In this document: positions 1-64,000 of the stretch, in pieces
How the letters are laid out: every line of letters starts with the position of its first letter
Numbering within the stretch: position 1 is the stretch's first letter
Origin: Candidatus Omnitrophota bacterium
Lineage (GTDB): Bacteria > Omnitrophota > Gorgyraeia > Pluralincolimonadales > Pluralincolimonadaceae
NCBI GenBank assembly: GCA_043798215.1
Contig: JAZDOX010000038.1
Location: forward strand, 5,659 to 69,658
Direction: 5' to 3'
Length of the DNA stretch: 64,000 bases
Notes under the pieces: generated by a model
Told to the model about the DNA's origin: nothing
Seen by the model: the letters and a program-made list of their open reading frames with translations, nothing else
The model's database searches: none
Translations under genes and position numbers: made by a program

Positions 1-3000
1 TTTATCTATGAATTGCCTGGACAAATAAATGGTCTGTGTAACTTGGTCGGAATAGCCGAACGACCAGTTGTTCTCATCTTCAATTATAATGCCCGGCACA
101 GGCTTTCCATTCGCATCCGTAACATCAACGAGAACCACTTTGGCGGCTTTCAATATGTCAACCACATCTTTATATCCCATTCCCAGTAATTTAGCGAATG
201 TCTCGGAGACAAGGCCATTGTATAAATCAGGCTCGTTAAATCCGCTAACATTACCATCGTATATCGTTGTCTGCGGACTATTTTTACAAGCTTCAAGCAA
301 GTCATCTTCCTCTATGTTGCCAAGGCCTTTTTGGATGGACTGCCCAAGAAAAGACTTAAATTCAAGTTCTATTTCAGCTTCTGTCACCCCGATGGGGGTA
401 AATTCTATTAAATCGCTTTCAATATTATCGAGATCCTCCAACGTTATATCGTAAGGAAGCGCGCCCTCTTCTAAGCAATAGCGCAGTACTCTCCATTGTA
501 ACAATTTTAAGTCCTTTATCGTATTTCTCAAACAAAAGTAATATACCTCGGTATTGGTGCCACCGCCACATCTGAATCCTTTTTCTATCAAATCAACGAT
601 AATCGATTTTGCCGCCGAAGCAAAATCATACGCTTCTTGAATATCATCATATTCTGTAATTATCTCTAACGCGCTTGTGCGGGAATAACCAAGGTTGATT
701 ATACTCTCAAGCATATCTTTCTTAGCCACCGCCTTATCATAACAAAGATCCTCTGTGCCGCTTTCGTTTTTGCCGGTGTATTTAAGAATAAAATCTAAAA
801 GCTCCCGGGAAGCCGAAGTAACCGTGCCGGTGTCTGAGTATACGAAATTGCCCGCACTCGTCTTGATGGCGGCTATCCTTTGCAATTTTGCCTTTATATC
901 CAGCGCGCGATCCAAAGCTTCACTGCAAGACATTCTCGCCAGCATAAAGTTGGCGCAGGCTATATTGAATCCATATTCATTGATTAATTTGTCTCTGACC
1001 AAGAGGCGCTCTTGCGCAATGGCAATTGCTTTGCTAATCCTGTTCTTATTTATAATCCGGAATGCCTCAGAACGAGTTAATCCTAAATCCATTAACTGGC
1101 AAAGTAACGATTTACCGTCCCTTTGGGCTGCTTTAAGCTCATCTATAATATTGATAGAGTGTGAAGAATATAATTCTAAAGATTCCCTATAAGTAAAACC
1201 TTGCAATCCTAATCCCCTTATAATCTCATTGCTGCCGCCTTGTCTCAGGAACTCGATCAAAGCCTTATATCCCTTACCGGAATAGATAAATTCACATAAA
1301 TAAACGCTTACTTTTCCTGTCTTAACTTCTGGGGAATTTTCTATAAGATAGGCCACGTCGCGCGCTCTGCCCAATAAAACCTCTGGATTCCTAGCGCCAT
1401 TGTTAATTAAATTCTGCGCGAAAGAACCGCTGAATCCTATATCTTTTAATTCCCTGATCAGGGAATTAATTTCGCCAAATAACGCGATGGCGTCATTTTC
1501 CGTTATCACCCCGTACGAAATCAAAAGATCCTTCGCGTTGCCATCGCTTAGCATGTCTTTTCTTACACCCCTGGTTGCCTCTATATTTTTGAATACATTA
1601 TCAAGAACAGCCACAGTTTTCACCATATTATAGGAATAGAGGCAATTTATTATTTCATAGACGGCTATTCCAGTTTGAACCAAGCGATCAAATTCGTTCA
1701 CCGGGAAAATCGAAGAGATCAATCTTCTTCTATAAGAAGCGGGATTCTTGCACATTTCATCCGTTATTTTATTATTATAATAATCAACCAGCGTCTTAAG
1801 TCTTGCGCTCAACGCATTATAATCATAGTTGAAATTCTTGTTTAAAATATTCTCCTTCTCTTGCGCGGTTAAAACGCCTTTCTCTTTAAGAAAATCGAGG
1901 CCGCCGCTATAATATCGGACAAGCGCGTTTGCCATTAAGCCGCTCTCTTCCGCTGAAATTCCCGCTTCTTTAAAAGAACCTGTCAACGTTTCTTTTAATT
2001 GGACTTCCTGCCTTGATAAGCCGCCTCCTCTTATCCTGTAAACCCCATTATTTTCGTAGAGAACGGCCGCCATATCCTCAAGCGCGCCGCCGACGAATAC
2101 CTGATTTTCTCTCAATAATCTCCACATCGCTTCCTGAAGTTCCTGGATCTCGGGAATTGAACTGTAGAAGCAGGTAATAACGACGGGATTGCCATCTCCA
2201 TCAAGTAATGGATTTCCGTTGGAATCTTCAAGAATAACCTCTTGTTCTGTCATCGAGAGAGTTGAACGAATGGCATTAAGAGCGGTTTGCTGTGTCGAAG
2301 TTATTATTTCTAATCCTTCATAGCGCTCCAGCTCGGCTATTTGGGCTAGTGCTTCGTTGAGAATAAAGATGGCATAATTGTGGTCTGATTCGCTGTCATT
2401 TTGGTTTCTGGCGTTAACAGCGGCCTTCAGACTGGTTATGGCTCCGTCGCTTAAGACAGCGGAGGCATCATCAATGATAATTTCTCCTTCGAAAATTTGA
2501 TATACCGCGTCAAAAGCGATATGCTCGGCTTCGTGGCAGAAAGCGGCTTCTTGTTCATTCATCGATAAGTCCTTTGATATTAAGATCAAAGAGCCTATCT
2601 TTAAGGCGCGGGCAGGGATTAAATCTCCGGCTTTGTAACCGCTTGGTATTGTATCTGTCGCCTCGTATACGCCAAAGGTGTCTATGCCTAACGCCTTTTG
2701 TATCTTTTCTATTACGCTCTGCGAAACAAGCGAAACTCCGGCGTTAAACTGTCCGCCTAAATCTACGATGGTATTCTCAGTCTCAACCAATTCCCTTAAA
2801 CGAACAACCGCCACGGTTAATTCTTCGGAGCCGCTGGGGGCGATCTCGATATCGCGGATGCGGGCGTCTAACTCGTCGGCAAACGAGCATCCGGCATTTA
2901 TTATCGGCTCGTGAGAATCCTGACTCTGCGCGGCATCTCCGATCTGTTCAACGGTAGACGCTTCCTTCTTGGTCAAAACGATCATATTTTCGATGAGATT

Positions 3001-6000
3001 AAAACCATCAAAGTCCCCTGCCACCTTAACTTCGCCAAGGATAGCGGGCAAGACATCTTTATCTTCATCGAAAAGATATCCGAATTTAGAAGCTTTTATG
3101 GCGGCGATCGCCAAATTCATAACCGAATCCGACATAAATGTGTCGAAAGCGATTACCAGGCTGCCGTTTGGAACCAAGCTGTCGTAGACGGCATTGAGCT
3201 CCTTAACCGCGCAATCCATATTATAGAAAAGAGTCGGATCGACTATAACCGCTATGTCTACGGTATTGGGCCTATCGGCAAAGTAAGCGGCGTTTATGTT
3301 CTGTTTGAGGGTGTCAACCATCTCGAAGCTAATATCCTCAAGCCCAAACAAATCCCTGTTTTCTTTTGCCTCCACCAAAAATTCAAGATTAACATCTATT
3401 CCTTTTATCGCAACCGTCTGGCCTGTGGCTTCTTGAAGGCCTCTTTGAAGCGCTAAAGCGTATGAGCAAGAACCGCAATTAACAGCCACAGCGTTAAGTC
3501 CCTCTTTGGCGGAATAATCTATCCTTGCGCTTCTGAGGGCATAATTAATATTCTCGGCAAATTTAGTGTCCTTCGCATATTGGTCTATTAACATTTGGGC
3601 CTGTTCTTTTATATCGCCTGTCTGCGCCAACACGAATTCTGCGTAATAATTTTCATATCCGGGGCTGCTTAAGAGATTGTATTTGGTCAGGCCTGCGGCA
3701 AGGCTGTCATCCAAAATCATTAACTGCTTTGCAACCTCATCTTTTAAGGCGCGGTTATCGGTTATCCAGTTGGGCAGATAAGAGACAACGATTGGGATTG
3801 CTTCATTGCCGCTCGCAATGCCGCCGGCGGCGTCATTTTGCCAGATGTGATAATAATACTGCTCATCAAAAGACAAATCGGGCTGCGCAATAAATCTTTT
3901 CTCGACTATACCTTCCGAGGCAATTAAAAGATGTGAACGATTTAATTCCGCGGCTCTGTCGTAATAACTAATGTTAGGCGTTAGATCTTTTAATCTCTCT
4001 TTAATCTCGCCAAGATTCGTTGAGGATAGGAAATTGCTGTTGTAAAATAGTGCGGCTTCTTTTACTTTTATACCTAATCTGTCTATTTCAGTATCGCAGA
4101 TATGCTTTATAGAATTGTGACCGTCCATATCATTGACATGGATCAGGACGTAAACATTCTTCCCATCTCTTTCACCCCTAATGATAACCCCGGAGCAGCT
4201 GGATAACTCTAAGATAACCGCAGCCTCGCCTTCCGGTATCTCGGCAACCATGAAATGATCAGTAGGAACATTTATCCTTCCACATATGGGCTCTTCGAAA
4301 CTGATCGTACGTTCAGTAAAGCGCGGGGTTGGCATATTGCTTTCCGATATCTCATAAGTTGTATATTCACTCTTTGTAACCTCTAATAAACCCGACAAAG
4401 TCCAACGTTCATAACTTGTTACCGCCTTTCTTAATTGCGCCTTAAAATCGGTGGTTGTTGCCGGCGAGACTGCGGCCAGCATATCTGAAACATCTACAGT
4501 TATATTTACTATATTATAATAAACGGTTTCGGTCGCGAAATCATCAACCGCCGCGCAAACACACCATCGGTATCCTAATTCGCTCTTATCCAGCGCTCCT
4601 TCTATAGAGAAATCTCCAAATTGCACTAACACTATATCATCGGGCGAATATTTCTCGTAAATCTCATTTAAGCTCTCGCCGTAATAATAACCGGTTACAA
4701 CATCCTTGCCGTCGATGGTCTTTATTACCCCGTAGGCGAAAGACAAAGGTATCTCCAACATAATTTCATTGGCGGCGCAAAGAGCGATATTGAACAAGTC
4801 CGTCTCGGCCTTCTTTGTTGTATATAACTGGCCATTCTGGTGGGTTATTACGCTGGATAAGCTGTCTGCGCTTAAGGGGTTGACGCCTTTAGGTTCTTCA
4901 AAAGACTTAAATGAGTCGCTGGAAGTTTCTCCGATGGCTATTGATTCATCCGACACATACGACCTTACTATCTCAACAGCGGTTGCGGTGGTAGAAACTA
5001 TGCTGTAGGATTCTACGCCGGCAGAAACCAAAGCGGATTCGCCCTTGGCCAACGTAATAGTCGGCTTGCCTGTTGCCCTTAATTCAACGGTTCCGCTTAA
5101 GACAGTGATTATCTGGAACTTCTCGTTCGTCTGCTGGTTAGAGAGAGTTGACATACCGGCCATATCTATCTTATCGACCTTAAAGAACTCGCAATCAACC
5201 AAAGTCTTTATCTCCGGCTGCGAAGTAACTTGAGGCGTCCTTATGAAGTCGTCTTTGGTCGTCTTTCTGAAATCAAGGACGTCCATACATTGGCTTATAT
5301 GAAGCTGTCTCTTTGGAAGCCTGTTCCAGTCCCATGCCCTGTAAGTGATACCGCTTGACTGTTGGATTTCGGCTATTCTGCATCCAGAGCCTATGGCGTG
5401 AATAGTAGTGGAAGGAATATAATACATCTCTCCTTTGGTAACCACGAATTTATTTAGATATTTATCGGCTATATCGATATTGCCGGCGTCTAAGTCTTTT
5501 CTAAATTCATCTCTTCTGTCTATTCCAAGCTCAGGATTATACACCTCTTCCTTAAAACCAAGATACAGAACGCTTCCAGGATCGGCGTCCAGAACATACC
5601 AACATTCGGTTTTGCCCAAATCGCCTTCCTTCTTGGCGTATTCATCATCTGGATGGACCTGAACAGAGAGGTTCTCGCTTGCATCCAAGAACTTAACGAG
5701 GATTGGATTCTCGCCATCGGTTATGTCGTTGATATCTTCGCCCATAATATCTTCACCTGCTATCTTTAACAGGGCGGGTATGGATATCGTAACGCCGCTT
5801 GTGGGTAAAACAACCTGGCTTGGGCTGTCCTTATGTCCGGACACTTCCCAGGACTCGCCTATCTTCTTATTGTCATAGCCGGAGAGGCCTTTCAGCGCGG
5901 CTATGAAATCTCCGCCCCAGGGCTTTTCGACCAAGTTATCCGTCTTCGGCTTTATTATCTGGCTCTTTAATGTGTTTATATCGGTAACAGCGTTATTGTA

Positions 6001-9000
6001 TTGGGTAATATACTCTTGTTTTTTGGCCGCTATCTGGGCAAGAGTAGCTGTCTGCATATTCGTCGCTATCTGGCCAAAGGAATACTGGTTGCCATATTCG
6101 GTCAAAACAACGTCCCAGTCTTTCTTTCCGTCGCGGGCTATATTGGTCTTCATACGGCATCTGCCGTTTACCGGATCATAGACATCGGTTAGAGCCTCGC
6201 CTTGCTTGAGGCTCATATAACCGGCCTCGACCACGTTATAGGCTATAGCATTCTGGGCGTCTAAACGAATTATCTTGGAGCCTATGACAATACAGTTCTC
6301 GACGTTCAATTCTTCGGCTGTTACCCCTATTAAGATACTGTTTACTATCTTGCCGCGTTTTATGTTGCAATCTCTCATAACAGAACCTGAAATAGTAACT
6401 TCCTGAGTTAGGGTGTTTGTCCCATCAACCCATCTATCGTCGGCAACTCCATAGAATTCTCTCATTGCCTTTCCTTCGGCGGAATCTTCCAAAAGCTTCA
6501 TATTGTTCTGATAATAGAGGTTTACCTGGCCGTAGTCCCACCAAAAGCTTCCATTTCCGACGTCTTTGTAGCCGAAGAGCCTCTTATCGGGAGACTGGGT
6601 CTCCAGATAATCTTTTACTTCTTTTGCCTTGCCCGATACACCCGAAGAAGTCCATTTTTGGTAGAGATCGGGATCTGTGTCGAGCTTTTCTTTCTTAGCA
6701 GTAAGTTCGGGATTAAAAACATCGAGAAGTTTATCAAGCGCCACTTTATCCCACGAGAAAGAACCCAAACTCTTTCCAGCCACTCTCTTGTCTTCCTCAT
6801 TTGGCGCAACCAACTCTACAGCCTGGTCATAAGGCGTCTTTTCTCTCAATTGAGCAACATCGTTGTTAGCGCCCAGAATAATCAGGCCGTAATCCTTAAA
6901 ACTCTCATCTAATTCAGCCTCTACTGCCAAAATTTCCACGTGGTGTTCCCCGTCGAAGCTAACATCGGCATTAGGTATAAAGACTTGATCTCCCCAGAAG
7001 ACGCAAAGCCTTCCATCACGGGTATCGGCAAATAGGCCGGTCTGATATATTACTTCCTCAAGAATGGTTACCGGTTCCTTTACCCCGCCAACATCAACCA
7101 ACTGGGGAGCTTTTATCGCCGGCTTGTTGTTGCCCTCGGCGCCCGGAAGAGGAGCCATCCTTGTCCCTTTACCTGCGGTGTGATACATTGCTATCTTCTT
7201 ACCCGCGGCTAACTCGGCCCCCAAATCTATCGAAGAAGCCATAGCCTTTAATTCAGCGTTGTTCCAGGCGTTTAGGCTACCCAATAGATTGCCCGCCCCG
7301 CCTGATGCCCAATCCGCTTCAGAGACCGAAAGAATGACCGCGCCGCTCTTGGTTACCTGACTGCGAGTAGCCTCAAGGCGGGCCTGCCAGTAATTGGCCT
7401 GGTCTTCTGTTGGAGAAACAACAATGATGTAATCGAAACCTTTATTTTGCTCTACAGCTTCCTTCATCTTATTGATAGAACGTTTGTGCTCGACTATCGA
7501 GGAAGTATCCTTTGAAAGCTCACATGTTTCCGCCATAAACGAAGCAAGAATCTTTTTCTTTAGCTTATCCGCCATATCGAATTTGCTACTGGCAGTGTCT
7601 AAATAAAATGCGGGATAGCCTGCGGTGGCAAGAATATTTATGATGAAATCCTCGATATTTAGCTTCAAGGTATTATCAATCCCGCCTTCTATCCTTCCCG
7701 TTGAAGCCAAACTCTGCAATGTCAAAGCCATAGATTCAAGGTAAAAAACGGGGGTATCCTGCAATCCTTCAAAATTATAGGTTGAAAGCAATTCCGTTCC
7801 ACCGGAGACGCTTTGCTTAATGGCCGCCGCAAGGACATTTATTTCGTTTACCAGCGCGGCTTTCATAAGCGTGTCGGAAACGATATCCAGAAAATCTTTA
7901 ACATCGTAGAGAAACAGAGGGTCGGTGGTTTCTTTAGCCGCCACAGCTTTAAGCGTTATCGCCATATTTTTAATGCGGGCGATCATCTTTATTCTCTTAT
8001 CTGCCTTAACAAGATAATCCGGTTCTTCTCCCGCCGCGCCGATCAATATTTCAGGCATAAGCACGAGAAAATCCGTCATCGTCAAATTCTCGCTAAGATA
8101 TAGAATCCCGTTTAAACGGTAATACGATCCGTTATTGGATAGAACCTTAACAAAGCCATCTTCGACAATCTCTACCCCTTCGTTTGTTCCTGTTGCCGCC
8201 GTCATCAGCGCAGCCACAAGCTTTGAGTTATCGTCGATATCTTTTAATTGCAAATCGAATATGTTATTAGCCGAAGCCATAACAACAAATTGCTCATAGC
8301 CGCTCATAGTCTCGGAAATACTCTTATCAAGTGCGCTGTCGTCGGCGGAGGTATGAATGCCGGCTCCGGTGTTACAGGGTTCAATGACGCCTTTCTCGAC
8401 AATATTTCCCTGTAGATGTCCTTCATATCCGGGTATGGTAAGCTCGGCGCCTTCGTGAGCGATAAGAGCTTTTATCTCATCTATCTTATTTTGGGCAATC
8501 AATCTGTCCATAAAATACTTCGAAAGAACTACTATCTTTTCCCCTGTGCCGCTGTCAACATAGGAATAGGCAACGCAATATTTATCCCTGTTTTCCACAT
8601 ATATCGCGGGGGCCTTATTCCAAGTCTCCATAACCTCAATACGAGAACCCTGGAGTGTGTTGGCAGTATTTCTGAATGTCGCAGCTTTTGTAACATCGCT
8701 TATCAAATCGAGATCATCGGCTATCTTATTTAAATCTGCGATTGAAGCGCCGGCTATATCGCCGTAGAATGAACTTGCGCTGGTTCCATTTTGCCAAACG
8801 GTCTTTATCTTTCCTGCCTGCCTTGCCAGCGCTATCTCCACTTCAACTGTTTCGTTTGCGACATTCTCGCCTTTCTGGCCGCCCTGGGTTAAGTCAACGT
8901 TTTCCTTAGACCACTCTTTTGCCTCATCCAAAGGTTTGGCGTCCGTTGCGGATTTATCGTCAATGCCTTTGTTGTAATTCCAGTATAAAGCTCCATCGCC

Positions 9001-12000
9001 ACCCGATGTCTTGGTTGAATTCAAGTTATCTGTCAGCGATTTAGAGGTGTTGGCCGTCTGAAATTCCTCGAGCATCCAGGCTTTACCCGCTGGAACATTG
9101 GATACAAGACCGCTTAAATTTCCCATCCAGTCGTAATAATGCAGGGCGCAGTAATCAAGTTTAGACTGCGCGCCGCTTAAAACGCTTATGTGTTTCGCCG
9201 ATACGCCGGCGGTAATCAGAATATTTTTATTTACGGTTTTTATGACATCGGCGCAGGCATTTATAAATTCGCTTATGTCCGAGCGGCTTATAGGCGAAGA
9301 CGCTTTATAGGCGTCGTTGACAAATTCCCACCCGCCGCCTTCCACAGACTTAATAAGCCATTCCGGCTCGTTAATTATGTCTATCGTCATAAGATTCGGA
9401 TGATTTCCGAAGTCGCTCATAAACGGTTTTAGGAAATTATCGAAGAATTCTTGCCTCTTTTCCACATCGGTAAAGATGGCCGAATAGCCGCCCAACTGCT
9501 CTCCGTTTTCTATTTTAGCCTTATTGGCTATGTGAAAATCAACAAGCGTAAATTCTATTCTTATTCCGAACTCCGCAGCGATATCAAGAAGAACTCTAAT
9601 ATCTGTCTTGAATTGTGTGTTGTATCCGATTATATTTCCGGCGGCGTCGAATAGACTAATACCGTTATCCAATAATCCCATACGCACAAGGCTTATATTG
9701 TGGTCTTTCATATCCTTGAATTGCGCGCGCACAATATCGCTATGTTTGGATACGCCATTTCCTGCCCCGCCAAACCAGTCTGTGGTTCCGAAATTTTGTC
9801 CATAGGAAGAGTTTCCTTGAGAGCCTCTGTAATTTGTGCCCACAAAGAACCTCTGCTCGCCTTCCACGTAGAAGTTGCCGTCTTTGACTTCAACCGGCGC
9901 AAGGCGGCCGGCGGTTTGAAATTTTTCCGCCATTTTTTGGACTTCTTCTGTCTTCTTCTCAAGGTCAACCTTTTCATTATGGGCAGCAACGATATTTTCC
10001 ATCTCAGGGGCGACAACGCCTTCTATCTTTTCCGCCGGCGTTGTAACTTCAGCTATTGAGGGCGCGGGTTCTTTGGCAATATCGGCCTTTCTTCCGGCAA
10101 GTTTAGTTCTTGCAAATTCCGCGAAGGTCCCGTCGGTTGTATTCTCGAATCCGGCTAAATTAATAACCAATACATCCGCCTGCATCCACACCTTCTGGCT
10201 GTTTTCGTCGAAAACAATCCTGAACTTAACCCCGGAGTTCGTAAGATCGGTGTGATATTTGGAATAGACCCTGCCGCCGCTCACAACCTTTCCATCCCCT
10301 ATCACTTCATCCAAAACGTCTATCACTGCTGTAGCGCTGAAAATATCGGTTACGCTACGATCTACCTCGACACTAAAACCCTTGCCTTCGAATTGGCTCG
10401 TAAAATTCCTTATCTTCTCTGAATCGGTCAATCTGAGTATTTCATCTTCTATAGCATTCTTTATGGAATCTATGCTTTGCTCAAGGACGTCTTCGTTTAT
10501 AACATCCTCTAAGTTATCTTCCAGATACTTAAGCATCGCCTGTTTCTTCTCCTCAAGCTCGGCGTCGTCTTTGGCTCCCGTGTCAAGATAGACCTTGAGC
10601 TCCTCAACGTAAGCATTCCAGAGAACTTCTACTACGGCAATCTTATCCTCTAATTCTTTTACTCTGGCATCAACGTCTATAGTCGCGTAATTTATGCCTT
10701 TCTCCGAATCATAACCAAGCGTCTTTTGCTGTTCGAGCAATGTTCTCAACGCAGACTTCCCGCGGCATATAATCTCAAGCCACATAGCGCGTTCGCCGTC
10801 AATGTTGTATTTCTCGGCGCGCAAATCCCAGTAATCGGCTTCGGTTTCGTATTTGGCTTTAACTAACTCTATCGCGTTTTTAATCATAACGGTTATTTCG
10901 TCAACGCAAGCCGCGAGAGATTTAATAGACGGATTATTTGGATTCTTGAGCTGATAATTGGCCGCGGAATTCCACGAATTCGTAAACCCTCCGGCGGCGC
11001 CGGAATTCTCAAATGACGAAAATGTTGCCGTATCTGGATGCTCCACAATAAACGGCATATCTTTAGGCGCGTTTGTTAACGGATTTTCGCCGGTCCGCGA
11101 TTTAACGATGATGAAATTGATGTTATTTATGCCGCCGGTATATTTCAATTCGCCGGCCAAACCCGCCTTTTGCGAAGACAGGCTGACACCTGCCAATTTT
11201 CCGGTTAGGCCTCTGTTAACAATAGGTTGAACGCATTTATCCAGAAAAGATCTAACCTGCTCTAATATAAACGCGTTTGACTGGCTGCTTCCTCCTCCTT
11301 CATCCTTCGCTATAATCTGATCAACGTTGTCAATAAGGACAACCCCCATAAAGGCATCATGATTTATATAATTCTCGACAAAACTATTCCAGAAATTATT
11401 AAAGAAAGCGTCCCCGCTTCCTCCCCTGACTATCTCTGAAAATCCGGCAGCGCCTAAACTATTCTCGTCCAGCAGCGTAAACATAACCTTAATATTGTGT
11501 TTTTTGGCCAAGTCGAGAAGATTCCTCACGTCGGACCTGAAAGTCTCAAGCCAATTAATCACTTTTATCTCGCCGTTTTCGTAACGACCGAACATTGCGC
11601 TTCCATCGCCTAATAAATTCATCGAGATCGCGCGGACGCCATTTTGAGCCATTCTTCCAAGAGCCGCGTCAACTCTTGTAAGATTGGCGGTTATGCCGTT
11701 TGCGGCATCTCCAAAATTCGTTTGGGCCGAACCGAATGCTTGGCCGGTTGTTGCGTCAATAAAGGTGTTTGAACTGGTTCCGCGGACGTTCCATATCTGG
11801 TCATCAAGATATATGTCCGCGCCTTTTACAGTTACGACGCCTGTGCTGGAAACCTTTTGCGCTTCTAACTGATGTAACCGCTGTTTCAATTCATTTGCCG
11901 TAGCGGAAATTTTCGCTTCCAACTCGGCGGCTAAATTAGCCGCCGCTGTCTTGGCATTCTCTTTCAGGAATTCATTGGCGTCTTCAAGTTCGTAGATGTA

Positions 12001-15000
12001 GTTCTTGAAAATACCCTCATAAAGAGGGCCGAGGCCGGAAACAGGCTTAGTAGAGATATCCGCATTGGCACAGAGATTCTTTATATTTTCCGGCATCGCG
12101 TCTAAATCAGCGGCTCTCTTCTGATTTTCTATCTCGGCAATAAGTTCGTTCGAGCGCTGTAAATAGCGTTCTTCGGAGATTTCATTTCGCTCAAAACTGA
12201 AATAAACCTCGTTTAATTGCAATCTCGCATTGGCCATTCTTATTGCGGCCTCATTCGCCCTTTGGACCCTCTCCGCGGCATCATAGATAGCGTTTATGCG
12301 GGTATATTTTTCGTTATTCAAGGAGTTTAATTCCGCCCAGAGAATTCTTGTTGTTTCATCTTCAGTTCTATAAATTCTGTCGCCGGTAGAAGTCAATATA
12401 TCCTTTAACTCCTCCTCTTCCTGCTCTAATTGCGTCTTGGTCGTCTCGATTTTAGCTTCTGCTTCCAGGAACCGGCTGTCTATATCGGTAATTGCCGCTT
12501 TTGTCCCGGATATCATCGAGAGTATCGAGTCGGCTACTATCTCATTGGCCTTAGACTCGGGAAAATTGGCGAAGGTTTTAGCCGATATTTCACCAAGATC
12601 AAGCAAGGAACCTGCCATAACGTTGCGATAATCCTGCCAAGCGGCGGCATTCTCTTCTTCTTTCAGCTCAACTTCCATTGCCGCTTTTTCATAATCTCTG
12701 CCTGTTTGCGCTATCTTTTCGTCAAGGCGCGCCAACTCTGCTTTGTCGATCGTTAATTGCGCCTCCGTATCGGAAAGGATCTTCTGCTGCTCGGCCGCGG
12801 TTAAAGCGGCGCTATCCAAACATTGCTGATAATAGGCCATAACCTCCTCAGTCTGGACAAGCTGCCCCTGCGCGCGGCTGCAATAACGGCCGGATTGATA
12901 AAAATTTTCGGACGCTATTAATAATTGCAGCTTAAGATACGACAACTGTTTTAAGAGGCCGTCGGGATAACGCCGTATCTTGTCGCCAAGTATGGCCGGA
13001 ACGGGAGAATCCCTGCGAGGCGTAACCGTTCTCCCATTGCCTAATAATTCCTGCAACGCCTTAACTTTCATTAGATATATTTGGAATTCTCCGCCAAAAT
13101 CCTGTTCTCTATATTTTTCACGCAAAGTGACAGGATCGAGCTCGGCCAATTTAACATCTATAAAATCAACCGCTTCGTCTATCTGTTGTTTTATCTCCTC
13201 AAGCCAAACCGCGTTCTTCTTCTGGTTCTTATTGGCTATCTCTATATCTATCTTACAAGACTCTGCAACCCCTGCGATATAGGTCATCTCATTCTGTATT
13301 CTTGCTTTTAACGCGGCGGTGTCGCCTACAGCCCAGCCTATCAGATATTCCCTGAAATCCTCAAGCCGCTTAATTCTTTCTTCAACCTTAATCTTTTCCT
13401 TTCCCGCTTCAATGGCTTCTTCGGCGGCCTTCTCTTTGGCAACAATCGCCTGCCCGAGAGCCTCATCGCTCTCTCTGACATAGTTCTCCTTGACTACCAG
13501 CGATTGAGTCCGCTTCATAGTGTCTTCCTTCGTAGGCGCGAAAAGATTATTGAAATAATTAAGGAACTCGGTCTTCCAGCCGATTATTGTGGCTATAGTT
13601 CCGATAATAATGGCCCACGCAACAGGGCCGAGCATCCCTTTCTCGAACCATTTCTTGAAATAGTCGCCCACCTCGGAGAAGGCTATATCGGTGCCTGGTA
13701 TTCTCGTATAACCAACTTTGACCGTAAGGCCTGTATGGGCGGTCTTGTTCCACCAGGAACCTCTTCCTGTCGTTAACTCCGCTATAGCATGCATAACAGC
13801 CGGTATGTGGAAAGTTAAATATAGAGGAGTCCCGAGATTCGCGGTAAAGAGGCGCCATTTCATACCGCGCACAGCCTCGCTCTCATATTGAGTGTTAATT
13901 ACTAACCTTACAGTGTCCCATACCACCGCTCCAAGCAGGCCTGCTGATAGCGTTACTAAAGGCCCTGCGGATAAGAGGGCTGCGGCTGCGGCAGGCAAAG
14001 CTGTAAGGATAGCAAAAGACTTTATCTTTGATGAAGCGGCTGAGCCTGACTCTAACTGGCCGATATATTGCTCAGTCCTTCTTATTTCATTCTGGCAGGA
14101 TAGCCTAAGACGTTCGCCGTCGGCGCGCGCCTTCGCCAAACTCGCTTGCCCCTCTTCTAATCTTCCTTGGGCTATCAATTCATAAGCGTTGTCAAATTGG
14201 AATCTCTTCGGGTTCTTCTTATCGTAGAATTGTTTTATAATTCTGTCGTAGTAAACGTCTCTAGCCACTTGTGAATCTGGGAGGTCTTGTCCAAACTCTC
14301 TTATCTCATCGAGAGCGGCACTCATATCCCTCATAGATTTATCAAAAAGGAACTCATCGTTGGCTCCGGGAGACAAGATAGATATTTCGGTAAGTAGTGT
14401 CTGTATGAGTATCGGGGCAAGGACTAAGCTTAACCCGGCTATAGTCGGATTAAGGCCTAACATCTTAAACCAGCTGAATAGATACTCATAGCCCTGGACT
14501 ATACCGAATAAGCTTAAACCCTGTTTTATCGCAAATCCCAGACCATACAGCATAGTCACAATAGTGGTTGCCATCTGGAATATAGAAGACGATCCGCCGC
14601 CGCCCAAGATAAGCATATAATTGAATATACCGGTTATCCCGACTGTCTTATAGGCTTCCATAATATTTCCGCCGCGGGTATAGACAAGAAGTGTCTGCAG
14701 ATAACCCTTTGTCCAGCGGGATCTTTGGCCGGCCATACGCCCGCCGACATATTCATCTATCGCCTCTTCGCCGGTTACAGTGTTTGCTACCGTAGTTCTG
14801 TATCCTTGGAAGAATATCTGCATGCCAAGGTTGCAGTCTTCGGTTACATTATATCCGTCCCATCCGCCTAATTTCCTCAATGTCTTCACATAAAAGAAGT
14901 TGGAGGTTCCGCCTAACGGAACAAGCGTTCTCTTAGTTATAAAACCAGGCAAGACTAACTTAAACCAGCTCTCGTAATCTCCAACAAAACCTCTGGCGTT

Positions 15001-18000
15001 CCAGGTCCTGGGCCAGTTAAACCAATCGAGCATACCCTGTATGGCGGCAGGAACGTTCCTTCTGGCATAATCGGCGGCTGTCATACGCTTCTTAAATTCT
15101 TCTTTTATGCCATCGGAAGAAGAATTATAATTGGAGTCATTCATAATATCCCGGAGTATATCCATTCCATCACAAGCATCCATAAGAAGATAAAGGTCGT
15201 ATCCGGTAACCTTATTGCCTCCAACAGCGCCGGTTTGATCATTGAGATGCTCCAGTAATTGCTTGGCCCAGCTCTTCTGGTTAGCCTTTAAGAAAACTGG
15301 ATCCACGCGGGAGAGATCTATGCTGCCATCGGAGGCAGTCATCATATCGCACAATACCTCCAAGGACGGGGCTATCTCTTCGGCCTTTTGTTTATAATCA
15401 AACGAGATGCCGAATCTTATGCAGTCGGCATAAAGATCCGGAGCATCAACCTTCAGCCTATCAGCCGAGACGCTATCCGGATCAGCCATAGCTCTATCAG
15501 CCAAATCTTTCATAACCGATTCTATCTTTACATAAGTAAATATCATCTTCTTTACCTGAGGAGGCTCTGGCGCGTCTTCGGCATCCCAGATAACCGCATA
15601 CTCGCCTTTGGTAAAGTGCATAGCGTAGGTTGTGGACCACGGCTTGGTCTGGGCCTGGATCGGCTCGCCAACTAAATTGGGGGCGCGTTTGGGAGTAGGC
15701 ATAATCTGGATCCATTCGGGTATCTGGCCTTTCTCCTGTAAATCGTAGAATATGGATACCGTTTTGGTATCCCACTCCTCGCCGCATATTAATATCTGAA
15801 GTTTGGGATAGTCTACCTTCTTCATATTTTTCATTAAAAGGCCTGCAACATCCTCTTCTCCAACCGCAGGAAGGTACACGGTTACAACAGGCAGGACATC
15901 CCAAGTCCTGACCTCCTGCCTTACTACGTCTTGCCTTACAGAGTCAAGGGATGAAATTATCTCATCGGTATCCGCGTCTGCGCTGAATAACTTCTTTAGG
16001 ATTTCAGTAGAGAAAATGTTCGAATATATCTTTGATACAATTTCTTTCTTTGTTGTTGCGCCTCCCAATCTACTAAGCGCGTCTTTATCGGCCTGCGGGG
16101 CGTATTGGATAAACCTTGAACAAAACTCTGTGTCGTTCATATTATCGAGTATCTCTTCGGCCACCTTCATCGAGAAACGGTCTATTATCTCATCCTTGGT
16201 TAACGTGCCGAATATGGCATCCAATAAAGCGTCTTTATCCTGCGAATTAAGCGTGGCCTGGACATCTGCCCTGCTAAGGATTCTCCTTTCGGGATGCGTC
16301 CCGCGCGGGTCGCGCTCATTGTCATTACGCGTAATCATCTCGACCATCTCGGAAAATGAGCGTTTATTTACTATGTCAAAAGTTAGACTGTTTAATTCTG
16401 CGGGCTCAGGGCTTACTACTTGAGATAAACCAAGGGAATCGGCGGCAGTTTTATTCTTGGCTAAGATGCCCTTAACACACATCCATACCTTATGCGCCAT
16501 AATAATAGTCGACGTGCCTATCATAGCCAGCGTCGAATACTTCAAGAGCGTCATTAAGCTTTCAGAGGGGCCGAATTGCGAAGCGCCCCATGCCACAGCC
16601 GCTGTGATAAGCGCGCCGACAGTTCCGGCAAAGACCTTCTGTCCTGTGGTAAAGGTGGTAAATGAGGTGTGCTCCTTGCCCATATTCTCGCCCATCTTGG
16701 TCATATCTATAAAAGCGGTTTTTCGCGTATTGAGGACACTGGTTAATTCCTGTCTCGCGGTGTCAAGGGTAGTGTCCGCGCCATCGGCAGATAAAGTTTT
16801 TACGGCTTTGGCCGCATCGTTATACATCGCCTGATAAAGTCCGGCGGTAAGGCGGTGGAGCTCGACGAACTTTAACTCCGACTTGGTGTCGGCTCTATAA
16901 ACCATATCGCTGGTAACCGAATCTATCTTTACCTTCACGCCTCCGGGCTGTTTTAATTCTTCGGCTTCGGCTATAGCGGCCTCCGTCTGTGATAATAAAC
17001 TGTTTGTATATACAACCCCGAACCAGCGGTCAAGGGTTTCATCCTCTACATTCTGCTTCTGGGCCTTCTCGGCGTCGTTTAGCCTTCTCATAAGCGGCAT
17101 ATCGCTATAAGCAAGCTCTGGCATAACCATAGTGGCGCTTAAGGAATCGTGCAAACTGTTTAATTCCTGTTTTAAGTTATCGAGGGCATCTTTCTGTTTC
17201 TTGGCGCCGACGTTGAACGTCGGAAGATTGGGATTGTTGATATTGGTGTATAATTCTTGGACGCGGGCTATGATACCGTCAAAGACGGAATTATAATCCG
17301 CTCTATTATTACTTAAATTAAACCTTGAGGTATTAAGCGCAGACTTGGCAGTTTCCAGTTCACTAAGCAAGCCCGAGAGAGCGCTGTTGACTCCGGCGGG
17401 ATCGCAGATGTTCTGAGTCTCTTTTATCTGAACAAGAGCGGCCTTCTGGGCGTTATCAAGATCTCTCCACTTTTGGTCTATTCTCTGTATCGTGGCATCT
17501 AAAGTAGTTTCTGGTATATAATTTTTACTTATAGCTTCTTCCAGAGCAAGGCCGCGATACAAAGCGTCTCTTAACGGCGTAAGCCCGGATATTACCTTAT
17601 CCATAAGCTTTGCCTGGCTTGGCCTGCCTTTTAGCTCATCTACGGTCTTCTTCCACCAGCTCTTGGGGTTTAATATCTTTACCGCATCCGCCCTCATCCA
17701 CTTAATCATCTTGTCAACGAACCCGCCTTTGTGGGTAAGATCGGCGTCATATTTCTTGATGAACCTTCCGGCGGCCTTTAAGGCTTCGTATGGATCAGAG
17801 ACATTAACTACAGGCGCTTGTTTTCCTGCGCCCATCTGGGCTTCATAATGCTCTAACTCTATAGGATTATTGGCTTGTTTTATGAGTTCCAGATTATCGA
17901 GTATGGTTTCGATCTCCTCTCTTTCCGCCACAATACCGTTTGCGGAAAGATCGATAAGGATTTTATCTATCGCTCCTTCGCGTGTTCCGCCTGACTCTGA

Positions 18001-21000
18001 CATAACCTGGTCGTACATCTCGACAATCTCATCTATGGCTTTCCTTAGCTGGTCGGCGTTTTCGGCTTCAGCTTCTTCCTCCATAGTAGCCTCTATCTCG
18101 GCTATCTCTTCGGCCTCTTGTTCACTAACCTCTTCCTCGGCTTCTTCTTGCGAGAGTAAAGGCTCTGCCAAAGCGGTTTCGATTGCGGCGCGTCTTGCGG
18201 CAATCCTGCCTATCAATCCGCCTTGCGGCTGAAGGCTTGTGTCTAAATAGTCATAGAGCTTTCCCTGATTTATAAGTCCATTATTAAAAATCCTATCGAT
18301 TAAATCTTCCGCCTCTTTGAGAAGATTCGAAGCCATAGCCAGATTGCCGGACATCTCGGCTTCTTCAACATATCTTAAGGCCAATTCGTAACAGATGAGA
18401 TCTGTTGCCCCGTCAGCATCCAAAGGAAGAACATCATCGTGCAATCCGGATAATTGAGCTTCCGCGTAACAGCCTTCCTTCAAAGTATCCAAGGAATCAT
18501 AATAATCGCTCCAAATGAATTCCTTGCTTACGCGCCTGTCGGCGGCTTCGGTCAAATCGATCTGGATGTATAAGCTATTGTCTGTGCCGGTTGCTTGGTC
18601 ATAATTCGCGCTAAGCCGCACTCTGTTTGCGACGTGCCTTCCATGCTCAACCGAAAGAACATCTTCTATATCAGCCTCTAATCCTATTTTATTTGCGGCG
18701 AAGGCAAATAACATAGAGAGGCCTAAGCAAGAACCTTCCCGTAGAGCTACAACTTCTCCCGGAAGCGAGATATCTTTGTTATATTTGAAGTTCTCCACGA
18801 TAAAATCGGCAAGCCCTGAAGCTATCTCGGTCTTCTCTTTGATGAGTTCTTCTTCGCTCATCTCGCCTTTGGCGGCTTTGGTTTTAGCGGATTCTAATCT
18901 AGCTTTTGATACGGTTATTAAATTTACTCCTCTGTCGTAAAAAGCCTTTGAGGATATATTATTAACTATTTTATTTACAATAGCAACCTCAGTATCCTTA
19001 TTGAAAAACCTTCCGACTATGAAATCTATCGCGCCAAAGGCAGGGGCTATTTCATTTTTGCCCATAGCGGATGTAAGCTCTGAAATAAGCGAGGACAAAT
19101 TAGACAGCGAAGAGTAAGAGGGCAACTCGCCCTCAAGTTCACTGGCATAGGAATAGATGTATTTCTGCGTCTCTATCTCAATTATCTTATTGTATACGGC
19201 TTTGCGGTCGGCAACTGAACCGACTTTGGCATTGCAATATAGCTTGCTAAATTCACTTATCTTTTCTCTTGCCTGCATAAAATTCGTGTAATTACCTGAA
19301 GCGCCTGCAACCGCCCAATCCGCCTGCATACTATCCAACAGGTCATTATACGCGGCCAAAAGGATCTCTTTATCGCTCATAGCCTCATTAAAGATATCTT
19401 CGAAGAGCTTTCCTTGATTAGACGGTCCGAGAACATATGCGCCTTTATCGTAAGCATCCTTAATTGCTTTCAAAAACGAGATCTTGCTAAAATCAACAAA
19501 TACTATACGGTTATTCGTAAGGAGGCTTATTATTTCGGTTAGTCTCTCGTTAAGCAGTTTACGGTCAGAAACCGCCAATTGGCTAAATTTATTCAACGCA
19601 TCTTGCGCATATTTCTGATCATCCAGATCCGCGGAATCTTTATATTCGATATAAGTATTAAGCCGTATATCCGGTATAGCGACCCTATTGACAATATCGC
19701 TGACATCTATCGCGTCTATAACCCTTGTCCTGTGAGCTATGCTGGCGGAGTCAAAAGCCATCGCGAAATTATTGCCACCGGTAATATAAGGGCCTTTCTT
19801 CGCCTCAACGAAATCTTTTATAGTTCTATCATCGGAAGACAAAGGCATAGTCAGCTTTTGAATCCCAATCAGCTCCATAAGCCGCGGAGCGTTCTCCTGA
19901 AGAGCGCATATCGTGAACTTGCTCCTCATCAATTTTGCCTTGTATTCCAAAACAAACGCCAAATCGTGAAGAAAATCGTTTGTGGCCTTGTCCATAGCAT
20001 TGCCGTTTATGGAATATGTCCCTTCCTCCACCTCTTTTATAGCCTCGACCATTCTCTCCATTAAGCGAACGGCATTCATCTCCTCCATAGCCGCGCGAGC
20101 ATCATCGGCCCCTTTCATATGTGTTATCTCATGACGGACTATCTCTGTTAAAACATCAAAAAAACTTAAGGAGCTGTCTATCTGCAGTTTCTCGACAAAT
20201 TTCGAAAATATATCTCCGGACCTTTCGGTTACGTATCTTGCGCGCGCGGGGCCGTCGGCGTCTCCATTATTCAATTCGCTTCTTGTCTTTAACTCGAGTT
20301 GAACGCCGGATATCTCTTCCAGTATAAGTTTTAGCTGGCCATAATACATAGTGTTTCCGAAAGGATGGTCTATCAAGGCAACGGCCGGGGAGTTATATTG
20401 CCTTAACGCTTCGATATCTTGGCGTAAGCAGCATAACCTATTCTGATTATTGACATAGGCTTTAAAAATCTGATATTGTTCGTCATCGAGTAAATCTCCC
20501 ATCTGCTCTATGTCGGCGTTTAATTTTTCGCCGTTGTTTACGATTACAAACTTCTGCGAAGTATAAGCAGTTAATCTCCGAACCAATTCCATAATACATA
20601 GTTTCATATTCTCAACCATATTAGCATCGGTAATATTTTTCCCCGCGGTTATTTCTTCCGCGCTCGAATATCTGTATATTTGCATCCTGAATCCGCATCT
20701 TAAATCATAATTGGTAAGAGCGAATTTTACTACGTTTAGCGCGGCGTCTATTTGTTCTTTCGTAGATAGACCTTCGGCTCTTATCGTTACTTCCATAGGA
20801 CATTCGGAAGCAAACGGCGCTAAGACGCCCCTTATATTGTAACTGTCAAACATATATCCTTCTAAATCGCCGAATTCGACGCAATAGGGGCCTTGTTTGC
20901 CCGCTACCTCCAGATACAACTTTATTCCGGTAGCCTCCTCTATCTTCTCTCCTATTTCAATGAGCATCTCACAAATGCTAATGTGCAAAGCATAAGCGGT

Positions 21001-24000
21001 TTTGAAAGTCAACTCTTTGGTTAGCGGGCTTGCCGGAATGTCTAAAACGGCATACTCTAAAATTCTTGCGGCTTCTTTTTCCTGAGCCTCAAATGGAAGA
21101 CCCATCTGCTGAAGATATAGGTCCTCGTCCACTTCCGGAATTAAACTAAATTGAACATCCGCTTTAGTTGCGCCGAGATTGCGGTTGTAATAGTCAAGCG
21201 TTTCGTTATAAACTTCCGTTTCTCTAAGATTATTTGCCCTGAATCCCTCTAAGGCGCTCTCGACAAACCGGCGGCCGTCTTCAACGCCTAAAACGCCGAG
21301 GGCTACGTCTAAAAACTCTTCGGTTGAGATACCGACATCGTCGCTGAATTGAGAAAATTGATTACGTATACGCTCTATGAGGTCCTGCGGCGTTACGTTG
21401 GACAGGCTGTCCGCCTTAAAATCAAAGTAAACAGGTCCTTCGTCCGAGTTAATGAAAACCATATTGGCGGGATTAAGGTCAAGAGGCATATTTGCCGTCA
21501 TAGTCGTCCAATCCGCCTTCAATTTCCAAAGTTCAACCCATTTCTTTATTGCCTGCCGCAAGCATTCATTCCTTTCATTAGCGCTTACATTCTCATCCAA
21601 AAGTATATTTTCGAGATTCCAAGCGTTGTCTACATACTGGGCAACCCTCATTGAAAGCAGGCCTTCGCCATCTAAAGAATAGACACCAACCTGCATTGGA
21701 ACAAATTTGCCTTTCGTATCTCTTAAATTTATATCATTTTGATAATCAAACTTGATTTGGAGACTTCCTGCATCGGCCAAATCAAAAATAACTTCGCGCT
21801 GCGCGCCGTCAGGCATCAATATCTTGGCCATATAGATATGGGAATCTTTTTGATCGTTTAATCTCGCGATATCGACATTTATTGTCTCGGCAACACGCTC
21901 TTGAGTCGTTAATTTACTTTGAAGACTAAGAGCCTCGACCCTTACATCGGCGCTTGTATCGCTCATCGCCTCAATTAAAAGCCCGCTTCCCTGCGAAGAA
22001 TCATAGATGCGCTTCTTCTGCTCATCCGATAACGCGAAATTCTGATACATATAGGCGAGATATTGCAACGCGGCCTTTCGAGATTCAACAACCGCGGCCT
22101 CGTCCATTTTAGCTCTTAGGTTGTTGAGCCATTCTATTATTGACAGCGTTATAGATGCCCCGCCTGCAGATTGATGTAAGATAGTCTTTGAGACAGGGTC
22201 TATGCTCACTTTGTAAATTTCATATCCATTCTCATAGACATATTCATAGATATAGCTATAGAAGATCTGCGTCTGGCCGTTATGGGTAACTTCTTCCGTT
22301 CCATCATATAATAAAACGATGTCTTCGCCGGTTTCTACATCCTTAATGGTTACGTCGCTATTTGGCAAAGCAAGTATGGGTTGAATTTTAGCGGCGTTTA
22401 ATTCAATAAGGCGATTATTTACCATTTCGTTTAGAATATACTGGTTATTATCGCTGCCATCGGCTCTTATAAGCCCCTCGTTTATCAGGCGGCGCAGGCC
22501 TGCAGCTACATCCTGCTTTGACAGAATGCCCTTATCTAATGCGGTAGCCCAAATATTCAACTTGCCGTTATCTAAACCGCGGACATTCTGGAGGACGGAT
22601 TCATTATCGCTTTCTTCAAACTCCATTAATAAGCCAATACCGATAGTATCTACTTCTTTCCTCGCATTGGCCAAATTGGATAACTCAAACATAGTATCGC
22701 TAATAAGATTTGTTTTATCTATCGCCTCTTGTATGCTCTGTATATCGAGAGCCTGTTCGGCGGCAGGAACCTTGTCGGTATCGCAATAGGTATAGCTTAC
22801 GCTATGGTCGGTCGGCGACATCTCATTTATATATCTTCTTGTAATCTCTCCGACTTGGCCGTCCACTCCCCAAATCAAGGGGTCAAACCGGCTTATGATA
22901 TCCTGATGCCCAGTATAAGAATCTTCGCCAACAACCATAGCCGCGAATTCGTGGAATAGATACCTGTGGAGTATCGAGTTTAAATCGCTTCTCGCAAAAA
23001 CATTCCTGTCTATGCTGATTACGAGCTTTCCATCGGAAGTTACACCGGTAAAGGCTATCAAGTAGTCTTTATTTCCCCAAACGCGCGGCTCGTGCGTAAC
23101 AAGTTCTATCTTTGCGGGATCATTCAATATCTCTTCTATCTTGGCAAGAATACCGTTTAAATCAGCGGCTAAACCAGGGTTATTTTCGCCAAGGAGTAAC
23201 CTCTCTGTAGCGGTTAAAACGGCTGAGCGGACATCGCGAAGTTTCTCGAACACAAGTTGTTTCCTGCTTTCCGCCATTTGAGCAACTAAACCTTCCGTCT
23301 TTAACTGATCTAATGTTAAAGCATTTACCTTCTCTTTAAAGGTGCCAAAAGCTTTGTTTTTGCCCACCGCGGCGGCAAACTCGTTTTGAGGGGTGGCGGG
23401 ATTATCGAAAATCATACTCTCTTCAACCTTTAAATTAGCAAAATGAAGAGCGAATTGTTTTAGATTGTAAGCGGCTAAGGTGTAAATAGAGGAAATTCCT
23501 TCGTAAGCAGATGTTAAATTCTTAAGAAAATCTATTGCTTCCAGCGCTTCTTCTTGCGTCGAATAGTTTACAGGGCTCATATTGGCAACAACATACTCTA
23601 TCGTCTTCTCATCGGCGTAAAGCAGGTGATGTTTGAGTATCTTTAAGTCATCGGCTGAAATACCGGTTGAAGCTACCATAGAGTCTATGTCATCGCTTGC
23701 ATCGAAGACATAATTGGGATTGTCTTCAAATTCCGCAAGCAAGACGCGGGCGGCCGCGCTTAAATTGCCGAAGTTCATTATCCTTGAGCCGACAGCCTTA
23801 AGGAAATGTTTCTGGGTTTGGGCTAATATATCCGGGGTAAGACGCGAAGCGTATACTTTCTCATATGAAGGCGTCGCCTTCAGCCCCTTACAAAGCTCCT
23901 CATTGAAATCCTCTTCGTCATAAACCTGCCATACCTTCTGGCCGTTGGCGTCGAAAGAACCATTCCACCATCGAATATTATCTTTATCGGCGATCCTTCC

Positions 24001-27000
24001 TAATATCGTAATCCATCCTTCAACGGCTGTTGATTGCGTAACGGAAATCTCAACGTCTTTACCGTCTCTTAGGGCTATCTTGGAAAGCAATGTAACAATT
24101 TCGGTTCCTACGCCGAGGCGCGCATTATTATTTCCTATCGGAAATTTTTCCGACGGCTTTAAGGTCATATTCAAGATGGCGATCTCTTCGGCGCGCAGCG
24201 CAACCCAGACTTCGTCTGGATTGGGATTGTCATAATCTCCGTCGTAATGAATTGTAAAACTCCCGCTCGTCTGGTATTCCACCTCTATCATTTTGCCGTA
24301 TTCGCCGTTCCCATTGGTCTGTTTATGGTTAACAAGAACAACCTTCTCTCCTGTCTTCGCCGGCAAGTCAACAACAGCCGGAACCACAGGACGGTTATAA
24401 ACTCCCTGCCCATTGACAATAAAAGACATACCTGCGGCTGTGGTATCGAACTTGAATGACGCTGTGGGGTCTTCGACTTTATTGGAATCAATCGCCTCGG
24501 GCAATGTCCCGATTGTATAATCACAGTCATAGAATTTGTTCCAAACACCCTTGTGCGAAAGCGGGCCAAGATTAGCTACCGCTATCATCATATCCAATGA
24601 ACTTTTCACGTCTGCCTTTAGAGACGCGCTGTTTTCCATAGGAATGCTTGTTGTATAAGGATTCGCGACGAGGTTTCTCGCATCTATGACCCTTATCTTC
24701 CCGCTGCTATCCATAGTCAGGTTATCCAACAATGTCTCACCAGCGGTCGGATTCCGAACCATAAGACCTTTTCCGGCCAAGTCATTCGTAAACGAGACCG
24801 CCGCTTTAAGGATGCCTGCTACAGCGGTTTCTTTCGCCTCGGGAGTATTATAGGCGGGGTTGTTTTTGATATTCTGGATAGCGGTTTCCAAGGTTATGGC
24901 GCCAGTTCTTATAAGAGTATTTGTTTCGCCGGAGGTCTTTATCTCAAAGGAAACTACCAGATCTTTGGCATAACCTTTTACACTATTCAAACAAGCGGCC
25001 TCAGTAGTTGTGATATTTGTCGTTGTTATCTTTCCATCGGAGACGGCCTTGTCGAAAGCCTTCTGGTTCCAGTTATCGAATGTGGTTATAAGGGCGGGTA
25101 GTTCCGCGCTCGATATGCCTAAATTAGCCAATAAATCCGCCTTATCGGAGAGTTTTCCCGCCGTATAGGCATTTGCAAGTTCAATAATCATACTATCTCT
25201 CTTATTGATCACGAAATTAAATAACCCGCGGTCGAGTTCCGATAATCCGCCTGCTATGGAGGTTTGTTTCTCGGAGAGGTCTTCAGAGGCAGAAGTAACT
25301 GAAATATCCTTTAACTGTGTCAATGCCGATATGAGAGAATCGGACAGAAAGATTTGTCCGCCTTTGGCGGCGTTTAATACCTTGACAACAGGAGGGCCGG
25401 TCTCTTGATTATCGTTAATTACAGCCTCAAGGCGCGTCTGCATACCTTGTTCATTTATATGGACTGCCGCCTGAGCAGAGGCCCCGCCTTGCTCTTTTGG
25501 CAGGACAATATCCGTAAAGGTCTTGCAAATGCTTACCGCGTCTTCAAAAGTTTTTGCCGTCACAAAAGTCAAACTTGTGTCTTTCGCGACATTCACGCCG
25601 GTAATAACATTTTCGCCTGAAGTTTGTATCTTGCTCAACATAGCGTTGGCTTCATTCAATATCTGTGTTGCTTTAATCTCAACGGCCGTTGCGGCTGAGG
25701 CCTCTTCTGCAGTAATATCCGGCATAGCCTTAATGTAAGCCATACCGCTTATTATTTCAGTCATTATATTCTTTATGTTCTCAGCGGTACTCTTTACCAT
25801 AACCGCCAATTGCGCTTCGCCGTCTTGAACAATGCTGCTGATAATTGTGGTCCCAGCCGAGCGCGAATGCAATAGAAAATGGGCCATCGCATTAGATAGC
25901 ACGTTATTGACATTTTTATTAACTATGCCGTTTATCGTGTCAACCCCGTGTAATTCCATCCAGCCCTTTATCGCCTCTGTTCCCACGCCTTGCAGCGTCT
26001 CTGAAATCCTGCTGGTCGCTCCTTGCGAGTCGTTTACCGCTTCCACATATTCCGCGTGCAATCTTATCGCGTTTTTAAGTTCGCCAGGATCGCTTAGATC
26101 AAAACCTTCCTCTCCTTTGGCTATAAGTTCGTCAAATAACGCGGCTTCTTCAAGTTTGCCTTGTTTGGCCAATATACTGCGGAAGACGTTTTCGTTATTA
26201 ACGGTATATCTTTGATCGAGCATATTCTCCAAATCCGCTTTTAACGTCTCTTCGGTAACATAGTATATGCGGGTCGAGTCAAATTCATCGGCGCGGGGAG
26301 CGCGGCCGGCGCCCTGCACAATTTGGGTCCTGTAGGTATCGGAATTGACCCAAAGATCATAACTGCCCATAGGGCTGAAGCCTGTAATACCCGCCCTGTT
26401 GACAAGCAGAATCGCGCCGAAAGGATTGCCGTCGTTATCATACTTGCTGCCCTCGGTTAATAACGCGGCTTTGGCGGCAAGTTCGCTTAATTCCACATCC
26501 GAAGTCAAGTTTTTTACCTGAACTATTTTTTCTAAATCAGACACCTCTATTCCTTTTCCATAAAGCCTGCCTGAAAGCGAAGTTATCTCGCGCGTAAACG
26601 CATCGATTAATTTTTCTTTAACAAGGTCCAGCATATCAGGATCCAGCGATGGAAAGATGGCGCCGCCCGAATAATACAATTTACTGCCGTCGCTTTGCGT
26701 TATTGGTTTTATTTGTCCGCGGCGCGCAAACCATGAGGATAAAAGATCATCGGCAACAGCCTGCGCTTTTTCATCCGCGCCGCCTCTTAACACCACGAGG
26801 ACATTGTTTATATGCTGTCCATTTTCGGCCAAGGCCGTTAACTTTCCTGATATATTCATACTATCCGTAAAGATGTTTTCGCCATCTATCATATCCAAAC
26901 TTAACGTAATAGGGCCGCTTATATACACAACGTCCAATCCTAACGTTGCTTTTATCATCAACGGCACAACCCCTGTGGGATTTCCCTCGGCGTCCACGCC

Positions 27001-30000
27001 GGTCATAGCCGTTGCCGAAGCGCCCGCTATCTTCATATAAGGATTGAGGGTAAAAATCTCGCGCAAACTCGACTGCATTGATGTGACGCTTACTGTTACG
27101 TTCTCCCATATTATCTTAATGGGATCTGCGCCGACGGGGTCCAGACAATTCAATGAAGGATTTTCCGCTATCAGGTTTATGGCTATCATATAGTCAAGAT
27201 CGGAAAAATTGTTGTTGGGCTTGAGGTCTCTTCCATCGCCGGGTTTTACCGTGCCGTCGCTATAGACACCATAGTCATAGCCGTATTTATCGGTCATCGC
27301 GCGGACTACCGAAGCAACCTCGTTTAAGGTGTAAAATTTATCTACTAAGCCGCCAAACTGAACGGACAAAAGCGCGTTATTTATCATAGTGACTTTCACG
27401 GCGTCGCTAAGCGTTGCCGCAGAGAGACTGTTAAAAGCCCTGCTTAGGGCGTCGCCCTCTACCATAATGCCGTTTACTACCAAAGCCGCTTTTATCTGCG
27501 CCTGAGTCGTTAAATCACAGTCTTGCAAGAAAATCCTGCAGTTTTCCTTTGCCACACATCCGTCAACGCCCGGGCTAAAACAAATATCTCCCGATGTCGG
27601 GTGCTTGCCGTAAGCCACAGCAGGATTGTCCTTAAGGTCATTTATGTTGGTTTTCTTCTCAAAGTTACTGTCCTTGATAAAACCCAAAAGATTTTCTTTT
27701 TTGGCGCGTTGCTCCTGCGTCACGTAGACGCCGGCGCCGGAGAGGATAAACTGCTCGGTGCTTATGAAAAGATCGTGTATCTCATCGGCCAGTATGCTGT
27801 TGGTTTCTTGCATAGCGCCGCGCAGCTCAACATCGCCGGTCTTCATATTCAATAGATGCCCGAATGTCTCTTTGCTGCAAACAGGTATAAGATGGCTGTT
27901 TGTAAACGCCTCTATCAACGCCGCCTTTGCCGTCTTTGCCTCTTCTGAGCCGGAAACATTTTTGACATAGGCCTTTTGATATAACTCATCTACGTCTATA
28001 ACCTTTAAACCGACCGCGGCCAGGATATCCGAAACCTTCTTTGCCACAACCGGATCTGCCGCTTCACCGTTTGTGTTCTCTGTTCCGCAAACCTTAGGCA
28101 CGTCTATCTTTTGCAGTAAAAGCAACGCCTGCATCTTATCGCCGGTCTGTAGATATTCCGCGGCAAGCTCCATTATAAAAGTCAGCGTCTTGCCGCCGGA
28201 GGTCTCAATATTTATAACATTCTGACCGTCTAAAAGCTCGAGGCCGACTTTTTGAGCCTCTCTTAATTCCGGATAAGCGTAAAGCGTAAAAAGGGTCTCG
28301 GCAAATGCCAAAGCAACGGCCTTATCGCAGTGTCCGGGTGTTAAGATATTGCCTGTCTGGCCTAAAATGCTGGTTATCTGTTTGCCCGCCGCTTCAAAGC
28401 TGGTTCTTCCCGTTATGCAGCCGTCTATTACGTTCTTTATGCTTTCGCTGTGGGATTGCAGATCCTTAAATCTGGCGTCAACCGCCACAACCTCTGCGTC
28501 GGGGAAGAAGTCCTCGACAAATTTCGCTGAATCCACCTCTATCTTGCCATTTATCTCCTGCGCATACTCGCCGCCTAACGCCTGCGCCATATTCGACACA
28601 CTCAAACCCACAACGTGGGCCAAGAGGGCAAGCTGTCCTTCGTTGCCTAAGGTTGAGACCTTGTTGGAAAGATTACTTTCAGATATAGGCGCAATTAGAA
28701 CAATACCGTTATCTTTCAAAAATTTATTGAACTGGCCTATACCTTCTTGAGAATTTTCCGATACGGTTATTATCCCTCTTTCTTTGGCTATACTTAGAAG
28801 CTGGCGTACCGTTAAACCCGTATCATCAAGAACTATTTTTACACCGCCGGTTTTAACCGCTGCGGCGACAAATGGCGAAGAAGAGGTAATGCTTGGGGCT
28901 GTGATAATAAAACCGTCTCCGCCAGCCGCCTTTAAGGCGCTATTCCACGCTGTTAGGCTTGTATGGTCGTTTAATCTGGCTAACGCGCTGACATTGATAT
29001 TCAGCTCATTAGATATAAAATCGGCCGTCGTCATACCCTTTTCGGATGCCGCCGTTGAGATGAGCTTAGTTTTTTCGGTATAATTACCGAATGTCTTGCC
29101 TGAGGCGTTCTCCGCATCCCCTATCGTCTTGCCGTCAAGATTTCCTACTCCGACACCGCTATACCTGACAAAAATTCCCGCATCGTCATTAGGACTCGGG
29201 GCATAGGCCGTGAAATTAAATCCTAACTTTTCGGCATACGCCTTAAATGTGTTGCCGCCCTGGTTGTCATAGCCGTAAAACTTCGCTAAATCTCCAAAAT
29301 CCATTATTCCAAAACATTTGGCTATGTCGGCTACGGATATGCCAAAATCAATCGCCACAGAACTCAGAGTAAATTTATCGATATCGGCGTCTGTTAGAAG
29401 AGGGTTGGAAAGTTTCGCATTTACTAATATGAAATCGTAGATCTCCGGGCTTTTACTTTTGATACTCCCCAGTTCTATGCCCGCCAATGGCAAACATCCT
29501 GTTTGTTCAATAACTTTTGCTATATCTGAAGCGGCCGATACAGGCAACGCCAAATATTTAAAGCCGAGATGTTCGGCTATCTCAAGAGGAGTTTTATTGA
29601 GAATAGTCGCTGTCTCGCCTATTGACAGATGGAACATAGAAGCCGCCGCCTCAATATCGTTTAGGCCGGAGCCTTTGCTTAGCATCGCTAAAGTGCAGGG
29701 TTTGCCGCCGGAATTATCTTCCAACGCCCTTATCTTATCTGTAATCAACGCGGCCGATTCAACATCGTCTTTTCCTTCAACATAAACCTTAAATATCGGG
29801 GCTAAATATTTCAAAATGAAGTCATCGGTTACGCAATCTATATCGCGGCCTCCTACAATATTGCTGTTCCAAGCGCCTTTTGCCTTTGCCAGCCGTTCCA
29901 ATGTAACACTATCGTCGCCTAAAAGAGACTTTACATACATACTAACGGCATTGCTAAGAGTCCCGCTGCCAAACTCGCTGCTATCAATAAGATAGAGCCT

Positions 30001-33000
30001 CATATTCTCATCGTCTATGCTCCCGCCAAATAGATAAGAATCGACCGCAATGTCTATTAATCCAGAAGAAACGCCGCCGCCAAGCATCCATCCAAAAGTC
30101 GAGTTTAGAATAGGGGTAAAGACGCTTCTATCTATTAATCTCGCGGCGAAATCGCCCACATTCTTATCTACCCAGCTTATGGCGCGATTGAGCAGATCAT
30201 ATTCGCCAAGAAGCTTAACCCTTGCCCCTGCAAGTACCGGACCTAAAGTAGCGTAAAGCCCTGAAACTACCCACATCCTTTCGCTTAATATAGGCGCGGT
30301 TATCGTGTAGAGCATCTCGTCTGCCAAAGATAAAGGAGTCTCGCCCCAGCCGCTGCTTGCGGTCCCGGGCACATTAAGAAATGAACCGCTATATAATAAT
30401 GCTTGCGCCGGCAATCTTAACCATGAGTCCTTCTCTATACCTGACATATCCAAGAGCGAATTTAAAGTCTTTCCGGCAAATGAAAACAACGTATTGTATT
30501 GAGTGGCAACAAGCACGCCTTTGGCTATATTCGCGGCCAATCCCAGAAGAGGATAAACGCACGGCGCTCCCGGTGTCGGCGTCAAAGCAGCCGCCGTCAC
30601 AATAAGAATCGCGGAAGCTGTTGTTAATGCCCCTGCCTTGATTATTCTCTCTGTCCTGTCCGCCTGATGGTTGAGGTAATAACTTTCCGCGGTCTGGCCC
30701 CAAGCAAAGAGAGTATCCAATGAGGTATTCATTGTATCCTTTACCAAATCGAAATATCCGTTCGCAAAATCATAGGCGCCGGCTATATCGCCATCCACAA
30801 GACGCTCGATCACCGTATCTGTATACGCGTATACCAAATTGTAATCCTGGCTTAAGCTTTCTTCAAACGGGTTTTGATCTTCACCAGCAGGTGAAAGAGG
30901 GTCTCCCATAGCCTCTTGATATTCATATTTGTCAAAGACCTGCCGTCCTTGTCCCTTGAAAAAGCCGTTATCGAGACCGAGGTTGACTTTTTCAGCAGCG
31001 GTTCTCATATCAACGCAAAGCAAGAGCGCCGCGAACTTCTTGCTGAAATTTTGCTCTCTTTCCGCGTAGTTGGTCCTGTTGAGAAACTCTTGAACAAGGC
31101 CAAAATCCTGCGTCCGTTCAAACTCTTTCATTAAATTTGCAAACTCGGCTTCCAGCAAATCCAATGCCGCTTCTTCCGCCACTAATTCATTAGCGAGATT
31201 ACGCGCGTCTGCGCCAGTTCCTGTAAATACAAACGAGGAATCGAGACCGGGATTATATGCGGATAACGGAAGGAAATAATCACTGTCTATATAGTCTTTC
31301 AATTCTTTTGCTGTCTTTGGTCCGGCTCCAATAAGCGTAAGCAGATCATTTTCCGCATTCGCCTCGGCGATGGACGGTTCCAAAAACCAGCCTTTTACTA
31401 AGTCCTTACTGCCCTCCTCCGTGATAACCCCTAATTCTTTCAAGACGTCCAATGCCTTAGTGTCTTCTTTTATAAAATCCCTCACCTGCGCCTTGCCGGA
31501 ACCGTCTAATTTTTCAAAGGATCTTATAAAATCTTCTTTCGCTTCGTTATATTTCTCCTCCGCTGAGCGCGCTTCTGTCTCCGTATTTGCTACCTTCGGG
31601 GCTAACTCGTTACATAATTTTTGCTGATCCGCTATTGCCTCCTCCGTAATTATAATCAAACTTCCCTCTTGGGATTTTGCTCTCTGCCACTCGAGCAATG
31701 CCTTTGCGGCGGCGCTATAGTCATTTGCCGCCGCAGACGCTTCATCCTTCTTTTTATAGTAAGCTTTTCCTTCTTTTTTGGCGTTATCCAAAAGGCTCAA
31801 AGATTTAATTACCGCCTCATCTCCGGTCTCCTTCTTTAATGGATCGAAAGAGTTCTGCAGTAATAACCCGCGCATCTGTTTTTCGGCCGCCTGCCAATAC
31901 GCGCTAAATTCTTTGCCGTCGGGCGCAGGGCAGTACAAACCTTGACTTTCCATAAAGCCGAATATTACATCCTGGCGATTGAATATATACGCTTCCTTGC
32001 AAAGGTCAAATAACCCATCATAAAACCCGCCTGATTGAACACACTCATTTAGCAGCGCGTTGGTAAACTGGCCGGGAAGATAACCGCCGACGGTTATCAA
32101 AGTTGCGGCGTCATTTCCTTTGTTATCCAAATAATCGCCCATCTCCAGGCATTGCAAGAACTTCTCAGTCAATAGAGACACCGAACCGCGGCCGCTCATT
32201 ATAAAATCGTTTATCGTAAGCCCATTGGGCTTCAATATCTCTTCATAGAATAAATCCACCCCGTTTATAGCTCCGTATTCGGTATCAACCTCAAAAACCT
32301 CAAGCTCTTTTATGATATTCTGATGGCGTGCCTGCGCCGACCATACTTCGGCGTTATTAAGATCGGTGACGTATAAAACGGCGTTCTCGGAGCTGTTCGG
32401 ATCATAAACAGTTATCGTATTTTTAATTAAATCGGTGGCTGTCTCTATCTTCCTGGTAACAGTATTAAAAACAACTATTCCTTCCGCAATATTTTTGCCG
32501 TTTTCCGGAGATGCGCTAAAGTATGTCCTTGTTGTCAGCCCGGTCTTATCATCGGCAATATCCTGAAAAGAAAGGCGCAATGCCGCGCCGCCGGTATAAT
32601 AATTCGACTGATTATACATATCTATAATTGAAGTTCCGTCGGGATTTTGTTGCAGCGTTATGTCGGCGCCGGTTATTGCTTTATAAGTGGTGGTTATCTT
32701 CCCATCTTTATCTTGTTGTATTATCGTATTAAACAGCCTTGTCTTGCCGCCGCCTATAATGATCGTCCTGCCGCCATCGGGAAGCGTGATTGAGGTAACC
32801 GGGTCGTCGTATGTTATGGCAAACTCAAGTCCTTTAACCGGCGCTGTCTTCAGCGAAGAAACCTCGATGAGGGCGCCGCCGGGAAGGCTAATGCCGTCTA
32901 TAACCGTATCGTGCCCGAGACGCCTGCTGACCACCCTGCCTAAACTGTCTATTATCTGGGCTTCGTCAAGAATATCCTCTTTTAAATAACTTAAATAGTT

Positions 33001-36000
33001 TTCTGGAAGAGGACCCTGAACGATATTCTGCAGCCCGCTCTTGGAATTATATATTTTGACTTCTCTAAATCCGTATTTATCGGCGGCGCCTATAGTCTGA
33101 AGCGTTCTATCGCTGGCGTAATCTTTCAATATCGTCTCTTTTAACTCGAGAAAATTCATTGAACCAACCTCAATTCCATTGGCATCCTTAACAGTCTCTG
33201 TCTTTCTTTCATAGTTGTAGATAGTCTTCGTTCCTGTTTCAAAATCGGAGACTATCCAGGGATATAATCTCGCGCTGCCGTCTTCAAGCCATATCGCCTT
33301 TGTTAGAGAAATTCTATTATCGCCGGCGTCGCTATGAGAACTCATCGTGTCAATTGTTACTATAACCTCTCCTAACCGCGTCTTGTCTTTCTCGTAACCA
33401 TAAAATCCCACTTTGCCTTCGCAATGGCCATCATAGTCTTCCGTGTACTCTTTGGATTCAACCAACGATTCGATTGAACCGCTTTGATTCAACGTTGTAA
33501 TTATCTCGCCGGTATTCAGATTTTTGGATATGGTTCTGTAATCATAGCTATTGCCTAACACGATCTCTTCCTGCCCGGGCAAGAAATCAATATAAGCGTT
33601 ATTTAAAACTACGGGAGCGGCTTTCGAATCTTTTTTAGTATAATCGGTTATCGACTGCGCCCTGCCTTTATTGTCAAAATTTCCGTATACCCCTGTCTTT
33701 ATTCCGCAGTTTTCATCGAATATGCCGGTTGAATAAATTTCGTTAAAGGTTGATTTATCCAAAATATAACACTCAACCGATATCAATTCCTTACCGTCAT
33801 ATATATATTTCTTTATGGCGGCCTTCTCCAGCGCCTCTCCTTCAATATCATCCCGTATATAGTTCAAATTCGCGGCGGCCATCTCAAAATCCGACTCTTT
33901 CAGATCTTCGGTCAACAAGTCAAAATCAAGCAGGCCGTCTTTATAAAATTTAATCTCGCCGTTCTTAAAATCTATGTATATCTGTATCGGCTGATTAAAA
34001 GCGTTCGTCGTATCTAACTTAATGCCTATCTTCCCCCCTGTGGCCTTGTCTTCAACGTAATCGAAATAGTCTTCTTCTACTAACTGCGCGTCGCCTTTCT
34101 TCAGCAACTCGCCGACATAATCGTATCTTATATCCATCCAATCATTAAGCGGAGTTAAGATGTGTTTCTCAAAAAGCCCGCCGCCGACAAAAGCCTCCGG
34201 CGCTTTATTCTCGAGATAACCGACAAGGGCATACCTTAAGGCGTCGTCCATATCGCCTCCGATAAATATGCCCTGCATATTTTCCAAGATATTGTAGGCT
34301 ACTTTTAATGTTTCTGCCTCAAGCCCCTTTTCGATATCGGCAGATTCCAGGATATCCTGACTCTCATTGCTCAACTCTCCGTAACCTGTCCTAAGAGCCC
34401 ATCCGATCAAAGCTCTTATAGCATCGTCCTTTACTCCGCATTTCTTTAGCGTGGAATCTATGGCCATATTCACGCTCTCTTTAGCGGTTGCCGTTACCAT
34501 CTGGCCCAAACCCATCTTCCACTCCTGGCCGGCTTTGACAGGCTGGCCGCTGAAATAGCCGCGAGTAAAGGATGTGCCGGCGGTAGCCAACAAAGACGAC
34601 CATGTCTCATTTAATCCCGCGCTCTCCAGCAAGGATTCAAGGCCCATATTCACCGCCTGATAGATAACATTATCTATCATATAACTCTTAAAACTTTCCC
34701 ATGTGGAGACGGTCGTAACGCCCGCCACGCCGCTGGTTGTTGTGCCCGTTGTCCCGGCCGCTCCCGTCCCGAATAAATTTGAAAGCCATCCGTCCGGAAG
34801 TAACTTCCCTAAACCCTCGCCTACGACTTGTCCAACACAAGAAGTAACAAGTGACGTTATGCCCGCGCCCACACCCGCCATAGGGTCCCTTGTTAAAGTA
34901 GCGGCCTTATAGCCCTGCCAGGTAGCGGCTAAAGCAGGATTCACATAAAATAACACCGCTGTTACAATAAAATCACATACCTTAAACCAATCCTCGTCTG
35001 AATGTTTAACTAGCCACTTGCGGAATTTGCTTCCATTAGCCCAGTCGTCTTTCCAGAGAGAGACCTTTTCTTTATCTATGAAATTGCCGTAATTGTCGTA
35101 TTTATAATAATATTTATCTTCCCCTTTATATCCGCCTCGATACTCGTTGTGATAATAGTAAAGGATCTCGCTTATCGGCATCCCTAAACTGTATTCGATA
35201 TCGCGGATTCTGGTTATATTTTTACCCGGCTGAGTGTCGGCTATGTCGTAACCGCGTATCTGCTTATATGAATTATAGATAAAATCGGTCTTGGTCATAT
35301 CGCCGGTCTTTTCCCATTCGAGCAAACTGTATGGATCGTATTTGGCTGAATATGAGGCGTCTTCATTGCTCATATAATAACCAATAATATTCCCCATTGG
35401 ATCATATGCTATATTGAACATACCGCTGTCTTCGCCGCCATAGATATTCCTTAAAGCCGTGCTAAGCGGTTTGCCTAATAAATCATAACTGGTATAACCC
35501 CTTAAGGCGCTATTAAATATACTATCCCCGCTGTAATTCTCCTCGAGCCAACTTATCATATTGCCTGAATCATCGCGGCTGATATAGCTTTTTACGGTTG
35601 TAAGATCAACGGGCAGACCCGTAAGTTCCCAAGTATAAACATTAAACGTTTTACCAAACCTTGTATAGGGATGATTTACTTTTTCCCACTGCTGGCCGGT
35701 TCCCTCTCTATGCGTCTCAAGGACTTCATTGTAAGCGCCTGAACCATACCAATCCGCCGAATAATTGGTTGTCGTTGTTAAAAATCCCGCGGCTGTTCCA
35801 TCTATCTTATCCCATACGGTTCTGCTAATATCTTTATAACCCTGCATATTGCCGAATCTATCATAAGTAAAAGTTTTATTGCCGAAGACAGAGGGAAGAC
35901 GCCAGCCATTTTCGGCGTCAAGCCATTGGCTGCCGGTATATTCATAACTCAAAAGTTGGTTCTTCCAATTATATTGGTTGTTATACTGTTTATACTGGTC

Positions 36001-39000
36001 GACGATATCTTTAAAACCGGCCGCCGATGTAACTTTCTTAACGTCGAAGCTGGTCGCGTTTCCATAATTATCACGCTCATTTATGGTCCGTATTTCAGTT
36101 ATTGCGGTAACCAGCTTGTGGTTCTCTAATAATGTCGTGGTGGTCGTTGATATATCAACGCGGCCTGTTTCTATATCGGCTTGGTTGGCCTGCGCTATCT
36201 TTACCTCTTGAACTCTGCCGTTCGCGTAGACATCCTTCAGATATTCGTTTTGGGTTAGGATATCGCCCCAAACGTCATAAGTTATAACACTATCTTCCGA
36301 TTCAGCCTTTACTAACTGACTTCCCATATCGAATGAATTTAGGTTATCAAAAATAGCATACCCTATGACTCCCGGCGCGTCGCCATATACACAATAAAAA
36401 TCATAGTTGCAATATTTGCCGCCAACCCCGTTAATCACATGACGCTTACTAACTACGCCGTCTTTATAATACTCCAGCTCAAAGGGTATATCGCTTCCGC
36501 TATACAAAGATCCCTTATGCGTAACTCCTTTATTAAAATTTTGTAGAAAATAGGTTGTATCCGAGACTTTGGCAAAATACTTATCTTCAAAATCATCGAC
36601 GGAGTAGGTTATATCAAAAACTCTGCGGCCATTCCCGATAAAATAAAAATATTCTGTTTTTTCCGACAGAGGCGCCATATCAAAAGACGCGCTGCGAAAA
36701 ACATCATATTTTTCCTGAATCATCTGTGGGGAGCCGCAGTTCCAGTTCAAAAGTTTACTATAATCTATCTCTCCATTTATCTCATCAATAACAGTTAACC
36801 GTTCTGTTTCATAATCTTTGTATAGCAACTCTGCAAAATCTATGCCGCGGCCGGAGCTTGCGTCGTAATCGCCGAAATAATATTGTTCGCGATATTTATA
36901 GATAAGATAATACCTATTTCGAAACTCAACATTTTTCTTTTCAACCTGCTTTATGCCGCCGGTCGGACTATATGTATAACAATATTGCGTATTCCTCTGC
37001 TGGAAGGACTTATCTAACATTTTTCTCTCTGAATTAAACTTGGCGAGTATTTCAATCTCACCCTCGGACGTGTGGTAGATTCCTTCAAGAAGCGCCGCCA
37101 ACTCTTCCGCGCTATCTATATCTTGATTAAAATATACCTTGTCTGAATCAAGCGCGTCCTTTTTAAGGATTACCGCGCCAACTTCATCTTGTATATCATG
37201 CATTGTGATTTCTGAAATGTCTAATTCCGTCGCTATAAAACTATTATTGTAATATCCGGCGGGATCGGCCTCTTTCACATCCAAAAGTGTCAGCCTTATT
37301 TTTTCTCTGCAAAATTCGTCTCTATTACCGGGATTCACATCGATGTAATCTCGGTCATAGATCACTTCATTTTCCCTGCTTAACTGTTGTGACATAAAAG
37401 AATTCGACGCCGAGGGGGCATCTAAAGTTGATTCAACCGTTACATCGCGCGTATATGTGCCATCACCATTAAATAGCAGGCCCCCGTAAGAAACGCTTGC
37501 CGCTGTTGTTCCGCAAGCCGCAAGAAATTCAAGATCCCTGCTTGTGGATGCCGGGCCGTTTATCAGGCGAACCGGACGCTTAAAATCGTCGAGCTCTATC
37601 ATAACTTTGCAATACGCTTTTATAGAACCGTCAAAATTATATTCATTCGCGTATAAGTATTTGGGGTTAAAAAGATCCGCGTTACCCAAAAACTCAAAAG
37701 GCGTATGAATAAATATTTTCTTGCGATATGCGGAAAACACTGTTTTTATCGCGGTTTTCTGATTAATATCGGTTATGCCGGAAGCTATCATCAACGCTTC
37801 CAAATCCTCTGTCGTCTTTATGGTTTGATTAAAATAAATGTTGGCAGTTCCGTCAGGCATAAGTATTTTCCCTGAAAAATCCGTTGTGTTTATGATCGTA
37901 TTCAATAGCTCATTTATAACTGCCGTTGCGGCAGTTGCTCCGCAGACATCCGTTAATTTGGCTTCCAGTTCGCTCTTAAGGAAGCTATTGTTTCCTTTGC
38001 GGCTTGACTTAAAACAGTTCACAGCCGCGGTTATGTCGCCGCTTAAAATTATTCCGGCCGCGGCAAGCCGCGCCTGCAACTCGTTTTCAGTCTCTATTGC
38101 CGGATCAAAGAAAATCTTCGCTCCGTCTTCGGTATCAATAGTATCGTCAAATATTATCTTTGCGTTCAAAAGATTAGCCGCAAGCGCCGCCGCGAGGGCG
38201 CTCTTTAAAAAGCTGGCATTAACTTCTACATCTACCCATTGTCCGCTTAACCGATACTCCAGGAATTCCTCTTCAATGGATTTTGACTCAAAGCTAAATT
38301 GATATCTCCCGTCAGATCCGAAAATGGCGGTCTGATTTCCCAAATCATCATAATAATACTTGGATTTTATGCCGCCCAACGCAAACCGTTCATCGTAAAC
38401 ATAGCCAAAAGTCCCCGCCGCAACCGGAGTAAGGCTGTAGTCTATTTTATCTTCGCTATTTACCTTCTTATAAGCGTACATCGTGTTGTCCGCGGCATGC
38501 ACGTAGTCAAGCCCGGGATCTTCGGCGTAAAGTATATCTCCTGATATGCCATAATAAGTCTTCCATCTCCATACGGCTGTATCGCTCCCGTTGTAAGTGA
38601 CGATATATGCTAATTTGCTCAAACCATAAAAATACCGATTATTTGAGGTTACGATCCCCGCATCATTAAAAGACTCTGTTTTACTAATCTGGCCATCGGA
38701 GCTATAAAAGGTTTTCGCGGAAACATAATAATTAGCGGTCAAATAAGCGTAGTTGTCTTTATTGTTCAATACGTTTGTCCTGTGCGTTTCCAGGTTTGCG
38801 CTTGAATAATCCCCAATACAGGATATATTCACATCGAGAAAACCGTTATTATCGGTATCGTAATAAAAAATCGTCGTGGCTTTCTTGGCCCCGTTTAAGT
38901 TGAATGTATTCGAATATTTTTCGCGGCCGAGAATAGCGCCTGAAGTGTAATAACCCACATAACTTCTCCTGACAGCGTCGGCGGGAATATTATTGCGGTC

Positions 39001-42000
39001 GCTTAAAATAGCGCCGCTCTTATACCAAGTTTCCGTATGTTCCAAGTTGCCGTTTCCGTCATAATAATAGAATGTGGTTTCTTTACTTTCTTGGTTATAG
39101 AATCGCTCTATCTTTCCGGTTAAAAGTCCGGAACTATAATAATATGATACTGCGGGCAGGGCCGAATCCAGATAATTATAGTACTTGCAACTGATATCGT
39201 TGACTCCATCTTTGTCTTTATCGTAATAAAAAATGGTCTCCGCAACGGAGCCGTCGGATGCATACGTGTAAGTCTCGATTTGTCTTCCGGCCGAATTGTA
39301 ATATGCGGAGGTAACCGGCAGATCCGAAACCATTCCAATGTTATCAATCATACATTTTCCGTAAACTGCGACCCCAACCAGTTTTGAATAACTTTTGTTG
39401 GCATATTTACGAAGCAATAGCGATAGGTTAAGAGTGGTCTTTTTCCACTGTCCCGTAGTAAAAGAAGTCGAGCAATACGAAACGTAGATTCTATTTGCTA
39501 TATCGGTTGTGCCTCCATAGCAATCGTCGCCATAGCGATACCGCAATCTGTGGGTCTGGCCGGTTGTATCCATTACGGTAAATTCCAAAATAAATACCTC
39601 GTCAGGAGAAGCCTTTACCAGAGCGCTCACGCTTGGCGAATTATAGATATCGGGATTGCTTACCGTATACTTCACCCCAAATTTCGTCTGGTTATAATAA
39701 TCGGGCTCGGATGAAATTACCTTTACGCATTTGGACGAAGGAATTTCGGGATTGCCCGCATTGGCCAATTCGTATGTCCCGGTTCCCGACGCAACCGTCC
39801 ATTTCAACTTTAATTCAGCCGTCGAAGCGTAACCAAAGTAGTCTACCGCCATAGACACGGGATAATCCGTATCGTAAGCATCCACTCTATCGAGAGTAGC
39901 GTTATTACCGTCTCCGCCATCCACTATTTCGGCATCATAGATATACTTATTGTAGTTGTCTTGCGTTACGCCGTCGGCTTCATAATTTATGACGTAATTA
40001 ATTCCCCAATTCACCATATCCTTATATCCGGTCTCGAATTTTTTCTTCGCGCCTTTTGCCGCGTCGAATCCCGTCGTCTCCCATCCGATTATCTTATTTT
40101 CAGAGTATAAATATTCTGAATAAGTATAGACGCCCGCATCGAGCGTAACCGCGTGATTAATATTATTTTCCTGCGTATCGTCGTAAAAAGTAACGGACTT
40201 TTTATTCGGCCCCTTGGCAGCATCGCTGAATCCAGTTCCTGTAATATCGTAAACGGTTATCTTCTCTATCCTGTCTTCTGTCTCGTAATAATCATATTCG
40301 GAATATGAAAAGACGCCGTATTTATCTTTAGAGATAACGTAAGAAACCCTGCTATCCTGCGTATCGTCAAAATATACCTTTGAGGTTATTTTATATGTAT
40401 CCTGATTATTAGAAACGCAGGAAGCCGTTGTCGCGTCCACGCCTATATCTCCGGAAATGGTTATGCTTAAATTATTGAAATGATCGCCATCGCTATCATA
40501 GTAAAGAGTCGTAGCAACTATTTCCGTTCCATCGGTTGAGGCAAATTTAACGGCCGTCAACCTGCCATAAGTGTCATAATAGGAACAGGATTTAAGCGGG
40601 CCTTTGCCGCTCGTTATGCCATCCCATAAGGTATCCACTTTATACGTCTTTACCATAGAAACCGCGGTATTATCGGCGTCGTTATAACTTATATATTCGG
40701 AGAAGCTATATGTGCCGTCTTCATTCCTGTTGGTTACATAATCCACCTCTTGCCCCCCGGCTTTATAAACTGTCAGCTTCGATTCCAATGGATTTCCCTG
40801 CGCGTCAAATTCGTATCCCAAAACCCAGTCGAGAGTATTGGAATTATTATCGATTGCGGTGTCATCATACTTATAGTCGTAAAGATAAGCCACATCCACG
40901 CCGTTATCCTTATAAGTCCAAACACGACTAATGTCTGTACTGTCAGGCGCATAAATTACTTCCGTTAAGAGGCAATTAGATGCTTCTGCCGCCGCTTTAT
41001 CGCTGAATTCGCCTTTGAATATCTCGGTTCTGCCGACATAACCGTTGTAATAGTCATAAAAAGTAGTGGTTGCCTCCGAATCCTGAGAAGGAGCGCCAAA
41101 ATTAAGTTTATACTCATAGGATCTGTCCAACTCTCTTCCGCCGGGAAGGTATATTGTCTTCTTGACCATATTGTTTGCTAATAGGGCTGAATCGGATACC
41201 GCATCCAAAGCAATAGCGGCAACGGCTTCTTTCATCTTTATCACATAACCTCTACCGGGCTCAAAATCCGTGAAGTCGTTTAGATAATTAAGCCGCACCG
41301 GCGACGCGCTATCATAACCCCACTCATAAGTAAATATCTCCTCGACTAGCCCCGTATTAATAAGAGTATCGACGGCGCAATCGGTAAGGGCGGAGATGCC
41401 GATCCAGTTATAACCTTCGACCAATTCCGGAAGAACCGAATCCACAACATTGCCGTGAATTACAAAACCGGCGTCTTCCGTTACTTTAACCTTATACGCT
41501 ATACCAGAATGCATCTCCCTTAGATCGCCTTTCTGAGTGGAAACTGTGTAGCTTGCTGTTTGTGTTTTTGCCTGAACGCATTTATCCCATATTGATGATA
41601 AAACAACCTCTATGGCGCAATTCTCGGGTTCAAATGGCAAAGATATAAGATTCCATCCTTCTTTTAAACTAATCGAATAGACGATATCGCTGAATTTATA
41701 GTCCGTTATCGTATCAATAGTATCGGGATCGGAATCAACAGTCGTATCGTTATAATTATAAACGCTCGTATAATCTATCGAAACACAATCGACCGCGTAT
41801 GAAATAATCTCTTTTATCTGTCCTTTTTCGTTATAATAGATAGTGGATGTTCTATCATCTTTGTCATAAGGCTCTGTTTCTTTCGCGCATTCATATTTTT
41901 CAATTCGCTCCAGAAGACCGTCACTCGAATAGTAGTAAAACGCGGTTTCTTCTATCGTGCCGTCGATGTTATAAATATATTGCCTCGATGCCGTTAAGCC

Positions 42001-45000
42001 GCCGAGAGCGTCTATGATGTATGCGGTAAAAGACGTGGTTCTGCTATCGAGCATCGCGCATTCATTCCCAAGATCAACCGAACCTATTATCTCCCTGGCA
42101 ACGCGTCCTTTCTCCGCGCCGGCAATATAATAAATCTTGACCGTACTTTCGCCTGTAGATGGATTCGCGACCATCTCATAAAGAAGCGTGTTTCCGCAAT
42201 AAAAAGCCCCTCCGAATTTCTCCTGTTGAGGGTAGGGCATAACTGCAGGTGGCACATTTACTATAGAAAAGGGGTCGCCATAAATAACAGCTTCAGAAAC
42301 CACCGTGTCTTCGAAAATATAATGATATTGATGAATATTTCCGTTATCCGCTTCCGTCATCGAATATAGATTGCCCCATTCGTCATATTTAGAGATTGTC
42401 TGTTTACCGGTATCTTTATTCTTTTCTCGGATCTCGGATAGGTATCCATATGTCGCGTCATAAACGTAAAGATACTCAAAAAGTTCCTTCGTTGCCGTTA
42501 AACGGCCGTGTTCGTCTATCTCGCCCTGAACTATCTTTATTACCCTATTTTTATCAATACCCTCCGTGGCGTAAATTTGTATTTTATTGTCTTCGCTGTT
42601 GGAGGCATATAATAAATTATTATTTACGTCATAGTGGTAATAGGAAATTCTGCCGTCTTGCTTGGTAAAGGTAAGCTCGTAAATTCCGGTATCCGGCGAG
42701 AAGCTCTCGATTACAACGCCGTTTTGAGCGTTAAAGGCCTCTAAATCGGCCTGTGTCCTGCCGGCGGCAAGCTTAACAAGTATGCGGCCTCTGGAAACAT
42801 CCTCCGGTTGGGCGGAATCTATATTCGCGCCTGCTATAAGATTATTATTGTCCAGATATTTATGATACATAGTCTCAAGAGCGGGTGATTCGATAATCTT
42901 TTCGACTAGAGATTCTGTTTGATAGCTAACCTCGCCTTTAGCGTTCACATAAGCAATTGTGCGCGCCATATCGGAATAGACTGTCTTCTGTATCTTGCCA
43001 TAGGGATCTTTTACTATTACCGCTTCTATATTGCCTTCGCTGTCGGTCTCGTAGGTATACTCGGTTACCGCATCTGGATAAACCCTGCTTGCCTCAAAAA
43101 TTATTCTCTCAATTTCCTCGCCTTGGCAGTAAAACTTGGCGTAATATTCGATCGTGTTTTCTTTTATCGCTTTTTTAGATACGGCAAAACCGCGGTAATC
43201 CGCGCAATCGTATTCATATTCAATTTGATTTATAAGCTTATCTCCGCAATATTGCGAAAATAAGACGTCTCTTTGTTGATCATCGTACTCATAGACCTTG
43301 GTATAGTCGCATCCCGTCTCTGTCTTCTTCTCAAGCTTCTTACTGGTCTCGTTAAATTGATAGGTAAATTGGATCTTGTTTTCCGTGTGCATCTTGTCGG
43401 TCATACCTATTAAAAAGCCGTCTTTGTTGTATTCCATAAATTTGTCGGGATATTCAACGGTTGTAATTGCGCCCAGCAAAGGATCGTCCCTATAGGTAAA
43501 GAAATACCTGACTCCGAGAGAATCCGTAACAACCGATATCCTTCCAAACTCATCATAGCCGAAAGCGATATCTCCGGAAGGAAGAACAACTCTCTTTATG
43601 TCAGCGGACTTGGCGCTGTAATCTATGATTGCGCCATCCTGGCAAACCTGTTTAACTATTGTCCCATCAGGAACAATATAGACAACACTGCCAGAAGTAA
43701 ATGGCGAGTTGTATTCCGGAACGTCAAATCGCCATGCGGCGCTCGAAGAGGCGGACTCTAAATCAAGTTTTATGATATCGCCTTTCTTCGCCGTTATTAT
43801 CTGATTATTATTTGCTGTTGTTATGGTAATAGTCTTTGCCTCATAATCTTCTTCGGCATCTTCTACGTTTATCTGCGTCGTAAATGAGGCAGTCTTTATC
43901 CCGCTCGTCTCTTCTATAAGATCAAGCATTATCTGGCCTTTATTCTCGGCTTTAAGGATAAAATTGCTTACAGCCGAGGGAGTTGTAACACAACTCGAGG
44001 ACTCGACCCTAACCGGCGCTTCGTTATAAAAGTTCCATTTGTATTTTCTGAGGTTTTCAGCTTTATCGAGCAATTTATCAAGCAGCTTTACCTTAAGGAT
44101 ATCGCCTCTATGCAACTGGATTACTTTGCCGTTATCGGCATCGGTTACCGTTACTGTCGTCGGCGCGGCGGCTTCTTTCAAAACAACCACGCTTACAGCG
44201 AATATGTCCTTAACCGGCAGATAGGCGGTGTCATCTGTTGAGTAGTTCAAGTCAATATTCGAAGTGCCCCAGTTATTGGCCTTAAAAATCCATTCCATCA
44301 TATTCTCATCCGGAAATGACTGGGCGCCCTGAGGAGTTAATATACTGTAATCCACTCCCGGAAAAGCGCTTGGTGAATACAAAGTTATTTTGGCGGGAGC
44401 ATTAGCGTCATAGTCGGTTAATCGGTAATATTCGGTTATATCCTCCTCATTTATACTCCTCTGCCAAACACAATTCTTGGTTACATTCACGATAAAGAAA
44501 TCACGGCCATTGAGAACGCAGTTTGTCGCGTCATCAACTCCAGCATAAGATATCCATTGCGCGCCGTTCCATTTCGATATCGAAGTAGCTGTGCCGTTTC
44601 CATTCTGCTTATTTATCTCATCTATGATTATTTTGGCTGTGGAAATTGTATTTACCGGCAAAGTGACATAGTTGCCGCCGGTTGTCAAACTTATGTCCGC
44701 AGCAAGCAAGGCGCTTGTTGCGAGGGCGTCTTTCGAGATGGAAAGGCACAGGGAACTTGCCCTGTCAGTTGTTATCGTCAGCTTCTCGCCGGCTGTTATG
44801 CTATAGCTGCCTGCAAGACTAGTTCCGGAAGCATTACCGACACTTAAAATTTTCCCGCCCTGGTCAGCGGCCAAATCAATTAACTGTTGAACGGTCAATC
44901 CTGAAATAACGGGCGGCATTACTGTCTTGCTTATCCCTTCGGATAAATCGAGCACGGCGAAAGCCCCGTAGCCTTCATATGTCTTTAACTCGCCCATGCC

Positions 45001-48000
45001 ATCCGAATAAAGTATTACCCTGCCTGTAGCGTCATAGAGCTCCTCGCTTCCATTCTCGAACTCAATGGCTCTTAAGGTATCCGAGGCGTCGAAATGGCGT
45101 TCGTAGGAGAGCATCTTTGAGCCGTCGGTATTGGTAAGTTCATCCGAAAGCGCCATTCCAAACCTCAATGCCTTAAGGCGTTCGTATCTATCTACTATCG
45201 CGTAAGGCGAGTTATTATCAAAGAGAATCTTCCCTTGTATGTTGTCATTTGTCTCAATCAGAAAACCATTCGAATCGAATTCATAACTGGTCTTTATCTT
45301 CGGGAAGAGATCGATATTGGGATTTATATAGTATAATCCACCGCTGCAGTTATAAAAGAAATCCCTGTTGAGCGCGCTTAGAATTATCCGATAGCCATCC
45401 ACGGGAATATCAGAGGTCTTGTTCGTATAACCTTCCAGCGAATTATCGTCAAAATACACTCTCTGTATGCCGTTTGAAGCCAAAATAATATCTTCGTTTC
45501 TGCACCCGAGGCGCGTCTTAAGGTCGTTCTTGGCGTTATTAAACAAACTAAACGTAGCTTGTATAAGAACCGAGTCTTTTACGTAAACACCCGTTGTGTC
45601 AGTGTGATACTCCACTATTCCATACGAAGGATATGTCATCTTTATGATATAGCCTGTAACAGCCGCATCTCCGGGCGCAATATCTCTGTATCCATCGAGA
45701 GTTGCGTCTGTAAACCGCGTTTTAACGCAGGATAGTATTTCGATATCGGCTATAGCCGCGCCTGTCAGGGTAATAAAATTTTGACGCGCCTGCCGCGCTA
45801 TAAGATAACCATCTTTATCGGTTTGATTAAGAGTAAGTTGGTGGGTCATTGTATCCGTAAGATAGCGAAAGACCATATGATCCGCTTTCAAATCTACAAT
45901 AATGCCGTTGTTATCTTTATCTACTCCGGCAAGCTGGATATCGTTGGCGGTTATGGCAGTTGCGTAAACAGTTGCGAATGTCGAGATTAATTTTGTTCGC
46001 GCATCGGCAATTGAGGTTAAGTTGATCTCTGGGTCAAGAAAATAACTGGCTGCGTTGCTGTGATAGGTATAGGTCGCGCCGTTTACCGAAAACTCAATAA
46101 CATAGCCATTTGTAGGAGAAGGTGCAGTGCTCCCGCCTGCGTTATAACCATCAAGAGTGGCGTTGCCGAAGGTCTTGGCCAATAGCGAACTTGAGTATAG
46201 CTTAATATCGCTTTCGGCGGAACATTTTACGATACCAAATAAGCTTGTTCTGGCGCTTTTTATTAGACTATACGCGGAAGAAAAGACAGGATTCATTTTT
46301 ACTATAGTGATATCGGCTTGTGTTTGCGAGTCTTTTTGCGGGAAGATATGATATTCACATTCTATGCCGCCAGACTCAAGCATAACTTTATAGCCTTTAT
46401 AAGAGGCGGCCACAACAGGACTCGCGAGATATCCGCCAAGAGTGCCGTCTTCAAACAGAACCTCGGTTATGTTTTTGACTGTTATATTTGTAGCTCCCAA
46501 GCCCGTCCATTCATTGCGGGCAGTCTGGATATAGGCCAGGGTTTGCTTCATCTCGGGATCGAGGTCAAAAACGCCTGTTTTAGCGTTGGTATGGTACTCA
46601 TATGAGGTTTCACCGTAAGCAAGCACAATATCCAAACCCACCGTTATGGTATTCTGGGTTTTTGTGCGGTAGCCTCCAAGCGAATCATCCGCCCAGAACT
46701 CATAATCGGCTCTTATAAGTTGTATCTTATCGGTTGTTATATTAAGGCGGGCAGCCAAATCCGCCCTTAAGGCGTTTACAACGTTTTTGGTGTCATATTT
46801 CATCTCGAGGGTTGTGGATATGAGATTATTAAGGGCGTCTCTTTCTTCGGTCTTTGTTATCGTCTCGTTGGTTATGGCGGTGGGAATAGTTACGGAGCCG
46901 CCGTTTAGGTTGACTTGCCTTCCACCTTGATCGGTTATGCTTAAAAGCTTTCCGGTCTGGTTATCGAATTTATAGAGTACTCCGTTTGAGACTAATTCGA
47001 CGGTCGTTATCACCTCACAACCCTTTGACTGGTCGTAGACTTTAGTATAAGTTATCCTCTCAGTCTTTCCGTCGGAGTAGAACTTGCCTGTCAGAAGGCC
47101 GTCTCTTAAACTCATAGTAACGCCACGATCATCCTGGATGATTTTATCCCTTCCATTCTGCGATTCGATTCCCGAGACTATCGCTGATGGCTTATAGAAA
47201 GTGGTTGTCTCTTTTCTAACTATCTCGCCCTCGCTTACAAGCTCACTCTTTGTCTCTATAATACCGCCATCATCGCTAATAGCGTATTCAAGCCAGCCTA
47301 TAACATCGCCGCTACTATTGTAATTTACTTTCCTTACGCTTAGTGGATCCGCCTCGGCTGCCTTCCACTCGCTGTCCACCTTAACAGCAACGCGTTTGTT
47401 CGTCATAATATCGCCGTGAGCCTGTATCGTTGAGATTGCCGGATCCGAAGGATATATCACAAAACCGTCATCTTCGGCTATTCTTACATTATCAACATAA
47501 ATCTGGCCGCTTGCCGTAGCTCCGTTAACAACAAGGGCAATCCCTCGCACATCGTCTAAGTCGGCTACCGGTATCGAGAAGCTGTCCGTCGTGCCGGCTT
47601 TTCTCCATCCAGGAGAACTGACGTCAAAGACTATTGTGTTGGCGCCGGAATTTAAAACCTGGGCCTCGCATTCATACCATACTTGGCCCTCTCCGGTTGA
47701 AAGGGCGACATTTACCGTCTTTTGCGCGCCGGGATTGTATATGTCGAACTTGAACCTTGCCATATTGACAGCGCCTTCTTCGGGAAGGGATTCCGTTGTT
47801 ACAGACCACATCTCTTCTATGCCTTCAAGCTTGAAGACAGCTTTATCGTATCCGCCCACAAAAGTAAGCTCTAAAGAATTTAACCCTTCGGTAACATAAC
47901 TTGTGGAAATGTCTATCTCTCTGGCGCCGGTTGTGGTATCGGCCGCCCAACTGGACTCTAAGCTATGAATAGGGCTCTCGCAATCATCGAATAAGACATC

Positions 48001-51000
48001 TCTCATACCTTCGTAGCCTAAGTTCCAGAAGCAGGAACCGTTTACCCCTGTATTCTGCATCTCGGCATAGTATTCCTGGAACCTGGTTACTCTGTCCAGC
48101 TCGTCGTACTGGGGATAACGGTATTGCTTTATCTCGCCGAAGCCGCCCCAGTATATGTATCCCACGGTATGAATTCCGTATTCCTCCATAATGACGGGCT
48201 TTCCTATCTTGTTATGGGCGTCCTCCAAATGCTGCCTTATCCATTTTAAATGCCTTTCAGAGTCATCTTCGGTGGGGAATGAGTTAAACTCCGACTTGTC
48301 TATATATGTCCTGAAAGTGCAAAAGTCTATGCTGGGGCAGCCATCTCTCCATTCGCTCATAACAGGGCTATTGGCGCCTTCCTGCCAGCTTACAAGGGTA
48401 TCGGTAGATTTGTTGTCGCTTATGAAGTCTATTCCGCTGGAGCCGTTTGTGACACCGTAAATCCAGTGGTTGTAGGGAAAATCCTGCCATTCGAACTCTT
48501 CGGCTTCCTCTATGGGCATAATGTAGTTACCTTCCTCGCCACATCCTATCATATGGTTGGGGTCTATGGCATCTACGTAATTGGACATCTCCACTATCCA
48601 GTTATGGACCCAGCCGCCTGAGACATCGCTCTTGCAGCGGGGTTCGTTGAAGACCTCCCATGCAAGTATCGTGGGGTCGTCTTTATATCTTATGCCGGTT
48701 ATGGAGTTTGTCCTATTTAACAGGTAGGTCACGTAATCCTTATACCACTGCTTGCACCAATCATTGACGTAGAACTGGTCGTGGAAGGGGTCGTTCTGGC
48801 CTATCGGGTCTACTTCGTTTCCATATTTATCAAAATCGGGCAGGCTCTCGGGATGTTCTTCGTAAGCCCATCTCATATACTGGTACATACCGCCGTAATG
48901 ACCCCAGTTGTCTACCAGTGGGAGTATGAGACGTATGCCTAATTTACCGGCAGTAGCTATCATCCTGTCTAAATGCTGGAAGGCGCTTTCGTTCCAGACG
49001 CCTCTTTCGGGTTGGTAGCTTGAAGGTTCTCCTTCTCCAAATGCCCATGTCCGGACTACAGTGCAGCCCATATTCTTTGCGGAGGTCAAGACGTTCTCTA
49101 TGACATCGTCTGACTTCTCGAAGAGATACTCGGAGTTGGCGCCCGCAAAGAAGAAGCTTTCTCCGTTTAAGACAAAGTTGGTGCCGGAGGCCTCTACTAT
49201 GCCGTAGTTTTCCTGCGTATAGGCAGAGGACAGCTCTTCTCCTCCTATGGCAACGTTATCTATGTATATGGTCCCTTTATAATCGGTGTTCGCCCAGAAC
49301 TGTATGCCTACCTTTATTATGGATTTAAGCTCTTTATCGGTCATAATCCTGGTTCCTTCATAGTCGGCAAGGTCGGCTAAATCGAATTCCAGGGTATTGG
49401 CATTAAGTCCGCCTACTAACTGGCAGTTGCTGTGGAACCATATGTAGTCTTTTGTGACATCATCATAGCTGGCTACCCAGATGGTTGCGGCAAAATCTGC
49501 CGTTCCTGATTCGGGGGAGCTGAACTTAACATCGGCTGTTATCTTCTTATGATCTTTATTGCTTAAGTTTATGGGAGGGGTATACATAATTCCGGTAAAA
49601 CCTTTTTTGTCCTTGTCAAGGCCTGTGTCCACATCGAAGTCGGTATCCATAGCAAGTGAGTTGTCTTTCCAGTAGACAGAGTCGAAGGCATCCGCGCCCC
49701 AACCGCTGTCTGTGTCCCAGCAGGGAATCTCATTTACACAGTTGGAGTTGCTAAAATCGTAAAGATAGCTTTGCGGAACAAATTCTCCGGCGGTGGATTC
49801 ATAGGAGTATTCGTAGGCGAAACCATCTCCTAAGGCCTCTTCTTTTATAAGGCGGTTCTGGATATCGTAGCTTCTCTTCCTTATAACGTAAGAGCCGTCG
49901 CCGCTTAAAGATTTATCCAGACTCGAGAACTTCCAGCTCACATTACCTTCAGGCTTGTTATCGTAGTATTTCCAGATAGATGGATAGGTGCCGGCTTTTG
50001 GATCGTAGGTGGCTGCTCCAACCAAAGCGCCGTTATGGCCATTTCCGGAGAGGTCAAGGGCTGTCTTGGTGGCGTAATCGTGATATAGCACAAGACCGCC
50101 TAAGGCGATAGATCCTTCCTTGCCGGCCTTAATCTCATCACTCTCAAGCGCCCTGTCATAGACCCTGAGAGAAGATACGGAACCGTTTAAATTCCTGGCG
50201 ATCTGTAAATTGGCGCTATTAAGTTTAAGTTTAATACCCGTTTTACCTGGAACAGTACTGCTTAGAGGCGCGTTGTTATTTAAATAAAAAGTTAGATTTG
50301 CAGTAGCGGTATCATAAGTAAAAGCTATGTAATTCCAGCTGCCGGCGGTAATCGCAAAATTATACGCTACGGTAGAATTATCGGCAAATGCCAAGCATAC
50401 GGTTATGGTATTGCTGGCTATCTGCTTCAACCCGTATGAGTTAAAATCGTAATCTCGCGTCAGCAAATAAGTCGAATTATTTAAGCTATTGAATTTAACC
50501 CAGGCCTCAACAGTTACTTCGTTCTCTATGTTCGGACTGGGGACGGAGCAGCTGATATAAGAGTCGTTTCCGGTCAAATTAAGACCTGATTTGGCGCTGC
50601 CAAGATAATCCACGCTCTTTATTTTACCATCAGGATAATATGAAGTTTGCTCAAGGATATTGTTTAAGGAATCCTTTTTAACGGAATCTACGAGGACATT
50701 ATCTACCACATTGTATTCATAGGTAAATTTATTGCCTGCCGCATCCACATAATCCACAAGCCGGCTTCCCCCGCCTATTACGGCAAACTCGCTGAAATGC
50801 CTGCGGCCGATAAAAGTCCACTCTTCGTTATAATCGAACTGCCAATTTTCACCGGTATTCTCGTTGGAGCAAAGAGTCGTTTTATAGATAACCGTCCCTG
50901 TCTGCTGAAGTTTCTTGTCGACAAATTTGTACTTAACCGCGCTTGGATAGGCCGCTATGGCATAATAGCATCCGTCATTTGAATTATAATCGAATTCCGA

Positions 51001-54000
51001 ACTTAGTATGCTTACGTTAAATTTATCGGCGGAAGCAACAATTCCCAGATTTACCATATCATCGCGAATAGCCTGCTTGAAGGCAAAATCATCGCTATTG
51101 TGATAAACGGCATCCGTCTCGGCAAGCCTCATCTCTTTGGCAAGTTCATTATCGTATTTGTCGTACCATAAGTAATACTTACAGGAAGCATCGGAAGCTT
51201 TCTTTATCGTCAGCTTCATCCAGTGATTGACGGCAGCATCTTCAGCGACACTTTCTATGATGGTATTTACCGCATTCTCTTTGAGGCCGCGGAATAAATC
51301 CACCGAAGCCATAAGAGCGTAATCTATATGAGCCGAATTAAAAACGCTACACCCGCTTACGGTAAAAACAACATCTTTGTATTTACCTTGAAAGGTCACT
51401 GTCCCACCCTGCTTTATGTACTCTATCTGACTTGTTTGGCCATCCAAGTCATAATAATATGAAAGGTATTGATGTTTTTCTGCGGGGCCATTATCGAATC
51501 CTAAACCGGTCTCGGCGCCGTAGGTATATTTATCGACGCTCTTTTGTTTGCCATCCAAATAATATTTGTAGTCTGTTATTATCTTCTTGCTGTAGGGTTG
51601 CGGCGCGCCTGTCGGAGAGAGGTATTGTTTCTCGGTTATATTAGATACGTTTCCCGATGCCTCATAAGCGTAAGAGGCTATCCATAACTCTAGATTATTA
51701 CCAGCGGCATCCTTGACGTATTTAGTATACCCACTCAAGCAGCTGCCGCCGGATTTGTATTCGGCTATAAAATAGTAGATATAGGACTCTGATCCGGAGG
51801 CTGTCTTATATATATTAACTATATCTTCATTTTTATACCTGCTGAAGTCATAGTTTGTGGTCACGGTCTTGATCGCCTGATGAGAAGAATTCTTATCTAT
51901 AACAACGCTCAAGTATAAATAACCTACGCCGTAAGAGGCGCTTATCTGCTTATAATTACCGGCTGCGTCAGCAGGAGTATTCCAGCTGCATACCAAAGTA
52001 TCTCCTGTCTCGGTATAATTCAGAGTATATTGCACATTATTATATTTATAGACAGCCGAATAGCCCGCCGAAGAGATGGCCGCCGACACGAAAGCAACGG
52101 AAGCCGGCAGTTCGTCTTCAAGTAAAAGTTCAAAAAAACTTCTGAGATCTTCTTTCCCCTCAAAACATATCGAATCGTCTCCTACGGTCTTATTCTCATA
52201 GAGCCAATAGACTTTATCTACGTCGGTCTTTACTCCAACAACATCTATAGACGCATAATTAGCGATCTTTTTGGAGGGAATCCAGCTGCATCCCGAAGAA
52301 CAGACTATACAATAAGCTTGCATCCAGTCAATTATCGACGTATCGGCCAATGCCGTTCCTAAGGTATTCTTTATCTGCGTGCAGTTTCCTCCCGCGGCAA
52401 CAATCTCGGCCTTGACTTCGGCAACGGTGTAATCACAGCCGTAGACAAAGGTAACAAGGTTATCTCCGGCTATAAGGCTTACAGCTGTCTTCTCCTGGGA
52501 CTTGGCAAGATTGCCTTTGCTTAAATAGCAGAGGCTGGCTTCTCCTATATTCACCACTACATAGGCCTCTCCAGCCTTAAGCTCAGTCACAGCGGGATCT
52601 TTTAGAGAAACATTGACACCCTGGTCATTAAGCTCTTGAATGAATTCGGACGCGGTATAGGTGTGGTTCTCTATCCAGGGCATAATTATGGCGCTTTCGC
52701 CCTGGGCTATGTAGACGCTCCTGTTCCAGTCGACAATTGTTTCGGATTTTTTAACGCCGTCTTCATAATAGTCGCTTATGGTAACCTGACCTAAGTCATT
52801 TACGGACTCTATAACGCGGCCTCCTGAATCGAGGATATTCGGATAAAGGCCGCTTGCCTTTATAGCTTTAAGCTCTCTATCGGTTAAAGGCGTTATCGAT
52901 TTGTCTATAATGTCTTCTGTTCTTACAAGGGCGGCCTTGTCCCACTGATTAATAAATATATCCTTTTTAGCGGATATGGTATTGCCGTTTATGTCTATAT
53001 AAGAAACGGCATCTTTATTTACATCCGTTAAAACTATATAATGGCCGCCTGCCAAATGGCAGATAACAGGCAAAAAGCCCTCTTCTTTACTATAAGCGTA
53101 TATATCCAGAAGATCCTCATAATCAAGGAGGGCGCCGATAAGATGGACATCATATCCTTTTGCAGCTTCCTTAATAGCGTACATAGAAGTCTGGAGTTTA
53201 CCCGATGTCTCGTCGTTTATTACACCGTTTAAGATGTCTATTAAAAGCGTCTCTTCGGCAAGCTTATCTTCTTTTACTCCTGTAAGTAAGCTAATGGCTC
53301 TTGAGGCGCAGTTGATTACATTATCTATCTGGGTATTGAGCCATTCCGATATCTTTAAGAAGGCCTCTTTTGTGAAATTAGAGACAGACTCTACTATGGA
53401 TAGGACGTTTTCTATTATGGATTTTCCTGAAGACTGCGCGGGAGCCGGCTCAATAGAAGCTTTTTCTTCTTGTGTTATTTCAGAAGCCTGGTCGTAAAGG
53501 GCCTCTTTCGAAACCGCGGACGGCTCCTCCGCTTCCGGCTCAACAACAACCGGAATCCCTGTTATAACGGCTTCTTCCGGTTCAACCGCCGCGGGAAGAG
53601 GTTCTTCGGAATCTATAATATTTAAAGGTTCTTGCAAGGACGCCGGCGCGGCAGGGCTTTCCTCGTAGTCGTCGGATAATATCTCCGGCGGCTGTTCTTC
53701 CTGCGCTTGTTTATCAGGGGCTTCGGTAAAGACCGACTCTATCACCTCATCGGATTCTATCGAATGGGGCTTATCCTGTGGTTTCTTGCCGCCTCCAAGC
53801 AGGACCTTTAATGGCGAGGTCAGTATATCCACAGCGCCTGTTACTATATCTTCCGAGAGATTTAGGCCTTTAGGAATTAAGCCAATCATATCTTTGGTCA
53901 AGTTAAAGGAGAATTCCCCTGTCTTGATTAAAGCGTCTGTTCCAATCTCAACTGGCTTGAATATATTAAAACCTTCCTTATCTTCGGAAGGAGCCGCGGA

Positions 54001-54678: not shown

Positions 54679-54685
54679 CAATTAG

Positions 54686-54692
54686 CTCCCCC
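54686..54692 (-). promoter_or_regulatory. Shine-Dalgarno (GGGGGAG) for the giant ORF, 7-nt spacer to ATG
   Basis: Minus-strand sequence reads GGGGGAG-CTAATTG-ATG. An in-frame TAA sits immediately upstream of the ATG. Confidence 0.55.
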
Positions 54693-54891
54693 TATTTTAG
54701 CTTTTTGATATACTGAAAATAAAAGACAAAAAATGCGCCCGCCTTATTTTTAATTAAATAAGTGGGCTAAACCGAGATTAAACGCGCTATCTCCTCTTTT
54801 TTCAATAGTAATTTCTCCTTTAAAAGATAATCATTTACATAATATTAATATAAAATTCACAAAGAATTAACGATTCTTTATTGACTTTTTA

Positions 54892-54920
54892 AGCATACAG
54901 TATAAGCTTATTTATGTCAA
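54892..54920 (-). promoter_or_regulatory. Candidate sigma70-like promoter for the giant ORF (TTGACA, 17-nt spacer, TATGCT)
   Basis: Minus-strand TTGACA at 54920..54915. A 17-nt spacer precedes TATGCT at 54897..54892, which matches TATAAT at 4 of 6 positions and keeps T1, A2 and T6. This would give a roughly 200-nt 5' UTR. Confidence 0.3.
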
Positions 54921-55075
54921 GGGTAATTTTTTGTCTTTTTAAGGTAAAATCTGCTGTGGCGGGATTCGGCCCTGCCTGCCGGCAAGGTAGGGATTATTGT
55001 AATTTGAGAGCGTTGAAAAACCCTCAAAAAGCCGTTGTTCATATGGTAAAACTATGCTCTTGAATGTACTAAATT

Positions 55076-55156
55076 GGGACGCAGATAAACGCAGATTATC
55101 AGGATTTTTTAGACTTATCTGCGTAATCCCTATTTTCTGCGAAAATCTGCGTCCAG
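55076..55156. promoter_or_regulatory. Nested inverted-repeat element built from four ACGCAGAT(A/T)A / T(T/A)ATCTGCGT half-sites. Related ATCTGCG and GGGATT motifs recur at 54953..54975.
   Basis: GGGACGCAGAT (55076-86) pairs with ATCTGCGTCCA (55145-55). ACGCAGATTA (55090-99) pairs with TTATCTGCGT (55115-24). GACGCAGATAA (55079-89) matches TTATCTGCGTA (55115-25). The element lies in the divergent cinA / giant-gene intergenic region. Confidence 0.4.
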
Positions 55157-55254
55157 ACGGCCTTTTGCAATGCTCTCAATTTTTAAATTTATTTTTTTCA
55201 TATAACATATATTATAGGTTTGTCTATTTTTATGTCATTAAAATTGTCCTGTAG

Positions 55255-55274
55255 GGTTCAGGCCTGCCTGAACC
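55255..55274. promoter_or_regulatory. Perfect 8-bp stem / 4-nt loop hairpin (GGTTCAGG-CCTG-CCTGAACC). An imperfect GC-rich dyad follows at 55301..55319.
   Basis: Read directly from the sequence. Its function is unknown. A TATAAT hexamer abuts it at 55275..55280 but lacks a good -35. Confidence 0.3.
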
Positions 55275-55387
55275 TATAATTTAAACCAAATAGACAACGG
55301 GACGGGCAGGCCCGCCCCCTACACGTTTTCCATCAGCGCGCAGTTTTCAAGAATAAAGATTTTCGCCTGGAGCCGCACATTGAAAAT

Positions 55388-55416
55388 TTGACAGTAAGTC
55401 TCTCCTGAACTATAAT
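55388..55416 (+). promoter_or_regulatory. Consensus sigma70 promoter (TTGACA-17 nt-TATAAT) for cinA. The predicted TSS falls at or next to the ATG, so the mRNA would be leaderless.
   Basis: TTGACA at 55388..55393. A 17-nt spacer precedes TATAAT at 55411..55416. The ATG is at 55424, 7 nt after the -10. No Shine-Dalgarno lies between them. Confidence 0.55.
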
Positions 55417-55423
55417 GTTTTAA

Positions 55424-56746
55424 ATGGAAGCTGAAATAATCTCTATAGGAACCGAGATTCTTCTTGGGCAAATATTAAACACAAATCAACAATATCTCTC
55501 TTCGCGGCTTGCCGCGCTTGGAATTGACGTTTACCGCCATTCAACCGTCGGAGATAACCCTGAAAGGCTTATTTCCGCAATCCGGCAGGGCATTGAGCGT
55601 TCGGATATCGTAATTACTACCGGCGGATTGGGGCCTACGGTTGACGATATAACGCTTAAAGCTATTGCTTCCGCCTTCTCCAAAAAATTGATCTTTAATA
55701 AAGATCTCGCCGCGCAAATAAAAGCGCGCTTCGGAAGACAATGCGTTAATATGCCCAAAGAAAATCTGTGTCAGGCTTACGCGCCGGAAGACGCCGCGAT
55801 ATTAAAAAATAACGAGGGAACGGCGCCCGGTTTTATCATCGAGAAAAACGGCAAGATATTCATCGCCCTGCCCGGACCGCCGCGAGAACTCAAGCCGATG
55901 TTTGATAAATATGTCTTGGCATACCTTAAGAAAAAAACACGATCAGGCTGGATAATAAAAACCCGCGCCCTGAACATAACCGGTTTGCCCGAATCGGCCG
56001 TAGATAATAAAGTAGGAGACCTTCTGCGCGGCGCGCCGCCGGTTACAGTCGGAATATTCGCTTCCCCGTCTCTTGTCGAATTAAAGATAACCGCCAAAGC
56101 AAAAACCGAAAAACAGGCCAACGCGCTGATAGATAAGATGGATAAAAAAATTGCCGCGCGTTTAGGAGATTACATATTTGGGCGCGACAACGAGACTCTT
56201 GAAGGCGCCGTCGGGCAATTGTTAAAACGCTCTGGAAAAACACTCGCCGTAGCCGAATCCTTGACCGGCGGCCTAATCTCAAGCAGAATCACGGATGTGG
56301 CGGGAAGCTCGAAATATTTTATGATGGGCGGCGTAGCTTATTCAAATGAGACGAAGATCTCAAAACTTAAAATTCCCACGGGATTAATCAGGAAATACGG
56401 CGCCGTAAGCCGTGAGGCCGCGATTAAAATGGCGAAAAATGTGAGAGAGATCGTAGGAACCGATTACGGATTAAGCGTAACCGGAATCGCCGGACCTGAC
56501 GGCGCGACAAAAACCAAGCCGGTCGGGCTTGTCCATATCGCTGTCTCGACCCAAGAAGAAACAATCTGCCGGAAGTTCAATTTCATAGGCAGTCGAACGG
56601 TCATAAAATTCAACAGTTCTCAGGCCGCTCTCGATTTATTGAGAAAATATCTTACTGCTCAAAATAACAGATGTCATTCCCCGACTTGCAGACTGGGTCA
56701 CAATGTAGTTGCTCGATTTATCGAGCACAACATATCGGCCCAATAA
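55424..56746 (+). CDS. cinA: CinA family competence/damage-inducible protein (MoCF-binding N-domain plus CinA/PncC-like C-domain). The last roughly 30 codons derive from a repeat element.
   Basis: Translated MEAEIISIGTEILLGQILNTNQQYLSSRLAALGIDVYRHSTVGDNPERLISAIRQGIERSDIVITTGGLGPTVDDITLKAIA ... LAVAESLTGGLISSRITDVAGSSKYFMMGGVAYSNETK ... GLSVTGIAGPDGATKTKPVGLVHIAVS. The native-looking end ...ALDLLRKYL is followed by a tail TAQNNRCHSPTCRLGHNVVARFIEHNISAQ encoded by the 110-bp repeat. Confidence 0.85.
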   Translation: MEAEIISIGTEILLGQILNTNQQYLSSRLAALGIDVYRHSTVGDNPERLISAIRQGIERSDIVITTGGLGPTVDDITLKAIASAFSKKLIFNKDLAAQIKARFGRQCVNMPKENLCQAYAPEDAAILKNNEGTAPGFIIEKNGKIFIALPGPPRELKPMFDKYVLAYLKKKTRSGWIIKTRALNITGLPESAVDNKVGDLLRGAPPVTVGIFASPSLVELKITAKAKTEKQANALIDKMDKKIAARLGDYIFGRDNETLEGAVGQLLKRSGKTLAVAESLTGGLISSRITDVAGSSKYFMMGGVAYSNETKISKLKIPTGLIRKYGAVSREAAIKMAKNVREIVGTDYGLSVTGIAGPDGATKTKPVGLVHIAVSTQEETICRKFNFIGSRTVIKFNSSQAALDLLRKYLTAQNNRCHSPTCRLGHNVVARFIEHNISAQ

Positions 56747-56790
56747 ATTGGGCAGCTACAATATGTTGATCTATTTAGTCGAGAAAAAGG
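56681..56790. repeat. Copy 1 of a roughly 110-bp structured repeat element (MITE- or ncRNA-like). It overlaps the 3' end of cinA.
   Basis: About 85% identical to 59078..59187. Shared features are GTCATT(C/G)CCCGACTTG(C/G)AGACTG...CACAATGTAGTTGCTCGATTTATCGAGC (a GCTCGAtttATCGAGC hairpin) ... a G-C-C-C-(A/G)-A-T hairpin ... GCA(G/A)CTACAATAT. Confidence 0.6.
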
Positions 56791-56871
56791 GTTACGACCC
56801 AGTCTGCGAGCCGGACAATGACGATATAAGATTAAATCTCAAATACATAGAAGAAAGTGTTTTTACAAAAA

Positions 56872-57450
56872 ATGGAAGAATTGATCCGATCCTTTATTGC
56901 AATTGAATTAAGCTGGGAAACGCGCGATGAATTGTCGCGCCTTCAAGCCGCCCTCAAAAAGTTAAACGCCGACATAAAATGGGTTGAGCCGGATTCCATT
57001 CATCTTACCCTTAAATTTCTAGGCGAAGTTGATTCCTGTAAAATCAAAGAGGCGGAAGAAATCCTAAATGAAGCGGCAAGCGCTTTGCCGGGGCCGTTTA
57101 ATTTAAGATTGAGCGGCATAGGCGTTTTCCCAAGATCAAACTATCCTAAGGTAATATGGGCCGGCCTCGCCGAAGGAACAACCGAGACAACCCAATTAGC
57201 CCAAACGCTTGATAAAAAACTGCGAGATCTTGGATTTTCTTTGGAGACAAGGGAATTTCTTCCTCACATAACACTTGGCAGAGTAAGATCTTTACGCAAT
57301 AAGGACGATTTGATTAAAATGATAGACTCTACAAAATTTGAACCGGCCTCGATAACAAAAGTAGACCGCCTCACGCTCTTCAAAAGCCGGCTGACTGCGC
57401 AAGGCGCCGTTCATGCCCCCATCTTTACCGCTAAAATAAAAACCAGTTGA
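56872..57450 (+). CDS. thpR: RNA 2',3'-cyclic phosphodiesterase / 2'-5' RNA ligase (2H phosphoesterase, LigT/ThpR family)
   Basis: Two H-x-(T/S)-x motifs: SIHLTLKFLG and LPHITLGRV. The track ORF begins at a GTG at 56857. The ATG at 56872 (MEELIRSFIAIEL...) is the likelier start. The 3' end overlaps convergently with pgpA by about 40 nt. Confidence 0.8.
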   Translation: MEELIRSFIAIELSWETRDELSRLQAALKKLNADIKWVEPDSIHLTLKFLGEVDSCKIKEAEEILNEAASALPGPFNLRLSGIGVFPRSNYPKVIWAGLAEGTTETTQLAQTLDKKLRDLGFSLETREFLPHITLGRVRSLRNKDDLIKMIDSTKFEPASITKVDRLTLFKSRLTAQGAVHAPIFTAKIKTS

Positions 57451-57869
57451 GTGGTAAAATTCGCGTAAAGACCCGCGGCAATATCATCCAGGATAACGCC
57501 CCAGGGACTGGCGATCTTCTCTAATCTCTTAATGGGAAAAGGTTTGGTTATATCGAATAATCTAAATGCCGCGAAAGCCGTTAAGATAAAGACGGTTTTT
57601 TGCGGAATAAATAACAGCGCCGTCATCATTCCCGCCGCCTCGTCAATAACTATCCGCGCGGAGTCAGCTTTTCCAAATATCTTCTCCGCTTCGCTTACCA
57701 CAAAAAATTCGATCAGGATCAAACCTGCCAGACAGCTGAAATATAGCGCCGGCGGATCTTTAACAATAAAGTAAAAAATAAGCCCGCCCATAGAGCCGAT
57801 CGTGCCCGGCATAAGCGGCGCATATCCCAAATAAAAAAATGTGCTCAATATCCTTATAACCGTTTTCAC
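57411..57869 (-). CDS. pgpA: Phosphatidylglycerophosphatase A
   Basis: Translated ...VIRILSTFFYLGYAPLMPGTIGSMGGLIFYF...IVIDEAAGMMTALLF...FRLFDITKPFPIKRLEKIASPWGVILDDIAAGLYA. The likely start is the GTG at 57869..57867, which overlaps the pgsA TGA stop (GTGA). The longer ATG-initiated ORF reaching 57968 would overlap pgsA by about 100 nt. Confidence 0.75.
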   Translation of the reverse strand: MKTVIRILSTFFYLGYAPLMPGTIGSMGGLIFYFIVKDPPALYFSCLAGLILIEFFVVSEAEKIFGKADSARIVIDEAAGMMTALLFIPQKTVFILTAFAAFRLFDITKPFPIKRLEKIASPWGVILDDIAAGLYANFTTQLVFILAVKMGA

Positions 57870-58438
57870 GCAAATATCTTTCTGTTGCGCCAAAGAAACG
57901 AAACGCCTGAAATAAGCGTCAGAATAACGGCGATAAGGATAGAGATAAATATAAGATTCAAGACCCATCTTTCGGTCCCGTCATTCCAAAAGCTAAGATA
58001 TTTTGCGGCGTCCCTGAGCATCAAAAAAATAAGAACTATAAATATAGCTATCATCTGCGAGACCGTCTTATGCTTTCCCGCTTCCTCGGCCTCGATGACC
58101 CTGCCTCTCCCAAGCGCGAATATCCTTAAACCGGTTACCGCCGCTTCCCTCGTGATAATTATCACGACTGTCCATGCCGGAATAAGCCTTAACTCGACGA
58201 ACGCCAAAAAAGCGGCCAAAATAAGAATCTTGTCGGCAACCGGATCCATAAACTTCCCGAAATCGGTAATCTGGTTTCTTGTCCGAGCAAGATAGCCGTC
58301 AAGATAATCCGTCGCGCAAGCGGCGGAAAAAGTCAGAAAAGCCAGGAATTTCGCTCCTGTCCACCGCGCGAAAAGAAAATACATAAATACAAACGTTAAA
58401 ATAATTCTCGATATCGTAAGTTTATTTGATAAATTCAT
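57866..58438 (-). CDS. pgsA: CDP-diacylglycerol--glycerol-3-phosphate 3-phosphatidyltransferase
   Basis: Translated MNLSNKLTISRIILTFVF...ATDYLDGYLARTRNQITDFGKFMDPVADKILILAAF. The CDP-alcohol phosphatidyltransferase motif D-x2-DG-x2-AR-x8-G-x3-D-x3-D is present. Confidence 0.85.
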   Translation of the reverse strand: MNLSNKLTISRIILTFVFMYFLFARWTGAKFLAFLTFSAACATDYLDGYLARTRNQITDFGKFMDPVADKILILAAFLAFVELRLIPAWTVVIIITREAAVTGLRIFALGRGRVIEAEEAGKHKTVSQMIAIFIVLIFLMLRDAAKYLSFWNDGTERWVLNLIFISILIAVILTLISGVSFLWRNRKIFA

Positions 58439-58508
58439 CTTGGTATGAACCTGTTGCGAAATATCATTTTTTGCAATTTCCCGCCTTTATTATCCTAAAC
58501 ACAACAAT

Positions 58509-58606
58509 GTCATTCTGTGGCTTGACCACAGAATCCAGACATAAAAATAACTTTTAGCGTGACTGGATTCCCGCTAACAGATTGCGGGAATGACGTCTTG
58601 CAACTT
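58509..58606. repeat. REP-like palindromic units: A1 at 58509..58540 and A2 at 58561..58606. The consensus has CTGGATT and AATGAC flanks around a variable stem-loop.
   Basis: A1 is GTCATTCTGTGG-CTTGAC-CACAGAATCCAGAC. A2 is GACTGGATTCCCGC-TAACAGATT-GCGGGAATGACGTCTTGCAACTT. A2 is the reverse complement of 59208..59251. Confidence 0.5.
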
Positions 58607-58655
58607 AAAACAATTGAACTCATACAACTACTCGTGGTTCCGCGATACATTATTT

Positions 58656-59033
58656 TTAGTCTACAAGAAAATTGCTAAGAACGATGGATTTCAACCTTTC
58701 GAAATCAACGGGCTTTGTAACGTAGTCGCAACTTCCCGCGTCGGCGCATCTTCCGGATTCTTCGACATCCCAAATCGCGCTTACAATAACAACGGGAATA
58801 TTGGAATCAATCTCTTTAATCCGCTTGAGAGTCTCAAAGCCGCTCATCCCGGGCATCAATATATCCAGGATCACAAGCCCGGGTTTTTCAATCATAATTC
58901 TATGCAGGGCCTCTTCTCCCGACTGCGCCACTACTAATCTCCAGTTCTCGGCGCTTAATTTAATCGCTAATAACTCCAACTGTTGAACATCGTCGTCAAC
59001 TATTAAAACAGACCTTTTAGATTTTTCGTCCAT
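58656..59033 (-). CDS. Standalone response regulator receiver (REC, CheY-like) protein
   Basis: Translated MDEKSKRSVLIVDDDVQQLELLAIKLSAENWRLVVAQSGEEALHRIMIEKPGLVILDILMPGMSGFETLKRIKE...IPVVIVSA. It has the phospho-acceptor Asp context and lacks an output domain. A strong AAGGAGG Shine-Dalgarno sits 6 nt upstream. Confidence 0.85.
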   Translation of the reverse strand: MDEKSKRSVLIVDDDVQQLELLAIKLSAENWRLVVAQSGEEALHRIMIEKPGLVILDILMPGMSGFETLKRIKEIDSNIPVVIVSAIWDVEESGRCADAGSCDYVTKPVDFERLKSIVLSNFLVD

Positions 59034-59077
59034 TACCGCCCTCCTTGGTATTATCGTAACTCTTCGCCCATAAAATT

Positions 59078-59187
59078 GTCATTGCCCGACTTGGAGACTG
59101 TGCCACAATGTAGTTGCTCGATTTATCGAGCCTGATATGTTAGCCCGATGAATCGGGCAACTACAATATCTTGATGAATTTAGCTGG
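59078..59187. repeat. Copy 2 of the roughly 110-bp structured repeat element
   Basis: See copy 1. The internal hairpin GCCCAAtaaaTTGGGC (copy 1) becomes GCCCGAtgaaTCGGGC (copy 2). This is a compensatory A-T to G-C change that preserves pairing. Confidence 0.6.
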
Positions 59188-59207
59188 TGCAAGCGGTTTC
59201 ATAAGCC

Positions 59208-59305
59208 TCTTTGCTTCAAGTTGCAAGACGTCATTCCCCGATTTATTCGGGGAATCCAGTCATGCTATAAAATGTGATTCCGTGTCTGGATTACCCGCAC
59301 AGGGC
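59208..59305. repeat. REP-like palindromic units: B1 at 59208..59251 (inverted copy of A2) and B2 at 59274..59305
   Basis: B1 is AAGTTGCAAGACGTCATTCCCCGA-TTTAT-TCGGGGAATCCAGTC. B2 is GTCTGGATTACCCGC-ACAGG-GCGGGTAATGAC. The flanks are conserved and the stems covary. Confidence 0.5.
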
Positions 59306-59374
59306 GGGTAATGACTTATGAAACCGCTGGAGAATAACATTTAAAACTACTCGATCGTAACGCTCATTTATTAA

Positions 59375-61474
59375 TCAAACCTTCTTTAACCTTCTGATTT
59401 CCTGCAACAAATTTTCGGCAGAAAGACCTCCTTTCTGCTCGATGTGTTCAACGTTGCCGTTAAGCTTCTCTTTATCTTTAAGGGTTATGCTCTTTGCCGT
59501 AAGCACGATTATCGGAATATCCTTAAGCAAAGGATTACTTTTCATCTCCTCAATCACCTTAAAACCGCTCATCCTCGGCATCATTAAATCAAGAATCATT
59601 AAATCGGGCCTGGACTTAATCGCTAACTCTACGCCTTCTTTGCCGTTAAATGCCTTGATGGTCTTGAATCCCGCCGATCTAAGAGTTACCTCCGTAAGTT
59701 CCACCGCGTAAGGATCATCGTCCACGACAAGAATATTTATCGGCTTTCCATTTCTCGCCCCATCCATCATCCCAAACCTTCCCAAAATCTGAAAAAGTTT
59801 ACTCTTGTCCACGGGCTTAACCAGATAATCAATGGCTCCAAATTTCGAGGCCTCGCCGCTGTCTTCCATGACAGAAACTACTATAACGGGAATATCCTTA
59901 GTCTCGGGCAAATCCTTCAGCTCTTGAAGAACCTGCCAACCGTTCTTCTTGGGCAAATTAATATCCAGCGCAACTATATCCGGCTTTAGTTCCCTGGCCT
60001 TGTTAACCGCTTCCTCGCCGTCAAAAGCCGATAGAACATTATATCCTTCGGATCGAAGCGCTTCTGAAAGAAGCTCATTCTCCTGTGGATTATCTTCGAC
60101 TACTAATATGCTGGGAGTTTTATCTGCCAAAGCCGAAACAGCGCTCTTTTTAGCCGCTTTTTTTATCTCCACTATTGAGATTCCAACTTTCTCGCCAAAA
60201 GCCTTAACGCATCTGTCCAGCGAATAAACAACAGGAAACGTAAATATAAATTTGCTGCCCTTGCCTTCTTCGCTTTCCAACCAAATCTTTCCTCCGTGTA
60301 TCTCGATCAAGGTCTTTACCAGCGATAACCCCAGTCCGGTGCCGGAATATTGCCGCGAATACCCTTCATCAGCCTGCTGAAAAGGCTCAAATATGCGTTC
60401 CCAATCTTCTTTTTTGATACCGATTCCGCTATCAATTACCGAAATCTGAAATTCCTCTTTATCCTTTAAAAAAAGGGTCTCGATTTTAACGCTTCCTTCC
60501 TCAGGAGTAAACTTAATGGCATTGCTTAAAAGATTATACATTACCTGCTTGAACATCTTCTTATCGGCTGTCATCATTGGCGAATCCGCCAAATCTGGAA
60601 CCGTCAAGGATATCTTCTTCTTTAAAGCTAAAACCTTGACAACATCATTAACTTCCTTAATAACCTCGTCCGGGAAAAACTGTTCGGGACTAACCTGAAT
60701 CTTTCCGGCCTCGATACTCGCTAAATCAAGAAGGTCATTTATCAATTGCAAAAGGTGCCTTCCGGAAGTAAGGATATTATTCAAGTATTTTCCCTGAGTC
60801 GCGTTTAAGCCTCCGGATATGCCGTCCAATAAAACCTCGGAAAAACCTATTACGGAATTTAGCGGCGTTCTTAGTTCGTGGCTGACATTGGTTAAGAATT
60901 TAGATTTAGCCTCGCTTGCCCTGACTAACTCCTTATTAAGAATGACTAACTGCCGCGTCTTTGCCTCTACCCTTACCTCCAATTCCTTATTCCATACCTC
61001 AAGTTCCATTTTCGCTTTTTCGAGTTCTTGGTTTCTGGTCTCCAGCTCCTTTAATATCCTGCGATTTTCGTTCTTTAACCTGTATTCTTCCAATAAATTC
61101 TTAACGGTTAATCTCAAATCTTCGTTTTCCCAGGGCTTCTCGATATATTTGCTTAATCCCGCGTTGTTTATGGCATATATGGCCGAATCCAAGCCGGCGT
61201 ATCCTGTCAGCAAAATCTTTACGGTTTCTGGATGTTTCTTATGCACCATCTCCAGAAATTCCGCGCCCTTCATTCCCGGCATTACATGATCGGCAATCAC
61301 CATTTCCAAGTTCATTTGACCCTTTTCGAGTTCGTCTATAATCTGAAGGGCGTCTTCGGCGCTCTCAGCCAATCTTATATCATGGGTCTGACCCGCCAGA
61401 TCTTCCAAATTAAACCTCAACGAAACCAATACTGTCTGCTCATCATCAACGCATAATATTATTCCTTTAGACAC
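59375..61474 (-). CDS. Hybrid sensor histidine kinase / response regulator (N-terminal REC, coiled coil, HisKA, HATPase_c, two C-terminal REC domains)
   Basis: Translated MSKGIILCVDDEQ... (REC) ...FLTNVSHELRTPLNSVIGF (H-box) ... IDSGIGI...GTGLGLSLV (N/G boxes) ... ILVVEDNPQENELL... and ILVVDDDPYAVEL... (two further REC domains). Its start overlaps the upstream kinase stop by 8 nt. Confidence 0.9.
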   Translation of the reverse strand: MSKGIILCVDDEQTVLVSLRFNLEDLAGQTHDIRLAESAEDALQIIDELEKGQMNLEMVIADHVMPGMKGAEFLEMVHKKHPETVKILLTGYAGLDSAIYAINNAGLSKYIEKPWENEDLRLTVKNLLEEYRLKNENRRILKELETRNQELEKAKMELEVWNKELEVRVEAKTRQLVILNKELVRASEAKSKFLTNVSHELRTPLNSVIGFSEVLLDGISGGLNATQGKYLNNILTSGRHLLQLINDLLDLASIEAGKIQVSPEQFFPDEVIKEVNDVVKVLALKKKISLTVPDLADSPMMTADKKMFKQVMYNLLSNAIKFTPEEGSVKIETLFLKDKEEFQISVIDSGIGIKKEDWERIFEPFQQADEGYSRQYSGTGLGLSLVKTLIEIHGGKIWLESEEGKGSKFIFTFPVVYSLDRCVKAFGEKVGISIVEIKKAAKKSAVSALADKTPSILVVEDNPQENELLSEALRSEGYNVLSAFDGEEAVNKARELKPDIVALDINLPKKNGWQVLQELKDLPETKDIPVIVVSVMEDSGEASKFGAIDYLVKPVDKSKLFQILGRFGMMDGARNGKPINILVVDDDPYAVELTEVTLRSAGFKTIKAFNGKEGVELAIKSRPDLMILDLMMPRMSGFKVIEEMKSNPLLKDIPIIVLTAKSITLKDKEKLNGNVEHIEQKGGLSAENLLQEIRRLKKV

Positions 61475-63437
61475 GCTTGGCTTCCTCCACTTGTTTTAAC
61501 GACTCTTTAGCTAATGCGGCCTTAATGGGCAAAACCACCTCAAAGCTTGTCTTGCCCGGAACCGATTCAACGTTAATCCGGCCGTTATGCTTCTCTACTA
61601 TCTGCTGGCAAATCCCCAACCCCATTCCCGTTCCCTTTGCTTTTGTCGTAAAAAACGGTTCGAATATCTTCCCTGATATCTCCTTGGGTATTCCGGGGCC
61701 GTCATCGGTAATCTTAACCGCCGCCATATCATCCTTTCGGTATGTTTCGATAACAATCTTGCCCTTGCCTTTCATTGCCTCGCAAGCGTTAAGAATGATG
61801 TTAGTCCATACCTGATTAAGCTCATTTACATAACAGGTGATTTTGGGAAGATCGGAAAAATTCTTTATAACTTCTATCCCGCCCCTTAACTCATTATTTA
61901 AGATCGTAAGCGAAGTATTAATGCCTTCATAAATATCAACCTCTTCCACCTTGGATTGATCGAGACGGGAATACGCTTTAAGGGCCTTGACTAATTCTAT
62001 AATCCTTTCGGTGCCGATATCAACACTCCTTAAATTGATAAAATACCTGCCTATATCTTGCAAGGTTTTCAACAATAATTTGGCGTCGGTTCTCGAAAGC
62101 AAATCGGCCATCCCCGCAAGCTCATCTTTAAGATGGAATTCGGCCAAAACACGCTCGGCTCCGGCAGGCAAATGAAGGTTTAGCTCGTTGGCTTTTTCTC
62201 TAATCTGCTTTGCCTGGTTCTCTTCTTCTTTAAGGCTCATCCCATTGCGCGTAAGAGTATTCGCGGCTGTCTTCTTGATTATCTCTAAATAAAAGGCTTT
62301 ATCCTTCTCATTAAAATTGAATTTGTCAATATTGACGATGTCGAAAAATATCCTCTCCATATTTGCTAAAACAAAAGAGATCGAAGACCTGATTACTCCG
62401 GCAGGGGTGTTTACCTCATGCGCTATGCCCGCTATCAGGCGGCCCAAAGAAGCCATCTTCTCCGATTGCACCAGCAAAACTTCATTATCCTTTAAATCCT
62501 TATAAGCTTTTTCTAATTTTTTGTTGGCCATACTGAGTTCTTCTGTCCTTGCCTCGACTTTCTTCTGCAAATCGCGGTTAAGTTCTTCTATCTCTCTAAC
62601 CGAATTTAAGAGCGCCGTATTCTGGCCTTCGTAAAGCTCGGCGCCCTCCTTTGCGATATTCTTATAATCCATAGCTCGTCCTATAAGATACCCGCTTAAA
62701 AGCAACGCTGCGAGAAACAACATATCTTCCGCCGAACCCGAAAAATATAACTTCCCGCTAATAGAATAAGCGATCCAAGCGATAAAAGCTCCTGTCAGAG
62801 ATCCTAAATATCCAAATAGCTGAGACGGTTTATTAACCCATGTTATTTCATATACGCAGCTGTCATCGCCTCTTGCCTGACATTTCGAATGATTTACTTT
62901 AGCCAAGGGAAGCCCCCATACTGTCGGTATGGAAGCGTAATTTCCCTGAAGGTACCGGCAGTTGTTGACGGTTTGAACAAATTCATCTAAATAATGAACT
63001 TTAATAATCGCTTTATTTTTTTTTAGCTCTAATAAACTAAGCTCGGCGGCCCTGCTAAGGTTATGGTTAAACCTGATTATATTCCCATAAGTTAAGGCGG
63101 GATTACTTAACACTCTTAGAATAAAGTGAAGACTTCCATAAGATTCTATTTTGGCGGCACAGGTTCCTGCTTCAAAGAGCGCATCGGAATTTCCGGCATA
63201 CTCCACTAACTTATCAAAAAGAGACGTATAATAACTAAACGTCAGCCAGTTATTTTCGTTCTCCAAATATTCTAACGGCATTCCTGTATTATGAATGAAT
63301 TTTTTTAACTCCTCTTTTCCATATTTACTCTCAAAATAGACCAAAAATGGTTTAATCGTTCTACAGTTCATTTCTAACCGGCTCTTAGAAAAACTTACAT
63401 TGGGCATCAAAGCTACCTTTTCTTTTTTATCAGCCAT
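61467..63437 (-). CDS. Sensor histidine kinase with a long N-terminal sensor/membrane region
   Basis: Translated ...GRLIAGIAHEVNTPAGVIRS (H-box) ... ILNACEAM...ITDDGPGIP...GTGMGLGICQQIVEKHNGRINVESVPGKTSF (HATPase_c). Coiled-coil segments are present. It is co-directional with and overlaps the downstream hybrid kinase, so the two are operonic. Confidence 0.85.
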   Translation of the reverse strand: MADKKEKVALMPNVSFSKSRLEMNCRTIKPFLVYFESKYGKEELKKFIHNTGMPLEYLENENNWLTFSYYTSLFDKLVEYAGNSDALFEAGTCAAKIESYGSLHFILRVLSNPALTYGNIIRFNHNLSRAAELSLLELKKNKAIIKVHYLDEFVQTVNNCRYLQGNYASIPTVWGLPLAKVNHSKCQARGDDSCVYEITWVNKPSQLFGYLGSLTGAFIAWIAYSISGKLYFSGSAEDMLFLAALLLSGYLIGRAMDYKNIAKEGAELYEGQNTALLNSVREIEELNRDLQKKVEARTEELSMANKKLEKAYKDLKDNEVLLVQSEKMASLGRLIAGIAHEVNTPAGVIRSSISFVLANMERIFFDIVNIDKFNFNEKDKAFYLEIIKKTAANTLTRNGMSLKEEENQAKQIREKANELNLHLPAGAERVLAEFHLKDELAGMADLLSRTDAKLLLKTLQDIGRYFINLRSVDIGTERIIELVKALKAYSRLDQSKVEEVDIYEGINTSLTILNNELRGGIEVIKNFSDLPKITCYVNELNQVWTNIILNACEAMKGKGKIVIETYRKDDMAAVKITDDGPGIPKEISGKIFEPFFTTKAKGTGMGLGICQQIVEKHNGRINVESVPGKTSFEVVLPIKAALAKESLKQVEEAKRV

Positions 63438-63447
63438 TTTTTACCCA

Positions 63448-64000
63448 TTATTTAATTTCTTTGAATATCTTTCCTGATTCATAGTCTATTTTTGGGGTCG
63501 TAATCTTAAAAAGAGCGGTAAAGATAAGGCTGCCGAAATAATCCTTATGCTTCATATACATAAAAAGGCGCTCGATTTGAGCGCCAAGGGTTACTTTAGT
63601 GGAAATTGTCGTCATACCCATTTCAAGTTTTTTCTTTCCTTCTGTAATCGATAGTTTAATGATCTCATACAGACTATTAAAATAAATTGAATAGCGTTTA
63701 TTGTATTCATAATCTACGCCTACAAACATTGGCCTTAAGGTATAATCATCAATCAAAACCAACATAAAACCTAATATTTGCATCTCTTTCTTTAGTAAAA
63801 TTACTTTTGCTTTTCCGTTTAAATAGAGGCTGATGTTTCGAAAGAAATCCTCAGTTAAAATTTCTCTGCGGTATTCCTTCGCGCGTTCATAAGTATTTCT
63901 CCATAACTTTAATAAATCAGGCGCTATATCGTCAAAATTCTCTTTGACTTCAACATGAATTCCATTATTAGAAGCTCGTCTAATATGTTTCTTTATGTTG
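63448..64000 (-). CDS. FemAB/BioF2-like GNAT-fold acetyltransferase family protein, 5'-partial in window (N-terminus beyond 64000)
   Basis: The frame stays open upstream of the track's ATG at 63783: ...LLKLMENTYERAKEYRREILTEDFFRNISLYLNGKAKVILLKKEMQILGFMLVLIDDYTLRPMFVGVDYEY... The family assignment rests on the motif pattern only. Confidence 0.45.
   Translation of the reverse strand, partial: NIKKHIRRASNNGIHVEVKENFDDIAPDLLKLWRNTYERAKEYRREILTEDFFRNISLYLNGKAKVILLKKEMQILGFMLVLIDDYTLRPMFVGVDYEYNKRYSIYFNSLYEIIKLSITEGKKKLEMGMTTISTKVTLGAQIERLFMYMKHKDYFGSLIFTALFKITTPKIDYESGKIFKEIK

Follow-up and report, generated by a model that had tools for sequence, protein, structure and literature searches.

CGTC-tagged REP dimers on either side of a response-regulator gene in an Omnitrophota genome

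Introduction

When small palindromic repeats sit in mirror orientation on both sides of a gene, do they act on that gene, or did they come to lie there by accident? The question is raised by a stretch of 64,000 nt from a Candidatus Omnitrophota bacterium (the window, in what follows), in which a gene coding for a stand-alone response regulator (REC) has such repeats both upstream and downstream (Table 1). A first-pass annotation of this DNA had described them as REP-like palindromic units in inverted orientation, compatible with inversion or mobilisation of the gene, with insulation of transcription or with stabilisation of RNA. Judged by their sequence, the four units are CGTC-tagged REPs, known here from four copies in the 64-kb window and arranged in two head-to-head heterodimers. 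Their presence around REC is best accounted for, and with good confidence, as that of small non-coding hairpin repeats inserted into two spacers of a hybrid histidine kinase (HK)-REC-pgsA gene run in this Omnitrophota lineage, the mirror orientation being a by-product.

The superfamily to which the units are compared was described by Di Nocera, De Gregorio & Rocco (2013, BMC Genomics 14:522; PMC3733652). Its members end in an unpaired CGTC tag, with TGTC and CCTC as variants, and have stems of 8-9 bp that almost always start with A-T pairs at positions one and two, loops of 4-5 nt, longer in a few families, and an unpaired CCA tail opposite the tag. They are found mainly as head-to-head dimers, often heterodimers, with the tags outside and spacers of 20-100 bp, and most lie where the neighbouring ORFs are unidirectional or convergent. 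The smallest families have fewer than 20 units per genome and the largest have thousands, and the CGTC REPs are those reported without RAYT or other transposase genes (PMC3733652).

Genomic setting

A single gene dominates the window. Positions 1-54681, about 85% of the total, form a single minus-strand reading frame free of stops, which has an ATG at 54678, counts at least 18,226 codons, runs off the window and has a weak Pfam match to Peptidase_C39. Besides this giant ORF, the genes are cinA, ligT, pgpA, pgsA, REC, the hybrid HK, an HK and a GNAT/FemAB-like fragment; no tRNA was found in the window. Because the giant ORF fills so much of the sequence, only four intergenic regions exceed 100 nt, and since all four carry palindromic repeats, repeats are simply abundant in this part of the genome. 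A special enrichment of repeats at REC, which the earlier annotation had left to be established, was rejected once the giant ORF (1-54681) was recognised: the units seem concentrated around REC only because one ORF takes up 85% of the window.

Two of these regions hold members of a second family of repeats. Its complete copy, E1, is a long hairpin with TGTCATT.../...AATGACG ends that encloses a GTAG-tagged REP dimer (predicted fold -62.4 kcal/mol, z -7.8), and E2, between the kinase gene and REC, is about 85% identical to positions 56672-56780 of E1.

Table 1. Positions of genes, repeat units and other repeat elements in the window
Feature	Position	Strand	Description
Intergenic region	54682-55423	.	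GTAG-tagged dimer 55250-55323 and long hairpin 55077-55154
Element E1	56672..56823	+	Complete copy of second repeat family; overlaps cinA 3' end
Intergenic region	56747-56856	.	Holds element E1
Intergenic region	58439-58655	.	Holds dimer A
Dimer A	58508..58595	.	A1 + A2 head-to-head heterodimer, between REC and pgsA; 24 nt from CCAG to CTGG
Unit A1	58508..58538	+	Tag TGTC, 9-bp stem ATTCTGTGG/CCACAGAAT, loop CTTGA, tail CCAG
Unit A2	58563..58595	-	Tag-to-tail on minus strand; tag CGTC, 8-bp stem ATTCCCGC/GCGGGAAT, 9-nt loop AATCTGTTA, tail CCAG
Extension TCTTGCAACTTAAAACAA	58596..58613	.	A2 side; REC-proximal; 18 nt
Stand-alone response-regulator (REC) gene	58656..59033	-	125 aa; Pfam PF00072, E 4.4e-26
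Intergenic region	59034-59374	.	Holds element E2 and dimer B
Element E2	59077..59185	+	E1 family; terminus TGTCATTGCCCGACTTGGAGACTG; GTAG-tagged head-to-head REP dimer 59109-59165; right arm missing
Perfect 14-nt inverted repeat AGCGGTTTCATAAG / CTTATGAAACCGCT	59192-59205 / 59315-59328 (59192..59328)	.	Brackets dimer B and extension
Inverted copy of extension, TTGCTTCAAGTTGCAAGA	59211..59228	.	Adjoins B1; REC-proximal side of dimer B
Unit B1	59229..59259	+	Tag CGTC, 9-bp stem ATTCCCCGA/TCGGGGAAT, loop TTTAT, tail CCAG
Unit B2	59286..59316	-	Variant tag AGTC, 9-bp stem ATTACCCGC/GCGGGTAAT, loop CCTGT, tail CCAG
Hybrid histidine kinase gene	59375..61474	-	Pfam

Anatomy of the repeats

The motif CTGGATT-N10-40-AATGAC has exactly four matches in the window (58509-58538 and 59230-59259 on the minus strand, 58563-58594 and 59286-59315 on the plus strand), against 0.03 expected from dinucleotide-preserving shuffles, and none of 100 shuffles reaches four. 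A relaxed scan of the window for units, tolerating up to three mismatches and requiring a hairpin, yielded further matches at noise level only. The coordinates and the REP-like description given by the first-pass annotation are borne out by these counts, and can be refined to CGTC-tagged REPs in head-to-head dimers. All units share the general form (C/T/A)GTC-ATT-stem-loop-stem-AAT-CCAG. The tag is CGTC in A2 and B1 and TGTC in A1; AGTC, in B2, keeps the GTC and is not a listed variant. The stems, of 9, 8, 9 and 9 bp from A1 to B2 and each with a perfect complement, differ in sequence (CTGTGG, CCCGC, CCCCGA, ACCCGC), yet each is perfectly self-complementary. The loop has 5 nt in three of the four units and 9 nt in A2, and AAT-CCAG ends all four. 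Only the loop of A2 and the tag of B2 deviate, being slightly outside the typical ranges.

That the stems covary had also been proposed, and this finds some support: in an alignment of three window units with three from other phyla, 100% of the cells pair and five of nine pairs have changed on both sides, with shifted registers nowhere near as good, a covariation that is supportive only, since the six units were picked for having hairpins.

The dimeric arrangement is equally clear. In dimer A as in dimer B (B1 with B2), tags face outward and tails inward, the CCAG and CTGG motifs are separated by 24 and 26 nt respectively, and the stems differ between partners. The two dimers flank REC in mirror orientation: column identity is 80% when dimer A is aligned with dimer B in reverse complement, as against 70% for the direct alignment. 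As reported earlier for A2 and B1, the corresponding sides are reverse complements, with arms of 28 nt (58586-58613 and 59211-59238) that are 93% complementary and lie 597 nt apart, which agrees with the earlier estimate of some 600 bp between the inverted repeats bracketing the gene. A second pair of inverted arms (58552-58572 and 59250-59270) extends over 21 nt at 90%. Between the two inverted copies, identity is unbroken for about 21 nt at most.

Next to A2 and B1 the similarity extends beyond the units, into the 18-nt sequence that Table 1 lists on the REC-proximal side of each dimer. A metagenome scan for CTGGATT-N15-21-AATGACGTCTTGC, in which the extension is represented by GTCTTGC, returned 16 loci, mostly chance matches together with a few unrelated CGTC dimers, and the full extension in none. 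An extension shared by A2 and B1, not seen on units of other organisms and on this evidence local to the locus, could point to a local inverted duplication instead of two independent insertions. As for the perfect 14-nt inverted repeat that brackets dimer B, the dimer may have inserted there into a host site that was itself a palindrome; in H. neapolitanus, CGTC-1 dimers are found inside longer palindromes (PMC3733652).

The same repeats in other organisms

The dimer pattern GTCATT-N15-21-AATCCAG-N18-32-CTGGATT, scanned over one representative genome per species, was found at 120 loci or more. Bradyrhizobium contributes 50 of the matches listed; the other hosts among them are Sphingomonadales, further Alphaproteobacteria, Bacteroidales, Armatimonadota, Nitrospirae and Gemmatimonas, as well as Stahlbacteria, Dehalococcoidales, Kapaibacterium, Campylobacteraceae and Lacunisphaera. 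Many of the listed loci are complete GTCATT...AATCCAG...CTGGATT...AATGAC elements. Units of hairpin type that share the flanks and have loops met repeatedly (CTTGA, GAAG, GAAA) were seen at 17 loci at least, and the CTTGA loop of A1 recurs in units from at least six other taxa. CGTC REP dimers, first described mainly in Alphaproteobacteria, are thus present in Omnitrophota too, and the scan adds Stahlbacteria, Armatimonadota, Nitrospirae, Gemmatimonas and Dehalococcoidales to their hosts.

A covariance model was built from 23 units of other organisms, with none from the window. It scores all four window units as members (A1 28.9 bits, E 7.6e-6; A2 34.5 bits, E 1.9e-7; B1 34.8 bits, E 1.6e-7; B2 23.7 bits, E 2.3e-4) and finds only these four in the window, on the correct strands, the next matches having E values of at least 0.8, in a test that is partly circular as the training units were gathered with the flank motif of the window. 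Closer to home, other Omnitrophota loci totalling about 100 kb yielded no unit, even with two mismatches allowed.

Orthologous loci and mobility

The REC gene is the last of a conserved FemAB-like / HK / hybrid HK / REC cluster, and its product is 100% identical to an NCBI entry named 'MAG: response regulator [Candidatus Omnitrophota bacterium]'. Its closest orthologues, in two other Omnitrophota loci (L001, 79% identity; L005, 74%), are both directly downstream of a hybrid HK that is itself 73% (L001) and 61% (L005) identical to the window kinase over its full length. The hybrid HK and REC follow each other in the same order and on the same strand in the window, L001 and L005. The spacer between the two genes measures 341 nt in the window, 252 nt of which (59077-59328) are made up of E2 and the bracketed dimer B, as against 43 nt in L001 and 1 nt in L005, with no unit in either. 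Because the orthologous HK-REC pairs are close-set and devoid of units, the units are lineage-specific insertions into a pre-existing operon; and because gene order and strand are unchanged, REC has been neither inverted nor imported. The synteny comparison suggested with the first description thus leaves no inversion visible. The consequence for the operon is that the repeats have pushed apart a kinase and a response-regulator gene otherwise tightly linked, which could uncouple their expression.

How would such repeats have travelled? They may be non-autonomous elements that spread as single-strand hairpins with the help of an enzyme acting in trans. An association with RAYT, the REP-associated tyrosine transposase, had been considered and finds no support at two levels: the CGTC class is reported to be RAYT-free (PMC3733652), and no Y1-like ORF was detected in 136 loci around CGTC units when an Omnitrophota Y1 transposase was compared by phmmer with their 4,166 ORFs. 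All-against-all clustering of the ORFs from these 136 loci produced no recurrent transposase-like family, as assessed by inspection without a Pfam check, and the recognisable ORF clusters around CGTC units are of common housekeeping types. In the window itself, Pfam detects no transposase, recombinase or invertase among the genes, and there is no RAYT, IS110-type gene or prophage. This absence, from the window and from the 136 loci alike, agrees with the 2013 statement on CGTC REPs (PMC3733652). The later papers found in a search of the literature on mobilisation of these repeats or on an associated recombinase only cite the 2013 study, and none of them identifies an enzyme. The wider question is which enzyme recognises flanks of 6-7 nt that keep their sequence from phylum to phylum even though the stems are free to change; by itself the locus matters little.

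The units might also be looked at the other way round, as targets: not mobile elements, they would mark the sites of a site-specific or RNA-guided recombinase and coincide with synteny breakpoints. The gene downstream of REC does differ in all three genomes compared (pgsA in the window, a dCache kinase gene in L001, rplU in L005), but the break in synteny after REC also separates L001 from L005, which have no units. Neisseria offers a model, with filamentous prophages that integrate into dRS3. The latter is CGTC-1 in the 2013 classification (PMC3733652), and dRS3-like ends, ATTCCC...GGGAAT, are present in A2 and B1, but with an inner spacing of 13 and 11 nt respectively, where dRS3 has 8 nt, and in a window that has neither of the agents, IS110-type gene or prophage, that would use them. 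We regard this possibility as unlikely.

Predicted folding, expression and the mirror arrangement

Seen as inserted REPs, the units would, once in place, be co-transcribed in the HK-REC-pgsA operon mRNA. On the transcribed (minus) strand, the predicted folds of both dimers beat those of shuffled sequences (z -4.2 and -4.6), as they do on the plus strand (z -6.6 and -4.8). For the minus-strand RNA of dimer A the predicted energy is -36 kcal/mol (z -4.2), in a layout that comprises an outer GUCAUU/AAUGAC stem, the two unit hairpins and a central AAUCCAG/CUGGAUU stem.

It is tempting to see in such structures dedicated cis-regulatory RNAs of the two-component operon, attenuators, processing sites or protein-binding hairpins that would set the expression of REC. 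The units, set among genes of one direction, would be transcribed, their predicted folds are stable, the 341-nt spacer that parts REC from its kinase gene is filled with repeats, and just upstream of REC there is a weak promoter-like match (9/12), with the E2 terminus as its -35 hexamer. Yet the numbers of promoter-like and terminator-like matches in the 56.5-59.6 kb interval (8 against 5.4±2.2, and 7 against 3.8±1.9 in shuffles) are not above what shuffles give, staying within about 1.7 SD; Rfam has nothing relevant, either in the whole window at gathering thresholds or in 56.5-59.5 kb at permissive E-values; the orthologous operons do without the units; and other phyla have the same motif in hundreds of contexts unrelated to this one. 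A dedicated regulatory role thus looks very unlikely. A more generic one, RNA stabilisation or insulation of the kind already envisaged by the first-pass annotation, is plausible by analogy with REPs at large: the stable stem-loops of the inserted units would have at most a modulating effect on mRNA decay, processing or read-through, of the sort known from other REPs.

There remains the mirror arrangement itself. That the inverted dimers are recombination sites which flip or move REC, as their copies 597 nt apart and their shared gene-proximal extension might suggest, and as has been proposed for the gene-flanking dRS3 arrays of Neisseria, thought to promote recombination and exchange (PMC1797815), is scarcely credible, for REC follows the hybrid kinase that is its cognate partner, on the same strand, just as it does in the two unit-free orthologous loci, perfect identity between the copies is at most about 21 nt, and the window has no recombinase, invertase or transposase gene that would work on them. 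In its most explicit form, to which we give hardly any credit, the dimers and the extension would be working sites for an enzyme recognising the deeply conserved GTCATT / AATCCAG flanks, with REC either inverted, and thereby off within the operon, or exchanged as a cassette in the manner of dRS3 arrays; were this true, the locus would offer a starting point for finding the enzyme that mobilises CGTC REPs. The inversion or mobilisation first put forward is thus not supported.

Bracketing of this kind is to be expected by chance. Neighbouring intergenic regions also hold repeats, and two dimers distributed among four regions will flank the same gene about once in six cases. Head-to-head dimers being near-symmetric, relative inversion is a 50% outcome. 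The tie between the units and the REC gene is probably accidental, and the mirror orientation would result from two insertions of a near-palindromic element, and not from a device acting on the gene.

Comparison with known systems

Among families of palindromic repeats, three may be set beside the REC-flanking units before coming back to the CGTC REPs proper. In Neisseria, dRS3 is a 20-bp unit, ATTCCC-N8-GGGAAT, forming arrays in which it alternates with RS elements (PMC1797815). The ends of A2 and B1 resemble it, and both kinds of repeat are intergenic and can flank genes. They differ by the inner spacing given above and by their organisation, as isolated dimers are found here, with no dRS3-RS-dRS3 array and with neither prophage nor IS110-type recombinase seen in the window.

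REPINs, the doublets of GTAG-tagged REPs moved by RAYT, a Y1 HUH transposase (Bertels & Rainey, 2011; PMC3116915), are similar in being made of two inverted REPs a short spacer apart; they too are intergenic, form hairpins and are presumably non-autonomous. The tag is different: the four units carry (C/T/A)GTC, and GTAG is seen only in E1, E2 and at 55250-55323; the RAYT partner, too, is missing from the window. Furthermore, partner stems differ here, so that only the conserved flanks can pair between units. The Rickettsia elements RPE-4, which is CGTC-4, and RPE-6, which is CGTC-1, belong to the same superfamily according to Di Nocera et al. (PMC3733652), and are likened to the present units through that paper's classification. 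The units flanking REC are all intergenic; E1, of the other family, overlaps the end of a gene (cinA).

The closest counterpart is the CGTC REP superfamily, and within it the families whose stems have 9 bp and whose loops have 5 nt (CGTC-3/4). Tag, stem, loop, tail, dimers and spacers correspond, and so do the heterodimeric composition, the setting between ORFs of the same direction and the lack of an adjoining transposase gene. The differences are the 18-nt extension carried by A2 and B1, a loop of 9 nt in A2, AGTC as the tag in B2, and the host, as Omnitrophota are outside the five phyla listed in 2013. What the locus adds is one more occurrence of a class of repeats already described, in a phylum where CGTC REPs had not been listed before.

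Repeat family E

The two copies of a second repeat family (E1 and E2) are about 85% identical to each other. At the core of E lies a head-to-head REP dimer with GTAG tags (GTAGTT-GCTCGAT-tt-ATCGAGC ... GCCCGAT-ga-ATCGGGC-AACTAC), nested in a long hairpin whose ends are CGTC-like tags (TGTCATT... / ...AATGACG). The family unites features of both REP superfamilies, GTAG and CGTC.

Coordinates of features in the window and in other Omnitrophota loci (L001, L005, L142)
Feature	Location	Sequence	Remark
Giant ORF	window 1-54678, minus strand
Long imperfect hairpin	window 55077-55154	GGACGCAGATAAACGCAGATTATCAGGATT / AATCCCTATTTTCTGCGAAAATCTGCGTCC	30-nt arms, 77% complementary
GTAG-tagged head-to-head pair	window 55250-55323	TGTAGGGTTCAGGC-ct-GCCTGAACC ... 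GGGACGGGCAGGCCCGCCCCCTACA	divergent region, giant ORF/cinA
E1	window 56672-56823		complete copy; fold -62 kcal/mol, z -7.8
End of cinA within E1	window 56672-56746
Sigma-70-like match, E1	window 56677-56649, minus strand
E2	window 59077-59185		right arm missing
Sigma-70-like match, E2	window 59082-59053, minus strand
Inverted repeat around dimer B	window 59192-59205 / 59315-59328		perfect, 14 nt
Stand-alone Y1 transposase	L142 3198-3865	GGGACACCC/GGGTGTCCC	hairpins on either side
GTAG-tagged palindrome	L005 7415-7442	GTAGGGGCGGTTC-gc-GAACCGCCCCTAC	perfect; contig end
Compared region downstream of REC	window 58439-58655		next genes: pgsA-pgpA
Compared region downstream of REC	L001 10388-10644		next gene: dCache histidine kinase
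Compared region downstream of REC	L005 3331-3414		next genes: rplU-rpmA-obg

Possible effects on neighboring genes

E1 supplies the last ~25 codons of the cinA ORF together with its stop codon, and in the 440-residue product the CinA Pfam domain extends to residue 410; the repeat thus appears to have taken the place of the gene's native 3' end. At the termini of both copies we found weak sigma-70-like matches (9/12), in which the -35 hexamer is the terminal TGTCAT of E2 or E1, read as ATGACA on the minus strand. The E2-derived match is directed into the stand-alone response-regulator gene (REC); promoter-like counts overall showed no excess over shuffles.

Between cinA and the giant ORF, the long hairpin, which holds ACGCAGAT repeats internally, looks like an additional MITE-like element. 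The giant ORF itself, whose ATG at 54678 is preceded by GGGGAG, is a single frame with no stop codon in its 18,226 or more codons, and it continues past the left end of the window. Its N-terminal 1000 residues gave a weak Pfam match to Peptidase_C39, and its last 1000 within the window gave none. Giant genes of Omnitrophota have been described previously (bioRxiv 10.1101/2023.11.21.568195; 10.64898/2026.06.07.730766).

Comparison with related genomes and known systems

In the window and in two loci with orthologous hybrid HK-REC pairs (L001, L005), the gene downstream of REC is different each time. Across these three genomes, the end of the REC operon is a recurrent synteny breakpoint, repeats being present or absent. 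The palindrome on the L005 contig, from a related Omnitrophota, shows that GTAG-type REPs are present in relatives devoid of CGTC units.

In an Omnitrophica MAG (GCA_028710245.1; locus L142, of which L143 is a near-duplicate), a 160-aa Y1 transposase (PF01797, HUH motif HIHLIL) forms with its hairpins a RAYT-like layout, the REP type being unlike the CGTC units of the window. Dimer A has no bracketing inverted repeat comparable to that enclosing dimer B and its extension; the bracket at dimer B resembles published cases of certain REP dimers lying within longer host palindromes.
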